Shown in pieces: positions 1-64,000 of a DNA stretch of 64,000 nt. The notes below the pieces were generated by a model. The model ran no database searches, was not told the DNA's origin, and saw only the letters and a list, made by a program, of their open reading frames with translations. The translations under genes were made by a program, and so were the position numbers. This DNA comes from a virus (lineage: Duplodnaviria > Heunggongvirae > Uroviricota > Caudoviricetes): the IMG/VR virus record IMGVR_UViG_3300010430_000005, positions 83,467 to 147,466 of that record, one strand, 5' to 3'. The stretch's first letter is position 1. The number at the start of each line of letters is the position of its first letter.

Positions 1-26
1 AAACTAAGTTCTCGAAAACGAAAGGT

Positions 27-458
27 ATGGGTGTTTTTGCAGCATCGTTGGTTGCCTTGTTTGTAATAGTGAATATGGGTTTCATTGTTAAAGACTTTGC
101 TATCTATGCTTTTACTATGCAACGTGATGAAGTTGTGTATTTGTCAAATGCGCAAGAAATTGATCCAGACAATAACATTCACTCTGTTCAAGGATGCATT
201 GTAGAAGTTCAAGAGGATGGTGGATTTAGTTGTTCAACTGAAAACAGTTTGTATTTCCGCATTGACCCAACTCTATTCTCGCAACTGTGGTATATTACAA
301 ATCGTGGAGATTTTTTCTATCCTGATTATATTGCTGCAACAATTGCACCAGGGTGGCAAGAATGCACAATCACAAGTTACGGGTTCCGAGCAAAATTGTT
401 TATTCGTCGTTTGGAAATCTATCCAGAACTTCTAAGTGTAGATTGCCAGAGAATTTAA
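27..458 (+). CDS. hypothetical protein with N-terminal hydrophobic segment
   Basis: 143-aa ORF with GAAAGG SD; hydrophobic N-terminus. Confidence 0.7.
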   Translation: MGVFAASLVALFVIVNMGFIVKDFAIYAFTMQRDEVVYLSNAQEIDPDNNIHSVQGCIVEVQEDGGFSCSTENSLYFRIDPTLFSQLWYITNRGDFFYPDYIAATIAPGWQECTITSYGFRAKLFIRRLEIYPELLSVDCQRI

Positions 459-461
459 TAG

Positions 462-499
462 AATGGGGTGTTGACAACAGCACCCCATTTTGTTATTGT
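462..499 (+). promoter_or_regulatory. sigma70-like early promoter with -35 in the loop of a 9-bp inverted repeat
   Basis: TTGACA 471-476, 17-nt spacer, TATTGT; arms 462-470/481-489. Confidence 0.7.
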
Positions 500-523
500 G
501 ATTCTGTAATAAGGAGTTCTGAT

Positions 524-649
524 ATGAACAAACAGTATCAAGTAGTGGTAAAAAATTCTGCGGATAATAGTTTTATTGCAGAATATGAGCGGTCTGATGC
601 AGAATGGAACGCTCGGATTACCAAATTGGAACAGAGGATGGGCAGGTAA
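524..649 (+). CDS. small hypothetical protein
   Basis: AAGGAG SD then ATG at 524; stop overlaps next ATG. Confidence 0.65.
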   Translation: MNKQYQVVVKNSADNSFIAEYERSDAEWNARITKLEQRMGR

Positions 650-1047
650 TGACTAAAATCAACCATCACCGCAAGAATAAATCAAAAGTAGATCGTCGTT
701 ATCCAAGTGAACAATATCACAATGGATATGCGCGGCATGATAGCAAAGCATCTTTTGCCGATGGTGAGTTGATAGAACCAAATGGTGTGGATGAAAAACA
801 AGAAAATGCAAATGGTCGAGTAGGACGCACTGGTTATCTTGACAAATCAATGCATGGTTGGGGTGATAAATCAGAATTTTCTGATAGGTCTTTTGGTGCC
901 AGCATTGGTAATGATTTTACAAATGGTCATCGTGGAATGGCAAAAGCAGTTCGTGGTGCTAAGAAATATGTTCGCTCTCGCAAACGCTTTCATGATAAAG
1001 CAACACTGAAACGACTTGTTAATAATGGAGATTATGATGATGCTTAA
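649..1047 (+). CDS. basic hypothetical phage protein
   Basis: TAATG coupling; ORF MTKINHHRKNK... Confidence 0.75.
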   Translation: MTKINHHRKNKSKVDRRYPSEQYHNGYARHDSKASFADGELIEPNGVDEKQENANGRVGRTGYLDKSMHGWGDKSEFSDRSFGASIGNDFTNGHRGMAKAVRGAKKYVRSRKRFHDKATLKRLVNNGDYDDA

Positions 1048-2062
1048 GACGGGAATCACTATCGGAAAATTCATGCCGCTTCATCGCGGGCATGAACTTA
1101 TGATTGATTTTGCGTCTTCAATGACAGACCTTCTTTATGTATTGGTATCAGGCAAAGAAACTGATACCATTCCTTTAACTGCACGATATGACTGGGTATG
1201 GGATTATGTCAACAAAAATAATCTACAAAATGTAGAAGTAATTTATCATATTGACGAATCACCAGAACCAGTAAATGTTGATGAAAATGGAACGGTTCTT
1301 GATCCAGAATTTCAAGAATACTGGAAAAATGAATTTGCACGTATGGCACCACATGCTACTCACTTTGTGTCTAGTGATATGTATGGTAAAACTATGGCAG
1401 ACCTTCTTGGTATCAAATGGTTGCCAGTTGATCCAAAGCGTGAAATGGTAAACATTAGTGGGACAGAAATTCGTAATGATCCAGTGACATTTTTCAATTA
1501 TATTTCAGATGTAGCAAAACCATATTTCATCAAGAAAATTGCGATTGTTGGTCCTGAAAGTAGTGGAAAATCTACTATGATTGAGGGACTTGCAGATCAT
1601 TTTGGTTCCGAAATTGTCAATGAATATGGTCGCACTCTTAGTGAAGTCAAAGGCAATGATATGACAAAGGAAGACTTTTTAGATATCATGAATGGACAAC
1701 AAGCACTAATTGACATAGTATCGAATAAAGCAATGTCTCCTTTTGTGTTTATCGACACAGAAGCATACACAACATATCTATTTTCAAAGATTTATCTTGG
1801 CGAACACATGGATGAAATCTTGGAATTTGGACATGAACAAGATATTGACCATTATATTGTTCTTTCACCAGATGTTGAATGGGTAGATGATGGAACAAGG
1901 GTTCTTGGTGAACAAGATAAACGACAAGAATTTTTTCAACAAATGATTGATATCCTCACAAAACAGAATAAATCGTTTGATGTTGTAGAAAGCACTGATT
2001 ATCGTGAACGTTTTTGGGGAGCAGTTGATGTAGTCAACTATGCTAAATTGTCGAGTAATTAA
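1037..2062 (+). CDS. nadR: NadR-like bifunctional NMN adenylyltransferase / ribosylnicotinamide kinase
   Basis: GKFMPLHRGH (HxGH) N-domain; Walker A GPESSGKST, EYGR and FIDTE in C-domain; no HTH. Confidence 0.92.
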   Translation: MMLKTGITIGKFMPLHRGHELMIDFASSMTDLLYVLVSGKETDTIPLTARYDWVWDYVNKNNLQNVEVIYHIDESPEPVNVDENGTVLDPEFQEYWKNEFARMAPHATHFVSSDMYGKTMADLLGIKWLPVDPKREMVNISGTEIRNDPVTFFNYISDVAKPYFIKKIAIVGPESSGKSTMIEGLADHFGSEIVNEYGRTLSEVKGNDMTKEDFLDIMNGQQALIDIVSNKAMSPFVFIDTEAYTTYLFSKIYLGEHMDEILEFGHEQDIDHYIVLSPDVEWVDDGTRVLGEQDKRQEFFQQMIDILTKQNKSFDVVESTDYRERFWGAVDVVNYAKLSSN

Positions 2063-2063
2063 A

Positions 2064-2228
2064 ATGTATGTATATAAACAGTTGACACGAACACAAAAAG
2101 GTGTTATTGAAGAAACGTACTTGGTTTTGTACATATCAGAATTAGATGTGGAGCATACAATTTCTTTGCGAGAACTTGCCAGCGAATTGAAACCGTTTCT
2201 TGATGAAATCGAAAAGGAAAATAAATGA
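2064..2228 (+). CDS. small hypothetical protein
   Basis: ORF coupled to both neighbours. Confidence 0.6.
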   Translation: MYVYKQLTRTQKGVIEETYLVLYISELDVEHTISLRELASELKPFLDEIEKENK

Positions 2229-2623
2229 ACTATCCTGCAACTACAGAACAAGTAAAAGTAGTGTACAACAACTGTTATGGTGGTTTCGGTCTTTCTCATA
2301 ATGCAATTTTGCGTCTTGCTGAATTAAAAGGCGTAAAAGTTCATCCACAGAAACTTATGACTGACTGTTACGTTTATTGGTTGGAACCGCTTGCAAAAAA
2401 TGAAAACCGCAAAAACGGACCTACTTTTGATGTCGAAAAATTATCTCGTAATGATAAAGATTTGGTTCGCGTTGTGGAAGAAATGGGTTGCGAAGCAAAC
2501 GGAATCTGTGCTAAACTCGCAATAGAAACAATGAATAAAGGAACGTTGTATCGAATCAGCGAATATGATGGCAATGAGAGCGTTGTATGTCATTATGACG
2601 ATGTTTGGTCAGTAGCGGAGTAA
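2225..2623 (+). CDS. conserved phage hypothetical protein
   Basis: YNNCYGGFGLS...YRISEYDGNESV pattern familiar from many myophages. Confidence 0.8.
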   Translation: MNYPATTEQVKVVYNNCYGGFGLSHNAILRLAELKGVKVHPQKLMTDCYVYWLEPLAKNENRKNGPTFDVEKLSRNDKDLVRVVEEMGCEANGICAKLAIETMNKGTLYRISEYDGNESVVCHYDDVWSVAE

Positions 2624-2627
2624 GAAA

Positions 2628-2774
2628 ATGAAAAAGTATATTGTAAGCGTTTTCGTGAATTTTGATATTGTAAAAAGATATGTGATTGAAAGTATTGAAA
2701 TTGCAGAAATGCTAAAAGAAGAAATTACTGACGATATCACAGACGTTTGTATCCATGAAGTGAAAGTAGGATAA
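2628..2774 (+). CDS. small hypothetical protein
   Basis: 48-aa ORF filling the gap between genes. Confidence 0.55.
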   Translation: MKKYIVSVFVNFDIVKRYVIESIEIAEMLKEEITDDITDVCIHEVKVG

Positions 2775-2775
2775 T

Positions 2776-3767
2776 ATGGGTTGTTGGAACGGGACTTGTG
2801 GGCTTAGTGGTCTACCAATCATTCACGGCGAAGAAATGTATGTATTCCCAATTGTGGAATCATATCGGGATAGTTTTTGCTATTCAACTGCACTATATCG
2901 CCCTAGCGTGGTGCCATTCCGCGCAGAATATAATGACTATGGTGCTGGTGAAAAATGCAGTGGTCCTGCACTAGAATTGCTCATTGATGGCATTCGCGAA
3001 AAACTTGTTGAAATGGAAGTTGGCGAAAATCAATATCATGATATTGCAGTAAAACGTGAAGGGTTTGATGTTGATATGTTCTTTGAAGCATGTCATGAAA
3101 AACGTCTTCGTTTTGTAAATCCAATGCGCGGATACAAAGATCAACCACAAACCAAAGATGTGTTTTTCACAATGGTTCGCAAAGATGTTGTAGATCGTTT
3201 GTGGAATGAATGGACTTTTGATATGTGGAAAGGTTCTGATGGTGATGTTCCAGATGGATTCGAAAGTGACCAATATTATATCAAGAATGTGACTTATGCA
3301 AAACTTGCTGAATTGATTCCTGAGTATATGGAACAAATGGCAGGAAAGGATAGTCCATATAAAAAGCACTTGAAGGCATTGATGACGCAGATAAACTAGA
3401 ACGAATGAAAGATTTTTATATTCGTCATACATTCTTTGAAGGATATCGCGAACATATTCTTTCTGGTTCATTTGGTCATGCATTTTGTGGCGGTTATGCT
3501 GGTGGCGGTTTCGCTTCTATTGCAAATATCAAGGATAAAATTCTTGATGAATATCTTGACGGTGACAAAGAAGTGGCATATGAACTTATGCGGGAAGCAC
3601 TAGTGGGTATCATGGTCAATAGTTTTATGGAATCAACCCGTAAAGTCTGGTTGCCACCTATGCACCAAGGTTCGCAAAGTGAATGCTATAAAGAATACCG
3701 TCTGATGAACAGCATCACTACTGATATTATGGACGCACGCGAAAAGGAATATGAGTGGGATGAATAA
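2776..3767 (+). pseudogene. conserved phage protein (MGCWNGTCGLS... YNDYG type) with one frameshift near 3378
   Basis: ORFs 2776-3399 and 3405-3767 join by a 1-nt shift (...KA/DDADKLERMKDF); real lesion or sequence error. Confidence 0.7.
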
Positions 3768-3981
3768 AGAAAAAGTATATACCAGTCTTTGGAAAATCTT
3801 TGTAGCAGTAGCAGTATTCTTATTCTTCTACCTATTTTCGGCATCTGACCATCAGAATTCACATGCGTTAGCTTGTGCTTTGGTCGCTGTGATGGCACTG
3901 GGACTGTCAGAGTTGGTTGGTTGTGTTTTTGCACTAATCTACCAAGGATACAAGTATATATCTTCGCGTATGTCCGCTTAA
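3760..3981 (+). CDS. small membrane protein
   Basis: two hydrophobic segments. Confidence 0.65.
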   Translation: MNKEKVYTSLWKIFVAVAVFLFFYLFSASDHQNSHALACALVAVMALGLSELVGCVFALIYQGYKYISSRMSA

Positions 3982-4043
3982 TAGTTTACAACCAACAAAA
4001 TATGCTATAATATGACTACATAAACTTAACAAGGAGAACTAAA

Positions 4044-4436
4044 ATGAAAACGACGACTCTTATCGCCGCGATTGCAGCAACAATGATGGCAACTGGTGTC
4101 ATTGCACAAACATCTACAACATATGTTCAGACAGCAGGAACGGCTGGCGCGGCAGCATCGGCGTCTCACACATCTAGTCGTTCTAGTGTAGGTGGTTCAG
4201 CACGTGGCGAATACAGTGTCGAAAATTTCAGTGGAGCGTCTAATATCAGCGGCGCGGCAGTGACACGCGAACGCCAAGGAGATACTTTTATCGGTGTTAC
4301 TGAAACGTGGAGCGATGGGCGAGATTATTCTAGTACCCTGAATAACGGAGGAACCGGATATGCAAATGCCAGTCAGTCCGGTAGCGCAGCAGCGTCCTAT
4401 TACCGCACAATGCCTTCTTGGACTTGGAACAACTAA
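4044..4436 (+). CDS. exported Ser/Gly/Ala/Thr-rich protein
   Basis: signal peptide MKTTTLIAAIAATMMATGVIA; AAGGAG SD; own promoter-like element upstream. Confidence 0.8.
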   Translation: MKTTTLIAAIAATMMATGVIAQTSTTYVQTAGTAGAAASASHTSSRSSVGGSARGEYSVENFSGASNISGAAVTRERQGDTFIGVTETWSDGRDYSSTLNNGGTGYANASQSGSAAASYYRTMPSWTWNN

Positions 4437-4442
4437 AATCCG

Positions 4443-4482
4443 CACAAAGGCTATTTACATGTTATAGCCTTTGTGTTAAATT
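4443..4482 (+). promoter_or_regulatory. sigma70-like promoter with -35 at the loop of a 12-bp inverted repeat
   Basis: arms 4443-4454/4464-4475; TTTACA 4454-4459, 17 nt, TGnTAAATT. Confidence 0.7.
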
Positions 4483-4516
4483 CTTTGTATCGCAGAATCA
4501 AAACGGAAATACGGTT

Positions 4517-5104
4517 ATGAAACTTCTCACCGCACTTTTTATTTTTTCTTCTTCAGCAGTAGCAGCACAGACTAGCGACAGTGCATCCAACAGCCAATCC
4601 AATTCGGGTGTTGTTTTTGGAGACAGTTATGCTGTCCAGCAAGCGCCCAGTGCAGTGTCGCCAGGAATCATGCATACTGCACCGTGTATCGTTGGCTCAA
4701 GTGCAGGCATTGGCATCCCAGGTATCGGATTGTCTGGTGGCAGTGGCCGCCTTGAAAACGAATGTAATACTCGTGAAGAAATCAAGACCCTTACCATTTT
4801 GCTAAATCAGCCACCAAGTGTTGCTAAGACAGCAGCAATCTTACACTATTGCAACAATGATGACAGCATTCGGAAGACTCTTGTTCAAATGGGCATCTGC
4901 GCGAAAAAGACTCGCATCGTAAATTATTCTGTAAAAACTAGGCCACAGAATGTTAAATATGTGAATCCATATACGTTCCAAATCTGCAAAGATGCTGGCC
5001 ATGGGCGTATCGCTTATTATCCTGACACGAAACTTGCTCGTAAAGAGTGCAGGGATTTTATTAAAAGAAACCCTGGCGCAAACATTGACACGATCAATCG
5101 TTGA
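4517..5104 (+). CDS. exported Cys-containing phage protein (APSAVSPG..PC type)
   Basis: signal peptide MKLLTALFIFSSSAVAA; likely start 4517. Confidence 0.75.
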   Translation: MKLLTALFIFSSSAVAAQTSDSASNSQSNSGVVFGDSYAVQQAPSAVSPGIMHTAPCIVGSSAGIGIPGIGLSGGSGRLENECNTREEIKTLTILLNQPPSVAKTAAILHYCNNDDSIRKTLVQMGICAKKTRIVNYSVKTRPQNVKYVNPYTFQICKDAGHGRIAYYPDTKLARKECRDFIKRNPGANIDTINR

Positions 5105-5197
5105 ACATATAGTAGCAGAAAAGAGGGGTTTACATGCTCTTCTTTATAATATATTATCTTAAATATAAGAAAATACAAACGCTAAGGAGTTTAGCAA

Positions 5198-5623
5198 ATG
5201 TCCAATAAGTTCAAAGTCGGCCAAAAAGTCATCACTAAAGATCATCAAGAAGATGGTACGGTCGTAAAAGTAATTCAACATGATATGGGCCGTTGTGATT
5301 ACAAAGTCCTTTTGGACCGTTTTGCTGATACCGATTCTGTTGATGCAGACGGTAATCCTGTGGGAGTGTTTACCTATTTCGAGAGTGATCTAGAAAAATG
5401 GAAATCCCGACGGTTTAGAGTTGATGGGAATCATTATATGCAAATGTACGATGATCCGCAAGGAACTGGAGGTGAACGACTTCGCCAAGGTACGTGGGGT
5501 GTCCGTGATACACTAACCGACCAAATCGTGTTCTATATTACCAGCGGCGCTGCTAAACTTATCGCACAAGAGGTCTGTAAAGCAATGGATGAAAAAACCC
5601 TGTTGGGTGATTTTGCGGAATAA
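5198..5623 (+). CDS. hypothetical protein with SH3/KOW-like N-terminus
   Basis: KFKVGQKV...GTVVKV pattern; TTTACA-17-TATTAT promoter at 5129-5157. Confidence 0.7.
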   Translation: MSNKFKVGQKVITKDHQEDGTVVKVIQHDMGRCDYKVLLDRFADTDSVDADGNPVGVFTYFESDLEKWKSRRFRVDGNHYMQMYDDPQGTGGERLRQGTWGVRDTLTDQIVFYITSGAAKLIAQEVCKAMDEKTLLGDFAE

Positions 5624-5634
5624 GGAGGAACAAT

Positions 5635-6486
5635 ATGACAACTTTTGATTTTCAAGATGGTAACGGACCGTTGCCTGCCCATCAACACCCTAATGGCGGC
5701 GGCTGGGTAGCAGATACTGCAACTGTTGCGAAAACAGCCTATATAGGATCATGTGCTCGTGTCTCTGGCAATGCTCGTGTCTCTGACAATGCTTGTGTCT
5801 CTGGCAATGCTCGTGTCTCTGGCAATGCTTGTGTCTCTGGCAATGCTTGTGTCTCTGGCAATGCTCGTGTCTCTGGCAATACTTGGGTCTCTGGAAGTGC
5901 TCGTGTCTCTGGCATTGCTCGTGTCTCTGGCATTGCTCGTGTCTCTGGAAGTGCTCGTGTCTCTGGCAATGCTCGTGTCTCTGGCAATACTTGGGTCTCT
6001 GGCATTGCTCGTGTCTCTGGCAATACTTGGGTCTCTGGAAGTGCTCGTGTCTCTGACAATGCTTGTGTCTCTGGCAATGCTCGTGTCTCTGGCAATACTT
6101 GGGTCTCTGGAAGTGCTCGTGTCTCTGACAATGCTTGTGTCTCTGGCATTGCTCGTGTCTCTGGAAGTGCTATTATCGAAGACTCTAAGTTCCCGCAAAT
6201 TAAACGCTCTGATGGGTATGATTTTATTGCAGTTCCCTGTTCTGATGGCAAGACGCGAGTAATTGCCGGATGTCGCTACTTCACATTTAAAGAAGCTAAA
6301 AAGCATTGGGAAAAAACACGTGGCGGTACGCCTCTTGGCGATGAAACCATGGCAATTCTTAAATCTCTAAAAATTATGTTGAAGACATACAATGGCATCT
6401 ATCCAAATACAAAAGAGGCAAAGGATTCTTGCCGCGATTATATTCGCAAAAACCCTGGAGCAAATATAGACCTGACCAAGGGTTGA
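5635..6486 (+). CDS. left-handed beta-helix (hexapeptide repeat) protein
   Basis: 23 xxVSGN-type hexapeptides; N-term HQHPNGGGWVA; C-term GCRYFT..A..HW. Confidence 0.85.
   Translation: MTTFDFQDGNGPLPAHQHPNGGGWVADTATVAKTAYIGSCARVSGNARVSDNACVSGNARVSGNACVSGNACVSGNARVSGNTWVSGSARVSGIARVSGIARVSGSARVSGNARVSGNTWVSGIARVSGNTWVSGSARVSDNACVSGNARVSGNTWVSGSARVSDNACVSGIARVSGSAIIEDSKFPQIKRSDGYDFIAVPCSDGKTRVIAGCRYFTFKEAKKHWEKTRGGTPLGDETMAILKSLKIMLKTYNGIYPNTKEAKDSCRDYIRKNPGANIDLTKG
5755..6168 (+). repeat. 18-bp tandem array, 23 units
   Basis: (gctcgt/gcttgt/acttgg)gtctct(ggc/gga/gac)(aat/att/agt). Confidence 0.95.
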
Positions 6487-6500
6487 GTTTGTAATCAAAG

Positions 6501-6641
6501 ATGAACCAAATGCCCACATATTTTCAAAATCTAGTTGACAAAAATGTTAGAAATCAACTCTGGGATCAAGTCTCGGATTCAAGTCCGGGATCAAGTCCGG
6601 GATCAAGTCCGGGATCAAGTCGTGTATCAAGCATGATGTGA
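6501..6641 (+). pseudogene. short frameshifted copy of the xxQV-repeat ORF at 8121
   Basis: 6526-6573 identical to 8134-8181 (48 bp); extra C at 6574 shifts WIQVRDQV into SSPG. Confidence 0.8.
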
Positions 6642-6702
6642 ATTACCGATTCCCTCTTGACACGACTCGGCAAATCATATATAACAAACAGGAGAAAATG
6701 CT

Positions 6703-7074
6703 ATGAACATGAACATCATCGGTGCACAAGGCGAACTTCGTATATACAAAGTCGCATATCTGCCTGAAGGCATCGGCAACAACCGCCCCAATAAGAATGG
6801 TGATGGTGCGTTTATTCTCGCACACAGCGAAAAGGGTCATCACCACGTAATCGGCGGCGATGTGGATGTTATCGAACACGTCCAAACCAAAAAAATCAAC
6901 GGAAACACCTTGGCAATGCGCACGTTGTATGCTATTGTCAACGAGCCGACGAGGATTCATCAGACTGCGGCAACTCCTCACGAAGACATTTTTCTGGACC
7001 AAGGAGTATATGCAATCAAGACGGATATGGAATACAATCCGTTTGCTGACGAAATCCGCGAAGTGCAGGACTGA
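6703..7074 (+). CDS. small partner protein of DUF6745-type genes (QGE..LAHSEKGHHH)
   Basis: AQGEL and LAHSEKGHHHVI motifs; TTGACA-17-TATAAC promoter upstream. Confidence 0.75.
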   Translation: MNMNIIGAQGELRIYKVAYLPEGIGNNRPNKNGDGAFILAHSEKGHHHVIGGDVDVIEHVQTKKINGNTLAMRTLYAIVNEPTRIHQTAATPHEDIFLDQGVYAIKTDMEYNPFADEIREVQD

Positions 7075-7113
7075 GCTTTTGCTCAGTCCACTAAAATACT
7101 AACCCAACCCTAA

Positions 7114-8103
7114 ATGAGATATATCATGAACAAAATTGAAAGCCTGACTCAAGATCAAATCGACCTCCTGCCAGCACAGGCTCAAAAGTGGATCAACTAC
7201 GGGCTGGATACTTCGCCTCTTGTACTGTCAGATATCAAAAAAGCATGTGCTAAGGTGTATGGTGCTGCAAACATGGAAGCCCCAAAATTTTATCTCTTTG
7301 CATCTGGCCCCAAAGAAGCTATGCAGTTTATCACCGTGGCCCCAAAAATCAATCTCACGAAGGAAGATTTTGAGCGAATCTCACAGGAAGGTGATATGGC
7401 TCTGACAGATGCGATCCGCGCGGAAATCAAGGAAAATTGCCTAGACGGTATCAAGTATGTCCGCGCTGGGATGTACGGTCAACACGATGCTGGATTCATT
7501 TCTTACTACGATTTCTTTCTTCAGGAATTTGGAATCGGCAAAGAAATGGAAGGGCTGATCGAATTGACAAAAAGTGCTGGCTGGGTCTGGTGTTTCGAAG
7601 ATTTGGTTATTGTCTCAGAAAAGCCAGTTACGCTGACGATGAACGGGCAAAATCAACTGCACAACGAAAAAAAGCCTGCGCTTGAGTATCGCGATGGTAC
7701 TAAGCTATACTGTTTCAATGGCGTGAGTCTGCCCGAAAAATGGGTTCTTGAACGGGAAACCATGGACCCTACTGAAATTCTGGAGTGTGAGGACACTGAT
7801 AAACGCGCGGCAGGGATTGCACTATATGGGTATGATCGCCTCAAATGTCAATTGGACTATAAGGTTATTGAAGGTGACCCTACTACCGATATTGGTGCTT
7901 TGGTGCAGATTTCCATTCCCGGTCTTATGCACCCTGGCCGTTTTCTTGAGGCAGTCTGCCCTCGCAATGGGCCTGTGTTCCTTGGAGTTCCATATAACAA
8001 CCCATGGGATGATGATCGCCCGATCAATACGGCTGTAGGGGCACAAGCGTTTTTGGCCGGGTTCCCGGAGAGTGCTTATCAGCATCCGCCTATTCGCACG
8101 TAA
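7114..8103 (+). CDS. DUF6745-like protein
   Basis: LTQDQIDLLP..KW N-term; GQHDAG..YYDFF, GWVWCFE, LHNEKKPALEYRDG..LY..NGV. Confidence 0.75.
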   Translation: MRYIMNKIESLTQDQIDLLPAQAQKWINYGLDTSPLVLSDIKKACAKVYGAANMEAPKFYLFASGPKEAMQFITVAPKINLTKEDFERISQEGDMALTDAIRAEIKENCLDGIKYVRAGMYGQHDAGFISYYDFFLQEFGIGKEMEGLIELTKSAGWVWCFEDLVIVSEKPVTLTMNGQNQLHNEKKPALEYRDGTKLYCFNGVSLPEKWVLERETMDPTEILECEDTDKRAAGIALYGYDRLKCQLDYKVIEGDPTTDIGALVQISIPGLMHPGRFLEAVCPRNGPVFLGVPYNNPWDDDRPINTAVGAQAFLAGFPESAYQHPPIRT

Positions 8104-8120
8104 TAAGAAAAGGAAATCAA

Positions 8121-8363
8121 ATGACCTACTTTGAAAATCTAGTTGACAAAAATGTTAGAAATCAACTCTGGGATCAAGTCTGGGATCAAGTCGAGGATCA
8201 AGTCGAGGATCAAGTCTGGATTCAAGTCAGGGATCAAGTCGTGGATCAAGTCGAGGATCAAGTCGAGGATCAAGTCTGGATTCAAGTCAGGGATCAAGTC
8301 GAGTATCAAGTCTGGGATCAAGTCAGGGATCAAGTCAGGGATCAAACTGTTCAATTATTCTGA
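8121..8363 (+). CDS. stand-alone xxQV tetrapeptide repeat protein
   Basis: AAGGAAA SD; 15 x 12-bp units WDQV/EDQV/RDQV. Confidence 0.8.
   Translation: MTYFENLVDKNVRNQLWDQVWDQVEDQVEDQVWIQVRDQVVDQVEDQVEDQVWIQVRDQVEYQVWDQVRDQVRDQTVQLF
8169..8348 (+). repeat. 12-bp tandem array, 15 units
   Basis: nnn(gat/att/tat)caagtc units. Confidence 0.95.
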
Positions 8364-8476
8364 TGCAAATTACTAAATCAACACCGTCTGACCCTATTCG
8401 ACTTGCGCCGGATGGCGATGAAGGATATCGCTCTGGTATTTACATTCCAAACTGCCGCGATTGGGACGGCTGTTAA
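8363..8476 (+). CDS. 37-aa peptide MQITKSTPSDPIRLAPDGDEGYRSGIYIPNCRDWDGC
   Basis: TGATG overlap with upstream stop; below ORF-track cut-off. Confidence 0.45.
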   Translation: MQITKSTPSDPIRLAPDGDEGYRSGIYIPNCRDWDGC

Positions 8477-8485
8477 ACATAACAC

Positions 8486-8514
8486 TTTACATGGCCCGAA
8501 GGCCATGTTATAAT
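8486..8514 (+). promoter_or_regulatory. sigma70-like promoter with 8-bp hairpin in the spacer
   Basis: TTTACA-17-TATAAT; acatggcc/ggccatgt. Confidence 0.8.
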
Positions 8515-8547
8515 AAATAACTATACATCAACTAAAGGAGTTTTAGG

Positions 8548-9606
8548 ATGCATAATAAAAAATTCGACGCACTCGTCTTTATCGGGAGATTTTCTCCATT
8601 TCATAATGGACATAAGGCGGTAATTGACAAAGCACTAGAAAATGCACATGAAGTTGTGATTGTAGTGGGGTCCAGCTTCCAACCGCGAAGCACAAAAAAT
8701 CCATTTACATTTGAAGAACGTAAAGCAATGATCAAGGCAGTCTTCCCACAAGGTGCGGTCAAGGTGGTGCCTGTAATGGATTATCCGTATGACGATAATG
8801 CTTGGGTCAGTGCTGTTCAAAATGCTGTAAATGGTGCAGTATCATCTACTTGGAGCGATTTTCCGAAAAAGATTGGCCTTATCGGTCACTCAAAAGATAG
8901 TAGTTCTTACTATCTAAAAATCTTTCCGCAATGGCGCAACCACGTTGAAGTAGAAAATGTGAATGGTATTAACGCTACTGATATTCGTCACATGATGTTT
9001 TCTACTGACGGGACACCTGCCGATATTATGTCCGCAATGCCAATTGAGACATATAACTGGATGGCGAAGTTCATTTTAGAAAATGCGCGAGTGGGGGGTA
9101 TTTGGGATCGCCTTTCTATTGAGTACGACCAGATCACCGAATACCGCGAAAAATCTCAGATGAAAGGATTCAACTTTCCTAGTGTATTCGTAACAACTGA
9201 TGCAGTTCTTACACAAAGTGGTTATATTTTGCTTATCAAGCGTGGCGGGTTCCCGTTCAAAGATTGTTGGGCATTGCCTGGCGGTTATCTTGACAAAGGC
9301 CAATTTGTGATTGAAAATATGATCAAGGAACTGCGGGAAGAAACTTGTGTGAAAATTCCTGCAAAGGTTCTAAAGGGGTCTATCAAATCACAACAAATCT
9401 TTGATCATCCTGACCGTGATCCGCGTGGTCGTGTTATCACTCACGGTTTCCACATTGACTTGGGATATCCCGATGAAAAGCTGCCCCGCGTAAAAGGCTC
9501 GGATGATGCTAGGGAAGCACGTTGGTTTCACCTTAGCGAAGTCACTAGTGAGATGATGGCCTTTGATCACTTCCACATCATCAAGCGATTTATCCCTACC
9601 TATTGA
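8548..9606 (+). CDS. nadM: bifunctional NMN adenylyltransferase / ADP-ribose pyrophosphatase (NadM-Nudix, NatV-like)
   Basis: IGRFSPFHNGH, KNPFTFEER, NATDIR; Nudix box WALPGG..KELREET; RDPRGR; FDHFHI. Confidence 0.95.
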   Translation: MHNKKFDALVFIGRFSPFHNGHKAVIDKALENAHEVVIVVGSSFQPRSTKNPFTFEERKAMIKAVFPQGAVKVVPVMDYPYDDNAWVSAVQNAVNGAVSSTWSDFPKKIGLIGHSKDSSSYYLKIFPQWRNHVEVENVNGINATDIRHMMFSTDGTPADIMSAMPIETYNWMAKFILENARVGGIWDRLSIEYDQITEYREKSQMKGFNFPSVFVTTDAVLTQSGYILLIKRGGFPFKDCWALPGGYLDKGQFVIENMIKELREETCVKIPAKVLKGSIKSQQIFDHPDRDPRGRVITHGFHIDLGYPDEKLPRVKGSDDAREARWFHLSEVTSEMMAFDHFHIIKRFIPTY

Positions 9607-9643
9607 CAAACATTCTGATACCTGATATATTTTAGGTATCAGA
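9603..9643 (+). promoter_or_regulatory. sigma70-like promoter with -10 in the loop of a 10-bp inverted repeat
   Basis: TTGACA-17-TATATT; arms 9614-9623/9634-9643. Confidence 0.7.
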
Positions 9644-9652
9644 GAACACATT

Positions 9653-9892
9653 ATGGAGAAGAAAATGAAAACTGTAGTAATTTCTGCTATGACCTTTGTC
9701 ATTCTTAGTTTTTTGCAGCACGTCTTTCTTGAAAGTGATATGCTGCAAACATTAAGCGATGAAGATGCTGCAATTCAGGCAAATGATTTTCTTGATAATT
9801 TGTGTGTTGCTACAAACCAGCGTGTAGTAACATTCCCAAATTATCGACGAGTTCCTGATTATTCTGTTGTATATACCTGTGATGATTTTTAA
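9653..9892 (+). CDS. small membrane-anchored protein
   Basis: N-terminal hydrophobic helix. Confidence 0.65.
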   Translation: MEKKMKTVVISAMTFVILSFLQHVFLESDMLQTLSDEDAAIQANDFLDNLCVATNQRVVTFPNYRRVPDYSVVYTCDDF

Positions 9893-10072
9893 ATGGTGAC
9901 GGTATTGAACATCGGAAAAAAGCAGACCACTTGTCGCAAGTGCAATTCTCAATTGGAATATACACAACATGATGTTCAGCGTCATGAAATCAATCACGAT
10001 TATCTTGGCGATTTTGATACGGTCTATGGCATCAAGTGTCCAGTGTGTAGTAATGTCGTAAAGGACAAATGA
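9893..10072 (+). CDS. small Zn-ribbon protein
   Basis: CRKC...CPVC, 59 aa. Confidence 0.7.
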   Translation: MVTVLNIGKKQTTCRKCNSQLEYTQHDVQRHEINHDYLGDFDTVYGIKCPVCSNVVKDK

Positions 10073-10090
10073 AAATAGAAAGGAAAACAT

Positions 10091-10360
10091 ATGAATAGTT
10101 ATGCTGACGTATATTGTGATTTGGAAAAAATGTTACATGGGTCTGCTAGATTGCATGTAGCATTAGGACGTATGGATGATGTAGGTATTTCTACTAGAGG
10201 ATGGTCTTACAATGAGTTGGTGACAGGTATTCTTAACATCAATTCGACAAATGATGAATTCACTAAAATGCATTATTGTCTAGATACTCTTTTTGATACA
10301 CTTGATGCGATTATTGAAATCGGTCCTAATGCTGTAAAATATCTTAATCAGTGGATTTGA
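10091..10360 (+). CDS. hypothetical protein
   Basis: ORF with AAGGAAA SD. Confidence 0.65.
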   Translation: MNSYADVYCDLEKMLHGSARLHVALGRMDDVGISTRGWSYNELVTGILNINSTNDEFTKMHYCLDTLFDTLDAIIEIGPNAVKYLNQWI

Positions 10361-10363
10361 ACA

Positions 10364-10573
10364 ATGGAACTACAGCGTCTTTATTTTAAAGCAGAAGGCA
10401 TTGTCGCAAGCGATATGTCTTGGGAAGCAAAGTATGATCTGATTTTTAGCCCAGAGATTTCCCAAAAGGTGTGCGAACTTGCCCGTGGGTTTGACTACTA
10501 TGATCCCGATACAACGTATGAAGAAGATGCGATGGCATTTTTCAACAGTTTCAAAGAATATTTGTGGGGTTGA
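10364..10573 (+). CDS. hypothetical protein
   Basis: coupled ORF. Confidence 0.65.
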   Translation: MELQRLYFKAEGIVASDMSWEAKYDLIFSPEISQKVCELARGFDYYDPDTTYEEDAMAFFNSFKEYLWG

Positions 10574-10574
10574 T

Positions 10575-10971
10575 ATGACTGTTACCGAATTAATTCAACA
10601 TTTGAGTGATCACGATCCAAATATGGAAGTCTACGTCACCACAAAAAAAGAAAACTGCAATGATATTGTCAATGTAGATTACGAGTTGTTTGCGTGTCAT
10701 GGTCGGTATCGTGGTGTTTATATTGAAATTGGGGAAGAAGAACGATCAATTTTTATCAAACTTGGAAAGATGAAAAAGAATCTGAACCAAAGAAAAAAGA
10801 AAGCGTGGTTCGCACCAATGCGTTTTGTGCGGAACATACGTCAATGGTCTAAAAGATCATATGGAAGGCGTTCATGGCAAAGGAACATACAAAAGATATG
10901 TATCTGCGGAAGAACAACTCAAAGAGCGACGTAGGCAAGAAATTATTGAAGTTATGAGAGGCATCAAATGA
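10575..10971 (+). pseudogene. one or two small genes with frameshift(s); 3' part encodes a C2H2 zinc finger
   Basis: CVLCGTYVNGLKDHMEGVH lies in a different frame from the upstream ORF; shift in an A-run near 10795. Confidence 0.5.
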
Positions 10972-11160
10972 ACAAACTTGTTTTTGAATTTAGTGAAGAA
11001 ATGATGACTATTGCACTTCTTGCAAATGGTTGGAAAGAAGGATGGAAGACTGGCGATTGAGTTGGTCCTGATATGAATGCAGATTATGGTGGATTTAGCC
11101 TAAAAGAGGCATTTGGTCGTTTGTTATTGAGCAAAAACCTCGTCGGAAAAATTTAAATGA

Positions 11161-11586
11161 ATGTTGGAGAGTGAAATGAGTTTTTATCAAATTGAATACA
11201 GCAAAAAAGACAATGGTTGGGTAACAAAACGTCGAACAAAAAGTTACAAATATCTTCGTGTTGCCAACAGTCCAGCACATTCAACTATTGAAGAAGCAGA
11301 ACAATGGATTGAAGAAAACGACAAAGACAGACCGTGGATTGATCATAAAATTGATGGACACACTGGTCATCTAATGACGCTTGAAGAATGGAAAGAGTGT
11401 TGCGATGATGGCGGTTTCATTGACTACGATGGGTTTGGGGATGCCGTAGACAAAAATTACAAAATAATCGACATGGGGAAAGTAGATGATTTCTTTGATG
11501 AAATGATTTCACCTTCCGACTATGCGGACCGTGGCGGTGAAAAGATTCCACTTGACACCAAGTACATTTTGTGGTATAACCGTTAA
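11161..11586 (+). CDS. hypothetical phage protein
   Basis: GGFIDYDGFG..YILWYNR pattern. Confidence 0.75.
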   Translation: MLESEMSFYQIEYSKKDNGWVTKRRTKSYKYLRVANSPAHSTIEEAEQWIEENDKDRPWIDHKIDGHTGHLMTLEEWKECCDDGGFIDYDGFGDAVDKNYKIIDMGKVDDFFDEMISPSDYADRGGEKIPLDTKYILWYNR

Positions 11587-11607
11587 GTAAAATTAAAGGA
11601 ATAACAC

Positions 11608-11931
11608 ATGGCAGCAATGATTGACAAAAAATGCAAACACTGTAGCGGTGACATTACTGTTCGTCTTGCCGATCACAAACGTGGTTGGGGCAATTTTTGC
11701 AACAAGAGTTGTAAGGCAAAATATCAAGAAAAGCGGAATGGCCAATATGCTGCATATATGAATGGCCGTGGTGTTAGCAATCTGCATCCAGAACGGTTGG
11801 AGATGTATGACCGTTGCAGCGGTCTTAATACAATGTGGTATGATGATAGCGATCCATTTAATGAAGAATGGAGAGAAAGCTATGATGTGCACCCTTTCTC
11901 AAGTGAAGCACTAGGACAGTGGGAGAATTAG
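11608..11931 (+). CDS. Cys-rich phage protein (CxxC...RGWGxFCxKSCKA)
   Basis: motif and AAAGGA SD. Confidence 0.75.
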   Translation: MAAMIDKKCKHCSGDITVRLADHKRGWGNFCNKSCKAKYQEKRNGQYAAYMNGRGVSNLHPERLEMYDRCSGLNTMWYDDSDPFNEEWRESYDVHPFSSEALGQWEN

Positions 11932-11932
11932 A

Positions 11933-12415
11933 ATGAAGTATTGGGAATATGAAGACGACAAAATAATTCTTTTTTGGGGAGGTGTATTGTCGAATTGGTA
12001 CAAGTCTGATTTTATTTGCGATAACACTCAATTCAATTGTGTAGAGCAATATATGATGCGAAAGAAGGCTATTGTTTTTGGCGATTACGACGCAGCAAAA
12101 AAGGTAATGTCTACGAAAGATCCTAGAAAACAAAAAGCGATTGGCAGGACTGTCAGGAATTTCGACGGTGATGTGTGGCTAGAAAAATGCAGGGAAGAAG
12201 TATATCCGGGCATTAGAGCTAAATTTACCCAAAACGATAAACTAGGCGATTTACTAAGAGGAACCGGCGCCAAGGTAATCGCGGAGGCATCACCTTACGA
12301 TAAAATTTGGGGTATAGGTTTAAGCACAAACGACAAACGTGCGCAAAATCAATCATTTTGGCAAGGACTAAACATTCTTGGCGAATTGTTAATGAAAGCG
12401 AGAAAAGATATATGA
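11933..12415 (+). CDS. NADAR family (YbiA/DUF1768-like) protein
   Basis: LSNWY, CVEQYMM, KAIGR, AEASPYDKIWGIG, GLNILG. Confidence 0.92.
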   Translation: MKYWEYEDDKIILFWGGVLSNWYKSDFICDNTQFNCVEQYMMRKKAIVFGDYDAAKKVMSTKDPRKQKAIGRTVRNFDGDVWLEKCREEVYPGIRAKFTQNDKLGDLLRGTGAKVIAEASPYDKIWGIGLSTNDKRAQNQSFWQGLNILGELLMKARKDI

Positions 12416-12708
12416 CCACACTAGTAAAAGATACTCTGAACACCTGTTCGCAAATCGAAAATGACAGAACACTTCAAGATGTTTTGACACATCTTATGAC
12501 AGAAGTAGGAGAACTTGCCCAAGAAATTCAGATTGCAGAAGGCAAGTCATATAAAGAACACGGCGAAGATGGCGTCGTCGGTGAAGCAGTTGATGTTATC
12601 AATTGTGTTCTTGACATCATCTACCAGTATGATAGTATGATTACAGAAGAAGCCCTACGCAACTTGAATGCAGAAAAACTCAAAAAATGGAAAGAAACGG
12701 TAAAATGA
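12412..12708 (+). CDS. MazG-like nucleotide pyrophosphohydrolase
   Basis: LMTEVGELA...GEAVDVI (ExxE..ExxD). Confidence 0.8.
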   Translation: MTTLVKDTLNTCSQIENDRTLQDVLTHLMTEVGELAQEIQIAEGKSYKEHGEDGVVGEAVDVINCVLDIIYQYDSMITEEALRNLNAEKLKKWKETVK

Positions 12709-12958
12709 TCAACGAAATGAGATCAATCGAAATTACCGTAAAAGCACCTTCTGGTTATGGCAAAAGCACGATTGCTTCACATATTGCAGCGTATTTGTAT
12801 GATATTGGATTTTACGTTGTGCAGATGACAGCGACGAAATTAGTCCTAAATTTATTGAAAAAGAACGTTTGCAATCAATTATCGACAAAAATACAATGAT
12901 TGAAATTTCAACAGAGCAGAAACCAAGTCACGTTGCAGAAAAAATCAAGAAATGTTAA
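12705..12958 (+). pseudogene. small P-loop-containing protein with frameshift near 12819
   Basis: APSGYGKST; plausible continuation ADDSDEISPKF.. in shifted frame. Confidence 0.55.
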
Positions 12959-13033
12959 AGATAATCGTTGACTTGTATTCTATATAACTATATAAAGAGT
13001 AAACGAAGCATAAAGTCTCGAAAGGACCTTTAA

Positions 13034-13327
13034 ATGAAACTAGTAACGTCCCTTATTATTGCAGCAACACTGGCTGTATCTTCTCCGGTGTACGCACAAT
13101 CGACAAAAACCCAACTTTGCGAAGAAATCGGACTGATGGCGCTAAACATCGCAGTAGCTAGGGATCTATCGTCACCCAAAAACGATGTCAAAATGGGGCT
13201 GTACGAACTTAAACTGGGCCCTGGACTTACTATTCCCATTTTGGAAATGGTCGACCATATCTACGAATCGGATGCGGACCCGCTTACTCTAGGGAAAATG
13301 GTTTTCGTCGAGTGCATGGTAAACTAA
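13034..13327 (+). CDS. exported small protein
   Basis: signal peptide; TTGACT-17-TATAAA promoter upstream. Confidence 0.7.
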   Translation: MKLVTSLIIAATLAVSSPVYAQSTKTQLCEEIGLMALNIAVARDLSSPKNDVKMGLYELKLGPGLTIPILEMVDHIYESDADPLTLGKMVFVECMVN

Positions 13328-13354
13328 TTCAGTCAGAGTAAAAAACACGGAAGG

Positions 13355-13370
13355 CCTCAATCGAGGCAAA
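13355..13370. promoter_or_regulatory. palindromic operator-like site, copy 1
   Basis: CCTCAATCGAGGCAAA, 15/16 identical to 13648-13663. Confidence 0.5.
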
Positions 13371-13393
13371 GATTATAAATATAGAGGTATAAA

Positions 13394-13612
13394 ATGTATC
13401 CCGAACACAACATCAAATATGAAACCAACAGTAAAAAATTCTGGATGATCACTGGTGATGGAAATCAACCACGTGTTCGACACACAAACAAAAAACGTGC
13501 TACTGATGAAGCAGAGCGTCTTGCTCGTGCAAATCCTGGTATCAAATTCTACGTGCTTGAAGCAGTAGAAGTTTTTGAACAACCCTGTGGCATTCGTCAC
13601 GAAAAACTATAA
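13394..13612 (+). CDS. conserved small phage protein (EAERLA..PG..FYVL)
   Basis: motif; TATAAATA at 13374-13381. Confidence 0.75.
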   Translation: MYPEHNIKYETNSKKFWMITGDGNQPRVRHTNKKRATDEAERLARANPGIKFYVLEAVEVFEQPCGIRHEKL

Positions 13613-13647
13613 ATAAATTTGTGGCATTCATTTGCCACAAAAAAAGT

Positions 13648-13663
13648 CCTCAATTGAGGCAAA
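13648..13663. promoter_or_regulatory. palindromic operator-like site, copy 2, upstream of NAMPT
   Basis: CCTCAATTGAGG perfect 12-bp palindrome + CAAA. Confidence 0.5.
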
Positions 13664-13691
13664 ATAAATCATCAATTATAGGAGTTATAAG

Positions 13692-15185
13692 ATGAAAAAT
13701 ATTTTACACCTACTAACCGCAATTATTCGCACAGATGGATATAAGACCAGTCAGTTCTTGCAGTATCCAAAAGACACTACGCATATCAGTTCGTATATCG
13801 AATCGCGTGGTGGAGAACGTGAAAGTGTATTCTTTGGGGCGCAAGCATTTATCAAAGATTACATGATGAATCCATTCACAATGGCAGACATTAATTTTGC
13901 AGAAAAAGTTTTCCGCAAATATGGTGTTCCCTTCAACCGCAAAGGCTGGGAAATCATTGTCAATGAGTATGGTGGTATGCTCCCCGTCGAAATTGAAGCA
14001 GCCCCAGAAGGGACTGTTATGGAAACAAGTAATGTCCAACTTCAAATTGTCAATACAGATGACCGGTTGGGATGGTTGACTAGTTATGTAGAGACTGCAC
14101 TGTTGCGCGGAATTTGGTATCCATCAACTGTTGCGACAAAGTCCCGTAAGATCAAAAAGATTATCGCAAAAGGTCTGTATAAGACAAGTGATATTCCGCT
14201 TGATATTTTGATGGGTCCGGTTCTGAAATTTACTCTAAACGATTTCGGTGCCCGTGGAGCAAGTTCTACTGAAACTGCTGTTCTTGGCGGAATGGCACAC
14301 TTGGTAAACTTCTGGGGTAGTGATACCATTGAAGGCATGATTGGCGCATATGCTTACTACAATGCGGATATTTTTGATCCAGAGACTACACCAGTAGCAG
14401 GGTCAATTCCCGCAAGTGAACATAGCACTATGACTAGTTGGGGAAAAGAGAACGAAGTTGACGCATATGAAAATATGATTGACCAATTCTCAGCACCTAG
14501 CAAAATCTATGCCTGCGTAAGTGACAGTTATGATATCTACAATGCGGTAAAAAACCTATGGGGCGATGCTCTAAAAGTGAAAGTCATTGAAAGTGGTGGA
14601 ACTTTGGTTGTGCGTCCCGACTCGGGTGATCCTACTACCGTTCCTATTGAAATTCTGGATATTCTTGCTGAAAAGTTTGGATATACTGTAAACTCAAAAG
14701 GATTTAAAGTTCTTGCACAACGCGAGGATGGTAGTGCTATCGTTAAGGTCATTCAAGGTGACGGATTGAATGAAGAGACTTTGCAGGTTTTGATTGACAA
14801 TATCATCAAAGCAAGGTATAGTCTTGAAAACATTGCCTTTGGTATGGGTGGTGGCTTGCTGAATAATGTTAGTAGAGACACATTAAAATACGCTATGAAA
14901 GCAAGCGCACGGCGCGATGCAAATGGTGTGTGGCACTATGTATTTAAAGACCCCATCACCGACAAAAGCAAAACTTCTAAGAAAGGTCGCCTTGCGCTTG
15001 TTTATAATTGTGGTCTTGGTAGTTGTTCTTATAAAACTGTTCCAGAATTTGTCGCACAAGAACGCGGCGAGAACCTTCTACGCAAAATTTTTCGCAATGG
15101 GGAATTGCTTGTAGAAGATGATTTTGAAACAGTTCGTGAACGTGCTGAATTGCTTGAGGAAGAATATATTCCTCAAGAAATTTAG
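13692..15185 (+). CDS. nadV: nicotinamide phosphoribosyltransferase (NAMPT)
   Basis: TDGYKTSQ, WYPSTVAT, DFGARG, PASEHS, VSDSYD, VVRPDSGDP, IQGDG, AFGMGGGLL. Confidence 0.96.
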   Translation: MKNILHLLTAIIRTDGYKTSQFLQYPKDTTHISSYIESRGGERESVFFGAQAFIKDYMMNPFTMADINFAEKVFRKYGVPFNRKGWEIIVNEYGGMLPVEIEAAPEGTVMETSNVQLQIVNTDDRLGWLTSYVETALLRGIWYPSTVATKSRKIKKIIAKGLYKTSDIPLDILMGPVLKFTLNDFGARGASSTETAVLGGMAHLVNFWGSDTIEGMIGAYAYYNADIFDPETTPVAGSIPASEHSTMTSWGKENEVDAYENMIDQFSAPSKIYACVSDSYDIYNAVKNLWGDALKVKVIESGGTLVVRPDSGDPTTVPIEILDILAEKFGYTVNSKGFKVLAQREDGSAIVKVIQGDGLNEETLQVLIDNIIKARYSLENIAFGMGGGLLNNVSRDTLKYAMKASARRDANGVWHYVFKDPITDKSKTSKKGRLALVYNCGLGSCSYKTVPEFVAQERGENLLRKIFRNGELLVEDDFETVRERAELLEEEYIPQEI

Positions 15186-15328
15186 CGTTACTAAAAGGAG
15201 GATGTGATGACATTCGAAAAAAGAGTAGGTATATAAAAAACAGTGGGGCAGGGAAACTTGCCCCCACATATTATAGTTAATGATGAGATAAGTTACCTTG
15301 AGGTATCTTCAACTACTAAGGACACATT

Positions 15329-15712
15329 ATGGATATTGACCTGAACACATTCGCAGAACAAAACGAAGAATTAGATAATAAGGCAAGTATGTTGTTCTAC
15401 GACATCGAAAAGTTAGAACGTCGTTATGGAAACAAGTATAGGGAACATTATGACTATGATTACTTTGTAATCGACACATGTGGTTATATAAGTTTGAAGG
15501 GTAGCTACTATTGGCAAGGTTCAACAGACGAAATTGAATATGCCGTGACCTTTGATCAGTTTCTTAGCCCAGAAGAGTATATAAAAAAACACGAAGCCGA
15601 CCTTATAGCCAAAGCCGAAGAAGCCCGAAAAAAGGTAGAAGCGCAGAAAGCTAAAGAACGCCAAAAAGAATATGAAGAATTCTTGAAACTGAAAGCCAAG
15701 TTCGGCGAATAA
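15329..15712 (+). CDS. hypothetical protein with coiled-coil C-terminus
   Basis: ends EFLKLKAKFGE. Confidence 0.75.
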   Translation: MDIDLNTFAEQNEELDNKASMLFYDIEKLERRYGNKYREHYDYDYFVIDTCGYISLKGSYYWQGSTDEIEYAVTFDQFLSPEEYIKKHEADLIAKAEEARKKVEAQKAKERQKEYEEFLKLKAKFGE

Positions 15713-15713
15713 A

Positions 15714-15890
15714 ATGAATAATTCAGTACAACCAAAATACAAAAACACTGTTGTCTGTAACCATTGTCATGCAGAATACAACCCAAATTTGAATTGGGTT
15801 TCTGGATATTACGAAACAGGAACAACTGGCAATTTCATCGCAACTTCAAAAATTGAAAAAGGAAAATGCCCTATTTGCAGGAGAAAATAA
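15714..15890 (+). CDS. small Zn-finger-like protein
   Basis: CNHC...CPIC, 58 aa. Confidence 0.65.
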   Translation: MNNSVQPKYKNTVVCNHCHAEYNPNLNWVSGYYETGTTGNFIATSKIEKGKCPICRRK

Positions 15891-16081
15891 TGAAACCTTA
15901 TATTTGCACAAAAAACGATTGGGATTACGAAGTTATTGATGTATTTCTTGTCATTGAAAATATGGATGATATTCATTTAAAAGTATTTGATGACTTTGAA
16001 TGGCGAGAAGCAGATGAATATGCTAAAACTATGGCATCCGCATTGGATATTGAATTTGTTGGAGATAGGACAGATACATGA
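15890..16081 (+). CDS. hypothetical protein
   Basis: TAATG coupling. Confidence 0.6.
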   Translation: MKPYICTKNDWDYEVIDVFLVIENMDDIHLKVFDDFEWREADEYAKTMASALDIEFVGDRTDT

Positions 16082-16350
16082 ATAATATACACAATGTCTT
16101 GATTATATAGAAAGAAAAGAAAATGTTTTATATTAGAGACGAAGGCGAACCAGTTAAAAACGGATTCAACTTTTATCCGTTAAGTTCAACCAACAGCAGA
16201 GGTGTTGTTATCCGTATATGGAAGATTTCTATTTGGATGAGATATAGTCTACTAACAAAGAGAATATCCATTAGTTTTAAAAGACAACACAATGATTTGC
16301 TTTGTGTCTTAAATAAAAAATGCTAAAATTCTTGGAGATAGGACAGATAC
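16059..16350 (+). repeat. 19-bp direct repeat containing an RBS (16059-16077 and 16332-16350)
   Basis: ttggagataggacagatac identical in both copies. Confidence 0.9.
16123..16326 (+). CDS. hypothetical protein
   Basis: ORF between the duplicated RBS. Confidence 0.6.
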   Translation: MFYIRDEGEPVKNGFNFYPLSSTNSRGVVIRIWKISIWMRYSLLTKRISISFKRQHNDLLCVLNKKC

Positions 16351-16614
16351 GTGACAATTGAAAATATAAAAGCAGGGTTTTGGCAAGTTCAAGACAAAGT
16401 TGATAAATCAACTATCCAAAAATTCACAAGTTCATGTGACCGTGATGATTGCTGTGTCAGTGCCAGAATGATTAGCGAAACAACTTGTATGGGAATATCA
16501 GACCATTATTATAAACAGGGTAGATTAATTATCAGCGATCACAACAGGCATAAAGTTTCTATGTGTTGTAGTAAATGTTGGCGTCATGAAGTGATGAATA
16601 ATTATGAAAATTGA
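16351..16614 (+). CDS. Cys-rich hypothetical protein
   Basis: GTG start after RBS repeat. Confidence 0.6.
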   Translation: MTIENIKAGFWQVQDKVDKSTIQKFTSSCDRDDCCVSARMISETTCMGISDHYYKQGRLIISDHNRHKVSMCCSKCWRHEVMNNYEN

Positions 16615-16804
16615 AACAGAAGATTATTTTTGGGAATGCGGCGATGGTTGCTGCACTCAATACGGAACCTATCTGTATATTGATGGAAAGCTACTGGAAG
16701 ATCGTGAGTTTAGTAGTTCTGGAGATGCTTATCAGTATGTTCTAAAAGAAATGCTAGGTCACGAAGTAGATTATATCTACAATGAGGATGAGGATGAAGA
16801 ATGA
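16604..16804 (+). CDS. small acidic phage protein (WECGDGCC)
   Basis: motif common in myophages. Confidence 0.7.
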   Translation: MKIETEDYFWECGDGCCTQYGTYLYIDGKLLEDREFSSSGDAYQYVLKEMLGHEVDYIYNEDEDEE

Positions 16805-16965
16805 AACCTGATGGAAAATTAATAGCAGAACAACTTGCAAAAGAATTGGCAAGTGTTCAACCAATGCCTAGTGATTGCTTGAAAAATTTATATGAAGCAA
16901 GCAAATCGGAAGATGAACTTAGGAAAGATGGATATGAACCTGTTAGCGGTTTGGGTCTTATGTGA
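16801..16965 (+). CDS. 54-aa protein with capsid Gol-like segment (QLAKELASVQPM)
   Basis: ATGA coupling; 6/12 identity to gp23 residues 94-105 LIAYDIAGVQPM. Confidence 0.65.
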   Translation: MKPDGKLIAEQLAKELASVQPMPSDCLKNLYEASKSEDELRKDGYEPVSGLGLM

Positions 16966-16972
16966 GTAAAAG

Positions 16973-17110
16973 ATGAGTAACAATTGGATAAACTGGCGAT
17001 TTGGTAAATATCATTTGCAAATCGGACCAGATGAAAGGTTTTGGATTAGTTTTAGGAAGAACACTTTTTGGGTTTCTCATTCTTATGAGAAATGGTTTGA
17101 GAGGTATTAA
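16973..17110 (+). CDS. small Trp-rich hypothetical protein
   Basis: 45-aa ORF filling the gap. Confidence 0.5.
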   Translation: MSNNWINWRFGKYHLQIGPDERFWISFRKNTFWVSHSYEKWFERY

Positions 17111-17318
17111 ATGAAAATAAAAGCATCAACTACAATTCAACTACCAAAATGTATTGACAAATTTCCTACGGAAACTTGGTGCAGAAAAAAGGAAACGTAT
17201 CCTAACATTCTTTGGACTTTGGACAGCAGAAGATGAATTGTATGAAATTCTGTCGGAAGAAATCCGTAATGAAATTGACAAAGAAATTCTTGCAAAGGTG
17301 AAAATAAATGAAAACTAA
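17111..17318 (+). pseudogene. small protein with gp23 spine-helix-like segment; apparent +1 frameshift within 17119-17164
   Basis: RKLGAE..GLWTAEDELYEILSEEIRNEIDKEIL versus gp23 RALKAE..GLDAETELSNILASEVLAEINREVV. Confidence 0.65.
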
Positions 17319-17628
17319 TTGTATTATATGTAAATGCGAAATTGACAATTGGGACATTGCCTATCCCGAAAATGAAGCACAAGTTCATCCAATTGGAGGC
17401 ACTGCATTCCGAACATATGGTCATTATGGTTCTACTATTTTTGACCCTATGGATGCGACATACCTAGAAGTTGTGTTCTGCGATGATTGCTTGAAAGAAA
17501 GATTGGAATATACATATGAAGGTGTCAACCAAAAATACAAAGCAGAATTGGAGGAACAACGCAAAGAACAAGATGAACTGATAAACTTTATTTTAGAAGA
17601 AAGAGAAAATGATGACAACGGTTCGTGA
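17308..17628 (+). CDS. hypothetical protein with Cys pairs
   Basis: CIIC...CDDC; GHYGSTIFDPMD. Confidence 0.7.
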   Translation: MKTNCIICKCEIDNWDIAYPENEAQVHPIGGTAFRTYGHYGSTIFDPMDATYLEVVFCDDCLKERLEYTYEGVNQKYKAELEEQRKEQDELINFILEERENDDNGS

Positions 17629-17977
17629 ACAAGCAAAGCAAGAAGCACTGAAAAAACTAGAAGGTCGCAAATCATTGAGAGATGGTATGACATCAGAACA
17701 GTTAGATTTTCTTGCGAATTATAACGGTCCTATTGAAGTTGGGGCAGTTACAAACGCGCACCCACATCATACATCAGAATATGTAGAATGGATGGCAGGG
17801 GTTTGGAAAGAAAATTCCGAACGCCAACAATGTAATGTTGCTTTTGACTTTCTTTCCCCACACAACGGCGAGTACTGGTACAAATGCACCACCTGCGGAG
17901 CAAAAGATTGGTTTGCTCGTTACGATCTGCCGTCGAGCAACGAGCCGATAAAGGGGTGCAAGAATAGTGACTTATGA
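17609..17977 (+). CDS. hypothetical protein
   Basis: coupled ORF, CTTC. Confidence 0.6.
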   Translation: MMTTVREQAKQEALKKLEGRKSLRDGMTSEQLDFLANYNGPIEVGAVTNAHPHHTSEYVEWMAGVWKENSERQQCNVAFDFLSPHNGEYWYKCTTCGAKDWFARYDLPSSNEPIKGCKNSDL

Positions 17978-18320
17978 TAAGCTTCTCGCATTGGCTCAAA
18001 AGCGACGCCAATTAGAAAAAGAAAAACTCCGTAGACATATTGAAATGGGGTATATCAAAGGAGAGGTGCATCCTAACGGGTCTATATCTTACCAGACTAA
18101 ACCGAAGGGTATTCGGAATTGGTACGATACTCGCACCCTAATAAATCGTGTAGAGAAACGAATGGACATGAATGGGTCATCAGGCGGAGAGAGGTATTGC
18201 CCGATCAACGGAAAGTGGCAACTACAGATTCGCGGTAAACACATGCGAAGACTTTTGAAAGCGAGACCGCACTGGAAACAAGTAGGTCGAAAAATAATTG
18301 ATATGGAGAATGTAAAATGA
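17967..18320 (+). CDS. basic hypothetical protein
   Basis: coupled ORF. Confidence 0.65.
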   Translation: MTYDKLLALAQKRRQLEKEKLRRHIEMGYIKGEVHPNGSISYQTKPKGIRNWYDTRTLINRVEKRMDMNGSSGGERYCPINGKWQLQIRGKHMRRLLKARPHWKQVGRKIIDMENVK

Positions 18321-18613
18321 ATATAGATACAGAAGCGTTTCAAGAAATAATGTGGGGCGATAACGAAGATTTTAAAGCATTGACCGACACCACAATCGAA
18401 GAACAAAGCCGATGGTCAGTTTATAAATCTTGTGTATACAAGCAGTTGTCTACAGGTAAGCTGTTCGAAGCATACTGGGGCGAAGGCGCGACCGAATATC
18501 AAGAAGGCCAATCAGAACCGTGGTCATTAACAGAAGTCGTGCCTGTAGAAGTTACTGTCACCAAATACAAAACAGCAAAAGACGGTATTCGTTTCGAAGG
18601 ATACACAGAATGA
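18317..18613 (+). CDS. conserved phage hypothetical protein
   Basis: SRWSV...GATEYQE...EV.PVEVTVTKY pattern. Confidence 0.75.
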   Translation: MNIDTEAFQEIMWGDNEDFKALTDTTIEEQSRWSVYKSCVYKQLSTGKLFEAYWGEGATEYQEGQSEPWSLTEVVPVEVTVTKYKTAKDGIRFEGYTE

Positions 18614-18957
18614 GCAGTAATGTAATGAGCACCGGAATGATGGTCCCTCTTAATCGTAAGCTAACCGAAGAAGAGCGCGACGACTGGAGCGAAGTTCTTT
18701 GGGATCAAAATAGCAATGTAAATTTCAACTACGAAGGGACCATGGCGTACACCGACGAAGGCGGTAGCGAATATGGCGTCTACTTCGGCGAGATGACAAG
18801 CCTTGATATGTCCAATTTTGATGATCTAAAACAGTTTGGTCTATCTATAGTCGAAGATCAAGCTCGACCTTACCGCGAATACTGGTATAACGGAGCAGAC
18901 TCAGACCACAACATGATGACCCTTGAGGATTTTCTAAAACGAACCAAACAAATCTAA
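18610..18957 (+). CDS. hypothetical protein
   Basis: ATGA coupling; ..YWYNGADS. Confidence 0.7.
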   Translation: MSSNVMSTGMMVPLNRKLTEEERDDWSEVLWDQNSNVNFNYEGTMAYTDEGGSEYGVYFGEMTSLDMSNFDDLKQFGLSIVEDQARPYREYWYNGADSDHNMMTLEDFLKRTKQI

Positions 18958-19030
18958 AAAATATTTAGAAAACTATTGACATATCTTGAAGGAGTAGTTA
19001 CTTTCATACTATAGACAAAAGAGGTCAAGT

Positions 19031-19579
19031 ATGGATTTCACTACTCCTTCTATCATCACAGATGAACCGTCAAAACAGCCATACATTGAAGAATACGGAA
19101 AAGTTATGTGTGCTGATCTAGCATTTAAGCAAGCGAAGAAAGTGCACCTACGTACTCGCCTAGCAGAAGCACAAAATTGGAAGTGTTGTTTCTGTGGCGT
19201 CGAAATGATGCAACATCCCAAACAACGAAACAGTGCTACTATCGAACATGTGACGCCGCGTTCACAAGGTGGGGCGAATTCAGAAGAAAACTACGCCATT
19301 TCTTGCTACACTTGTAACCACAATCGCGGCGATCTTGATTGGCAAATTTTCATGGATCGTAAACATGAAGTGACCCAAAAAGAAAAAAACAAGCGACAAC
19401 GTGATATGGAAAAACGCCTCGAAAAGTGGTTGAAAAAAGCACATAAACATGCAGAACTTGATTGGAAAATCAACGATGTTGTTCAGTGTTTTGACGACTG
19501 GTTGAACACTCTGAAACTAGGCAAATACAAGGATCAATTCATGCAGATGCTTGACGAATCTGGTGTGAAATATACTTGA
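19031..19579 (+). CDS. HNH endonuclease-domain protein
   Basis: CCFCG..ATIEHV.PRSQGG.N...N....CYTCN..RG. Confidence 0.85.
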   Translation: MDFTTPSIITDEPSKQPYIEEYGKVMCADLAFKQAKKVHLRTRLAEAQNWKCCFCGVEMMQHPKQRNSATIEHVTPRSQGGANSEENYAISCYTCNHNRGDLDWQIFMDRKHEVTQKEKNKRQRDMEKRLEKWLKKAHKHAELDWKINDVVQCFDDWLNTLKLGKYKDQFMQMLDESGVKYT

Positions 19580-19634
19580 CATTCGAGCGTCTTTGTAATA
19601 TCACGTATGTATGTAAAAAGAAGGTACGATATTT

Positions 19635-19811
19635 ATGTACAAAGTTAAATACTACTTCGCAACTGGCCGTACGATCACAACCAAATACACTACTGCTAAG
19701 CGAGCAAAGCAAGCTGCTATAGAGGAAGTAGAAAGCGGCAAGTTCGTTAAAGCAGAGTACCTCGGTAAAACCAAACACAAAGCCTGGTGCCCTCGCCAGC
19801 ACATCGCTTGA
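19635..19811 (+). CDS. small hypothetical protein
   Basis: 58-aa ORF after TTGACA promoter-like site. Confidence 0.6.
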   Translation: MYKVKYYFATGRTITTKYTTAKRAKQAAIEEVESGKFVKAEYLGKTKHKAWCPRQHIA

Positions 19812-19818
19812 TAGGAGA

Positions 19819-20100
19819 ATGATTATGTCCTTAGATCCCAACTATAAAGAAGTGTCTATTTGGGTTGACCGCACCACATATAATGGATATATGGTGTTTG
19901 ACCATCTAGGAAGTTTCGTTATCACTCAAGATGTGACAAAAGCAATTGCGTGGGCATTGGATAGGTCAAAAATCATCGGAAGTAGCGAATCCGTCAAAGT
20001 GTATTACATAGGCACCGTGGGGCAATACGCAGAAAACCCCGGTGAGCGGTTTTCGGAACCTTACGATTGGGAGCGCGGTGCTCGAGAGTTGATGGGGTAA
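19819..20100 (+). CDS. hypothetical protein
   Basis: GGAG SD. Confidence 0.65.
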   Translation: MIMSLDPNYKEVSIWVDRTTYNGYMVFDHLGSFVITQDVTKAIAWALDRSKIIGSSESVKVYYIGTVGQYAENPGERFSEPYDWERGARELMG

Positions 20101-20102
20101 TT

Positions 20103-20663
20103 ATGGAGCATACCATGGAAGAAGACAAAATCGAGTTTGAAGAAAATTCGGAACCGATTGAACCAAAAGATTACTTCAATGATCTGAAAGAAAAGATTAC
20201 TGACGTACAACTGGAGCAACTCGAACGTAACCGAGAATTTCTCGCAAAAGAGTTGAAGAAGGCGCATTTGATGGGTCAGAAAAACCTGACCCATCAGGCA
20301 TCTTTCATGTGGGAAATTCTCGAAAAGGAAATGATCCTACATGCGACCGGCATTCGCAAATATGTACACCGACAAGATGTTGTGAAACTTATTGATAACG
20401 TTTCTCCTAAAAATTCGGTCAAAATTGTCGAGCTGGAAAACTACCCTCGATCTATTCCGGACGAGAATATGGAAGATATCATCAAAGCTCAAGATTTGGG
20501 ATTGTTTGATGTTCTTCTAGTTTTGTATACCGACTTGACCGATGAAGAAGTGAATACACCAGAACAAAAAGAATTTGCAGCACGCAATCGTGATCCTGTT
20601 GTTTTTGGTATGTTCGTCGAAGATAAAATTAACCTAAACCTCCAAGAACCAGAGGAATATTGA
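20103..20663 (+). CDS. 5' part of a conserved phage protein interrupted by an endonuclease element
   Basis: ..IVELENYPRSIP..RDPVVFGMF; expected continuation YFITDWEDEFCDL found at 21586. Confidence 0.7.
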   Translation: MEHTMEEDKIEFEENSEPIEPKDYFNDLKEKITDVQLEQLERNREFLAKELKKAHLMGQKNLTHQASFMWEILEKEMILHATGIRKYVHRQDVVKLIDNVSPKNSVKIVELENYPRSIPDENMEDIIKAQDLGLFDVLLVLYTDLTDEEVNTPEQKEFAARNRDPVVFGMFVEDKINLNLQEPEEY

Positions 20664-20688
20664 TAATGGAAAAACTAGAGTTCGTTCT

Positions 20689-21502
20689 TTACGATCTATT
20701 CAAACGCCCTTTATTCCACCCGTCTGGTATAGGGTTATCAACTTCAACTAATAGTTCTTTATCTTTACCGTTATTAACCCATACTCTCTTTACTTTCTTT
20801 TTAAATAGACCTTCTTTCCAACCTTTTGGTGGCATATCATCTATCGGAATTCTTTTGTTTATTTTTCCGTTATTGATGAATCTTGTTTTTGGTTCTTTTT
20901 TTTGTCATCCCCTTATAAAAACCAATAGGTATATCATCTTCTTTTGATATGTAAAAATTTTCGAAACCGTTTGTGATGCAAATTTTATTTTCTGTCCCCG
21001 AATAACCGTTTTTTCTTATTTTATTTTTATGTTCATCGGATAAAACTCTACCTCTCATTTTTCGGATTGTCTTTTTTTCATTGCATTTGTGCGTTTCTTA
21101 CCTTTATTGCCTTCTGATATTTTTCTTTTATGTTCTTCTGATTTAGGAACACCCTTCCTTCTTATAGACATTCTTTTTTTTACTTTCTTCTGATAATATT
21201 GGAAAGTCGTTATTGTGTCGGTTATAAAAACTTTCGTTATATTTTGCATTCACTTTATTCAAAAATTTTGTTTCGTATGCTTTCGTATCATCAGCAGTTT
21301 GAAATATCTTTATTTTTCTTATGATAAATGCTGACAATCCATGTTTTCCAACTATTCTATTGATTATTATCGAAGACGTTTTATACCCCGAATCTACCAT
21401 GAATTTTTGGGGGTCTGCATCACGCCCCCATTTCGCACCAGCATAATACATGCCATTACGAATATCTTGAATGACATAAAAGTAAGGTTGATAAATAGTC
21501 AT
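20689..21502 (-). pseudogene. Seg-like GIY-YIG homing endonuclease with NUMOD3-like repeats, several frameshifts
   Basis: YFYVIQD..YYAG..Y.TSS..E..N; KGVPKSEEHKRKISE, LSDEHK, W.NNG..P.GW.KG pieces in different frames. Confidence 0.8.
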
Positions 21503-21577
21503 AGCTGTAACTCCTTTGTTGTTATAGAGTAGTTGGGATGCCTGCCAAAAAATCCGCGAACTACGCTTTTATTTATA
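21503..21577 (-). promoter_or_regulatory. T4 late promoter plus conserved structured 5' leader, copy 1
   Basis: TATAAATA 21570-21577; GTAGTT-CGC-GGAT..ATCC-C-AACTAC-TCTA. Confidence 0.75.
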
Positions 21578-21585
21578 AAAACTAG

Positions 21586-21840
21586 TATTTTATCACAGAT
21601 TGGGAAGACGAGTTTTGTGACTTGACTTTCACTAAAATGCTCGATAAAATGTCAGAAATAGGCATCAAAAACCCAGAAAAAACCATTACGGTTGATATTG
21701 ACCAAATCAATAGTATTGTTGTCAATTCAAAACAAGAAGTAGATAAAGTCGATCTTCGTGGTTCTGGCGTTTTTATCCCACAGAACAAACAAAAGAAAAC
21801 ATTTGTGTCTTGGATAAAAGGATTTTTCAAAAATGTCTAA
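21586..21840 (+). pseudogene. 3' part of the interrupted gene
   Basis: YFITDWEDEFCDLTFTKMLDKM..; possible restart at TTG 21622. Confidence 0.65.
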
Positions 21841-22090
21841 AATTCCATATGAGAAAATATCTGATGGTTACTGCGGCTTTTATTACAAACAAGTCGTACT
21901 GACAGGAAAATGCAAAACCATCACTGGTGGGCCAATCCACCAAAACGGGACGAATTACAGGCAAGTGCAAAGATTTTTATTTAGAATGCCGATTTGGAAA
22001 TCATGGGTTTGTTCGAATAAAATTTGTTTCTTCGAAGAAACAAAAGAAAAGATTTACGATTGTTCGTGCGGAGAAGAAAATGACTCCTGA
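21833..22090 (+). CDS. hypothetical protein
   Basis: coupled ORF. Confidence 0.6.
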   Translation: MSKIPYEKISDGYCGFYYKQVVLTGKCKTITGGPIHQNGTNYRQVQRFLFRMPIWKSWVCSNKICFFEETKEKIYDCSCGEENDS

Positions 22091-22517
22091 TAATGATAAG
22101 ACCCTACGGGGTCTTTTTCACCACCATAAAATTGGAGTTGATGAATGGAACGATCGTCGTGATTATCGCCTTCAATATGAGAAGCAATTTTCTTTAAACG
22201 GAAAAGGAAATTTTAGAAATCAAATGGTAGATTTCCTAATCGCGAATTCTCGTGAAGTCACTATTGTTGAAGATGATCCAAGGTATAAGCAAAACGAAGA
22301 AGACTATATCATGTCTTTGGGGAAATATTTTCATGAAAGCAAAATATACCAATCAATGCGTTACATATGGTCATTCGGGATGTGCCGCGATGAAGATGGC
22401 AATTTTACTACATGTGATTGTTGTGGAAGGCAGTTGAACGTTTTCAACACAACAGGTTATGGGATGTGCGATAGTTGCGAATTAGAAAAAAATATAGAAT
22501 TAAGCAATATGATATAA
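22080..22517 (+). CDS. hypothetical protein with C-terminal Zn ribbon
   Basis: CDCC..CDSC. Confidence 0.65.
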   Translation: MTPDNDKTLRGLFHHHKIGVDEWNDRRDYRLQYEKQFSLNGKGNFRNQMVDFLIANSREVTIVEDDPRYKQNEEDYIMSLGKYFHESKIYQSMRYIWSFGMCRDEDGNFTTCDCCGRQLNVFNTTGYGMCDSCELEKNIELSNMI

Positions 22518-22529
22518 GATGAGGTAAAA

Positions 22530-22808
22530 ATGGAGAAACCAAACATAGATGATATGACACGTCAAGTTATTTCATGGCGGGGAGAGAATCCACATACAAA
22601 TGACTTTGAAAAATTTATCAACACACCAAGAGAAGATTTGATTATTTACCATTCAACTCTTGGAAGATATATCCGCAACTATTTTAGTTTGTGGTCATAC
22701 AAACACACACCAGAATTAGTAAATGGGGTAGATGTGTCTCCAAATCATCCAGACGCTATCAGTATGCGTGTCATCGAAAAGGTTTGGGAGCATTTCCAAA
22801 ATGTATGA
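22530..22808 (+). CDS. hypothetical phage protein (H.TLGRYIRN.F.LW, HPDAIS)
   Basis: motif; GAGG SD. Confidence 0.75.
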   Translation: MEKPNIDDMTRQVISWRGENPHTNDFEKFINTPREDLIIYHSTLGRYIRNYFSLWSYKHTPELVNGVDVSPNHPDAISMRVIEKVWEHFQNV

Positions 22809-23340
22809 AAAATTCCACTCTGCAAGATTAAAAACAAAATCTTTCAAAAAAGAAACACCTTATGTGGTCACACGTAAGGTCAACCATCGTTTCAAAGATT
22901 GGTTATTTGAAAAAATGTTCCCATTGTTTCAGAAGTGGGGTCATTTTAAAGTGTATATGGAAGATGTTGTGGTCGAAACCTTTGACTTTACAGAATCAAA
23001 AAAGACAAAAATCACAGAAAAAATCATCGAAGAAATCAACTTACGTGAGTGTGATCACTATGAGAGAATAACTCCAGATAAATACATAATATTAATGGGC
23101 GAAGATACTTTCTTCGAATATATCTCCGAAGAAAGAAACAACAGTCCTTTCTTTGGCGATAATGTTGAATTTATGTCGAATGATATATATTATCATGACC
23201 CATATAATGGGAAACGCGCAATGCAGTTTTCTTGTCATATAGTAAGGGGAATGAAAGGGTTTGCATTTGTTCCCAAAGTAATTTTGGAGGTTAAGAAGAA
23301 TGGAAGCGATTTCGGTCCCAGAAAAGATTACACCATCTAA
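22801..23340 (+). CDS. hypothetical protein
   Basis: coupled ORF. Confidence 0.7.
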   Translation: MYEKFHSARLKTKSFKKETPYVVTRKVNHRFKDWLFEKMFPLFQKWGHFKVYMEDVVVETFDFTESKKTKITEKIIEEINLRECDHYERITPDKYIILMGEDTFFEYISEERNNSPFFGDNVEFMSNDIYYHDPYNGKRAMQFSCHIVRGMKGFAFVPKVILEVKKNGSDFGPRKDYTI

Positions 23341-23569
23341 AAACTACATTTCGTTTTGGAGTACAGACTATCCTGATTATGTTGAAACCATAGAAAGACA
23401 GGATCGTCTAGCAAAAAAAATTTACACGTGGTTGAATGATAATAACAAAGAGTGGTCAGTTGATTTTGATAGGGGCAATTTTGGCGAAGGTTCTTTATGC
23501 GTGTTTATATATTTCAAAACAGAAGAACAGATGAACAATTTTGTGAAAGAATGGAAACGCAATGAGTAA
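23300..23569 (+). CDS. hypothetical protein
   Basis: GGAGG SD. Confidence 0.6.
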   Translation: MEAISVPEKITPSKNYISFWSTDYPDYVETIERQDRLAKKIYTWLNDNNKEWSVDFDRGNFGEGSLCVFIYFKTEEQMNNFVKEWKRNE

Positions 23570-23816
23570 ACACATAATACACGTGAACAGACAACATATT
23601 GCTATGAATGCAAAGGATGGTAAAGACCGCCCTGTTTACACAATCAAGACTGGTTCAAAAACTCGCTATGCACGTGAAGTTTTGATTGACGGACCATCTA
23701 AAATGGTGTATGATGGCAGTCAATTGAAGTGTGGGGCAAGGGCATGGATAGAAACAGATTCAAACCTCACATTGATTGATGAAATGTCTTTCAAAGAAGC
23801 AAGGAATGTGCAATGA
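23562..23816 (+). CDS. conserved phage protein (IHVN...Y....I.GPS.MVY....L.CGAR.WIET)
   Basis: motif familiar from many phages. Confidence 0.8.
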   Translation: MSKHIIHVNRQHIAMNAKDGKDRPVYTIKTGSKTRYAREVLIDGPSKMVYDGSQLKCGARAWIETDSNLTLIDEMSFKEARNVQ

Positions 23817-24025
23817 GTAAGGATAAGAAAATAATAACTGGTTTCATACCAGTTATTGAAAACAAGCAAAGTTTTCTATTTTCTGTAATGAATGCGATGC
23901 ATCTAATGCCCAAATTCGAACAGAGTACATCGAAGCGAGAAGAGATTTTTTGCGTAAAAAAGGCATTGACGCCTAACCAAGAATAAGTTATCTTGTAAAA
24001 GTAGTCGGATAGAAAGGTAATCCAA

Positions 24026-24814
24026 ATGACCAAACAAACCAAACGCGATAAGATGCTTCAACGTGTTATGAATCTCCGTGCCCGTGCGTCTGATGATGCA
24101 TCTTCCGAAGCAGAAATGAACATGGCTTTGAACATGGCTGCAAAGTTGATGGATTCTTATAACATCGAAGAGGCAGAACTTGCCCTTGCAGAATCCGAAG
24201 GTCGTATTGTTCTTGATGTCGTTAACAAAGTCGTAGATACTTCGGCCCTCAAAGGAAAACATCGCCACAAGATTGTAGCAGCTCTTTCGGGTATTGCCGC
24301 GATGACAGAAACCAAAGTCGTTTATAACTCTTACAGCGGCAGTATTACTTTTACTGGCCATCGACCCGACGTCGAACTTGCCAATTATCTTGTTGCTGTT
24401 GTTCGCGAAGCACTGGATCGCGAATACGACAACTACCGCAAAAACAACAAAGCAGTCGGTTATGGCGCAAAAGCGTCCTTCCAAACGGCAATGGCAAATC
24501 GAGTTTCTTCTCGCCTTTACGATATGACTCGCGAACGCGAAAAGTCTCGCCGTGAAGAAAAAGAAAAGGCACAGAAACTCCAAATCGAAAATGCCTCTAC
24601 AGCATCCTCTACCGCACTGGTGATTTCTGAGATCGCAGAACAAAAGCGCAAAGAAGTGAATGAAGCGTATGCTAAAGCACACCCCCGCCTCCGGACAGCG
24701 CCCGGATTTAGTTATGGGCGTAATACTTCTGCCCACTCTGCCGGTCGTAGTGCAGGCGATCGTGTTAACCTTGGTCGTGCGGTTTCCGGTGGTTCTCGCA
24801 AGATGATTGGATAA
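24026..24814 (+). CDS. DUF2786-like domain protein
   Basis: KMLQRV.NL..A....S.EAE...A..MAAKLM..YNI; TTGACG-17-TATCTT promoter. Confidence 0.8.
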   Translation: MTKQTKRDKMLQRVMNLRARASDDASSEAEMNMALNMAAKLMDSYNIEEAELALAESEGRIVLDVVNKVVDTSALKGKHRHKIVAALSGIAAMTETKVVYNSYSGSITFTGHRPDVELANYLVAVVREALDREYDNYRKNNKAVGYGAKASFQTAMANRVSSRLYDMTREREKSRREEKEKAQKLQIENASTASSTALVISEIAEQKRKEVNEAYAKAHPRLRTAPGFSYGRNTSAHSAGRSAGDRVNLGRAVSGGSRKMIG

Positions 24815-24823
24815 CTAAACTAG

Positions 24824-24849
24824 GTGGGGAGAAATCCCCACTTTTCTTT
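24824..24849 (+). terminator. intrinsic terminator
   Basis: gtgggga-GAAA-tccccac + T-rich tail. Confidence 0.75.
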
Positions 24850-25019
24850 ATGGAGAAAAAATGTCAAACCCATTTCTTTATACAAAAAACCCTTGTAGCA
24901 AATTCGAAGCACAACAAAATGTAAATTATTGGTGGTTCGAAAGTATGGGTGGTTGTCCGCCAAATGCGATTGAAGCAAATTGGAATACATATATTCGTGA
25001 AATGAAGCGTGAAGCGAAC

Positions 25020-25069
25020 AAGGTGTTGTCATATTTTTTCTTGACAACACCTTTTGATTCGTATATAAA
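25020..25069 (+). promoter_or_regulatory. sigma70-like promoter overlapping a 12-bp inverted repeat
   Basis: arms 25020-25031/25042-25053; TTGACA-17-TATAAA. Confidence 0.75.
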
Positions 25070-25094
25070 CAATATACGAAAAGGGAGAAATATA

Positions 25095-25529
25095 ATGCTT
25101 CATAATCTTGATTTTACAGGTTGGGAAAACGTCACTGCATGGTGTGTACCCACTGCAATATCCCTATTAACTGGCGCGCCTGTTGGACACATGCATAGTC
25201 GAGCTGCATTCATGCAGAATAAAGCACGTAAAGATGTAAAAGGCGTCTTTCTTGAAGAAGCAGTTCTTCTTCTTCGTGAGCAAGGATATAAAGCAATTAC
25301 GATTGATATGGAAAGTCGTTGGGCGACGCCGCCTACTATTCGCAAATTTCTTGATGATCGGAATGCATATGAAATGTCCATGCCAGTGATGTTTGCGACG
25401 AATGATCATATGATGACTGCGCATTATGGGTTTGCTGCCGACAACTGGACCAAAAAACCAGTCCCCGTTTCGCAATTTCCTAAACTAAATCGTAAGGTTG
25501 TTGCGTCATGGGTAGTAATGGAGGCATAA
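25095..25529 (+). CDS. hypothetical protein (WCVPTAIS..TG; possible peptidase-like fold)
   Basis: AAGGGAG SD before 25095. Confidence 0.65.
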   Translation: MLHNLDFTGWENVTAWCVPTAISLLTGAPVGHMHSRAAFMQNKARKDVKGVFLEEAVLLLREQGYKAITIDMESRWATPPTIRKFLDDRNAYEMSMPVMFATNDHMMTAHYGFAADNWTKKPVPVSQFPKLNRKVVASWVVMEA

Positions 25530-25841
25530 TTGAAAAATTTGATTTATGGGAAAGTTAACCCAAGCATAGTATCTAGAATCAAATGGTATAAAGGATATAG
25601 GATGGATCGTGTTCATCCTTATTTCTATAGACTACACAATAAAAAATATGGTCTTTTTGCGTGGAAAAAACCCAGTGGATTTATTTTTGATTGGTGGCAA
25701 AAACCAACTGTAGAAGTATTCGGTTCTGATGGCAATCGCGTTTTGAAGATACCTTGTAGATCGAATGCCCATGCAGAAAAATTGAAAAAAGAATTGGAAA
25801 CCCAACTTGATGAATGGGTAGGGAGTGGAAAGTATGAGTAG
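25530..25841 (+). CDS. basic hypothetical protein
   Basis: TTG start directly after stop. Confidence 0.55.
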   Translation: MKNLIYGKVNPSIVSRIKWYKGYRMDRVHPYFYRLHNKKYGLFAWKKPSGFIFDWWQKPTVEVFGSDGNRVLKIPCRSNAHAEKLKKELETQLDEWVGSGKYE

Positions 25842-26388
25842 AGATATTTGGGTGATCAGTGATACTCACCTGATGCACGAAAACATTTTGAAATTCAAAG
25901 ACAACAACACCGGAAATTTTGTTCGTGGTCATTTGTTTTCAAATGTTGATGAAATGAACGAACACATCCTTGACAAATGGAATTCTGTAGTAAAGCAGGG
26001 CGATATCGTCTACCACTTGGGCGATGTGTTCATTGGCGATAAAGAAAAGTTCAAAAAGATTTGGCCAAAGTTTCATGGCAGAAAGCGTTTGATAGTCGGG
26101 AATCATGATACGATTGACTGGATTAGTTCAGGTAATTTTTTTCAAAAAGTCCAGATGTGGAGAATGTTTCCAGAGTTTGGTTTGGTGCTCAGCCATGTTC
26201 CATTACATGAAAGTAATCTTTTGCGTCTAGTAGATCGAAAAGGCAAGTATCCTGATGATTGTATCACGTTAAAAAATCTTCATGGACATATTCATCAAAA
26301 TCCAAGTCCAGAAGGACCATATCAGAATATGTCAGTCGAAGCAATCAACTACACACCGATGAACATTGATGAACTGAGGATCATGTAA
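25834..26388 (+). CDS. calcineurin-like metallophosphoesterase
   Basis: SDTH, HLGD, GNHD, SH.P, HGHIH. Confidence 0.9.
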   Translation: MSRDIWVISDTHLMHENILKFKDNNTGNFVRGHLFSNVDEMNEHILDKWNSVVKQGDIVYHLGDVFIGDKEKFKKIWPKFHGRKRLIVGNHDTIDWISSGNFFQKVQMWRMFPEFGLVLSHVPLHESNLLRLVDRKGKYPDDCITLKNLHGHIHQNPSPEGPYQNMSVEAINYTPMNIDELRIM

Positions 26389-26573
26389 TGGATCATATGT
26401 TTATACCTCTAGAAGAAGGTGTTCCAGATGGTTGTGTTACATTAGAAATTCTTTATCTGGAAGGCAATAGGGTTGAAAAAACATGTTCTTGTGATATACA
26501 TTGGAATATATATAAAAACGAACCACTTCCCGATTTTTATAGGATATCCATAGAAGAATTGGAGGATGGATGA
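26388..26573 (+). CDS. small hypothetical protein
   Basis: coupled ORF. Confidence 0.55.
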   Translation: MDHMFIPLEEGVPDGCVTLEILYLEGNRVEKTCSCDIHWNIYKNEPLPDFYRISIEELEDG

Positions 26574-26972
26574 GATTATTTCAAAAAGCAAAAGATGGCG
26601 GTCCAGAGTCACCTGTTGATGGATATTTCTTAATTGAAATCAAATCACTTTTTTCTATTGCCTTGTTGAAATTTAATAATGGTGGTAGAGAAAATTACCA
26701 TACACACGCCATTTAATGCATTGACATGGTTCATCAAAGGTGATATGGTCGAACAAGACTATAATGGTGAATATTATGTATATGAACGTAGTATTCTCCC
26801 AAATGTCACACGCAAATCAAAAAACCATCGTGTTGTTGCTATGGCAGATTCATGGTGTTTTACCATACGTGGTCCATGGCAAAAAACTTGGACAGAAGAT
26901 AGCAAAAAAGAAACTATAACATTTACACATGGCAGAAAAGTTGTCAAAACAAGCAGAAAGTGGTTATCATGA
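26570..26972 (+). pseudogene. conserved T4-like cupin-type protein (KDGGPES..RE.YH.HAFNA.TW) with +1 frameshift near 26709
   Basis: HTHA/FNALTWF split by one extra C. Confidence 0.75.
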
Positions 26973-27343
26973 AAATGTATATTGCAGTTTTGGATGAATT
27001 TCCAGATTATATGACTCCTACCCTTGTGGCACATAGTGTTCTTGGTGCTCACCTACATTTTATTAGAACTCATACGGAACTTAGTAGAATAATGGATGAC
27101 GGGCCATATGTATATCCACAATACATTGACTGGCTCAAAAACAGTTTTCGCAAGTGCGTAGTTCGTGTCAACCAAAAAGAATTTGATCGTATTGCCACAC
27201 TACCAAATGTGTATCTTGGTCATGAAAATAACACTCTAGAAGGTAGGAAATCTTGTGCTGTAGTCTGCCCAATGCCAAATGAAGAACTACCAAACGTATT
27301 GAAATTTGCCAAACTATGGCAACCTAAAAAAGAAGGATTATAA
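26969..27343 (+). CDS. Pth2-like (peptidyl-tRNA hydrolase II fold) protein
   Basis: KMYIAV..TLVAHS..W...SFRKCVVRV pattern. Confidence 0.55.
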   Translation: MKMYIAVLDEFPDYMTPTLVAHSVLGAHLHFIRTHTELSRIMDDGPYVYPQYIDWLKNSFRKCVVRVNQKEFDRIATLPNVYLGHENNTLEGRKSCAVVCPMPNEELPNVLKFAKLWQPKKEGL

Positions 27344-27344
27344 A

Positions 27345-27905
27345 ATGGAAGTATTTATCGCCGCAGCTGGTGGCACTTGGTTTGCAATTTTTGCACTGAT
27401 TGTTCTGATTGGAGGAATTGTATCTGCCGAATTCGATAGTTTCTTTGGAGGGACTTTCACGCTTATTGTTGGTCTGCTTGGTGCAGATTTCATTTTCGGA
27501 TACCCTATCGTTGCATCAATCATGGCAAATCCACTTATTGCAATTCTAGCGATTGCTCTTTATAGTCTTATCGGGTCTGCTTATACCGGATTTTGGAAGT
27601 GGCCAGATTACATTCGTAGTAATTCAGACCTAATTGACGCAAAATTCAATGAATGGTTGAGAAAAGATAAACAGAACCATTCTTTTGACGAATTCTTGGA
27701 ATCGGATGAATACAGACCTTTTGGTGCATCTAAAAACAAAGAACGTCTATCTGCATGGGTAATGATGTGGCCATTCTCTATGTTTTGGGAACTATCTCGT
27801 AAACCTGCTATTTGGGTATTCAACACTAGTTACGAAATGCTCGGAAGCACGTTCGAAAGTGTCGGCAAAAGCACTGCCAAGAAAATGCATGAGAAAAGCA
27901 AATGA
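27345..27905 (+). CDS. membrane protein
   Basis: three to four hydrophobic segments. Confidence 0.75.
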   Translation: MEVFIAAAGGTWFAIFALIVLIGGIVSAEFDSFFGGTFTLIVGLLGADFIFGYPIVASIMANPLIAILAIALYSLIGSAYTGFWKWPDYIRSNSDLIDAKFNEWLRKDKQNHSFDEFLESDEYRPFGASKNKERLSAWVMMWPFSMFWELSRKPAIWVFNTSYEMLGSTFESVGKSTAKKMHEKSK

Positions 27906-28117
27906 ACTACAAAATTCATTCAAGGCGGTTGAAATCGGTTTATTCTCCATATACATTCGATCAACTTGATTATGAATGTGAAAAGGGGAAAGAGCATATC
28001 GGTAGGTTTGAATTCGATTATGGATATCCTACCGATATCGACAAAGTTTGGGAACAACGAAACAAAATTCAAGATGAAATTGCGAAAGCATTTGCAGTTC
28101 CAAGGAGTATGTTATGA
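27902..28117 (+). CDS. small protein with capsid-like and portal-like motifs
   Basis: SRRLKSVY and EIAKAFAVPRSML. Confidence 0.6.
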   Translation: MNYKIHSRRLKSVYSPYTFDQLDYECEKGKEHIGRFEFDYGYPTDIDKVWEQRNKIQDEIAKAFAVPRSML

Positions 28118-28174
28118 AAACGTGTTGACTTAGAAAATAAAACCAGTTAATGTTGTGTCAGAAGGAGACACAAC

Positions 28175-28447
28175 ATGTCATACGACACGAACCAACTAGA
28201 AAAAGATATTTGCCTTATTGTTGATACATTTGGCAAGCTAACACCTTTTGGATTTTATACTGTAGGTATCTATGAAGAAGATGATGTCAAACTCATAGAT
28301 ACCTACATTTATGAAAAGTATGTCATGTACAAAGGTGAATTGGTCGACACCCAAAACATAAAGATCAATTCGTACATAGGCAAACTAATTCTAGAAAAAG
28401 CGATTAAAGCAGAAGAAATAAAGGAAGGTTTGCACAAACAAAAATAA
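28175..28447 (+). CDS. hypothetical protein
   Basis: own promoter TTGACT-17-TAATGT; SD and ATG within a 10-bp hairpin. Confidence 0.7.
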   Translation: MSYDTNQLEKDICLIVDTFGKLTPFGFYTVGIYEEDDVKLIDTYIYEKYVMYKGELVDTQNIKINSYIGKLILEKAIKAEEIKEGLHKQK

Positions 28448-28566
28448 AACGAACAGTGAGAAAATAAAAAAAACTATACTATTACTTTCCGCCGTTGTAT
28501 AAACGAGTTTAACACCATTCTCAAATCTGTCAAGCACAAAATAGCCATAAAGAGGAGAAAATTGCC

Positions 28567-28803
28567 ATGTTTTTAACCAACCTCACTCAAGAACAGAAAC
28601 AAATTCTAGAACATATGTGGGCTAAAAACACCAAGGAAGAACTATTCACATGGATTAACAATCGACCTCCCCGAATAAAAAGGGAAGCGTACACCTTATA
28701 TGAAATGTTGATTCTATCTGCTATAGATGAACTGCCCGAAGAACAACTAACTACCCGCAACATCCGGCATCGGGCTAGGTTGGTTCAAAAATATCTCAAA
28801 TAA
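28567..28803 (+). CDS. hypothetical phage protein
   Basis: GAGGAG SD. Confidence 0.7.
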   Translation: MFLTNLTQEQKQILEHMWAKNTKEELFTWINNRPPRIKREAYTLYEMLILSAIDELPEEQLTTRNIRHRARLVQKYLK

Positions 28804-28868
28804 AAGCTAGAATAGTGTTGACACCATTAGCATATAATGTTAGGTATGTTTAACAAAGGAGATACAAC

Positions 28869-29153
28869 ATGAACGTAGCAACTATTATTCGTGACCAGAT
28901 CAAAACACTCGACAAGTGGGCTTTTGGCGCTTGGGGAGCTAAAGAAATGGTGAACACCGGAAACGGCCTGCGCTTCAAAAGTAGCGGAATGGTCAAATGG
29001 AAAGGTTATGTCCATGTTGTTTACGACGAAGGCAATGATCTTTACAATGTTGTTTTCGGTAAGATTCGTAAAATGGAATGGAAAACTGTAAAAGAGGTCA
29101 AAGGCGTATTCGTCGAAGATCTGGTAAATGTAATTGACGCACAAGTGGGCTAA
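28869..29153 (+). CDS. conserved phage protein (AFGAWGAK..GL.F...KWKG.V...YD.G.DLY)
   Basis: motif; AAAGGAG SD. Confidence 0.8.
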   Translation: MNVATIIRDQIKTLDKWAFGAWGAKEMVNTGNGLRFKSSGMVKWKGYVHVVYDEGNDLYNVVFGKIRKMEWKTVKEVKGVFVEDLVNVIDAQVG

Positions 29154-29162
29154 GGAAATAAT

Positions 29163-30335
29163 ATGAAATACGAATTTCCAGAAATCAAAACAATCGACGA
29201 CGTCCTTCCTCATATCGAAGGTCGCAAAGATTTTATCGTTGCCGAGCGAGACTTTGGTTTCGTAATCAACTATAACGTCACACTGCCGGATTCCTTTCCT
29301 CCTATCAAATCTGCAGGTGGGTCGGCCAAAGACCGTGCTGCTCGTCAGCTAACTGCAAAGATGCGTCGTGAATGCCGAGGCATTAAGTTTTACCCTGACG
29401 GCAAAATTGCAGCACGTACAATGCAGAAGTTCTTCAACGTCAACGAAAAAGACGAGACCCAATTCAAAAATATCGACCTGTCGGAGAATCACGTTATTCT
29501 AGACAAGCTGGACGGATCTATGATTCATCCTATCCTGCACAAAGGCAAGGTTCGTCTATGTACAAAAATGGGCTTCACGGAAATCGCCGAAGATGCTGAG
29601 AAGTGGCTGCGCGATAAAACTCGAATCACTACAGAATGGCTTTATGATCGACTGTCGGCAGGTATCACCGACACTTTCGAGTGGACATCACCTAATAACC
29701 GTATTGTTGTGTCGTACGACGAACCTATGCTAACTCTACTAGCATCGAGGGAGAACATTAGCGGTAAATACGTTGTTCCGGAATGGTGTCCTTTTGAGGT
29801 GGTCAAATCATATGGGTCTGCTAAAGAAATCCGGGATTTTGTAGATTCGGTTAAAGACCAAAAAGGCATTGAGGGATTCATTGGTCGTTTCTCTGATGGA
29901 CATATGTTTAAGATCAAGACTGATGAGTACGTCTTTATCCATAAGACTCTCGACAATATTCGTTTTGACCGTCATATTGTGGACGCTATCTTGAAGGGAG
30001 AGATTGACGACACTGTTTCAAAACTTCCCGAGCAAGATCAAAACCATGTCCGCGAGTTTGAAAAACATTTCTGGAAGGCATTTGAACAGAAAGAAAATAG
30101 GCTGTATGGTCTTCGTATTCGAGCTCAGCAATCGTATAACGATGACCGCAAGCGAATCGCAATTGACATGATTCCTAATCTTGAAAATAAGGCCGACGCA
30201 TCTTTTGTCTTTCGAATGATTGACGGGCATGACCTCAGGAATATGATGCTGGAACACATTAAACAAAATACCAACACCAATGTTAAATGGGACGCATGTG
30301 CTATTTGGATGGGTATGGAAAAGAAAACTACATGA
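29163..30335 (+). CDS. rnlA: RNA ligase, T4 Rnl1 family
   Basis: RECRGI.F..KFFN..E, KLDGSMI, FEW, EGF..FKIKT. Confidence 0.88.
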   Translation: MKYEFPEIKTIDDVLPHIEGRKDFIVAERDFGFVINYNVTLPDSFPPIKSAGGSAKDRAARQLTAKMRRECRGIKFYPDGKIAARTMQKFFNVNEKDETQFKNIDLSENHVILDKLDGSMIHPILHKGKVRLCTKMGFTEIAEDAEKWLRDKTRITTEWLYDRLSAGITDTFEWTSPNNRIVVSYDEPMLTLLASRENISGKYVVPEWCPFEVVKSYGSAKEIRDFVDSVKDQKGIEGFIGRFSDGHMFKIKTDEYVFIHKTLDNIRFDRHIVDAILKGEIDDTVSKLPEQDQNHVREFEKHFWKAFEQKENRLYGLRIRAQQSYNDDRKRIAIDMIPNLENKADASFVFRMIDGHDLRNMMLEHIKQNTNTNVKWDACAIWMGMEKKTT

Positions 30336-30350
30336 AAGGCCATTTATTAA

Positions 30351-30641
30351 ATGAGCACAGATCTAAGCATTAGAGACGAAGCTGTAAATAAGTTTTTTGA
30401 CCCGGGAGAGAATTTCGAAGTATTCACAAAAGTGGTCCGCGATATTCGTCCTAGTTATGGCGAGTTGGAAGTATATGACGTGTCTTTGGGTGTCGAAGAA
30501 GATTTAAGTATGTCTATGATGGCCGGAAAGTTTGAAAACGGTATCTTAGTAGAAGATCCAATCGAGGTGGTTTTATCGAAGGTGTGGTTTGCCGAGTACC
30601 TAATCGAAAAAGATGTTGACTTGCCCGAAATAACTCTTTAA
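30351..30641 (+). CDS. acidic hypothetical protein
   Basis: ORF between genes. Confidence 0.55.
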   Translation: MSTDLSIRDEAVNKFFDPGENFEVFTKVVRDIRPSYGELEVYDVSLGVEEDLSMSMMAGKFENGILVEDPIEVVLSKVWFAEYLIEKDVDLPEITL

Positions 30642-30668
30642 GTTAAAGACAACAAAAGGAGTTACAAG

Positions 30669-31013
30669 ATGACAGAGACATTTAACTTTTTGGTCAGAAT
30701 CGAAAAAGGCGCAGTCAACAGCGGTAAAGATGTTACCTTCGCAATTGTACCTGTCGAAGTTGCTTCTAACATTATGTACAACGACATTCGCATTCAAATC
30801 GAAGATGCTCTCGCCGACATTAAACCGGCCGGACATTTCCATAGTGTGATTGCTAATTGGCAAGGTGATCTTATGTCGGCATTAGAAGAGGCATCTCGCA
30901 ATGCTTCCGAAGGCAAATTTCTCCCCGCTATTATGGCAGAACACAGAAACAAAGTAAAAGAGCTAGTAAAAGCTGTGGACATTTGCTACGAAAATAAGGT
31001 ATTGGAACTGTGA
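30669..31013 (+). CDS. hypothetical protein
   Basis: AAGGAG SD. Confidence 0.7.
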   Translation: MTETFNFLVRIEKGAVNSGKDVTFAIVPVEVASNIMYNDIRIQIEDALADIKPAGHFHSVIANWQGDLMSALEEASRNASEGKFLPAIMAEHRNKVKELVKAVDICYENKVLEL

Positions 31014-32236
31014 TGAAAACTTACTTGGTCGGAGGTGCGGTGCGAGACATGCTAATGGGTGTCGCATCTAAAGATAAAGATTATGTTGTTGTTGGTGCGA
31101 CACAAGAAGATATGCTAGACTTGGGATTTACGAAGGTGGGTGCAGACTTTCCTGTTTTCTTTAGTTACGGCGGCCAAGAATATGCTCTTGCTCGTCGCGA
31201 AAAGAAAACAGGAAAAGGTTACTTGGGTTTCGAATCTGAGTTTGGTGTTGATGTTACCCTCGAAGAGGATTTGTCGAGGAGAGATCTTACGATGAACTCT
31301 ATCGCATTCCATGTAGATGGTTATGCAGGATACATCGATCCCTTTAACGGAGAAGATGATATTCGCAACAAAGTTCTTCGCCACACGTCTGATGCATTTC
31401 AGGAAGATCCGGTTCGTGTACTTCGACTGGCTCGGTTTAAGGCTCGCCTTGGGCCCGATTGGACTGTAGCTCCAGAGACAAAGGAAATGGTCTACAATAT
31501 GGCCAAAAAGGGTGTATTGGATGAGCTCCAGGCAGAGCGAGTTTGGAAAGAAATGAGTCGTGCGCTTATGGAGGATCATCCGCGCCTATTCTTCGACACT
31601 CTGCTAGAGTGCGATGCTCTGCATGTAGTGTTCCCCGAAATCTATCGGCTCAAGACCGCACTTGAATCTATTCGTTGGCACCCGGAAGGTGACGCATTTG
31701 AGCATACGATGTTGGTCCTGACACAAGCCGCAAAAATGGGGTATGGTCTAGAGGATCGTATGGCTGCTCTTTGTCATGATTTCGGAAAAGGTCTTACTAG
31801 TCGCGACAAACTTCCAAGGCATTACGGTCACGACGTTAACGGCGTTGCTGTTGTTGATGCTTTTTGCGATAGGCTGAAAGTACCTTCGAAGATGCGAGAC
31901 CGTCTCAAAAAGGCGACGCGGTACCACATGTATATGCATCGGCTTGACGAACTCAATTCAAAGACTTTTGTTAAGATGTTCTCCGATATGGATGCTTGGC
32001 GAGACCCGGATGTTGTTGTTACTCTTTGGCGCCTAGGCATTTGCGATGAGCGCGGGCGACTGGGTTCCGAAAATAACAACGTAGGTCACCTGAAAAAGAT
32101 TGTGGATATCTTTTCTGCTGCTAACGATGTTAAATTTGGCGATGTTTTCCCGAATGGAGAAACAAACCCAAATAAGATCAAAGAAGGCATGAGAAAAGCG
32201 AGAACTGTCGCAGTCTCGAATGTGCGAAAAAAGTAA
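31010..32236 (+). CDS. cca: multifunctional CCA-adding tRNA nucleotidyltransferase with HD domain
   Basis: YLVGGAVRD..D.DYVV, ALARRE, DLSRRDLTMN, EDPVRVLR, WHPEGD, HDFGK. Confidence 0.95.
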   Translation: MMKTYLVGGAVRDMLMGVASKDKDYVVVGATQEDMLDLGFTKVGADFPVFFSYGGQEYALARREKKTGKGYLGFESEFGVDVTLEEDLSRRDLTMNSIAFHVDGYAGYIDPFNGEDDIRNKVLRHTSDAFQEDPVRVLRLARFKARLGPDWTVAPETKEMVYNMAKKGVLDELQAERVWKEMSRALMEDHPRLFFDTLLECDALHVVFPEIYRLKTALESIRWHPEGDAFEHTMLVLTQAAKMGYGLEDRMAALCHDFGKGLTSRDKLPRHYGHDVNGVAVVDAFCDRLKVPSKMRDRLKKATRYHMYMHRLDELNSKTFVKMFSDMDAWRDPDVVVTLWRLGICDERGRLGSENNNVGHLKKIVDIFSAANDVKFGDVFPNGETNPNKIKEGMRKARTVAVSNVRKK

Positions 32237-32250
32237 ATCTTTTGAAATGG

Positions 32251-32309
32251 CTACAATATGTTGTGGTTTTTAAGTCGAATTTGCACCAAAAAACCACAAC
32301 ATATAGTGT
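32251..32309. promoter_or_regulatory. tandem NrdR-box-like operators
   Basis: CTACAATATGTTGTGG (32251-32266) and CCACAACATATAGTGT (32294-32309), 43 bp apart; consensus acaCwAtATaTwGtgt. Confidence 0.75.
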
Positions 32310-32367
32310 TGTCAAAAAGTCATGTATAATTACACACGAAAATGAGAAAACAGAGAAAACGGAGAAA

Positions 32368-32733
32368 ATGATGAAACAAGAGCTAAAAGATCTGTCAATG
32401 AAGCTACGTAAAGATCGGTCTCCTTTGGCGTCGACGGTTGTGTTTCACTTGTCGGAAGTAGCTAAGATCGGCAAAGCAAAAAATCGAGAAACGACCGACG
32501 ACGAAGCGCTGCAATACGTCAAAAAGGCAGTACAAAAACTGAAAGAGAACGAGTTTTCAAACAAAGACGAACTCCTTATGCTCGAGACACTTATGCCAAA
32601 AATGGCAAGCGAAGCCGAAGTTAAGGCGTTCTTGGATTCTATCGACACTTCAAACAAAGGTGCGGTTATGAAAGCTGTCAAGGAAAAGTTTGGCGTTATG
32701 GTCGATATGAAAATGGTAGCGGGGATGCTGTAA
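32368..32733 (+). CDS. GatB/YqeY-like domain protein
   Basis: TDDEALQYVKK..E..L....P.M.SEAEV..NKGAVMKA. Confidence 0.7.
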   Translation: MMKQELKDLSMKLRKDRSPLASTVVFHLSEVAKIGKAKNRETTDDEALQYVKKAVQKLKENEFSNKDELLMLETLMPKMASEAEVKAFLDSIDTSNKGAVMKAVKEKFGVMVDMKMVAGML

Positions 32734-33134
32734 TGGATCCTATTCTTTACATTATTATGCGTAGCGATATCTCGGACATGAATCCCGGCAAACTGGCGGC
32801 TCAGGCAGCACATGTTGCTAGTGATTTCGAGATGTGGGTTAAGTTTATCGAGAGTCAAGACGGATACGGTGAGCTGCTAGGTGAGATTCATAAGTGGCGA
32901 GAAGGCGCGTCAACTTGCGGTACCACGATATGCTTGTCGGCTACTCGGGAAGAAATTCAAGATACCGTGAAAAAAGTGTGCTTTTCTCGAGAGTTCGTAG
33001 ACCCTACATATCCTTGGGAAAACTGGTACGGAGAATCGTTTCTTTCAAGTGAGATGACAGGTGCTTGGGTTTTTGTGTGCGAAGAAAACTCGGAAGACTT
33101 GGATGTAACAAAAAAGTTCGCCCTGCATTATTAA
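32733..33134 (+). CDS. Pth2-family peptidyl-tRNA hydrolase-like protein
   Basis: LYIIMRSD..MNPGKLAAQAAHV. Confidence 0.75.
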   Translation: MDPILYIIMRSDISDMNPGKLAAQAAHVASDFEMWVKFIESQDGYGELLGEIHKWREGASTCGTTICLSATREEIQDTVKKVCFSREFVDPTYPWENWYGESFLSSEMTGAWVFVCEENSEDLDVTKKFALHY

Positions 33135-33208
33135 CAAGAAAGTTGTTGACTAGAGGCTGCGTTTGTTTTATGTTTGTTTGTAACATTAAAACAAACGCAG
33201 GTGAAAAA

Positions 33209-33763
33209 ATGAAAATCACTACAGCAATTAAAGGCTTTATTTCTGCAGGTGTTACGGCGGGCATGGTAGCTACTTATTTTACTGCCCCAGAAAATGCTTA
33301 TGCCAACACTTCTTCAAATGAAGATTTCGAAATGGGTGTCGAATTGAGCGACAAAAGCCTAAACTGTATGGCAAAAAATATCTATTTTGAAGCGCGTTCG
33401 GAAAGCGACGAGGGGCAGAAAGCAGTTGCTTGGGTTACACTAAACCGCGTTAATGATACAAAATATCCAGACACTGTTTGTGGTGTTGTGTACCAAGCAA
33501 AGAAAGATTCGTCTGGCAACTTGATTAGGCATAAATGTCAATTCAGCTGGTACTGCGATGGTAAGTCGGACAAGATTGTCGACAAGAAAGCCTGGGCCAA
33601 AGCTAAGGCCATAGCAATTAACGTTGCTGATATGTACCACAAAGAATACGACCCCACTAGCGGTGCTATCATGTACCATGTAGAAACTGTGAAACCTTAT
33701 TGGCGCACAGCATACGCACAAACGACACAGATCGAGGCGCATATCTTTTACGCCTACAAGTAA
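33209..33763 (+). CDS. SleB-like cell wall hydrolase
   Basis: CMAKNIYFEARSE..AVAWV.LNRV..YP.TVCGVVYQ..CQFSWYCDG; signal anchor. Confidence 0.92.
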   Translation: MKITTAIKGFISAGVTAGMVATYFTAPENAYANTSSNEDFEMGVELSDKSLNCMAKNIYFEARSESDEGQKAVAWVTLNRVNDTKYPDTVCGVVYQAKKDSSGNLIRHKCQFSWYCDGKSDKIVDKKAWAKAKAIAINVADMYHKEYDPTSGAIMYHVETVKPYWRTAYAQTTQIEAHIFYAYK

Positions 33764-33780
33764 AAAAGTATGAGGAATAA

Positions 33781-35112
33781 ATGATAGAACTAATTAATGA
33801 GTTGAATGAAAGTAACTCGTCCCTACATAAAATTGACGTCCTTAAGAAATATAAAGACAACGAGCTAGCCAAAAGAATTTTGAAGTTGGCTTATGATCGC
33901 GCTTCATACACATACGGTGTGTCTTTTAACACGCATTGGAAGGACGAGGACTTCTCCTTTAACGGTAACGGTTCTCTGGGGGATGCTCTAGATTTCCTAG
34001 AGCAAAAGTTGGCGACTCGAGAATTGACAGGACACGCAGCCATCGAAGCAACATTCGACACTCTAAATTCTTTGAGTCACGATGATTTCGTTATTGTTAA
34101 AGGTGTACTTAACAGAGACCTGAAAGTAAATGTAGGTCGCACCGTAATCAATAAAGTAATGAAAAACTTGATCGTTAAGCCGGCATATATGCGTTGTGGG
34201 TTATTCGACAAAAAATCCACAAAAAAGATCGAGTTTCCTGCTGTTATTCAACTGAAAGCTGACGGTACATATCGAGAAGCTCTTGTTGAGAACGGTAAAG
34301 TATCATTCACATCTCGCTCGGGAATCACTTATGAATACCCAATTCTCGAAAGTCAGCTTTCGAAGGCTCCTTCTGGGTATTATTTTGGTGAGTTAGTTGT
34401 AGAAGGCACTACCAACAGAGCCGAAAGCAACGGCATGATTAATTCGGACACTCCGCCACACGACAAGATCATCTTCCATGTTTGGGATTTTGTCGAACAA
34501 GACGAGTATGTGGCCGCAAAATCTCGAGATAAGAAGAATGTGCCTACTACGCCGTATTCGACACGATTCGTAACTCTGAAATCTATTGTGGATGTTGCAA
34601 ATCTAAGTAACGTTAAGGTGATTGAGTCGCATGAGGTAAATAACCCACAAGAAGCAATGGTTTGGGTCGCCGAATGGATGAATGCTGGTCTTGAGGGCGG
34701 AGTACTAAAAGACAAGCGAGGTGTGTTCAAAGATGGCACAAGTCCGCACCAACTTAAAATGAAACTCGACATTGAGATCGAGGTTCGTGTGTCAGGCTTC
34801 CGCGAAGGCACTCCGGGTACTGTGCGCGAAAAGACATTTGGCGCTATACTTTTCGAGACTGACGATGGTATGATTAAAGGTTCTACTAGCGGGTTTAGCG
34901 ATGCGCAGCTAAAAGACTTCAATTCTAGGCGTCAAGAAATTATAGGTAAGGTAATGACTGTTCGTTGTAACGATATCACGCGTGGTTCTGGCAGCGACCA
35001 TTATGCTTTGTCGCATCCTAGATTCATCGAATTTAGAGACGACAAGGACGAAACAGATACTATTGATCGTGCATTCGAGGCAAAGAAAATGGCAATGGAG
35101 CTTAAATTTTGA
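33781..35112 (+). CDS. gp30: ATP-dependent DNA ligase (T4 gp30-like)
   Basis: QLKADG, FGELV, WD, EGGVLK, LKMK, HPRF. Confidence 0.93.
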   Translation: MIELINELNESNSSLHKIDVLKKYKDNELAKRILKLAYDRASYTYGVSFNTHWKDEDFSFNGNGSLGDALDFLEQKLATRELTGHAAIEATFDTLNSLSHDDFVIVKGVLNRDLKVNVGRTVINKVMKNLIVKPAYMRCGLFDKKSTKKIEFPAVIQLKADGTYREALVENGKVSFTSRSGITYEYPILESQLSKAPSGYYFGELVVEGTTNRAESNGMINSDTPPHDKIIFHVWDFVEQDEYVAAKSRDKKNVPTTPYSTRFVTLKSIVDVANLSNVKVIESHEVNNPQEAMVWVAEWMNAGLEGGVLKDKRGVFKDGTSPHQLKMKLDIEIEVRVSGFREGTPGTVREKTFGAILFETDDGMIKGSTSGFSDAQLKDFNSRRQEIIGKVMTVRCNDITRGSGSDHYALSHPRFIEFRDDKDETDTIDRAFEAKKMAMELKF

Positions 35113-35275
35113 TAGACAAAACAGACTATGAGTTGTATGTTATTCGAGGAGAAGAGTCTGTTCTCATTTATCGTTCTCAATCTTTGGAAGAAATTGTCAG
35201 GATGAAATCCAAATCATCCCACCATCACAAGATTGTCGAGCGAAAAATATCTTATAAAGAAATTAAGGAGTGAAT

Positions 35276-35425
35276 ATGGATAAGCGTATAGCTTACGAAG
35301 ATGGTGTCGCAGCCTGGAAATTTGGTCTTGTGCTTTCCGATTGTCCGTATGAAGACGACGAGTACCAAAAATATTGGACAGACGGATATATCGATGCCAA
35401 GGAAAAGGAAAAGGAAAAATCATAA
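35276..35425 (+). CDS. Rmf/CrpP-fold-like small protein
   Basis: 49 aa, AYEDG.A...G.....CPY.......W..GY; AAGGAG SD; missed by ORF track. Confidence 0.6.
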   Translation: MDKRIAYEDGVAAWKFGLVLSDCPYEDDEYQKYWTDGYIDAKEKEKEKS

Positions 35426-36144
35426 TGAGTGTGGCGAAAAAGAAAATCGAATTGGTCAACTTTTCTGATCTTGCGCGAGAAGTTGCTGGGATCACAGGCA
35501 AAAGTGTACGATGGGCATATGAGAAAAAAGACAAAGGATTCATCGACACGATTAAGATGGGAAACAATTATTATATTACCTCGGATACATATAATAAAGT
35601 CATTGACGGCGCAAAGAAAACAGGTCTAATCGGAAATAGTCGCCCCAAACGAGGCGGAGTTTGTATCAATAAGCTATGTCGAGATTTGGATGTTTCTCAA
35701 ACCGAAATGGCGGAAATCTTGTATGACGCAAAACTGCCTTTCAGCAAAAAACAAGAAGGGCTATTCGTTAATAACGATAATGTAAAAGATGTCTATTCGG
35801 CATTTGCTAAACATAAAGATTATATCCTTGTTCAAGACTTCGCCAAAGAACGCGGAATTGACGAAAGCACTGTATTCAAATGGCGCAAACGAGACCTGCT
35901 TGATATCCACAAACTGGGAACTAAGAGTTATCTAGATAAACCCACATATGATCGACTTATGCGCGTCAACGACGCAACATTGTCAGAATTCATCGAGTCT
36001 AATAAGGTAGATAGTGACCCTCAAACCTCTATGGATTTTTCCGCTAATGTTGCAGATATTATGGTTGAGAAATACCTAAATGCGCAGTCAGAACTCGAAA
36101 GGTTTGAGCTGTTTAGGGCTGTAGCACATAAGGCATATGGATAA
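35425..36144 (+). CDS. DNA-binding protein with about three tandem HTH (MerR/Xis-like) units
   Basis: repeats such as VQDFAKERGIDESTVFKWRKRDLL; TAATG coupling. Confidence 0.65.
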   Translation: MSVAKKKIELVNFSDLAREVAGITGKSVRWAYEKKDKGFIDTIKMGNNYYITSDTYNKVIDGAKKTGLIGNSRPKRGGVCINKLCRDLDVSQTEMAEILYDAKLPFSKKQEGLFVNNDNVKDVYSAFAKHKDYILVQDFAKERGIDESTVFKWRKRDLLDIHKLGTKSYLDKPTYDRLMRVNDATLSEFIESNKVDSDPQTSMDFSANVADIMVEKYLNAQSELERFELFRAVAHKAYG

Positions 36145-37082
36145 TGGGCAGTAGAATTACCGGCGGTGTTTTAGAACACGATGATATGACTAAAAACGCT
36201 AGGGGTGGGACCGAACTCCTAGCAGAACGACTTGTTGGTATCATCGACCCTGATATGATGTCACAATACCAAATACATTTGTCCAGAACAACGTCAAAGG
36301 ACGACACGAAGAAACAAATTCTCTGGGCTCATGATCTTGCGACAGACCCTGCTGTGTCTCACCTGAAAGATGGTGGGTGGCAAGAATACGATAAGATTGT
36401 TTTTGTGTCTCACTGGCAACAAGAAATGTTCAATCTATACCTGGGAGTCCCTTACTCTCACGGTGTAGTCATAGAAAATTTTATAGATCCTATAGATAAC
36501 CACACTAAGCCAAATGACAAGATACGACTAGTTTACTTCTCTACGCCCCATAGGGGTCTGGCTATACTATATCCCGTATTTGATGCGCTTAGTAAACTAT
36601 ATCCTAACGAGCTTGAGCTACGAGTGTTCTCGTCGTTTGATTTGTATGGGTGGGAAGATCGCGATAAGCCTTTCAAAGATCTTTTCGAAAAACTTGAATC
36701 GCACCCTGACATTGTGTATTCTAAATCTGTACCTAACGAACAAATCCGAGAAGAATTGAAGGAATGTCACGTTTTTGCTTATCCGTCTACGTGGCAAGAA
36801 ACATCTTGCCTGTGTCTAATAGAAGCCATGTCGGCAGGTCTGTCTTGTGTCCATTCTTCCTACGGCGCTTTGCCAGAAACATCTGGTGGCATCACTAGTA
36901 TGTACTCTTACGAAGAAGACCATAATATTCACGCGAATAAACTTTTCAACACTTTACAACGGTGTATAGAGCATATAAAAACACATGGTGTTAGCAACGA
37001 CGGGGTAAAAAACATAGCAGACTATAGATTCAACACAAAAAAAGCTAAAGAAAAATGGGAATATATCCTTTCTAGCCTATAA
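36144..37082 (+). CDS. GT-B (GT4-like) glycosyltransferase
   Basis: WAHD, VFVS.WQ, YFSTPHRGL, FAYPSTWQETSC...IEAMSAG. Confidence 0.88.
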   Translation: MGSRITGGVLEHDDMTKNARGGTELLAERLVGIIDPDMMSQYQIHLSRTTSKDDTKKQILWAHDLATDPAVSHLKDGGWQEYDKIVFVSHWQQEMFNLYLGVPYSHGVVIENFIDPIDNHTKPNDKIRLVYFSTPHRGLAILYPVFDALSKLYPNELELRVFSSFDLYGWEDRDKPFKDLFEKLESHPDIVYSKSVPNEQIREELKECHVFAYPSTWQETSCLCLIEAMSAGLSCVHSSYGALPETSGGITSMYSYEEDHNIHANKLFNTLQRCIEHIKTHGVSNDGVKNIADYRFNTKKAKEKWEYILSSL

Positions 37083-37108
37083 ATAATTAAAAGGCTTAGG
37101 AGGTTGGA

Positions 37109-37366
37109 GTGGGCAACAAAATATTCATGTATTTCGAAAGAATCGGAATAGCACTTTCTGTATTGTTAAACGTGATAACGGGAGGTTATAGTAACCAAAC
37201 GTTATCCGCTAGGATGTATGGCAGGAAGCGAGATGGTAAATGGAATATTGTATGCATTATAGACTATATGTTTTACGTGTTGTTCGATCAAGAAGACCAC
37301 TGTATGATGAGTTGGACATATTGGCGCTGTAGAAAACACTACGGCTGGAAAAATGAAAGTAAATGA
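37109..37366 (+). CDS. small phage protein (ALSVLLN..GG..NQTLSAR..HC)
   Basis: motif; late promoter TATAAATA 37078-37085. Confidence 0.75.
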   Translation: MGNKIFMYFERIGIALSVLLNVITGGYSNQTLSARMYGRKRDGKWNIVCIIDYMFYVLFDQEDHCMMSWTYWRCRKHYGWKNESK

Positions 37367-37378
37367 AGGAGCAATATA

Positions 37379-37645
37379 ATGGCGAAAAAAGGCGGTAAAT
37401 CGAAGGGCGAAGTGTCTGCAGGAATTCACAGTAATGTGAAAAAATCTACACTTCGTGATATGCGTGCCCAACGAACTGTGATTCAAAAATGGCTAGACCT
37501 TAAGGCGGCTTGGCAAAAAGGCAAAAACCCTTGGCTTACTATCGAAAACCCAGATAAAAGCGAAACGAACAAGAAGTTCATTAGGGTTCGCGCTAACGAA
37601 CATTGGGGTTCTTACAAAGCAAAGAATCAAGTAAAGAGTGCGTAA
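37379..37645 (+). CDS. basic conserved T4-like protein
   Basis: AW.KGKNPWLTIENP..TNKKFIRVRA. Confidence 0.75.
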   Translation: MAKKGGKSKGEVSAGIHSNVKKSTLRDMRAQRTVIQKWLDLKAAWQKGKNPWLTIENPDKSETNKKFIRVRANEHWGSYKAKNQVKSA

Positions 37646-37903
37646 ATGATAGAAATTTATGGTAAGGACTCTTGCCCTTGGTGCGACAGAGCCAAGAACT
37701 TATGTGATTCTTATGGCTTAAAATACATCTATAAGAATGTAAGTTTGGACGAAAAATTGAAGAAAGAACTTCTGTCGAAAAAACCTGACACCAAAACCGT
37801 ACCGCAAATTTGGTGGTACGGAGAACACATAGGCGGCTACGAAGATCTAGCCAAAGCATTTGAAGATCGCAATATTAGCGATTGCGGTAATGGTACACTT
37901 TGA
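37646..37903 (+). CDS. glutaredoxin
   Basis: CPWC, TVPQIW, HIGGY. Confidence 0.92.
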   Translation: MIEIYGKDSCPWCDRAKNLCDSYGLKYIYKNVSLDEKLKKELLSKKPDTKTVPQIWWYGEHIGGYEDLAKAFEDRNISDCGNGTL

Positions 37904-37912
37904 GGAATAATA

Positions 37913-38131
37913 ATGAAAATTACGCGAAAAAGCGCAATCTCGGGTCTGACTCGGACAAAGTACATCAATGTGGATCCTGTGGATGTTGCAAAATGGCAAA
38001 GTGGGTTTTCGATCTATGATGCTATGCCATACTTGAGCGATTCTGATCGAGAATTTATTTTGGTCGGTGTCACCCAAGATGAATGGGACGAAGCCTTTCG
38101 AAGGGGTGTCTCAGAATTAGTAACGGCATAG
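37913..38131 (+). CDS. conserved small phage protein
   Basis: AMPYLS..DREFI..G.T..EWD. Confidence 0.75.
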   Translation: MKITRKSAISGLTRTKYINVDPVDVAKWQSGFSIYDAMPYLSDSDREFILVGVTQDEWDEAFRRGVSELVTA

Positions 38132-38181
38132 GTTGCATAAATAACTGGGAGTAATTATTATTCCCAGTTATAAGGAATACC

Positions 38182-38418
38182 ATGGCACAAACCAAAAAAA
38201 TTTTTTTAGAAAACCCTTATGATATGGAAACATATCTAGAATCGCTTAATATAGCTACACTGTTGAATAAAGAGTATATTTTTATGGACAGGTTCGTAGC
38301 CGGCATTAGGTTAGACCCGTTAATAGACGTTACTGATTTGTGTTATAAAATTCTTACAGAACTGGAATTGATACTTGTCTCTTCGTATGATCTGACTAAT
38401 TTTACCAACAACAAATAG
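38182..38418 (+). CDS. hypothetical protein
   Basis: AAGGAA SD; CATAAATA upstream. Confidence 0.6.
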   Translation: MAQTKKIFLENPYDMETYLESLNIATLLNKEYIFMDRFVAGIRLDPLIDVTDLCYKILTELELILVSSYDLTNFTNNK

Positions 38419-38419
38419 G

Positions 38420-38776
38420 ATGTTTATGAGCGATAATGTAGTTATATTCCCAAAATTAAAAAAAGATACACTTCCTCAAACTAAAGAAGAGATAACTTCG
38501 AAAGTTGCAGAAAAAAGAACCGAATACGCCAGGATGGTAGCCGAAGATTTGTCTTTCGGGGTTGTGGAAAAAATACTTAAAGAGGGTATGTCTTTTGATG
38601 ACCCTAAAGTGGCAGCGAATTTGATGTTGATGTTCGGTGTCATTGAATCTATATGTATGAGGTGTATAGGTCAAGAACATGAGGTAAGTGATCTAGCAGA
38701 CAACGTTGTGGAAATAAATGACCATAGAGCATTGATAGACGAGGTCCTAGATTACCTTAGTGAAGAAATACCTTAA
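38420..38776 (+). CDS. hypothetical T4-like protein preceding rnh
   Basis: NVVIFPK N-term; synteny. Confidence 0.7.
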   Translation: MFMSDNVVIFPKLKKDTLPQTKEEITSKVAEKRTEYARMVAEDLSFGVVEKILKEGMSFDDPKVAANLMLMFGVIESICMRCIGQEHEVSDLADNVVEINDHRALIDEVLDYLSEEIP

Positions 38777-38788
38777 CGGAGAAATATT

Positions 38789-39646
38789 ATGATTTTAGTA
38801 GACTATAATCAGGTGGTTATAGCAACTCTTTTTGCATCTATAGGTAATCACCATGATGTGGATGTTGACGAAGACCTTCTTAGGCATATGATACTTAACA
38901 GTATCCGAGCCATAAACAACAAATTCAAAAACGAATACGGAAATCTTGTTATATGCGCAGATGGTAGAAACTCTTGGCGCAAAAGCTATTTTCCCTACTA
39001 CAAAGCCTCCAGAAAAAAGAATCGGGAAGAATCAGAAATAAACTGGGAGCATGTATTTTCTGCTCTAAATAATGTCAGAAATGAACTTATAGAATTCTTC
39101 CCATATAAAGTCCTGCACTTTGAGAATGCAGAAGCAGATGACTGCATAGGGGCTCTATGTCACGAATACGGTGCGTTGCTAGGAGACGGGCAAGAAAAGA
39201 TATTGATTGTTTCTAGTGATAAAGACTACATTCAATTGCAGAAATATTCTAATGTCAACCAATACGACAATATTCGCAACAGGTGGTTGACTAACTCGGA
39301 CCCCGACCAGTACCTTGTGGAACACGTTCTGAAAGGTGACAGAGGAGACGGTATACCTAATATCCTTTCTTCCGATGACTGTATTGTCGCAGGTGTTCGC
39401 ATGAAACCAATGACCAAAAAGCGAATCGAAGAATACGGCGACCCTAGCAACATAACCGACGAAACAATTCTTAAAAACTATAACCGAAATAAACTGATGA
39501 TCGATCTGGCTATGATACCTGAAGACATCTATAATGCAATTATCGAAGAATACAAAAACCAAAAAGTAGTTGGCAGGGATAAATTGTTCAGTTATTTTGT
39601 ATCGAAGAAACTCAAGAACCTACTTACAGATATAGGAGACTTTTAA
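38789..39646 (+). CDS. rnh: T4-type RNase H (5'-3' exonuclease)
   Basis: ILVDYNQ, WRK.YFPYYKA.R, EADD.IG, SSDKD, GD.GDGIPN. Confidence 0.95.
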   Translation: MILVDYNQVVIATLFASIGNHHDVDVDEDLLRHMILNSIRAINNKFKNEYGNLVICADGRNSWRKSYFPYYKASRKKNREESEINWEHVFSALNNVRNELIEFFPYKVLHFENAEADDCIGALCHEYGALLGDGQEKILIVSSDKDYIQLQKYSNVNQYDNIRNRWLTNSDPDQYLVEHVLKGDRGDGIPNILSSDDCIVAGVRMKPMTKKRIEEYGDPSNITDETILKNYNRNKLMIDLAMIPEDIYNAIIEEYKNQKVVGRDKLFSYFVSKKLKNLLTDIGDF

Positions 39647-39648
39647 CA

Positions 39649-40092
39649 GTGGCTAAAAAATCTATAGGCGAAATCGTTTTCGAGGCAGCCGAGATGAAAA
39701 ACCGCAAAGACAAGATCGAATGGCTACAAAAATGGGACAACCAAGCCATTCGAATCGTATTGAAATATATGTACGATAAGAATATTAAATTTCTTATCCC
39801 CGATACTCCGCCCCCATATAAGCCTTCAGAATTCCACGACATTGAAGGCATGATGTATAAAGAAGCACGTCGTCTTCGTATATTCGTAGAAGGTGGCGGC
39901 TACGACAATCTCAACCAATTGAAGCGGGAGTCTTTGTTTATCTCTCTCCTTCAAGATGTGGATAAAAGAGACGCGAAACTTTTGTGTGCGATGATAACAA
40001 AAAAAGCCTTGAAGGGTTTGCCTAAAAGTGTTATTAATGAAGCGTACCCGGGACTAATTGAAGAAGTAGCTAATGAGGAAAAAAGTGGCTAA
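39649..40092 (+). CDS. conserved T4-like protein downstream of rnh (DUF6433-like)
   Basis: F..P...PPYKP..L..E.RRL..F..KRE.LFI.LL. Confidence 0.75.
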   Translation: MAKKSIGEIVFEAAEMKNRKDKIEWLQKWDNQAIRIVLKYMYDKNIKFLIPDTPPPYKPSEFHDIEGMMYKEARRLRIFVEGGGYDNLNQLKRESLFISLLQDVDKRDAKLLCAMITKKALKGLPKSVINEAYPGLIEEVANEEKSG

Positions 40093-40246
40093 AAAATCTT
40101 ATCGCAAATTTCGTACAGAATTTGAAGACGAATGGGGCGACGATGATGAGAATATTCGCCGTAAAAACGACAAATTGAAATCTCGAAGAGATAAACGTCG
40201 AGATAAGAATAAGGATCGTTACGGTTTTGATGAGGATACCGAATGA
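40085..40246 (+). CDS. small charged protein
   Basis: GTG start, GAGG SD, coupled to next gene. Confidence 0.55.
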   Translation: MAKKSYRKFRTEFEDEWGDDDENIRRKNDKLKSRRDKRRDKNKDRYGFDEDTE

Positions 40247-40848
40247 GACGTAATTTGTATGAGGATGTTATTTTAACAGACATCGACGGTGTTGTACTTA
40301 ATTGGGTGCATAGTTTTGACCAACTAGCTACCCTGAACGGTTTGCAATGTGTGGTATATGACCAATATAGCATCCATAAGCGGTATGGCATTTCTCCCGA
40401 GCTTTCTAAAAGGTTGGTGGATGACCACAACAACGGCCCTAGGGTCGGGAACATTAAACCATTGCGAGATGCGGTAAAATACATTCGCATGTTGCACGAA
40501 GAGTTTGGTTATGTATTCCACGGAATAACCGCTTTGTCTCCCACATCCGAAAATTACAAGTACAGGCGAGAAAACCTGGATAGGCTATTCGGTGAAGGTG
40601 TTTTTGAAAAGATTGTATTGACAGACAATTCCGAAGCTAAAGATGGTGTGTTGGAAGATTACAAAGATACCTCTTGTTTGTGGGTTGAAGATCTTTCTGA
40701 AGCTGCACATATGGGAATTAAGCATGGGCTTAGGCCCGTACTTATGAAACAACTTTGGAATCAAGATGACATTCTATATCCCGAAGTGAGTAGGGTAAAC
40801 TCTTGGAAAGAAATTTACCAAATGGTTAAGGACGAAGCCACGTTTTAA
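40243..40848 (+). CDS. HAD-family 5'(3')-nucleotidase-like protein
   Basis: LTDIDGV, WVED. Confidence 0.85.
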   Translation: MRRNLYEDVILTDIDGVVLNWVHSFDQLATLNGLQCVVYDQYSIHKRYGISPELSKRLVDDHNNGPRVGNIKPLRDAVKYIRMLHEEFGYVFHGITALSPTSENYKYRRENLDRLFGEGVFEKIVLTDNSEAKDGVLEDYKDTSCLWVEDLSEAAHMGIKHGLRPVLMKQLWNQDDILYPEVSRVNSWKEIYQMVKDEATF

Positions 40849-40927
40849 AATATAGGGTAGGTCTAATAACCTACCCTTATAGGCATTATAAATAACTTTG
40901 TAGAATAAATTTTTGCAAAGGACTATT

Positions 40928-41161
40928 ATGCCTATATATTCAATGAAGAACACCGAAACAGGTGAAGAATTTGAAATAGTTTTGAGTATGGCCGAAAGAG
41001 AGTCGTACCTGTCAGAAAATACCCATATAATACAACAGTTTAAGAAATTTCCGGGAATCTGTGACCCGGTTAGAATCGGTGTACATAAGACCGATTCAAA
41101 TTTTCGTGATGTTCTCCACAAAGCAAAATCAGCTCATGCGGGGTCAACCATAGAAACTTAA
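40928..41161 (+). CDS. FmdB-like small protein
   Basis: MPIY..K...TGE.F; late promoter 40887-40894. Confidence 0.7.
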   Translation: MPIYSMKNTETGEEFEIVLSMAERESYLSENTHIIQQFKKFPGICDPVRIGVHKTDSNFRDVLHKAKSAHAGSTIET

Positions 41162-41177
41162 ACAAACAGATGAGGTA

Positions 41178-41912
41178 TTGATGTCATCAAAACGCCGTTC
41201 ACGCAAATCAAAAAAACAAGTAGAGCGCGGAGCAAAGTGTATTCTAAATAGTAATTTTGGAATGTGCGAGATATTCCCTTCTACAAAGAATCAAGAAAAA
41301 GTATTCGAGTTTTACGATAGCGGAAAAAACATCGTACTGCACGGCAGTGCGGGGACAGGTAAAACTTTCTTATCGCTTTATTTAGCACTTAAAGATGTAT
41401 TTGAAGGGGGCGAATATAACAAAGTCGTAATAGTTCGCTCGGCTGTCCAGACTAGAGACCAAGGTTTCATGCCAGGAAACGGTCAAGAGAAAGAGGCTTA
41501 TTACGAGGCACCATATGTTGGTCTTGTTAATGAGTTGTTCGGTAGGGGCGATGCGCACGAAATACTAAAGAAGAAGAAAATTGTTTCGTTTACAACCACA
41601 TCATTCATCAGAGGCTTAACATACGATAATGCTATTGTTATAGTCGACGAATGCCAGTCTATGTCAGCACATGAACTAGACACAGTAATAACAAGAGTCG
41701 GCAAGAATAGTAAAATCTTGTTTTGTGGAGATACAGCACAGGATGACCTAATAAAATCTAAACACGATAAGTCGGGTCTATCTGTCTTTATGCGTATATT
41801 GGAAGATGTCCCTAGTTTCGAAAGGGTAAATTTTACCTGCGATGATATTGTTAGGTCTGGTCTTGTTAAAGATTACATAAAAGCCAAAGAAAAAGCAGGC
41901 GTGGTAATATAA
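41178..41912 (+). CDS. phoH: PhoH-like ATPase
   Basis: GSAGTGKT, IRG.T, VDECQ, CGD..Q.DL, DIVRSGLV. Confidence 0.95.
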   Translation: MMSSKRRSRKSKKQVERGAKCILNSNFGMCEIFPSTKNQEKVFEFYDSGKNIVLHGSAGTGKTFLSLYLALKDVFEGGEYNKVVIVRSAVQTRDQGFMPGNGQEKEAYYEAPYVGLVNELFGRGDAHEILKKKKIVSFTTTSFIRGLTYDNAIVIVDECQSMSAHELDTVITRVGKNSKILFCGDTAQDDLIKSKHDKSGLSVFMRILEDVPSFERVNFTCDDIVRSGLVKDYIKAKEKAGVVI

Positions 41913-41922
41913 GGAGAAGAAT

Positions 41923-42225
41923 ATGCCCGAGATAGCTAGAGGAAACCAAACAGACACAGTTTCTACAGGACACGGGTGTGACAGTACGACAACAACGGAC
42001 ACTTGCTCTGCTAAGGTCTTTGTTAACGGTATAGGCGTTGTCAGAGAAGGCGACACCAACACCGTACATACTGTACCCTCTGGGGCGGTTTGTGTGCCTC
42101 ACACTGTTGCTCTATCTACGTTTTCTTCGAAGGTTTTCGTGGAAGGTCTCGGCATAGGAAGAAAAGGCGATGGGTATGGTTCTGAGGTTATTACCTCAGG
42201 ATCAGCCCAAGCATACGCAGGTTGA
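41923..42225 (+). CDS. PAAR-like spike tip protein (gp5.4-like)
   Basis: GHGC..VFVNG...REGD..H..GS..VF..G..R.GD. Confidence 0.85.
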   Translation: MPEIARGNQTDTVSTGHGCDSTTTTDTCSAKVFVNGIGVVREGDTNTVHTVPSGAVCVPHTVALSTFSSKVFVEGLGIGRKGDGYGSEVITSGSAQAYAG

Positions 42226-42226
42226 T

Positions 42227-42895
42227 ATGTTTAGACACGTACCCAATAAAGTTTCTTTGCCTGAATTAGAGTGCGAAACTAAGGATACTGGAAGAGTATA
42301 CATAACGCCAGAAGGAAATATTTATCCTTCTATAACGACTGTCCTTGGTGCTAAACCTAAAGACGGGTTAGACGAATGGCGTAAAAGAGTTGGTAGTGCC
42401 GAAGCAGATAAAGTCCTAAGACAGGCCGGCGTCAGAGGCACTATTATTCACCAAATGGCCGAAGATTACCTGAATAATAAACCGGACTGGGCACAAGGTG
42501 CGATGCCGGTCAATATGTTCACATTCAATTCCATAAAGCCCATACTAGATAGATCTGTCGATAACATATGGGCTCAAGAAGTTCCTCTTTACAGTGACAG
42601 ATTTAAGATTGCGGGTAGAGTGGATTGCATAGCAGAGTTTGACGGTGTGTTGTCTGTCATCGACTTCAAAACATCTCGAAAAGAGAAAAAGAGAGAATGG
42701 ATAACCGACTACTTTAGGCAAGCCGCATTTTATGCTGCAGCATTTTACGAAAGAACAGGTGTCGCCATTAAGCAATCCGCTATCATCATGTCTGTAGATG
42801 ACGGAAATCCGTTAGTGTTTAGACAAGGTACGTTCGAATATCTTGACGGTCTGGTAGAAGCAAGAAACTATTACAAAAAAGTAAGAGGCATATAA
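42227..42895 (+). CDS. PD-(D/E)xK exonuclease (Cas4-like phage nuclease)
   Basis: YPSITTVL, RGT.IH, E..LYS, AGRVDC, VIDFKTS. Confidence 0.9.
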   Translation: MFRHVPNKVSLPELECETKDTGRVYITPEGNIYPSITTVLGAKPKDGLDEWRKRVGSAEADKVLRQAGVRGTIIHQMAEDYLNNKPDWAQGAMPVNMFTFNSIKPILDRSVDNIWAQEVPLYSDRFKIAGRVDCIAEFDGVLSVIDFKTSRKEKKREWITDYFRQAAFYAAAFYERTGVAIKQSAIIMSVDDGNPLVFRQGTFEYLDGLVEARNYYKKVRGI

Positions 42896-42906
42896 TAGGA
42901 GATACT

Positions 42907-43248
42907 ATGCAATTCATTAGTGTGAATGAACACAAATACGTTATTATGGACGCCATAGTTACAAACCACAAGGGCGTCAATGAATATTGTCTCACGTTTA
43001 CATTCTTCGAAGAATACCCCGATGGTGCTAACAATAAAGGGTTTACTCTAGATACTGGAATCTACGGAACGAGTATCTGTGATTTATTTATGAAAGTCAA
43101 ACAAATTTCGTACACCGGAATGTTAGATGAACTAGAAGTAGCTTCTATAGGTATTGTCATAGACAGCACCACAGGGGACAAGGTAGAAGATATCGACTGG
43201 AATCAATGCGAACAGTTGGTGTCAGGCGAGGCGTACAATATCCATTAA
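42907..43248 (+). CDS. hypothetical protein
   Basis: AGGAG SD. Confidence 0.65.
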   Translation: MQFISVNEHKYVIMDAIVTNHKGVNEYCLTFTFFEEYPDGANNKGFTLDTGIYGTSICDLFMKVKQISYTGMLDELEVASIGIVIDSTTGDKVEDIDWNQCEQLVSGEAYNIH

Positions 43249-43312
43249 AAAGGTGTAGACACACTAAAGAAGTTCACTTATAACTATGGCATACACAAGG
43301 AGATAAAACACT

Positions 43313-43840
43313 ATGATGTATGATCGTAACGGACTTCAACTTTCACCCGCAGACAACACTCTTAACTCGTACCGTAACACTTCTGTTGACCTTAAGCGCG
43401 GTGTGTATAACGCGTATGCCCGGGCAGCGTATCGCGGAAAAAATGTTTGGAGCATGTACACTATCGGAAAATTTAAAGATCCTCGCGATGCGGCATTTGT
43501 GGCGCAAGAATTCGAACAGACCCACGATAAAGAGTTCGTCCGCCAAATGACCACAGACGGTCTTTGGGCAGAATACGCTAAAGAGTTTGCCGAGAAAATT
43601 GACATTCCGGTCTGGAGCTTTCCTGCCGAAGGTCTTCTGATTGAAGACATTAAAAACGACTACGGGTATAAACAGAACTACGTCTCCGACGCGAAAGCAG
43701 CATTGGTAGAAGCGCTGAAAGTGTTTGGTGTCACACCCCCTGCTCTCAAAGAAGTACCTAGTTTCATCAAAAAAGTCGAAAAATATTATGAAATGGGCCT
43801 CTCCTATCGAGAAGCCGCAAAGAAAGTAATCGGAGCATAA
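43313..43840 (+). CDS. hypothetical protein with AP2-like segment
   Basis: Y.A....IGKFKDPRDAAFVA. Confidence 0.6.
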   Translation: MMYDRNGLQLSPADNTLNSYRNTSVDLKRGVYNAYARAAYRGKNVWSMYTIGKFKDPRDAAFVAQEFEQTHDKEFVRQMTTDGLWAEYAKEFAEKIDIPVWSFPAEGLLIEDIKNDYGYKQNYVSDAKAALVEALKVFGVTPPALKEVPSFIKKVEKYYEMGLSYREAAKKVIGA

Positions 43841-44946
43841 TGAATTTAACAGAACAACAAGGCAAAGCAATTGCTGAAGTGACCAATTGGCTAAAGCATC
43901 TTTCGAAAAAGAAGCAGATATTTAGGCTGTTTGGTTACGCAGGAACCGGCAAGACTACTATTGCGAAGTATCTAGCAGACAATACAGAAACAAAGGTGGT
44001 CTATGCCGCATTTACAGGTAAAGCAGCACTGATGATGGCCAAAAAAGGTTGTCGCGGTGCGTCTACTATCCATAGTCTAATATACAAGACGGAAGAAAAA
44101 GCTGATGGTAGTGTAAAGTTTATCATCAACAAAAACAGTCCGATTAAGTATTCTGACATCGTAGTGATTGACGAATGCTCTATGGTGAATGAGGAGTTAG
44201 CCAAAGACATTATGTCTTTTCGGAAGCCTATTCTGGTTATTGGAGATCCGGCCCAGCTGGCCCCCGTGAAAGGTACCGGTTTTTTCACCAATGCCGAACC
44301 AGATTTTCTACTTACAGAAATTCACCGGCAAGCCAAAGATAACCCTGTACTATACCTAGCAACTAGAGTAAGAGAAGGCATGTCAATTGACGTCGGAACT
44401 TATGGCGAAAGTAGAGTCGCTTCTATTGGCAAAGTGACTGAAAGTGATATTATTCAAGCGGATCAAATCTTAGTAGGGAAGAATAACACTCGAATTTCGC
44501 TCAACAAATTTGTCAGAGCCCACAAAGGCTTTCCGGGAGTTTTTCCTTTGAAAGGCGATAAGTTGGTTTGTCTTAGAAACGATAATACTATGGGCATTTT
44601 TAACGGTGGTATATTCAATGTTTCTGCCGATAGTATGCCCGCAAGGTCGAAGAAGGGGTGTACTCTTATTCCGGTTACTAGCGAAGATTTCCCTAACAGA
44701 CCAGCTATATCTGTAAAGGTTCGAGATGAGTTCTTTAACGGTGATCCTAATACTGTAGATTGGCGAATACTGAAAGACACACAGCAATTCGATTACGGTT
44801 ACGCTTTGACTACACATAAATCACAAGGATCTCAGTGGGAAAATGTTATGATTTTTGACGAAAGTAATGTTTTCCGAGAACAATCTAGAGAATGGCTTTA
44901 TACAGCACTAACGCGTGCTAGCGAAAAGGTGACATTGGTAAGATGA
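43840..44946 (+). CDS. SF1B RecD/Dda-like helicase
   Basis: GYAGTGKT, AFTGKAA, VIDECSM, GDPAQL, EIHRQ, YALTTHKSQGS, YTALTRA. Confidence 0.93.
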   Translation: MNLTEQQGKAIAEVTNWLKHLSKKKQIFRLFGYAGTGKTTIAKYLADNTETKVVYAAFTGKAALMMAKKGCRGASTIHSLIYKTEEKADGSVKFIINKNSPIKYSDIVVIDECSMVNEELAKDIMSFRKPILVIGDPAQLAPVKGTGFFTNAEPDFLLTEIHRQAKDNPVLYLATRVREGMSIDVGTYGESRVASIGKVTESDIIQADQILVGKNNTRISLNKFVRAHKGFPGVFPLKGDKLVCLRNDNTMGIFNGGIFNVSADSMPARSKKGCTLIPVTSEDFPNRPAISVKVRDEFFNGDPNTVDWRILKDTQQFDYGYALTTHKSQGSQWENVMIFDESNVFREQSREWLYTALTRASEKVTLVR

Positions 44947-45290
44947 ATACAAACGAAACAATAACGGTTTTTTCTGCTCTTGTGCAGGTAATATTTATGG
45001 TGTTGGTGGGTTATGGTTTTTTGTGGGCTGTTTATCTGTTAATCGCACTAATATTGACGAATTCTGCATTGACAATGCTAGAATTGTTTGTTATATCTTA
45101 CAACAGGGGAAGTATAGACGTAGAAAGTCAGATACCTAAAAGATTGGCATTTTTGCAAAGCGCGGTTGTGTTGGCTTCTACAGTAACAGTGTATGTTAGC
45201 GGTTATGCACTTATCGCAGGATTTGCAGGTTTTTCGACTATATTCAACGCATTGCTTAGCTTTGTGCCCGAAAAAGAAAAACAAGACTAG
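44943..45290 (+). CDS. membrane protein
   Basis: about four hydrophobic segments. Confidence 0.7.
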   Translation: MNTNETITVFSALVQVIFMVLVGYGFLWAVYLLIALILTNSALTMLELFVISYNRGSIDVESQIPKRLAFLQSAVVLASTVTVYVSGYALIAGFAGFSTIFNALLSFVPEKEKQD

Positions 45291-45301
45291 GATAAATACC
45301 G

Positions 45302-45490
45302 ATGCTGAAAGCAGTTTTTAATTTGGTCGACTCGGAAAAGGTCGATAGGATTAAATCGAAATACGAATATTGGGAAGAGTGGTCAGGTAGTCGATTTATT
45401 AGGCGACTTAACCCCAACCCAACTAAAGAAACAGTTGCAGGATCCGTGTGTGTTTCTGACCCTGTAACCGGAGAATGGAAAGCACTTTAA
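45302..45490 (+). CDS. small hypothetical protein
   Basis: ORF between genes. Confidence 0.55.
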   Translation: MLKAVFNLVDSEKVDRIKSKYEYWEEWSGSRFIRRLNPNPTKETVAGSVCVSDPVTGEWKAL

Positions 45491-45510
45491 TTATTATGGA
45501 GAATATTGAA

Positions 45511-45768
45511 ATGGACAACACTAACGAAAACAGCTACCGTGTAGCAGCAGAAGAACTTCGCTCATTTGTCGAGCGGTACGAACGCCTGGCTGTTGAGAAG
45601 CAAGATATTGCAGAAACACAGAAAGAAGTATTGGCAGAAGCCAAATCTCGAGGCTACGATACTAAAACTATTCGTAAAATTATCGCACTTCGTAAACGTG
45701 ACCAGAATGACATCAGCGAAGAAGAAGCAATTCTGGAGATGTATAAAGAAGCTCTCGGCATGAGTTAA
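45511..45768 (+). CDS. gapR: GapR / DUF2312 nucleoid-associated protein
   Basis: ELRSFVER.ERL..EK.DI....KEV.AEAK.RGYD.K.IRKII.LRK..EEEAILEMYK.ALGM. Confidence 0.92.
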   Translation: MDNTNENSYRVAAEELRSFVERYERLAVEKQDIAETQKEVLAEAKSRGYDTKTIRKIIALRKRDQNDISEEEAILEMYKEALGMS

Positions 45769-45774
45769 ATGTTG

Positions 45775-45826
45775 TTGACATGTGTGTCTCCCTATGTTAA
45801 GTTAAGCAAAAGGAGACACACATGTC
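45775..45826 (+). promoter_or_regulatory. promoter plus 15-bp inverted repeat pairing the promoter spacer with SD+ATG
   Basis: TTGACA-17-TAAGTT; arms 45777-45791/45812-45826. Confidence 0.8.
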
Positions 45827-46130
45827 TAAAGCAACAGCACAGAAACTTGTAAATACCGCTAACGAGATGGGATGGTCTGTTGATGTTAGGAATGATGTAC
45901 TGACAATCACAAAAAACATTAAAGTCGACGATAAAGAATCTTTCGTGTCGGCAGACTCAGAGTATTACAGCATCCTGAGCATCTTGCCACAAACAAGACC
46001 AGGAAGTATTTGGGGCACTGACGGCGGAGGTATCGGTGCTTTGAGTGCAAGTAAATCTGGTTTGTTTGTTATGAATAAAAGTGGCGGAAATAAGCGAGTC
46101 CTGAACGCAATCAAGAAATTTGTAGGATAA
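45822..46130 (+). CDS. conserved phage hypothetical protein
   Basis: GS.WGTDGGG.G..MNKSG. Confidence 0.75.
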   Translation: MSKATAQKLVNTANEMGWSVDVRNDVLTITKNIKVDDKESFVSADSEYYSILSILPQTRPGSIWGTDGGGIGALSASKSGLFVMNKSGGNKRVLNAIKKFVG

Positions 46131-46134
46131 TGCA

Positions 46135-46662
46135 ATGAATTATAACGAAATTAAAGAAGCACTCGAATCTGTCAAAGGCGGATCGTTCATCGGACTTGAC
46201 ACCAAATCCGAGGTAAAATTGAAGGGCGGCAAAAAGAACCCGATGCAGGGCAGGGTCACCAAAATTACAACTGGCGCAAATACTATGGTTTTCGCTACAG
46301 AAAGCGGAAGTCCATATGAGGCTATGGTTAAGCGTCGGCTAGAAGAAGAAGGAAAAGACCCCGAATCTTTTACAGTAGGTCCCCGCGCCTGGGGCACTCG
46401 AATTAAAGGAACCCCCTTTATCGAACACAAAGATAACCATTACCTAGAGGTTATTTACATTAGCCCAGGCAAAACAGAATATTTTCTGGATGGCGAACCC
46501 ATCGAAAAAGATGAAATCGAAGGTTTGGGGGTAGATACCGAAAAAACCGAAAAGGGACAAGGCGGTCTAGAAAATAAAGTGGTTATTCGAACGTTTAAAA
46601 CAGATTCGATCGTGGCCATCAGGACAAACGGCCAAGAATACAAAACAAAAGAAAATGAATAA
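46135..46662 (+). CDS. conserved T4-like hypothetical protein
   Basis: GGKKNPMQGRVTK..Y..MV.RRL..EGK..F....R.WG. Confidence 0.8.
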   Translation: MNYNEIKEALESVKGGSFIGLDTKSEVKLKGGKKNPMQGRVTKITTGANTMVFATESGSPYEAMVKRRLEEEGKDPESFTVGPRAWGTRIKGTPFIEHKDNHYLEVIYISPGKTEYFLDGEPIEKDEIEGLGVDTEKTEKGQGGLENKVVIRTFKTDSIVAIRTNGQEYKTKENE

Positions 46663-47170
46663 AACCTACGCCGGAATAGGATCTAGGGAAACGCCATATA
46701 AAGTCATAGAGACTATGCAAGCAACGTCTAAATTTTTGTCGAAATATGGCTATTCCCTTTATTCTGGAGGTGCTGAAGGTGCTGACGAAGCCTTCGAAAA
46801 AGGTGCCACAAACAAAACAATATGGTTACCCTGGGATGGGTTTAACGGCAAGTTCGAAAACGGATTGGATTATGTAGTTCCAGAAGAAGCGAAAGAGTTT
46901 GTGTCTAAATACCACCCCAACCCCAAAAGATTGAGTGAGAAAGCGTTTATGTTAATGTCTCGCAATGCTTATCAAGTTTTGGGCCCAGACTTAAAAAGCC
47001 CTGTAGAATTTGTTTTGTGTTGGACCAAAAACGGCAAAGCATCAGGCGGGACAGGACAAGCTATGCGCATAGCTAAAGACTATAACATACCGATATACAA
47101 CTTCAAAACAGACTCAAGACTCATAGAAACTTTACTAAGAGGCATTAGATGGGAAAATGGAAAAATCTAA
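46655..47170 (+). CDS. SLOG-superfamily (DprA/YspA-like) protein
   Basis: YAGIGSRETP, SGGAEGAD, LPW..FN, RN..Q..G..L, GGTGQA.RIA. Confidence 0.8.
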   Translation: MNKTYAGIGSRETPYKVIETMQATSKFLSKYGYSLYSGGAEGADEAFEKGATNKTIWLPWDGFNGKFENGLDYVVPEEAKEFVSKYHPNPKRLSEKAFMLMSRNAYQVLGPDLKSPVEFVLCWTKNGKASGGTGQAMRIAKDYNIPIYNFKTDSRLIETLLRGIRWENGKI

Positions 47171-47445
47171 GCATCGGAGTATTTGTTGCTATGTTCGGTT
47201 ACAGGGCAGAGTTAGATTTCGTTCCTTTTAAATTTGCGAAACCTCAAGTAGGATTCTCGCCAAGTTTAGCCAGAGCAAAACGCCTACCTTCCTTCAAAAT
47301 TGGGCCTTTACACTTTTGGACTATGACTGCCGATAATGTAGAGATAGGTATCGATTTTAGAGCCTTCTTTCACACAACGCCCTTCTCCGAAGTTTACGAA
47401 AATTCATTCGTATGGCCAAAATATAGCAATAAAGATGTTGAATGA
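47149..47445 (+). CDS. hypothetical protein
   Basis: coupled ORF. Confidence 0.5.
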   Translation: MGKWKNLSIGVFVAMFGYRAELDFVPFKFAKPQVGFSPSLARAKRLPSFKIGPLHFWTMTADNVEIGIDFRAFFHTTPFSEVYENSFVWPKYSNKDVE

Positions 47446-47498
47446 CTCTCTATCGTAGTTTAACTTAGTTTTATAAATTAAACACAAGGACACGAAAA

Positions 47499-47735
47499 AT
47501 GGCAAAACTTGGTCGTAAAGAAACATTCGCAACTAGCAAAGCTATCGCCAAAGCACTGAAAACTGTCGGCACCAGTGACCAACCTAGTACGTTTCTACTC
47601 AAGAAACTCGAAGACAAAGGCTTTGTGGAATTCAAGCCGGTAAAAGTGACCGAAGGGCGTGGTCGACCTAAACTGGTAGCACAACTGACCGGCAAAGGTC
47701 GAGGCTTTGTGGCATTGAGTTCTCGCTGGAAGTGA
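47499..47735 (+). CDS. small basic winged-helix-like protein
   Basis: LE.KGFV..GRGRP...LT.KGR. Confidence 0.6.
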   Translation: MAKLGRKETFATSKAIAKALKTVGTSDQPSTFLLKKLEDKGFVEFKPVKVTEGRGRPKLVAQLTGKGRGFVALSSRWK

Positions 47736-47741
47736 GGGAAT

Positions 47742-49202
47742 TTGAACAATATAGAATTAGCAAACAAAGTAGAAGAGCTAATACCTAATAAGAAACAGTT
47801 CAAGATGAAGGTTCTCCGCAACCTTCATCTTGACCTATATAATGAGGTATTAAATAAAACCGGTTTCCTGAGTGAGGGTAGCAATCTTTCGCTCAGGATT
47901 GCTTTCTTAAAAGCAGACTTGAATGGGAAGAAAGTTTGTGTTATCTGCAACAAAGAGCACGAAAGAATAGACAGCGACTACTGTTGTATTAAATGTTATT
48001 ATTCTGATTCTCAATCTATGAAAAGAAGGACGTCTAAAGTAGACCAAAAGGCGAAGGTCGCTAAACAGAAAAAGACTATGCTCGAAAAATACGGGTACGA
48101 GACCAATAGCCAACGCCCCGAGATAAAAACAATTCTTTCCAAATCGAAATTAGAAAAGTCGAATCCCGAGGCGCTTGAGAAGCTATTGGATCGAGAATGG
48201 CTAGAGAATGAATATTCGTCAAAATCTTCAGTAGAAATAGCAGAAGAGCTAGGTGTATATTATGGCACAGTTACTAGTTATCTGTCGTCACATCACGGCA
48301 TAGAAATAAAACCGCACTCAAACGAATCATCTGTAGAAAGAAAGATAAAGGAATTCTTATTAAGCGAATTTCCGGATATTGTGGTCGAATCACATGACAG
48401 AAATATCCTTAGCGGCAAAGAAATAGACATATACATTCCTGAATACAAATTCGCTATAGAAGTGAATGGACTTTATTGGCACAGTGTATCCGATACAAAA
48501 AAGTCCAACACAAACAAACACCTAGAAAAAACACTGGGGTGTTTAGAGAAAGGCATTTCAGTCATTCATATAACACAAGAAAAATGGGAAACCAAACAAG
48601 AGTTGGTCAAGTCTATGATACGTAACCATTTAGGCGCTACGCCAAACAGAGTGTTTGCTAGGAAATGCGAAGTGCGTCCCATAACGCCATCCGAGTATAG
48701 AATTTTCTGCAACAATAACCACATCAATGGCACTGCTGTTGCTTCGATAAAGTTGGGTTTGTTTTACAAAGACGAACTTGTGCAAGTCATGAGCTTCTCA
48801 AAACCCAGATACAATAGGCATTACGAGTATGAGCTTATTCGATTATGTAGTGCTAAAAATACATCTGTTGTAGGTGGTGCTTCCAGATTGTTCAATCACT
48901 TTTTGAGTTTATACACACCAAAGTCTATATTGTGTTATGCCGACAGGCAATACGGAGAGGGTAACGTATACGGGAAAATAGGAATGACTCTAAAAGACAC
49001 CACCCCGCCAGGCTACCGCTGGACTGACGGCAACTCGACTTTTAGTAGGATAGAGTTTCAAAAACATAAACTTCAAGCAAAACTCAAAAACTTTGATTCG
49101 AATTTGTCGGAAAGAGAAAATATGCTAAACAACGGCTATAGAATGTATTTTGACTGCGGCAACATTGTTTGGGAATGGACAAATACAGAAAAGTTGACAT
49201 AA
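47742..49202 (+). CDS. Hef-like free-standing homing endonuclease
   Basis: Zn finger CVIC..YCC; T.LEKYG; EIDIYIP...AIEVNGLYWHS; ARKC.V..; YAD.RY..G. Confidence 0.75.
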   Translation: MNNIELANKVEELIPNKKQFKMKVLRNLHLDLYNEVLNKTGFLSEGSNLSLRIAFLKADLNGKKVCVICNKEHERIDSDYCCIKCYYSDSQSMKRRTSKVDQKAKVAKQKKTMLEKYGYETNSQRPEIKTILSKSKLEKSNPEALEKLLDREWLENEYSSKSSVEIAEELGVYYGTVTSYLSSHHGIEIKPHSNESSVERKIKEFLLSEFPDIVVESHDRNILSGKEIDIYIPEYKFAIEVNGLYWHSVSDTKKSNTNKHLEKTLGCLEKGISVIHITQEKWETKQELVKSMIRNHLGATPNRVFARKCEVRPITPSEYRIFCNNNHINGTAVASIKLGLFYKDELVQVMSFSKPRYNRHYEYELIRLCSAKNTSVVGGASRLFNHFLSLYTPKSILCYADRQYGEGNVYGKIGMTLKDTTPPGYRWTDGNSTFSRIEFQKHKLQAKLKNFDSNLSERENMLNNGYRMYFDCGNIVWEWTNTEKLT

Positions 49203-49225
49203 AAAAGGCCGGGTAAAACCCGGCC
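49201..49225 (-). terminator. intrinsic terminator for minus-strand transcripts
   Basis: 8-bp GC stem with A-run on + side. Confidence 0.75.
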
Positions 49226-49236
49226 CTTAAAACTAG

Positions 49237-50052
49237 TTAACAGTGTTTGCAATTCTTAAAATGAAACCTATATATGTTAGGCGACCTACCCTCGTGCCCA
49301 CAATGAGGACATGTTAGCGGAGTCTTTTGTCTTTCTTTAGCTGCTTCGCCTATTTTTCGAGAATGCTCTTCACTCCTAACCTTACCCTTTAACGCCTTTG
49401 ATATCTTTTCCTTTGTTTCCTCAGAATGTTTGTCGTTACCATTTAAACGTCTAGTTTCTAAACCCCGCTCTATTTGCTCTTTTGTTGGCTTGGGTCTATT
49501 ATCATACGCGCCTTCTTCCCATGCGCGCTTTGTGTTAGATGATCGCACTTCAGTAGGAACATATGGCTTTTTGCCATTCTTTCTTCCCTCTGATATGGAT
49601 GGACATACCTTTCCTTTGTTCCAAGTAGATTTGCCTTTGTTTGGCTTATAAGTCATTGACATTGTACTAACCCGTTTCCTTTGTTCCGCACTTCTTTCGT
49701 CATCGTCCCAATATGCCTGTCTTATCCGAGAAGCAACAACACCAGATAAACCCTCAGCGTTTTTCTTCATATTGTAATACCTACAGTTAGGCATCCCTTC
49801 CAATTCGTCGTCATTTATCATATTGAGAAAATACTGCTCCTTATTACGCAACTCCTTTACGTTGGCGCTATAATGTTCGTATAATATCTTCCTCTTAAAA
49901 TCTTCAGGTCTCGATTTATATGCTCGCATCATATACCCGGTAGACGTAACATACCCGTCATCTAAAGAACCCATATGAGACCCTATACAGAACTTTTTCT
50001 GCTTCGCGTCATACCATAAATACACAAACCCCGTTAAATTTTTATTTGACAT
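49237..50052 (-). CDS. Seg-like GIY-YIG homing endonuclease with NUMOD3-like motifs
   Basis: GFVYLW..FCIGSH.G...DGY.TS..EQ.FL..YYN; HSEETKEKISKALKGK; C-term CPHC. Confidence 0.88.
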   Translation of the reverse strand: MSNKNLTGFVYLWYDAKQKKFCIGSHMGSLDDGYVTSTGYMMRAYKSRPEDFKRKILYEHYSANVKELRNKEQYFLNMINDDELEGMPNCRYYNMKKNAEGLSGVVASRIRQAYWDDDERSAEQRKRVSTMSMTYKPNKGKSTWNKGKVCPSISEGRKNGKKPYVPTEVRSSNTKRAWEEGAYDNRPKPTKEQIERGLETRRLNGNDKHSEETKEKISKALKGKVRSEEHSRKIGEAAKERQKTPLTCPHCGHEGRSPNIYRFHFKNCKHC

Positions 50053-50132
50053 GCTGATATCTTTTCCTTTTTCTTTGTGGATGTTAGAGTAGGTGGAAAC
50101 TGTATATTTCGCGACCTACACAACTATTTATA
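50053..50132 (-). promoter_or_regulatory. T4 late promoter plus conserved structured 5' leader, copy 2
   Basis: TATAAATA 50125-50132; GTAGGT-CGC-GAAA..TTTC-C-ACCTAC-TCTA. Confidence 0.75.
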
Positions 50133-50188
50133 AAGGTTTGCATACTAAGCCTAATGTAAAAGAAAATAAATACAGAAAAGTTGACATT

Positions 50189-50216
50189 AAAAAGGGCCGG
50201 GTTTTACCCGGCCCTT
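50189..50216 (-). terminator. intrinsic terminator downstream of gp23
   Basis: 11-bp stem aagggccgggt/acccggccctt with A-run. Confidence 0.8.
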
Positions 50217-50240
50217 AAAACTAGTTAACAGTGTTAACAA

Positions 50241-51551
50241 TTACATAAGATTGGAAATCCTAACGCGGCGGTAATATTAATTAGTATTCGCTGTTAGTGC
50301 GCCAGAACCTTGGTCAGCACCTTGTGCAAACGGATTCGCAACCATGCCGTAGCGTGTTTTGAAGCCGATCTTAGGCTGGAATGTGTTTTCACCAACCGCA
50401 CGAACCATCTGTAGCGGAACGTATGGGCAGTAAAATAGACCTGCATCAAATGCGCTTGCGCCTTTGTAGCCTACTACCATGTAGTTAGCACCCGCATATG
50501 GGTCAATGTAAACACGGAAGCGACCGTTTAGAACACCAGCAAAAGTGTTGCCTGTGTCGTCTACGTTCAATGCGTTGCTGTTAAGAGCAGGAGCATAGTC
50601 TAGGACGCCTGCCATCTGTAGAGCCGATGCAACATCGCTCGAACAAATGATTATGTTACCTTTACCTCTGCGTGTTCCTTTTGCGATAGCGTTAGCTTCA
50701 CGCTCGATCTGGAACATAAGACCTTTAAACTTCTCAACGCTCCAACGACCGTTTGCGTCTACGTCTAAGTCAAATACACCGGCAGTTGCTGTACCTTCAG
50801 AAGCACCTGTTACCGCAGTGTTGTATATAGTACGAACAACTTCACGGTTGATTTCTGCAAGAACTTCACTTGCTAGGATGTTTGAAAGTTCAGTTTCGGC
50901 GTCTAGACCGTGTACCGCTTTCAAGTCCTGAGCTAGTTCAGTAGTGTATTCTGCCTTAAGCGCGCGGCTCTTAGCTTCCACAGCTACTTTCTCGATTGAG
51001 AACGCCATTTCTGCAAACGCTGTACCGCCAGTAACACCTAGTGCTTCTGCGTCGCCAGTAGCAATACCAGTACCAGTGTTAGCAGTAGCTGCTGTACCAG
51101 TAGTGCCTTCCATAGTGCCTGTACCTGCGAAGTCAGTATCTGCTTCGTTGTACATTGCTTCGGTCCAAGTTGCGTTGTTTGCAGGTGTGTTAGCATACTT
51201 AGAACGCATAGCAAAGATCAAGCCAGTTGGGCCAGTCATTGGCTGTACGCCTGCGATGTCGTATGCGATTAGGTTAGGCACGGAACGACGAACTAAGCTT
51301 ATCAACACAGGGTCATAACCTGCAGTTGGGCCAGTTGCTGTTGCGCTGCTACTAAAACCACCAGTGCCAGAAACGTTAGTTGTTTCCATCAAAGAAGTCA
51401 TTCTTGCGGAAGTAGGATCTTCTTTAAGAGCGATTTCAGTGTTCTCTAGAATAGTGGCGGTAACGCTTTTTCTGTGAGAGTCTTTGATCGAATCAAAAGA
51501 TTCGTGCTCAAGAATTGGCTGCCACTTGTTAACAATAGAGTTGTTATCCAT
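50241..51551 (-). CDS. gp23: major capsid protein (in-frame TAA at 50277-50279, 11 codons before the expected end)
   Basis: DPVLISLVRR..GVQPM.GPTGLIFA, SRALKAEY, KGL..RGKGN, FYCPYVP, GFKTRYG; YYRRVRISNLM follows the TAA. Confidence 0.97.
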
Positions 51552-51582
51552 TTCTATCTCCTTGTAAATTAATTATCACGTT

Positions 51583-51590
51583 TATTTATA
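51583..51590 (-). promoter_or_regulatory. T4 late promoter (also at 52612, 53321, 58263, 63795)
   Basis: TATAAATA immediately upstream of late genes. Confidence 0.85.
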
Positions 51591-51595
51591 AATTC

Positions 51596-52570
51596 TTATT
51601 TTTCTCTAGCCGTACGAGCACGGATAGCTTCTGCCAGTGCGTTTACACCGTCATAATCAGACATTTTCGAAGGCTTAACTGCTTCTTCGATTTCTTCTAA
51701 TTCATCGTCTGCTTCTTCTACGATTACTTTTTTGTCCGAAGCAAAGAATGATTCTTTAAGGGTGTTTAAGTCTTTAGCATATTCGACGGCGTCAGAAGCA
51801 TTTAGCTTTTCTGCCAATACACGCATTCTGTCCACCTGGGTGTCTGTTAGACCTTCGCAAACGGTGTCAAATGCTATCTCGGCTTTAAGGCTCTGGATTT
51901 CTTCTTCTAGTGCCAATTTCTCTTTGAGTGCGGCGTTAGTTACTTTTTCTGCCTCATTGATTTGAGCTTCCATCTCTGCAACAACGTCGATTGTTTCTTC
52001 GTCAATTTTAACATTGTGCTCATAGAATAGCTCTTTCAAACTTTCCATCATGTTTTCGGCACGTTCGACTTTTATACCGCTTTCGATAGCAAGTTTGTTT
52101 TCTTCCATCCATGTTTCAACAACATAGTCTAGGTAAGAATTGAGGTTCTCAGATATGTCGGAAATAGCCGAGTCGACAGCTTCGTTGAGATCGACATCAA
52201 ACTTTTCTGTTAGTGCCTTAACCTCAGCTTCGTATTTTTCCTTTAACTCGGATTCTACAATCGCAGTCTTATTCGTAACAGCTTCGTTTACAGCCGCTTC
52301 AAAAACTAGAGTTGCTTTAGATTTGAAGTCTTCAGAAAGTTCTTCGCCGACAAACAAATCGGAGAAAGACTCTTTCATTTCTTCGTCTTCCATCTCTTCT
52401 TTGTCTTCGTCTTTGTCTGCATAATCGCCTTCTTTTAGCGATTCTGCCTCTTCTCTAGATGCGTCGTCGCCGTCAATGTCTGCTTCTCCGCCTTCTGGAG
52501 TTACAGGATCTTCTACAGCAGACACGCCATCATCAGAAACAAACTTTTCTTCAAGTTCTTCTTTAGCCAT
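51596..52570 (-). CDS. gp22: prohead core scaffold protein
   Basis: LSE.FK.KA..VFEAAV, YLDYVV..W..EN..AI..G, LKESFF; synteny. Confidence 0.92.
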   Translation of the reverse strand: MAKEELEEKFVSDDGVSAVEDPVTPEGGEADIDGDDASREEAESLKEGDYADKDEDKEEMEDEEMKESFSDLFVGEELSEDFKSKATLVFEAAVNEAVTNKTAIVESELKEKYEAEVKALTEKFDVDLNEAVDSAISDISENLNSYLDYVVETWMEENKLAIESGIKVERAENMMESLKELFYEHNVKIDEETIDVVAEMEAQINEAEKVTNAALKEKLALEEEIQSLKAEIAFDTVCEGLTDTQVDRMRVLAEKLNASDAVEYAKDLNTLKESFFASDKKVIVEEADDELEEIEEAVKPSKMSDYDGVNALAEAIRARTAREK

Positions 52571-52630
52571 ATTTACTTCTCCTTTAATTGAGTGTATTGT
52601 CTCATCTTAATTATTTATAAAAATCTTTTT

Positions 52631-53296
52631 TTACCCTTTACGCAAGGAACCGACGAAAGACTCGAACATACGCAATGCTTCAGATTCGTCAATTTTCTTA
52701 GATTCTTTTATCGCCTTAACAGTTTCCTCAACAGTTTGTTCGGCTATCCAATTTCCGGAAGCTATATCGTAATAATATTCGGTATTTTCCATTATACCTT
52801 TAACAAACGCATCAGGTGCAGAAGGGTCAGATACGATATCTCCAGCAGTAGCCAACATAAAATCGTTCTGTACTTCCATTATGCCTTTTTTGTTAGGTTT
52901 GATAGAACCCAAACCTCTAGATGAGATACCCAACTGAGCACCTTCGTCTATGAAGTTTTTTACTATCTTGCCCATAGGGGTGTCCATTATTTTGGCTTTA
53001 CCTACCACATTAGGGCCTTCTTCTCTTAATTCTACGAACATGTGAGATACACGGTCAAGATTTATTGTCGGGCCTTCAGGGTGACCTAGTTCCCCATATG
53101 CCCTATTTTTTGAGACATACGATTCGTTGTACCTATTCATTTCTCTGATGAGAACTTCTTTAGGATATACACGCCCGTTGCGATTTTTTATGTCGCCTTG
53201 CATGATTATACCTTCGATGAAGTAGTTCTTTTTACCATCTTCCGATGACTCTTTAAGATACTGTACGTCTTCGTTTATTTCTTTTATGAGCTTCAT
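52631..53296 (-). CDS. gp21: prohead protease
   Basis: KNRNGRVYP, GELGHP, INLDRVSH, GISSRGLGS, D.VSDPSAPDAFV. Confidence 0.96.
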   Translation of the reverse strand: MKLIKEINEDVQYLKESSEDGKKNYFIEGIIMQGDIKNRNGRVYPKEVLIREMNRYNESYVSKNRAYGELGHPEGPTINLDRVSHMFVELREEGPNVVGKAKIMDTPMGKIVKNFIDEGAQLGISSRGLGSIKPNKKGIMEVQNDFMLATAGDIVSDPSAPDAFVKGIMENTEYYYDIASGNWIAEQTVEETVKAIKESKKIDESEALRMFESFVGSLRKG

Positions 53297-53330
53297 GGTA
53301 GTTCCTTTCTTACGTTCTTTTATTTATAAG

Positions 53331-53606
53331 TTAAGGAGTTTCAACCAACACACTTGACCTACCTGACATTGCTTTAGCATATACATAGTTAGGTGTAGAG
53401 GTGTATGTCAGATCAGTAACTGTCTTTTTGACCTCTTTTTGCCAAGAGGTATAAACAAGACCTACTGCTTCTACCGGCGCGGTATTAGATGCGCTAAAGT
53501 TAACATATATAGGAAATTGGCTAACATTTTGGAATGTTATGCTAGCCACATTGTCACCTATTAATGTCCATTCGCTATCTACTAACTCTATTTTACTGAA
53601 AGCCAT
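53331..53606 (-). CDS. small virion-associated hypothetical protein
   Basis: beta-rich ORF within the head cluster. Confidence 0.65.
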   Translation of the reverse strand: MAFSKIELVDSEWTLIGDNVASITFQNVSQFPIYVNFSASNTAPVEAVGLVYTSWQKEVKKTVTDLTYTSTPNYVYAKAMSGRSSVLVETP

Positions 53607-53617
53607 GTGTCATTTCC

Positions 53618-54274
53618 TCACATAGCTTCTTTGGCAAAACCTAGAATTTCTTCATAGCCTGCTTCATCAGTTTTAAGAACCTTCATCATGCTCTTTTGGT
53701 TTTTAGGTGTTAGATCTTTGAAAAGGTCGTTGAGTAGTTTCGCATCTTTGGCAGAAATATCTACATTAGAACCGTCGTCTAATTCCATACTTCCTCTTTT
53801 GAAAGCCTCTTCTATCACTTCTTCATTAGCTACAGCTTTCGTTATTACTTTACGACGATTTTTTAGATACCTGTCAGAGTCATCAACATCACCATCGTTG
53901 TCGATATCGTCATCTTCCTTGCCGACAGGATCAAGTGCTTCTTTCAAGGCTTGTTTTGTGGCTATAGCATATACTACATCTTTCCACTTATCGCCATAGC
54001 GCTTCTTCATATCCGCACCGCTATCTTTAATGATCGCATCCGCAATTTCGTCGCGCTTTTCGATTTGATCTTCACTCATTTCTTCATACACAATTTCGTC
54101 TTCACCTGCAGAATAGTCAGCTAACCTAGGCTCGACATCTTTATCGCAAGTGAATTGACTTTCTTCTGCTTCGGGATGACCCATTTTCTGGATAACATGC
54201 TTAGCTTTGAAACGCTTTTCGTCGCCCGATTTTGGCTGTGCGACTTCCATTACTAGTTCGGAAAATCTTTTCAT
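53618..54274 (-). CDS. acidic prohead core-type protein
   Basis: position between gp20 and gp21; MK.RYG..W..V.YA.ATK and D.D.DNDGDVD.SD.YL motifs. Confidence 0.7.
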
Positions 54275-54295
54275 CTGTTGTTCCTTTAAGTTGGT

Positions 54296-55795
54296 TTAAA
54301 ATTCATCAGTGGCTAAGGGAGGCTCTTCTTTCCTCTCTTCTTCCATTTGTTCTTTCATAGTATTTATGTCTTCTTCGCTCATTTTGAGGATTTCTTTGCG
54401 GACCCATTCTTTAGAGAAATATACACCTACATGTTCTTCTATATCTCTAAGCGAATTGATTCTTTCTCTCAACACTTCGGCTTCTTTTAATTCTTCAAAG
54501 AAGTTGTCTTTATTGAAGCGATATCTAAGACGATTCTGTATATGGTCCCAATCCTCTGGCGATATTATACCCTTTAAGATAAGTTGCTTCTCAAGGAGTT
54601 TGTCAAACAGAACAGAGAATTTCGAACGTAAACGCCTAATAAATTTGGCGAATTTAACTTCATCTCTCGAAATTTCGGATGCCCTTCCCAATGAGAACAT
54701 GGCGTCGTTATCTATTCTGGAAGTAGGTACGTTGAGAGACTTATACAATTTTCGCTGAAAGAAAGCGAGATTATCGTTATCGCCAAGTCCCGTACCTGCA
54801 GGCAACGTATCTATTTCTGTACCTCTACTGCCTTCTCTACGCGGAAACCAGAAGTCTTCAGTCATAGTCATCATTTTGCGATCGTCTCTGGTTTCGCCTG
54901 TGGTGACGTCATACACTAATTTGTTCTTGTGACGGACCATCATTTCGTGCAAATATTGCTCAGCGCGAGCTTTAGGTAAGTTACCCACATCTATATAGAA
55001 TACTCTGCGCTCGGGTGCTCGCGTCAATGTATATATGACAGTAGCATCTTCCAACATTCTAAGCTGGTTCAGAGGTTTTATTGCTTTATGTAAATACGAC
55101 AAAATAGCAGTGTTGTTCTCATTCAACACCCCCGACGTAACCCTAGCTATAGAATCTTTAGCTATACGATATCCAGAAACAGACGCAGTTGAACTAGCAA
55201 CAGCATTTTGGAACCCTAGTTCCGAATACATGTAATATTCGTTTTTTAACTTTTTAAGTCTAATTCCCGATTTGTCGAATTCCCTATCGTCGACTTCTCT
55301 GATAAGGCGTATTTTTCTAGGATCTAAATACCTTAACTCTTTGATGCCTTCTCTGGGGTTTTCTTCGTCCACCATGATATGGTAGTTGAGACGACCATCG
55401 ACATACCATTTACTAAATATGTCATATGCGTTATTAGAAAAGTCAAGTAAAGAAAGTATGTTTTGGAACTCTTCCGATATCTTTTCCTTAACTTTATCAG
55501 AGTAGTCTATTTCATCACAAACAACATCAACGACAGTATTGTCTTCACCTACGTTTATAGCGTCGTTGACAATATCTTCTACAGCTATGTTTATTTCTGG
55601 CTCCATAGCCATTTTTCTATATCGCGTAACAAGTTCTGCCTCTGTTGCGGCAGATCCTTCCATGTCGAGCATGGTGCCGTAGGCGCCACCTAACGCGCCC
55701 CCGACAGTAACAGCACCTTCTTCGTTAGTAGGTTCTGCGAAAGACACTAATTCTTTCGCAGACTCTCTTTTTATCTCAAACCCAAAAAGCTTCAT
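54296..55795 (-). CDS. gp20: portal protein
   Basis: WYVDGR, LRYLDPRKI, KP.NQLRMLEDA..IY..RAPERRVFYIDVGNLP, EDFW.PRREG..GTEI.TLP. Confidence 0.97.
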   Translation of the reverse strand: MKLFGFEIKRESAKELVSFAEPTNEEGAVTVGGALGGAYGTMLDMEGSAATEAELVTRYRKMAMEPEINIAVEDIVNDAINVGEDNTVVDVVCDEIDYSDKVKEKISEEFQNILSLLDFSNNAYDIFSKWYVDGRLNYHIMVDEENPREGIKELRYLDPRKIRLIREVDDREFDKSGIRLKKLKNEYYMYSELGFQNAVASSTASVSGYRIAKDSIARVTSGVLNENNTAILSYLHKAIKPLNQLRMLEDATVIYTLTRAPERRVFYIDVGNLPKARAEQYLHEMMVRHKNKLVYDVTTGETRDDRKMMTMTEDFWFPRREGSRGTEIDTLPAGTGLGDNDNLAFFQRKLYKSLNVPTSRIDNDAMFSLGRASEISRDEVKFAKFIRRLRSKFSVLFDKLLEKQLILKGIISPEDWDHIQNRLRYRFNKDNFFEELKEAEVLRERINSLRDIEEHVGVYFSKEWVRKEILKMSEEDINTMKEQMEEERKEEPPLATDEF

Positions 55796-55812
55796 AAATA
55801 TACCTTACCTGT

Positions 55813-56364
55813 TTAGCTAGTAGAAGTGCCGGTTCTTCCGCCAGATACTCTCCAGTAATCATACTGGAATGTTACTGTAAATTCCGATACAGTATCTGTG
55901 GTCTCCCAGTTAAGATCTATGTTGGAAATCTCTGTGGGGAACAACCCATCAAAGGTATATTCTCTTAGAACACCACCGTCTTTAGAATACTGGAAAACTT
56001 GCGCTTGCGACTTGTACTCTGCCGGCGATGCGGTTCCGAATTCTATTAGGTTGCCTTCGTGAGTGTTGATGGCGTTCATCCAAGATTCCATAGCATTTCT
56101 TACTAGGAAATCTTCATCGTTTATTACGGTGATCGTCCAGGGCTCGTCAAAGTTCCTGTCACCTGCTAGCTTTATTTTTCTTCCGAAATAAGGCACCGAT
56201 ATCATACCTGTTGTAGAACTAGGTATAGAAGAAGCCTTAGCCATAAACGGCACTTTCAAGTCTGCAGCAGCGTCTACAGGGTTAGTTATCGAAACTTGGA
56301 AAAGGGACGGCCTAGCGCCCCCTCCTGTTAATGCCGATCTAAATTCGTTTATAGAAAAGCTCAT
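55813..56364 (-). CDS. gp19: tail tube protein
   Basis: GGARP.LF.V, YFGR..K.AGDR.F..WT.T..NDEDF. Confidence 0.95.
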   Translation of the reverse strand: MSFSINEFRSALTGGGARPSLFQVSITNPVDAAADLKVPFMAKASSIPSSTTGMISVPYFGRKIKLAGDRNFDEPWTITVINDEDFLVRNAMESWMNAINTHEGNLIEFGTASPAEYKSQAQVFQYSKDGGVLREYTFDGLFPTEISNIDLNWETTDTVSEFTVTFQYDYWRVSGGRTGTSTS

Positions 56365-56388
56365 TTGTTTACTCCTTTTTAGTATTTA

Positions 56389-58218
56389 TTAAAGGTTTTG
56401 ACCGACGATTTCGTCAAATTGTACGCCGGTTCTTGTAGCAACAAACACTAGATCGATATAATTTATTGAACGAGCAGGCTTGATGAACAAATTAGCTCTA
56501 AATGTGTTAGCATCGACGACGTCTGGCGTGTTTACTGTAGAATCAGATACAACCCTGAAGTCGTATATGCCTCTCTTACCTTGTATGTCTCTCAAGTAAG
56601 GCTCTACCATGTTCTTAAACTGGGACTGAGTGAACTCGTCGTTGAAATCGAACAAGAAGTATTTGGAAGTAGTTGCTATTGCCTTTTCTACAGTTATGAA
56701 CAATCTACGCACATTGATCCTACTAAATGCCGACGATTCGATACCTAACGCAGTCTTGTCGCCAAACAATAGAGTTCCGTGACCAGGCTGGGTTATTACA
56801 GAGTTGACGTTCAAACCATAAAGCTCATCTCTGTGTGCTTTAGGTGGATTATATGCTAGTTTAATAACATTCTTTATCACGCCGCGCTTATAACCAGCAG
56901 GTGACTCCCAAGGCTGTATTCTAGCAGAAGTGCCAGCAATATCGCCATTCATCGGAACCCAACGATACTTGTCGTTGTATTTGTCGTATCTGTATTTGTA
57001 TCCAGAGTCTATAAATGCATATGAAGAAGCGTTTATAGATCCCGCAAATGTCTTAATAGCAGATAGTTTATCGTTAGCTGTGCTAGGAGATACGCTATCA
57101 GTTAAGGCAGGCGAAACAAATACCATGCAGTCTTTTCTTGTCTCGCATATATTGTCTATGATGTAGTTAGCAACGCCCGTGTCGTTAGCACCACCTAGTG
57201 CCTTACCTTGTAGCAAGAACGCAATGTCTACTTCATCGGCATTTTTGTACAAATCATAGCCTTGAGCAATAGCACCGAAAGAAACAACCGTTTCTGTTCT
57301 TTCGCCCTTACCATCTAAACCACCAGTTAAAGACTGGTAGCTGACAGTATCTCCGGATGCATCTACATCGGCGGAACCTGCTGTTATAAACGAAGATCTA
57401 GATTCGATAACGTCTTTGTAATATAAGCTAGTGCCGTCGTCTGCCTTTACAGATGTCGATGTGGATACGTTTTCAAATACCTCCAGGACAGTCCCCGCTT
57501 CTCCAGAAAAACTACCATCTTCGTCGATAACAGCGATGTGGAATCTGTTTGTATCGGGTGCGCTGCTAACAGTTGAGTTATACGCCCACAATCTCTCGAT
57601 GGAAACATCTGCGAAGCTATCGGCAGTTAAGCTGAATCGGTTGTTAGCAGTAACGCTATATGTGGTTGTGTTCACATCAACGACCGTCTCAGATATACCT
57701 TCAACTTTAATGTCTTGATAGCCTATTGTATTATTGCCTATCCTTAAAATATCACCAGCAACGATATCGAAATCAGGGTCGCTAGAGAATTCTAATGATG
57801 TGGATCCAAATGTTATAGAGCCCGTAGCGTTGCCTACAGTAGCTAAGGTTTCCCTGTAAGATGTAGGGCCTGTAACAACCGAAACCATAAGCGAGTTGCC
57901 TATTTCTCCAGGATACAAAGCATCGAATGTACTGTCAGAAACAGAAGCTGTGTTTGCGTCTTCTGCTACTCTTGTAACGTATAGAGCATTAGAGTACGAT
58001 AGGAAATCTGCTGCGGTAAAAAATGTTTCGAAATTAAAGTCGGACGGCTTACCAAACCTTTCGACTAGATTTGTTTCTGACGTTACAAGTGTTCTTTCAC
58101 CAACAGGTCCCCAGTGGAAAACTCCGGCTATGGCTGCAACGGTTGAAGAAACTGTCGGGATAGATGCTGTCGCATCCACCTCACGGACCGTTACGGCCGG
58201 ACTTACTGAAAATGCCAT
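56389..58218 (-). CDS. gp18: tail sheath protein
   Basis: SP.V.VRE.D, G.F.WGP, FTAA.FL.Y, DSGYKY.YDKYND, INVRRLF, KPARSIN. Confidence 0.97.
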   Translation of the reverse strand: MAFSVSPAVTVREVDATASIPTVSSTVAAIAGVFHWGPVGERTLVTSETNLVERFGKPSDFNFETFFTAADFLSYSNALYVTRVAEDANTASVSDSTFDALYPGEIGNSLMVSVVTGPTSYRETLATVGNATGSITFGSTSLEFSSDPDFDIVAGDILRIGNNTIGYQDIKVEGISETVVDVNTTTYSVTANNRFSLTADSFADVSIERLWAYNSTVSSAPDTNRFHIAVIDEDGSFSGEAGTVLEVFENVSTSTSVKADDGTSLYYKDVIESRSSFITAGSADVDASGDTVSYQSLTGGLDGKGERTETVVSFGAIAQGYDLYKNADEVDIAFLLQGKALGGANDTGVANYIIDNICETRKDCMVFVSPALTDSVSPSTANDKLSAIKTFAGSINASSYAFIDSGYKYRYDKYNDKYRWVPMNGDIAGTSARIQPWESPAGYKRGVIKNVIKLAYNPPKAHRDELYGLNVNSVITQPGHGTLLFGDKTALGIESSAFSRINVRRLFITVEKAIATTSKYFLFDFNDEFTQSQFKNMVEPYLRDIQGKRGIYDFRVVSDSTVNTPDVVDANTFRANLFIKPARSINYIDLVFVATRTGVQFDEIVGQNL

Positions 58219-58275
58219 GTTTTTCTCCTTCAAATAATAAGTAGCGTGTTATTCATTCTTATTATTTATAATATT

Positions 58276-59871
<1,596 letters not shown>

Positions 59872-59874
59872 TCA

Positions 59875-60273
59875 TTATTTATCAGTTTCGCCTTTGAGCA
59901 TTTTCAACACATCAGCAGTAGACATAACTAAATTATTATTTGTGACGTTAGTCACAGAATTTGGTTCTGTTTTTGATAAATTATGTTTCTTCATAGAAGT
60001 ATCGACATAATCCTTATTCGCTTTGAGCATAGTTTTCATAAGAGTTGCTAAAACTTCAAATGCCCTCGGGCTTTCGGATTGTTTCGCAAGCAAAGACATT
60101 TCTTCAATCGCGTCTTTGCCTGTTTCCATAACATCTTTTATGTTATTTTTAGCAAGCTGAAGATCTTCTTCTGTGGTTTCGGTAGTCGGCAACACCACAA
60201 CTTCGGTGTCTCTTTTTTCTTCGACCTCAACTAAAGGTCTCATCCCCAAAGCATCATCAATCTCTTTACTCAT
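59875..60273 (-). CDS. gp16: terminase small subunit
   Basis: SESPRAFEV..L.K; NNNL..ST..L; synteny. Confidence 0.85.
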   Translation of the reverse strand: MSKEIDDALGMRPLVEVEEKRDTEVVVLPTTETTEEDLQLAKNNIKDVMETGKDAIEEMSLLAKQSESPRAFEVLATLMKTMLKANKDYVDTSMKKHNLSKTEPNSVTNVTNNNLVMSTADVLKMLKGETDK

Positions 60274-61076
60274 GATTCGTTATCCCCTATATAGGTTATG
60301 AAGCCCCAATCGTCATCTATATCTATGTTTGTCCAATCTATAGAGTCAGATATAGAAGATGTAGGCTCACCATTAGCTGTCAAGCCGGGCCTAGCAACAA
60401 CATTCTCGGTGTATTCTGTGCTGTCCATACTTTCAAATATATGAGTATCTACAAATTTTATGTATTTCTTTTCTTGGACAGGACCAAAGAAACTTGCCTT
60501 CATCGTAAAGTTTAGGGTCCACATGATAGAGCGCCTAGTAACAAAATCGGATTCGTAAACATCCTCAGTAGATACGCTATTCAATATCACGGGCACATCT
60601 ACAGGATTGTACCCACTTATCATTTCTACAGAAGCCGTTAGATCCGGTGAGAAGAAAGGCAATATCTGCTCTATTATCTGGACACCGTCTTCCGCATATT
60701 TTGTCATTATATAAAGACTAAATTCTATATTGTACGGCGTGGGCGAATACAATACATGAGCAGAAGACCCCGAGTATTTCTTATCCACATAATTCAAAGA
60801 AGACAATTTTCTTTGTCCGTCGTAAGACATGCCGGTTATTTCGAAAGACATTCTAGGTAACGTTATGGCAGATTTTTGAGATAACTCTGGGTCTTGTGTT
60901 ATCCTAGCTAAGAATTTCTGGTAAGGGCCGTAAGAAATAGGCACCAGCAATCTTTGTTGTTCAGTCCCTGCGTTATCGTCTCTTATTATCGAAATTTCGT
61001 TAAAAAGAGTACCGAATACAGCTATATATTTCTTTGTGGATTCGTTATAAAAATGAGATGCTATAGGCATTACCAT
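60270..61076 (-). CDS. gp15: tail sheath stabiliser / completion protein
   Basis: FGTLFN.I, VPISYGP.QKFL, LPRMSFE, P.PYN, EQILPFF.P. Confidence 0.93.
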   Translation of the reverse strand: MVMPIASHFYNESTKKYIAVFGTLFNEISIIRDDNAGTEQQRLLVPISYGPYQKFLARITQDPELSQKSAITLPRMSFEITGMSYDGQRKLSSLNYVDKKYSGSSAHVLYSPTPYNIEFSLYIMTKYAEDGVQIIEQILPFFSPDLTASVEMISGYNPVDVPVILNSVSTEDVYESDFVTRRSIMWTLNFTMKASFFGPVQEKKYIKFVDTHIFESMDSTEYTENVVARPGLTANGEPTSSISDSIDWTNIDIDDDWGFITYIGDNES

Positions 61077-61732
61077 TTACCTCCTTCACTAAACGGATTC
61101 GTTTCCGACCAATCCAATATTTCGTCCGCTTCGGTTTGGAGCTCCAAATTATCAGATATAACATCTATATCATCTAATTCTTCTATGGTGGTAGGTGTGC
61201 TAGGATCTATACCATCAAACATTGTGTCTATCTCAGATATTCCTGTTGAGAAGACCTCTCCGGAATATTCCAACAATTCGCACCTTAAATCGTATGTCTG
61301 CAAAGCACCCAACTGGTAGAATATTGCCTCATGCTCGGCGTGCATGATTTTAAATATTTTACCGTTCAAAGGCAAGTAAATCATATCCCCTTCATTGGGT
61401 CTGGCTTGCGCTATATTGGTTCCTATTTCTGTATCGAAAACTTTATTAGCAACGGTTAATGTCATACTGTCCCTAATCTGTAATCCGAATTTAGAAAGAA
61501 AGTCGCCTTCGCCTTCGAAAGAATCCACATTCTTAACATACATTTCTATAAGATACGCAGAATCGAAAGAAGATAGGGAGTCCTCATGTAAGATACTATC
61601 TACCGAATTCAATGTCCTCGGCATATAATAAACATCTATACCGTGGATTCGTATCGACTCTATAATCAGATCTTCGACCAATCCCTGTTCCGAACTAGAA
61701 CCATAATTATTAAAATAAGAATTTTTTGCCAT
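61070..61732 (-). CDS. gp14: neck protein
   Basis: EQ.LVEDL..ESI..G.DVYY.PR, G.GD.LSKFG, P.EGD.IY.P. Confidence 0.93.
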   Translation of the reverse strand: MAKNSYFNNYGSSSEQGLVEDLIIESIRIHGIDVYYMPRTLNSVDSILHEDSLSSFDSAYLIEMYVKNVDSFEGEGDFLSKFGLQIRDSMTLTVANKVFDTEIGTNIAQARPNEGDMIYLPLNGKIFKIMHAEHEAIFYQLGALQTYDLRCELLEYSGEVFSTGISEIDTMFDGIDPSTPTTIEELDDIDVISDNLELQTEADEILDWSETNPFSEGGKW

Positions 61733-61735
61733 GAG

Positions 61736-62053
61736 TTACGCTATCTCATCTATAATCTTTATTTTGATATAACCACCATTAGGGAATGTCTCGATAGTAC
61801 CACCAGGATAAGTCACTTGGAATTCTCCAAGATTTAGACCAGATCTAGACGTATCCCCAGCTACCCAATCATATTTTACGATGCCACTGTTAGCGCTCAA
61901 TATACCCGCGTTAGCATTCACCATAATAGTCCCATCTTCGTGTTTCATATGAAATTCTACAGAAGCTGCGGTTAAATCTATTGCTGTGTTTGATGCATCT
62001 GTTAATGTCGCCCTTATGCTTGGCGATGTGTCATTCTGTTTTATTGTAAACAT
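61736..62053 (-). CDS. BppU N-terminal-like baseplate/fibre adaptor
   Basis: F.IKQNDT.P..LTD....DL..G.V.Y.W...DT..G..EF.VT..G..ETFPN. Confidence 0.75.
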   Translation of the reverse strand: MFTIKQNDTSPSIRATLTDASNTAIDLTAASVEFHMKHEDGTIMVNANAGILSANSGIVKYDWVAGDTSRSGLNLGEFQVTYPGGTIETFPNGGYIKIKIIDEIA

Positions 62054-62074
62054 AAATATCTCCTTTATTGGTAT

Positions 62075-63322
62075 TTATGCGACTTCAAGGAATTCTGACG
62101 CTACACCGGGAGGAGATAACGTATCATTTTCTCCATCGTATAATATGACATGATTGCCGCCAGATATGTATAAATTAGCTCTGTTAGACGAGTCTGCTTC
62201 TATACTAACATACCTAGTCCTGTCTAGGGATAGTGGCCCATAATCAACATCACCCACAACAGGGTTTTGACTCTCGACACCATTCGCGAACAATATGTGG
62301 TTTTGTTCGAGTGTCGAATTAGTTATAGAAACGATACCCGAGTCTACATCATCCATCAATATGATGTGGTTTGAAGTTATCGAAGAAGTGGATACGGCCG
62401 GGTTTTGGGATTCTACGGAATCTAAGAATATTACTTCGCCTACACCAAATACCGCACTACCCACTTGGGTTGCTTGCGTCTCTAATGAATTCGCATATAA
62501 AATATGGTTTGATACTATGTCTACAGTATCTACATGAGTGTCGGTAGCGTCAACATTACCGCCATTTATGTTGTGCGTTTGTTCTAATGTCGGGGAAGTG
62601 ATCGATACATTACCGGCAATGACATCATCACAAGACACAACTCCCGACTGGCCGATAGTTGCTGATTCTACTACAGGGTTGTCTGTATCGACACCAGAAG
62701 AATTAATGTTGTGTATCTGAGAAATATTGTTTTCAGAAACTAGAGTAGCACTCGAAGTTACCGAATTCGCAGTCAGTATATATTCGCTTAGGACAATAAC
62801 ATTATCGACATTCGGTGTTCCGCTTTGGACGCCATCGGCACCTAAAATATGTCTCTGGTCGATAGAAGCCTGGGAAATTGCTGGCGGCGAAGAAGTTACC
62901 TCTTCAGCGTAAATAACGCCTGCTTCGAATATTGTAGCATCGCCAACTAAAGTATTTTCGGTGGCTATGTCTGCACACTGTAAGGTATGGTTTTGCGTTA
63001 TTGTAGAATCGGTCACGACCGGAGATTCGGACGTCACATCACCAATATCTGGCGTGTGGGTTAGAGACACATCAATTGTAGATATATTAGGCGCAGGTGT
63101 CACTACATTGTTGACCGACATAGTATGGGTTTGTACTATCGCCGAAGCGTCGACGGTAGTGACACCAGATGATACGCTATCTACATCGAAAGTGTGTTCT
63201 TGTACTAGACTAAGATTGCCTATTAAAGGTTGACTAGACGTGAAACTTTGCGCCGAGAGTTCTACTAATGTCTCGGCTGAAGACGCTAATGGTGTTGAAG
63301 CTAGGGTCGAAAATCCTAACAT
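62075..63322 (-). CDS. virion fibre-like protein with 14 x 23-aa repeats
   Basis: MLGFS.LA..PLA N-term; period-23 units QxHxLxxxxVxSxxPxV. Confidence 0.75.
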   Translation of the reverse strand: MLGFSTLASTPLASSAETLVELSAQSFTSSQPLIGNLSLVQEHTFDVDSVSSGVTTVDASAIVQTHTMSVNNVVTPAPNISTIDVSLTHTPDIGDVTSESPVVTDSTITQNHTLQCADIATENTLVGDATIFEAGVIYAEEVTSSPPAISQASIDQRHILGADGVQSGTPNVDNVIVLSEYILTANSVTSSATLVSENNISQIHNINSSGVDTDNPVVESATIGQSGVVSCDDVIAGNVSITSPTLEQTHNINGGNVDATDTHVDTVDIVSNHILYANSLETQATQVGSAVFGVGEVIFLDSVESQNPAVSTSSITSNHIILMDDVDSGIVSITNSTLEQNHILFANGVESQNPVVGDVDYGPLSLDRTRYVSIEADSSNRANLYISGGNHVILYDGENDTLSPPGVASEFLEVA

Positions 63323-63396
63323 ATGTGTCCGTTCCCTCTAGTCAGGTACATCCGGGGCGTTTGCTATATACCACAAACGCCCTAGAGTTTATCTAT

Positions 63397-63765
63397 TTAT
63401 GCAGGGTCAGGTATTCCTACGGTAAATGATCCTAACGCGAAACTATTACCGTCTGTGACAGGTTGACTCGCGGTCAATGAACCTGTTACCATTAGAACCG
63501 TGCTGTTAGCAACAGCAAAGAATGCCGCGTTTGCCGATGCAGTCACCGCACCGTTCGCGGCACCTATAGTTAATTCTCTACCTCCGCCCGATCTATCCGA
63601 AGGGCCGGTGAATTGTAGAGTTGTATTAGATGCACCCAATGTTATCGAAGTATTAGATAAATCACCTATAGTGGTGGGTTCTGTGTTGCATATGTATATG
63701 GTGTCCGCATTGTTAGCGATGATATTTAGAGCCCCGTCAAGGACTTCATCTGAAAGCCATGCCAT
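63397..63765 (-). CDS. small virion-associated protein
   Basis: VLD.AL..I....IC..EPT..; late promoter at 63795-63802. Confidence 0.7.
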   Translation of the reverse strand: MAWLSDEVLDGALNIIANNADTIYICNTEPTTIGDLSNTSITLGASNTTLQFTGPSDRSGGGRELTIGAANGAVTASANAAFFAVANSTVLMVTGSLTASQPVTDGNSFALGSFTVGIPDPA

Positions 63766-63865
63766 GTTTTTCTCCTTTCGAAAATCGTTTTATTTATTTA
63801 TAACAAGAGCATTTTCGTGAATTTTAATACATAAATTTAATCCGCCGAATACGATTTTCTATGAT

Positions 63866-64000
63866 TTATAGGTTAATAGAGAAGAATTCTTCAGTTAGGT
63901 TTGCGTCTGCGCTAGTTAAGACTGCTGCTGTATCAGTTAAGATTGCTGCTGTATCAGTTAAGAATGCTGATGTGTTAGTTAAGACTGCCGGTGCATCAGT
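63866..64000 (-). CDS. 3' end of a gene with 7-aa (21-bp) repeats, truncated by the window edge
   Basis: ..LTNTSAF LTDTAAI LTDTAAV LTSADAN LTEEFFSINL*. Confidence 0.6.
   Translation of the reverse strand, partial: TDAPAVLTNTSAFLTDTAAILTDTAAVLTSADANLTEEFFSINL

What the first reader, a model, noticed from the sequence alone, without database searches (positions are those of the whole stretch)
16801..16965. Early mini-protein carrying a copy of the capsid Gol-like segment
Seen: a 54-aa ORF missed by the ORF track, ATGA-coupled to the upstream gene, encodes QLAKELASVQPM. This aligns with LIAYDIAGVQPM (gp23 residues 94-105, 51237-51272) at 6/12 identity, plus I/L, D/E, I/L and G/S. Known: this part of T4 gp23 is the Gol peptide that triggers the Lit protease, and several defence systems sense major capsid proteins. 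Inference: the ORF is a stand-alone capsid-epitope mimic made early, acting as a decoy or competitive inhibitor of capsid-sensing immunity, or possibly as an inter-phage trigger.
Basis: partly seen in the sequence, partly recalled or inferred. Interest (0 to 1): 0.8.

Follow-up and report, generated by a model that had tools for sequence, protein, structure and literature searches.

The report
Small phage protein copying capsid Gol segment
The 54-codon gene is a real, slightly truncated member of an undescribed family of tiny proteins found only in phages with T4-type capsids; its first half copies the short capsid-protein segment (Gol) that is known to bind the host translation factor EF-Tu, so it may engage EF-Tu or capsid-sensing immunity, but this is untested.

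Summary
ORF 16801-16965 is ATGA-coupled to the upstream gene and preceded by a GAGGA ribosome-binding site. It belongs to a conserved family of about 60-70 aa proteins: 70 cluster representatives, and dN/dS of 0.08-0.14 for close pairs.

The family profile matches one other place in the phage's own genome, gp23 residues 80-106. In T4 its only match is gp23 residues 94-120, in the first quarter of the protein, where a review places the Gol segment. The reverse search with Pfam Gp23 finds the mini-genes. hhalign gives 92% probability.

All 12 genomes examined that carry the family or its motif have a Gp23-type capsid, and none of 185,579 bacterial and archaeal species genomes carries it. The gene sits among early or replication genes, never next to gene 23.

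Two caveats apply to the window copy. It lacks the first third of the Gol-like segment. It also ends at a TGA exactly where 21 of 22 full-length relatives have Trp and one has Tyr, and an independent data set shows the same TGA.

Function is not shown. A co-fold with EF-Tu domains II-III gave only weak support (0.59 against 0.01 for the best control). The decoy idea is plausible but untested.

The parts
16801..16965 (+). Gene for the 54-aa mini-protein (P0001), stop codon included
   Evidence: It is a family member at E 6e-25 against the family profile.
16791..16804 (+). GAGGA ribosome-binding site 5 nt before the ATG, and ATGA overlap with the stop of the upstream 66-aa ORF (16604-16804)
   Evidence: Read directly from the sequence.
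16816..16869 (+). Residues 6-23 (KLIAEQLAKELASVQPMP): the Gol-like segment kept in this copy. AlphaFold2 predicts helix 1 plus the VQPMP loop.
   Evidence: hhalign aligns residues 1-24 to gp23 84-107. Conservation table. AlphaFold2 model with pLDDT 89.
16930..16962 (+). Residues 44-54 (GYEPVSGLGLM): the family's second conserved motif, cut short here
   Evidence: Family consensus GYxPVSxxGLxWxK. It forms a beta-hairpin in the model of the full-length member P0016.
16963..16980 (+). TGA stop at the position of the family's conserved Trp, then in-frame VKDE and TAA. Read-through would give ...GLGLM-W-VKDE, which matches the family's C-terminus.
   Evidence: The TGA is also present in a contig of an independent study.
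51234..51314 (-). gp23 residues 80-106 (DPVLISLVRRSVPNLIAYDIAGVQPMT), the segment the family resembles; equivalent to T4 gp23 94-120
50277..51551 (-). Major capsid protein gene (gp23 type), preceded by a late promoter TATAAATA at 51583-51590

Best explanation
ORF 16801-16965 is a real protein-coding gene. It is a shortened member of an undescribed family of about 60-70 aa proteins restricted to phages with T4-type (Gp23) capsids. The N-terminal half of the family, LIxxIRKxxPxxIAxELxSVQPM, is a homologue or mimic of the gp23 N-arm segment that lies where the Gol peptide is placed (T4 gp23 94-120). The C-terminal half, two short helices plus a GYxPVS...GLMWIK hairpin, is specific to the family.

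Inferred mechanism: the protein is made from the early/middle gene block before gp23 appears. It engages the partner that the isolated Gol segment is known to bind, EF-Tu domains II-III. By doing so it either pre-empts EF-Tu- or capsid-based immunity (Lit-type proteolysis, MCP/EF-Tu sensors) as a non-activating competitor, or it tunes EF-Tu use.

Shown: the gene, the family, the purifying selection, the specific sequence relationship to the Gol segment, and the restriction to Gp23-type phages. Inferred: EF-Tu binding, the timing, and any anti-defence role. The confidence figure refers to the EF-Tu-partner mechanism. For family membership and the Gol likeness I hold about 0.9.
For: Family:
- 70 representatives at E<1e-3 in an exhaustive phmmer search.
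- 156 phage records hit by tblastn.
- 18 IMG/VR loci.
- dN/dS 0.08-0.14 in close pairs.

Likeness to the Gol segment, tested in both directions:
- The family HMM against all 2539 six-frame ORFs of the phage's own genome hits only itself and gp23 80-106 (E 9.5e-4; the next hit is E 2.2).
- Over the whole T4 genome its single hit is gp23 94-120 (E 7e-5). It also hits gp23 of DLP_6 and KP179.
- 22 of 67 members hit Pfam Gp23, and no other Pfam family is hit by more than 3.
- One member passes Pfam's own cut-off, 25.3 against 24.4 bits.
- The Pfam Gp23 model finds the mini-genes in three genomes.
- hhalign gives 92.4% probability, P 5e-7.
- 14 positions are conserved in both the family and gp23.

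Distribution and context:
- 12 of 12 genomes carrying the family or its motif have a Gp23-type MCP.
- The gene lies in early or replication contexts.
- There is no late promoter nearby.

Known biology (PMC3014915): a 29-residue gp23 region in the first quarter of the protein defines Gol. It binds EF-Tu domains II-III and is the most conserved part of gp23.

Co-fold of the family alignment with E. coli EF-Tu 205-394: weak support. The score was 0.59 and the best of 3 controls 0.01. That mark was reached by 58 of 80 solved complexes and 2 of 110 mismatched pairs, but at 0.60 or under by only 7 of those 80 and by both mismatches that passed. The runs agree in at least 67% of contacts, and the partner's pLDDT is at least 46.
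Against: - There is no experimental or contextual link to any defence system.
- The co-fold pass is of the weak class, described by the tool as more often wrong than right unless the guess was likely beforehand. It used a stand-in EF-Tu, and the partner's fold in the complex was uncertain.
- AlphaFold2 models the Gol-like segment as an amphipathic helix packed into a small fold. The conserved residues could therefore be structural and not a binding surface.
- EF-Tu is extremely abundant, so simply occupying its Gol site by competition seems inefficient.
- Motif 1 also occurs inside larger enzymes: a Vibrio phage Kuja 328-aa 'ATPase' and the N-terminus of a Dickeya phage PLP-dependent enzyme. 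A dedicated decoy does not explain that.
- The window copy lacks the N-terminal third of the segment and the W-x-K strand.
- Mini-proteins are not closer to their own phage's gp23 than to other phages' gp23 (n=6).
Confidence: 0.33

Rival explanations
1. Capsid-assembly or capsid-targeting mimic. The segment copied is the part of the gp23 N-arm that lies inside the unexpanded prohead, probably touches the scaffolding core, and later forms inter-capsomer contacts. The mini-protein, and the enzymes carrying motif 1, would bind the scaffold (gp22), the portal or gp23 itself. They would thereby modulate assembly or be carried into heads.
For: In T4, gp23 aa 66-105 are disordered and point inward in the unexpanded head, probably contacting the scaffold. 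A94V and G97S change head length, and Met98 contacts the portal whisker (PMC9546572). These residues lie inside the matched segment 94-120. The family is restricted to phages with Gp23-type capsids. Fusion of motif 1 to enzymes would fit a targeting tag.
Against: The gene never lies in the head-gene cluster and has no late promoter. There is no co-variation with the phage's own gp23. It is predicted to be a compact helical fold, not an extended arm. Binding to gp22 or gp23 was not tested.
Confidence: 0.2
2. Relic of descent with an unrelated job. An ancient capture of the 5' part of gene 23 gave a small helical domain whose conserved residues now only hold its own fold together. The protein would serve some early function, for example an adaptor in replication or nucleotide metabolism, with no functional mimicry of gp23.
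For: AlphaFold2 gives a confident compact fold in which the motif forms helix 1 and a loop. In two lineages the gene sits inside the gp45-gp44-gp62-regA cluster, in Xoo-sp13 directly after DNA polymerase, and in Atu_ph04 after nrdA. Motif 1 is embedded in enzymes. There is no own-pair co-variation.
Against: The 14 positions conserved in the family are the same ones conserved in gp23 across very distant phages. That is unexpected if the two copies were under unrelated constraints. There is no universally conserved neighbour. The weak co-fold pass with EF-Tu also argues against this reading.
Confidence: 0.3
3. The window's copy is a decaying or disabled allele. A TGG-to-TGA change removed the conserved W-x-K strand, so whatever the family does, this copy does it poorly or not at all, unless UGA is read through.
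For: All 22 full-length relatives from IMG/VR and metagenome loci keep W (one has Y) followed by x-K. Only the window copy has TGA there, and VKDE-TAA follows in frame. W-I-K is strand 2 of the hairpin in the P0016 model. TGA is a normal stop in this genome: 53 of 153 long ORFs end in it, and the only tRNA-Trp has anticodon CCA.
Against: The same TGA is present in a contig from an independent study, so it is not an assembly error and has persisted. Natural short forms with motif 1 only exist: 47-57 aa in P0059, P0067 and KP179 gp161. The rest of the ORF is intact, with a good RBS. This rival is compatible with any of the others.
Confidence: 0.3
4. Chance resemblance: the VQPM match has no biological meaning.
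For: For this ORF alone the match is weak. BLASTP does not report it. The gp23 profile gives E 6.5. The 12-mer has a shuffle p of about 0.006 before correcting for the many ORFs compared.
Against: Reciprocal profile hits in five or more independent genomes, each time as the only or the top off-target hit. hhalign P 5e-7. 22 of 67 members hit Pfam Gp23.
Confidence: 0.03

Closest known systems
Gol segment of T4 gp23
   Same: The sequence pattern L-I-x-x-(I/V)-R-(R/K)-x-x-P-x-x-(I/L)-A-x-(D/E)-(I/L)-x-x-V-Q-P-M is shared over about 27 residues. The family profile's only hit in the T4 genome is gp23 94-120. The Gol segment alone binds EF-Tu domains II-III (PMC3014915), and a co-fold of the family with those domains gave a weak pass. 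That Gol spans about residues 93-122 is my recollection of Georgiou 1998 and Bingham 2000, which are not held in the library.
   Different: It is a stand-alone 54-70 aa protein, not part of a capsid subunit. It has S/N where gp23 always has G before VQPM, and P-S/N-D instead of x-G-P-x-G after it. It has its own helical and hairpin C-terminal half. It is encoded among early or replication genes. Lit activation and EF-Tu binding are untested.
PHROG phrog_21284 ('hydrolase'), e.g. Klebsiella phage KP179 gp161
   Same: P0001 residues 8-33 match this PHROG at E 9e-7. KP179 gp161 carries IAKQLASVQPMPDNCIKD and is hit by the family profile at E 4.5e-10.
   Different: The Klebsiella proteins (57 aa) have motif 1 only and lack GYxPVS...GLMWIK. 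Nothing I found supports the 'hydrolase' label: there is no Pfam hit.
Pfam PF07068 Gp23 (T4-type major capsid protein)
   Same: Model positions about 3-32 match family members. One member exceeds the gathering score.
   Different: Only about 8% of the model is covered. No HK97-fold body is present, so the mini-protein is not a capsid protein.
Phage anti-defence proteins that compete with a structural-protein trigger, e.g. DSAD1 against DSR2 and the tail tube protein (PMC11087589, title and abstract seen)
   Same: The concept: a small non-structural phage protein counteracts a sensor of a late structural protein.
   Different: As far as I know, DSAD1 is not a sequence copy of its trigger. Here the likeness to the trigger is the only evidence, and no sensor is identified.

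Membership tests
Gol-like mini-protein family (this report; overlaps phrog_21284) | Motif 1: (I/L)-A-x-(E/D)-(I/L)-x-x-V-Q-P-M, followed by P-x-(D/N) | tested here: met
   P0001 has IAEQLAKELASVQPMPSD. It scores E 6e-25 against the family HMM and E 9e-7 against phrog_21284.
Gol-like mini-protein family (this report; overlaps phrog_21284) | N-terminal extension L-I-x-x-I-R-K-x-x-P that completes the Gol-like segment | tested here: not met
   P0001 starts MKPDGKLIAEQ and lacks the R-K and P positions. Several other members are equally short.
Gol-like mini-protein family (this report; overlaps phrog_21284) | Motif 2: G-Y-x-P-V-S-x-x-G-L-x-W-x-K (C-terminal hairpin) | tested here: inconclusive
   GYEPVSGLGLM is present, but the ORF stops at a TGA in place of W. 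W-VKDE follows in frame.
Pfam PF07068 Gp23 major capsid protein | Match to the 376-position model above the gathering score, i.e. the HK97-fold body | tested here: not met
   P0001 has no Gp23 hit at E<=1. Family-level matches cover only model positions about 3-32.
Functional Gol peptide (cofactor for Lit cleavage of EF-Tu) | Binds EF-Tu domains II-III | tested here: inconclusive
   The co-fold gave weak support: 0.59 against a best control of 0.01, with partner pLDDT of at least 46. There is no biochemical test.
Functional Gol peptide (cofactor for Lit cleavage of EF-Tu) | Carries the 13 critical residues of the 20-residue Gol core (Copeland & Kleanthous 2005) | not testable with these tools
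   The paper is not held. Only the summary in PMC3014915 was read.
Functional Gol peptide (cofactor for Lit cleavage of EF-Tu) | Promotes (or blocks) Lit proteolysis of EF-Tu at Gly59-Ile60 | not testable with these tools
   This needs an in vitro or in vivo assay.

The most novel reading that the evidence does not exclude
T4-superfamily phages carry a dedicated, ancient family of early mini-proteins that copy the Gol/N-arm segment of their own major capsid protein. Through it the proteins bind EF-Tu domains II-III, forming non-productive complexes. Those complexes blunt EF-Tu- and capsid-dependent abortive-infection systems (Lit-type proteases, MCP/EF-Tu STAND sensors) before gp23 is synthesised. 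This would be a trigger mimic used as an anti-defence decoy.
Probability: 0.15. Interest if true: 0.85.

Novelty: new variant of a known kind. Interest (0 to 1): 0.62.

Why it matters
[quoted passage not shown] It is the classic example of a phage peptide that triggers abortive infection through EF-Tu, yet why phages keep it, and whether they protect it, is unresolved. A recent preprint also places EF-Tu inside an MCP-sensing Avs7 complex (bioRxiv 10.64898/2026.01.04.697583).

A widespread, selected, stand-alone copy of exactly this segment gives a concrete handle. If it binds EF-Tu or a sensor, it would be a case of a phage using a copy of its own trigger as a counter-measure or regulator, and I found no described example in the papers searched. 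It would also help explain the segment's conservation. If it binds scaffold or portal instead, it would mark the N-arm segment as a portable assembly signal. Either result can be tested with simple binding assays and phage knock-outs.

Tried and rejected
- **Close DNA relatives.** Megablast of the region against phage records found no match.
- **Word-indexed protein search.** It found only the protein itself. The exhaustive search was needed.
- **P0014.** This 1815-aa hit is a low-complexity repeat protein matching 'MPSECLENI', and I discarded it as spurious.
- **Structure searches of the AlphaFold2 model.** Foldseek against the PDB gave nothing. VIA-align wide gave a best Z of 2.7, which is not meaningful. 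The ESM Atlas feature search gave no usable hit.
- **P0045.** Its N-terminal 'GHMAHGKTSLAAAI' looked like the EF-Tu P-loop, but Pfam scores ABC_tran, GTP_EFTU and AAA_16 about equally and all below threshold. It is a generic P-loop-like stretch, not a link to EF-Tu.
- **Co-variation.** Each mini-protein against its own phage's gp23 segment showed none (permutation fraction 0.67, n=6).
- **Conserved neighbours.** There is no universal one.
- **Bacterial genomes.** The pattern scan found no relative.
- **Expression.** No RNA holder was listed for this stretch.
- **Alternative genetic code or suppressor tRNA for the TGA.** Rejected. TGA ends 53 of 153 long ORFs, and the only tRNA-Trp has anticodon CCA.
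- **Decayed gp23 pseudogene spanning 16801-17318.** Considered because the two gp23-like bits are collinear with similar spacing. Rejected for ORF54, because its non-gp23 half is conserved as part of an independent family.
- **Primary Gol papers.** Not held, so exact Gol residue numbers are from my recollection and the T4 numbering is.
- **Literature search for 'VQPM'.** Nothing relevant.

Full report
**1. What is at the coordinates**

ORF 16801-16965 (+) encodes MKPDGKLIAEQLAKELASVQPMPSDCLKNLYEASKSEDELRKDGYEPVSGLGLM. Its ATG overlaps the TGA of the upstream 66-aa ORF (ATGA), and GAGGA lies 5 nt upstream.

The window is part of a 150,280-bp IMG/VR virus record estimated at 75% complete. The record has 40% GC, 30 tRNA genes and a tmRNA-like gene.

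The major capsid gene is at 50277-51551 (-), with Pfam Gp23 E 3e-141.

**2. Is the pairwise match more than chance?**

Only 0.6% of 5000 shuffles reach its score. On the other hand, BLASTP does not report it, and a gp23 profile scores this single ORF at only E 6.5. Given the many small ORFs in the window, the pair alone would not be convincing.

**3. The family**

- An exhaustive phmmer search found 70 cluster representatives at E<1e-3, mostly 58-100 aa.
- tblastn found relatives in 156 phage records. These include Agrobacterium Atu_ph04, Stenotrophomonas Marzo, Mendera, Yut2 and DLP_6, the Xanthomonas jumbo phage Xoo-sp13, and many Klebsiella and Raoultella T4-likes.
- A pattern scan of IMG/VR gave 18 loci.
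- The consensus is ..LIxxIRKxxPxxIAxELxSVQPMPxDxxxxLxxxSKSExELxxxGYxPVSxxGLxWxK.
- Close pairs give dN/dS of 0.08-0.14, and distant pairs have saturated synonymous sites with pN no higher than 0.43. The gene is under purifying selection as a protein.
- No Pfam family covers it. PHROG phrog_21284, labelled 'hydrolase' without visible basis, matches residues 8-33 at E 9e-7.

**4. The likeness to gp23 at family level**

- The family HMM was searched with all filters off against all 2539 six-frame ORFs of the phage's genome. It hits only itself and gp23 residues 80-106, DPVLISLVRRSVPNLIAYDIAGVQPMT (E 9.5e-4). The next hit is at E 2.2.
- Over whole phage genomes the family profile's only hit in T4 is gene 23, residues 94-120, AVMGMVRRAIPNLIAFDICGVQPMNSP (E 7e-5). 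It also hits gp23 of DLP_6 (5e-5) and KP179 (6.5e-5).
- In the reverse direction, 22 of 67 members hit Pfam Gp23, while no other Pfam family is hit by more than 3.
- Member P0070 exceeds Pfam's gathering score, 25.3 against 24.4 bits.
- The Pfam Gp23 model run over whole genomes picks out the mini-genes of Xoo-sp13, Atu_ph04 and an IMG/VR phage as its only sub-threshold hits outside the capsid genes.
- hhalign of the family against a gp23 alignment gives 92.4% probability, P 5e-7.
- Fourteen positions are conserved in both sets. Relative to the V of VQPM they are: -19 L, -18 I, -15 I/V, -14 R, -13 K/R, -10 P, -7 I, -6 A, -4 E/D, -3 L/I, and VQPM itself.

The matched T4 segment lies in the first quarter of gp23. 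The review PMC3014915 places the 29-residue Gol region there and describes it as binding EF-Tu domains II-III and as the most conserved part of gp23. From my recollection Gol spans about residues 93-122, but the primary papers are not held.

The matched segment also overlaps the N-arm region that is disordered and inward-facing in the unexpanded T4 head. That region contains the head-length mutations A94V and G97S and the portal contact Met98 (PMC9546572).

**5. Distribution and context**

- Every genome examined that carries the family or its motif has a Gp23-type capsid gene: 7 phage records, 4 large IMG/VR contigs and the window's own genome, 12 of 12.
- T4 itself lacks the mini-gene.
- No relative was found in one genome of each of 185,579 bacterial and archaeal species.
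- The gene never sits near gene 23. In DLP_6 and an IMG/VR lineage it lies inside the gp45-gp44-gp62-regA cluster. In Xoo-sp13 it lies directly after DNA polymerase, and in Atu_ph04 after nrdA. In KP179 it is in the pin-gene 49 region near a glutaredoxin gene. In one metagenomic phage it is among 7-deazaguanine synthesis genes.
- There is no universally conserved neighbour.
- In the window it lies in a run of tightly packed +-strand small ORFs. TATAAATA late promoters precede the --strand structural genes, and the nearest on the + strand are at 13374 and 13608.
- Early or middle expression is therefore inferred, not shown. No RNA data set was listed.

**6. Structure**

AlphaFold2 with the family alignment gives confident small folds.

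- For P0001 (pLDDT 89): helix 5-17, loop SVQPMPSD, helices 26-33 and 37-42, and a tail.
- For the full-length member P0016 (pLDDT 88): one long helix 3-22 covering the whole Gol-like segment, the VQPMPNN loop, two short helices, and a hairpin formed by Y-K-P and W-I-K.
- No solved structure resembles the model.

**7. Peculiarities of the window copy**

- It lacks the LIxxIRKxxP third of the segment, as do several other members.
- It stops at TGA (16963-16965) exactly where the 22 full-length relatives laid out have Trp (one has Tyr) followed by x-K. VKDE-TAA follows in frame and overlaps the next ORF's ATG at 16973. The copy therefore lacks strand 2 of the hairpin.
- TGA is an ordinary stop in this genome, and the only tRNA-Trp has anticodon CCA.
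- A contig from an independent study also carries the TGA, so it is not an assembly error.
- Either this allele is impaired, or the short form suffices (natural 47-57-aa forms with motif 1 only exist), or some UGA read-through supplies the full form.

**8. Function**

The only experimentally established partner of the isolated Gol segment is EF-Tu. A co-fold of the family alignment, with P0001 as the chain folded, and E. coli EF-Tu residues 205-394 gave the verdict 'weak support'.

- The score was 0.59 (runs 0.68, 0.43, 0.59), against 0.01 for the best of three controls.
- That mark was reached by 58 of 80 solved complexes and 2 of 110 mismatched pairs. At 0.60 or under it was reached by only 7 of those 80, and by both of the mismatches that passed.
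- The runs agree in at least 67% of contacts. The partner's pLDDT is at least 46, so its fold in the complex is uncertain.
- I know of no solved Gol-EF-Tu complex, so the pass is unlikely to come from memory of one.

This raises the odds of EF-Tu binding modestly and proves nothing.

Several points count against a pure decoy. EF-Tu is very abundant. The motif is predicted to be part of a folded helix. Motif 1 is also embedded in a Vibrio phage Kuja 328-aa 'ATPase' and at the N-terminus of a Dickeya phage PLP-dependent enzyme, which suggests a portable interaction or structural module.

Rival partners suggested by the T4 head structures are the scaffold, the portal or gp23 itself. These were not tested. 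A recent preprint shows EF-Tu built into an MCP-sensing Avs7 complex and notes that T4 MCP binds EF-Tu. That makes an EF-Tu- or capsid-related immune role worth testing.

**9. Verdict**

The interpretation as an immune decoy is a reasonable but untested hypothesis. I put EF-Tu engagement at about one in three and a true anti-defence decoy at about one in seven. I found no description of the family in the databases and papers searched.

Noticed in passing
TAEDELYEILSEEIRNEIDKEILAKV aligns to gp23 ~217-242 at E 0.0066. In an independent study's contig one base at 17162 is missing. tblastn found no relatives in phage records.
   Followed up: partly
window 16855-17300 against gp23 residues 102-242: The two gp23-like bits (VQPM in ORF54 and the DAExEL..EI..EI helix in the next-but-one ORF) are collinear with gp23 and similarly spaced: about 357 nt in the window against about 336 nt in gene 23. 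They lie in different reading frames, with an unrelated 45-aa ORF between them. This is unexplained and may be coincidence.
   Followed up: no
P0001 residues 44-48 and gp23 residues 78-82: The family's second conserved motif GY(E/K)PV equals the conserved GYDPV that immediately precedes the Gol-like segment in gp23 (GYDPVLISLVRR...VQPM). It was BLASTP's top local match and is conserved in gp23. Both conserved motifs of the mini-protein are therefore contiguous in gp23 but occur in permuted order in the mini-protein.
   Followed up: no
L007 2024-3010 (Vibrio phage Kuja) and L008 2474-3775 (Dickeya phage Ds16CZ): Motif 1 occurs inside larger Ackermannviridae proteins. One is a 328-aa 'ATPase' with EQIAKELTEVQPMPSDCL at about residue 170, sharing 15/19 identities with the window ORF. 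The other is the N-terminus of a 433-aa PLP-dependent enzyme (Pfam PALP E 4.5e-7).
   Followed up: partly
L043 2438-2656 and 3542-3892 (IMG/VR contig): One phage carries two paralogues of the mini-protein about 1 kb apart.
   Followed up: no
genome C1 1618-15111 and 18978-19299 (outside the window): The phage record encodes 30 tRNAs, including seven tRNA-Met(CAT), and a tmRNA-like gene with tag ANDNYAPEMAIAA.
   Followed up: no
window 16549 and 17169: There are C>T differences in contigs of an independent 2015 study labelled with a single organism name. The runs are small and hold 13-85% of the stretch's sampled words. This may point to the host or to a co-sampled organism, but the names are coded.
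   Followed up: no

Follow-up and report, generated by a model that had tools for sequence, protein, structure and literature searches.

The Gol peptide corresponds to residues 93-122 of gp23, the major capsid protein of T4. DSAD1 is a phage inhibitor of DSR2 that competes with the structural-protein trigger and is not derived from the sequence of that trigger. SaPIbov5 Ccm, SaPI CpmB and P4 Sid are satellite proteins that redirect capsids, Ccm being itself a homologue of capsid proteins. Capsid proteins trigger bacterial immunity, as seen with Gol/Lit and CapRel (PMC13728456), and the sensed element can be a short unfolded segment of a phage structural protein (bioRxiv 10.1101/2024.02.24.581848). 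In T4, one of three groups of head-length mutations (A268V, A275T, D285V and D287V/N) lies close to a short, negatively charged helix of the gp23 P domain; near the quasi-threefold axes this helix engages adjacent capsomers in charge contacts (PMC9546572).

Here we describe a small gene derived from gp23 in a 64,000-nucleotide stretch of DNA (the window, by which that whole stretch is meant) from a 150-kb IMG/VR viral record, ~75% complete, of an uncultured marine T4-like phage. It is one allele, broken by a frameshift, of an accessory gene conserved among uncultured marine T4-like phages; in its intact form this gene is selected, dispensable and rare, and encodes a mini-protein that reproduces a defined segment of gp23.

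Results

A mini-gene split by a single base

The mini-gene (17111-17318, plus strand) is a single gene whose frame is interrupted by one surplus T, located in the TTT run at 17162-17164; its features are collected in Table 1. The ATG lies immediately 3' of the TAA of an upstream 45-codon ORF, intact homologues begin at the place equivalent to this ATG, and the stop overlaps the ATG of the next gene at 17308. The ATG frame closes at 17236, and the second frame, open from 17121 to 17318, encodes the peptide beginning RKLGAE that was quoted in the initial annotation; both frame and peptide were reproduced here. That annotation had also placed one extra base somewhere in 17119-17164, and the TTT run is found at the very end of that range. 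In a DNA alignment with 4 homologues the window has a surplus of exactly one base, which falls in AAATTTCC (17159-17166). The C at 17169 gives CGG (Arg) in the window, where all 4 aligned homologues have TGG (Trp).

Table 1. Positions of the mini-gene, its parts and related features (window coordinates unless a locus is named)
Feature	Position	Strand	Basis or remark
NAMPT gene	13692-15185	plus	Pfam NAPRTase 1.3e-51, NAMPT_N 4e-20
Late-promoter motifs TATAAATA	13374-13381; 13608-13615	plus	ahead of NAMPT; nearest to the mini-gene on its strand
Gol-like mini-gene	16801-16965	plus	carries VQPM; corresponds to N-terminal segment of gp23
GAGG ribosome-binding site and ATG start	17101-17104; 17111-17113	plus	read from sequence
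N-terminal part, ATG frame (MKIKASTTIQLPKCIDKF)	17111-17164	plus	remnant of gp23 P-domain strand LKAEYTTELAQ; family alignment, hhalign
Lesion: extra T, +1 shift; C at 17169	17162-17169	plus	X2 contig; DNA alignment
C-terminal part, second frame	17166-17318	plus	basic helix, spine-helix motif, stop 17316-17318
Match to Pfam Gp23 positions 170-194 (spine helix)	17226-17300	plus	13.3-17.5 bits, below cut-off
gp23 major capsid protein gene	50277-51551	minus	424 codons as annotated; Pfam Gp23 E 3e-141
Parent segment, gp23 residues 193-244	50820-50975	minus	hhalign, family vs P0001, E 6e-5
Gol-like relatives	L021 2908-3162; L023 2776-3156; L024 2449-3510
Mini-gene in L025 (P0010)			39 bp downstream of NAMPT
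Mini-gene in L010 (P0009)			85 bp downstream of NAMPT
Mini-gene in L004-L007			0.4 kb downstream of NAMPT
Mini-gene in L008			1.1 kb downstream of NAMPT
Mini-gene in the window			1.9 kb downstream of NAMPT
Mini-gene in L011 (P0008)			3 kb downstream of NAMPT

Logan contigs from 4 public runs were compared over 16600-17700. Run X1, a marine sediment metagenome, reproduces the window sequence with the extra T included, an agreement that is not independent since X1 is probably the source sample. A contig of ~482-483 bases from run X2, which belongs to another study and another year, is identical save that the base at 17162 is missing and that T stands at 17169; this allele is in frame and has the Trp restored. 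Either the two near-identical genomes truly differ by this frameshift, or the source data contain an error. The window copy of the mini-gene is probably inactive and, because it is broken, nothing here demonstrates that the mini-protein is made.

A programmed +1 frameshift, in which the ribosome would slip from UUU to UUC at UUU-C and so yield the full-length product, is highly improbable. A +1 slip of tRNA-Phe at TTT C (17162-17165) would indeed give an in-frame ...IDKF-LRKLGA..., but no homologue requires a shift, the near-identical X2 allele is in frame, there is neither a slow or stop codon after the site nor a stimulatory element, and the following codon also carries the damaging Trp-to-Arg change.

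Relationship of the mini-protein to gp23

The gp23 gene of this phage lies 33-34 kb from the mini-gene, in agreement with the 34 kb previously given, and the minus strand of the window also encodes a T4-type scaffold protein, portal and tail sheath. This gp23 is ~66% identical to those of the Sinorhizobium phiM12 group, Methylophilales phage Melnitz and Stenotrophomonas phage DLP6, and 63% identical to those of cyanophages P-RSM6 and P-TIM40. Its ORF stops at an in-frame TAA (50277-50279), after which the same frame runs through YYRRVRISNLM to a second stop (50241-50279, minus strand); relatives have a sense codon at the position of the TAA and end in a conserved tail YYRRVRV-NLF. Either a nonsense mutation has arisen in the main capsid gene or the TAA is an error there; taken with the frameshift at 17162, it hints at several lesions in this record.

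BLASTP of the window ORF against the phage's own gp23 gave no alignment. Against Pfam PF07068 (Gp23) it scored 17.5 bits (E 0.003), and 13.3 bits in the genome scan, the curated cut-off being 24.4 bits. The window ORF taken by itself is thus weak, and it is the family of its relatives that carries the case beyond chance. Two family members, P0013 (43.2 bits) and P0009 (32.2 bits), pass the cut-off; each matches Gp23 in two stretches, which in P0013 are strand then helix, in the gp23 order, and both retain a fuller gp23 strand KSRxLxAxYT (for P0013, VEAKSRQLSAEYTIEE). As these two members lie above the cut-off and the window ORF below it, the family is to be regarded as homologous to a gp23 segment and the window ORF itself as no Gp23 protein. 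Gp23 was the top family among 24,736 Pfam families for 9 of the 10 members, always at profile positions 169-195; the family covers only positions 136-195 of the 376 in the Gp23 profile, short of a complete HK97 fold.

Alignment of the family with the phage's own gp23 by hhalign gave residues 193-244, strand and helix together (E 6e-5, probability 65%). This segment runs from the P-domain strand through the short P-domain helix into the beginning of the spine helix. When the family HMM was run over 4028 six-frame ORFs, the family was followed by a gp23 mosaic in L002 (E 1e-7; see below) and the window's own gp23 (E 7.5e-4), the next unrelated match having an E of 0.44; within the window and the loci of this genome, the phage's own gp23 was the best ORF outside the family. 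Composition-preserving shuffles, scored with an HMM of this gp23 clade, reached the real score in 0-5 of 1000 cases for each of 14 sequences.

The initial annotation had held that a match reflecting nothing more than generic amphipathic-helix composition, here that of an acidic helix, would speak against its reading. The empty BLASTP search and the window ORF's score below the Pfam cut-off point toward such a chance likeness, as does a search of the family profile against PDB sequences, in which T4 gp23 appeared at E ~0.35 with one unrelated protein ranked higher. Against this stand the two members over the cut-off with two stretches each, the specificity for Gp23 in 9 of 10 members, the hhalign result and the shuffles; the Pfam, hhalign and shuffle results rule the explanation out as a candidate, and its being correct is extremely improbable. 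On these sequence comparisons, the likeness to gp23 is one of true homology, not of helix composition.

The mini-protein is colinear with gp23: it has a strand remnant (IKAETKI), an inserted stretch, a KFFG-L helix, which hhalign places opposite gp23 LKAVHG-L, and then the spine helix. The basic helix in the C-terminal part (KLGAEKRKRILTFFG) corresponds to QDLKAVHG, the short P-domain helix of gp23. The initial annotation had matched the second-frame peptide to gp23 residues 196-239. Its helix portion stands, with 10/22 residues identical by eye against gp23 218-239; the pairing of RKLGAE with RALKAE is probably accidental, since the true partner of the gp23 strand lies upstream of the frameshift. 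This partner of gp23 (A)KSRALKAEYTTE is, by the family alignment and hhalign, the ATG-frame N-terminus MKIKASTTIQ, which reads IKAETKI in the relatives.

The mini-protein family

A word-indexed protein search returned 3 intact relatives of 66-71 residues, 68-72% identical and spanning the whole read-through; the window's ATG frame is matched by their N-termini (MKAETKINLPKWIDK...) and its second frame by the rest. The intact homologues P0003 to P0006 have 66-72 codons, are 68-72% identical and keep the same gene order, and once the extra T is removed the window ORF can be aligned with its relatives over the full length (68-72% identity). Among 1.84 billion representative proteins, searched exhaustively with a profile, there were 12 matches only, of which 11 are small proteins (53-103 residues, E 6e-34 to 4.5e-4); intact ORFs are found in 11 clusters that are <50% identical to one another, and the intact P0005 form is present on 20 contigs. 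The twelfth match, P0007 (4809 residues), is unrelated or unclear, as it shares IL-x-YFG-x-WTIGD repeats only and has no match to the spine helix; this metagenomic protein has at least 11 repeats of the DK-x-x-V-IL-x-YFGTWTIGD type, resembling the KRILKFFGLWT turn of the mini-protein. Neither the region nor P0005 had a match in 50,697 deposited phage genomes, searched at DNA and protein level, and no cultured carrier phage was found.

The family can be defined by a length of less than ~105 residues, an N-terminal strand remnant, a helix ending in FFG/LG and the motif ED-E-L-x-x-I-L-x-E-E-I-x-x-E-I-D-x-E-I. The window ORF agrees with this definition in all but the intact frame, which it lacks through the one-base insertion at 17162-17164.

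Selection was estimated as dN/dS (Nei-Gojobori) from five close related sequences, the window being read without the extra T and the pairs not being independent of one another; the ratio was 0.15 for the spine-helix motif, 0.23 for the basic helix and 0.43 for the N-terminus, with pairwise values for the whole gene of 0.15-0.57. By these estimates the spine-helix motif is under purifying selection in the relatives, and the absence of such selection, which the initial annotation had held would speak against its reading, was not what was found.

These values also bear on whether the gene is debris, a decaying and functionless leftover of gp23 duplication or recombination. The window copy, with its frameshift and an Arg for an otherwise invariant Trp, looks the part, and rearranged gp23 mosaics do occur elsewhere, that of L002 among homing-endonuclease genes. 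The intact ORFs in 11 clusters of <50% mutual identity, the ratio for the motif, the conserved start, stop and translational coupling, and the 20 contigs with an intact P0005 form all argue the other way. Decay therefore fits the window allele and not the family, for which conservation and selection largely refute it; as an account of the gene it is very improbable.

An AlphaFold2 model of P0003, built from the family alignment (pLDDT 79), has helices at 11-19, 22-31 and 37-65 and an extended stretch over the first ten residues; on this prediction the mini-protein would be a small protein of three helices whose N-terminal strand is left free. When the PDB was searched with the model by Foldseek, nothing fell below E 7, and a feature search of the ESM Atlas gave only unnamed clusters, below 0.9. 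The N-termini MKAEKKINLP, MKAETKINLP and MTIENIKAE, inspected by eye, show no clear Leu/Ile-x-Glu site for the prohead protease; they align with the gp23 strand.

Another possibility is that a helical piece of gp23 has been recruited as a building block for a job unrelated to the capsid, such as that of a small regulator binding nucleic acid or protein through its basic helix. It is in this helix (EKRKRILKFF), basic and new where gp23 has an acidic one, that the mini-protein departs most strongly from gp23; packing of the acidic spine helix against it, as the model allows, would give a self-contained three-helix protein, the PDB holds nothing similar by Foldseek, and the gene sits in operons of small genes without assigned function. 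However, the positions held in common with gp23 include an acidic as well as a hydrophobic stripe, and the gp23 strand remnant is kept even in distant members, so that more than the re-use of a generic helix would seem to be involved; we consider this explanation unlikely.

P0005 (71 residues; L005 978-1193) opens with MTIENIKA, the first eight residues of an 87-codon ORF (16351-16614 in the window) that is found, in the window as in L008, four genes upstream of the mini-gene. From its sequence, the P0005 form looks like a deletion that fused two genes at their shared IKA, removing the Gol-like gene and its neighbours.

The Gol-like neighbour gene

The initial annotation had proposed that two different gp23 segments sit in neighbouring small genes, forming a panel of capsid decoys. 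For the spine-like mini-gene the derivation is borne out by the results above; for the Gol-like one the support is weaker. The Gol-like ORF has an orthologue in L008, and a word-indexed search with it found only itself. A scan of viral contigs gave Gol-like relatives in five, one of them of 368 kb; those of L021 and L023 reach 19.6 and 20.1 bits at Pfam Gp23 positions 5-31, below the cut-off, and the stretch LIPLVRKMNPQRIAEDICDVQPM of L023 matches gp23 LISLVRRSVPNLIAYDIAGVQPM at 14/23 positions by eye. On this evidence the Gol-like ORF looks to be derived from gp23, less securely than the spine-like mini-gene. In L024 the Gol-like motif is fused behind an AAA_33 kinase-like domain, and members of the Gol-like family close with a conserved module, GYEPVS-LGLMW-KK, reminiscent of gp23 GYDPVLISL.

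The spine-like mini-gene is not itself a form of the Gol peptide, as it aligns to residues 193-244 of its own gp23 and not to 84-115, the VQPM segment. Nor do the two genes form a fixed pair, and the proposed panel is not supported: they occur together only in the window and L008, the spine-like gene of L005-type phages (20 contigs) has no Gol-like companion, and 0/5 Gol-like loci have a spine-like gene within 3 kb.

Genomic neighbourhood

Downstream of NAMPT, a gene of NAD salvage, comes a series of small genes in tight coupling, the mini-gene among them, and in six contexts NAMPT is found directly or closely upstream of it (Table 1). P0015 is encoded between the genes for DHFR and thymidylate synthase, and P0004 downstream of a helicase gene. 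In L011 the gene that follows the mini-gene encodes a T7 Gp5.9-type RecBCD inhibitor (41 bits), and in L008 a Gad2 gene lies 3 kb downstream. The NAMPT-linked surroundings fit an accessory, partly anti-defence region; the linkage to NAMPT may reflect no more than shared gene order in a single phage clade. A tryptophan-rich ORF of 45 codons (16973-17110) separates the two capsid-fragment genes of the window; it is near-identical in L008 (2589-2726) and has no family match.

The T4-type late-promoter motif TATAAATA occurs 11 times in the window against 4.1 expected, and precedes gp23, the scaffold gene and other head genes on the minus strand; the scan of the window found no such motif adjoining the mini-gene. 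For the two capsid-fragment genes, presumed early in the initial annotation, the nearest motifs of this kind on their strand are those before NAMPT (Table 1). A scan for sigma-70 promoters and terminators gave fewer sites than in shuffles.

A rearranged form of gp23 is found in L002 (5534-6531; = L003, IMG/VR contig 3300028581_000056), where coupled ORFs of 100 and 232 codons carry permuted gp23 blocks in the order Pfam Gp23 304-361, then 134-197, then 4-59, with the A domain absent. The mosaic adjoins a PPK2 kinase gene, a TROVE-domain gene and several HNH/GIY-YIG endonuclease genes, and it contains the helix ILSEEIRNEID, as in the mini-protein family. Judging by this helix, it may be an intermediate form.

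Discussion

Our favoured proposal is that the mini-protein would present a copy of the gp23 surface (193-244) to a putative partner that normally meets gp23. The candidate partner that we prefer is a host factor for the sensing or handling of freshly synthesized capsid protein, such as either an immune sensor or its chaperone, which the mini-protein would occupy without triggering. Such mimicry of gp23 toward a host factor is put forward tentatively; it is preferred because of the accessory and anti-defence setting of the gene, its patchy distribution and the known role of capsid proteins as immune triggers. We infer the decoy role from the mimicry together with the accessory, partly anti-defence neighbourhood. 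Against it, a faithful mimic of a trigger should activate the sensor and not block it, unless it binds without triggering, and to our knowledge no defence system reads the gp23 segment 193-244. A predicted complex between gp23 (P0067 alignment) and the mini-protein (P0005 alignment) scored 0.00, which counts neither for nor against binding.

The segment copied is also of interest for the architecture of the head. As a whole it (193-244 of the phage's own gp23) equals T4 gp23 262-311; the family profile itself aligns to T4 gp23 284-311 (PDB 6uzc chain a), an alignment that, at E ~0.35, was used for numbering only. The positions of A268V, A275T, D285V and D287V/N fall inside the copied segment. 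The counterpart in the mini-protein of the acidic P-domain helix is longer and basic, so that the surface presented would not be a faithful copy of gp23.

Alternatively, the mini-protein could be a modulator of capsid assembly, which would mimic the inter-capsomer edge of gp23, bind gp23 or the scaffold, and either tune the assembly of its own phage or poison that of a co-infecting T4-like phage. We give this some weight because the copied segment, with its group of head-length mutations, is the contact region that controls head length. Furthermore, the N-terminal strand remnant is conserved throughout the family and unpaired in the model, and would be free to add to a sheet; the family is seen only alongside T4-type gene sets, and T4-type late-promoter motifs do lie upstream on the same strand, before NAMPT. 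On the other hand, the gene is placed among accessory and metabolic genes on the strand opposite to the head genes, it is dispensable, being broken here and absent from nearly all T4-like phages, and a dominant-negative fragment would also endanger the phage's own capsid. We regard a role in assembly as rather unlikely, and keep mimicry toward a host factor as the preferred reading.

A broader statement would cover both kinds of action: T4-like phages would keep a class of mini-proteins cut from their own capsid protein as stand-ins that blind capsid sensing or alter capsomer contacts, and the ORF of the window would be a recently inactivated member of one family of this class, a family linked to the NAD-salvage (NAMPT) anti-defence region. 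This is possible, and on the unlikely side.

Capsid proteins are among the main signals by which bacteria detect phages, and the copied segment also helps to set the size of the T4 head. Should the mini-proteins block capsid sensing, they would represent a novel kind of counter-defence, one built out of the trigger; should assembly be their target, they would serve as a natural means of controlling capsid geometry or of competition between phages. Either way they offer short, testable peptides directed at a defined surface of the HK97 fold. The value of the window copy by itself is smaller, since that copy is broken.

As to novelty, a limited literature search for capsid decoys, mimics and fragments did not turn up any account of genes of this kind, gp23-fragment mini-proteins are without a Pfam family, and PHROGs gave only weak matches, to the unannotated phrog_14392 (47 profile positions). 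As far as these searches show, and within the literature searched, a conserved small gene that copies just this segment of gp23 has not been described before.

Among known proteins the closest are gp23 itself and its vertex paralogue gp24 (PF07068, HK97 fold; PDB 6uzc, 5vf3, 1yue), to which the mini-protein is homologous and colinear over T4 262-311; like gp24, the mini-gene is a second gene derived from gp23 within one phage. The mini-protein differs in having 66-72 residues where gp23 and gp24 have 420-520, in being encoded outside the head-gene block and in carrying a longer, basic helix in place of the short acidic one; without an A domain, E-loop/insertion domain, N-arm or P-loop it cannot form a shell. 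The resemblance to Gol and Lit is that a short gp23 segment acts there, and could act here, by itself as the ligand of a partner that is not a capsid protein; the Gol peptide, however, is part of full gp23 and has no separate gene, whereas the mini-gene copies a different segment and has no known partner of the Lit kind. With DSAD1 and DSR2 the proposed logic would be the same, in that a small phage protein occupies a sensor that otherwise binds a virion protein; DSAD1 is not derived from its trigger, whereas the mini-protein, known here from sequence, is derived from gp23. Finally, Ccm, CpmB and Sid are related to a capsid protein or fit onto it and alter the assembly of the head, and the mini-protein is likewise related to a capsid protein; those, however, are full-size or scaffold-like proteins that satellites direct against a helper, whereas the mini-protein is a fragment of 66 residues encoded by the phage.
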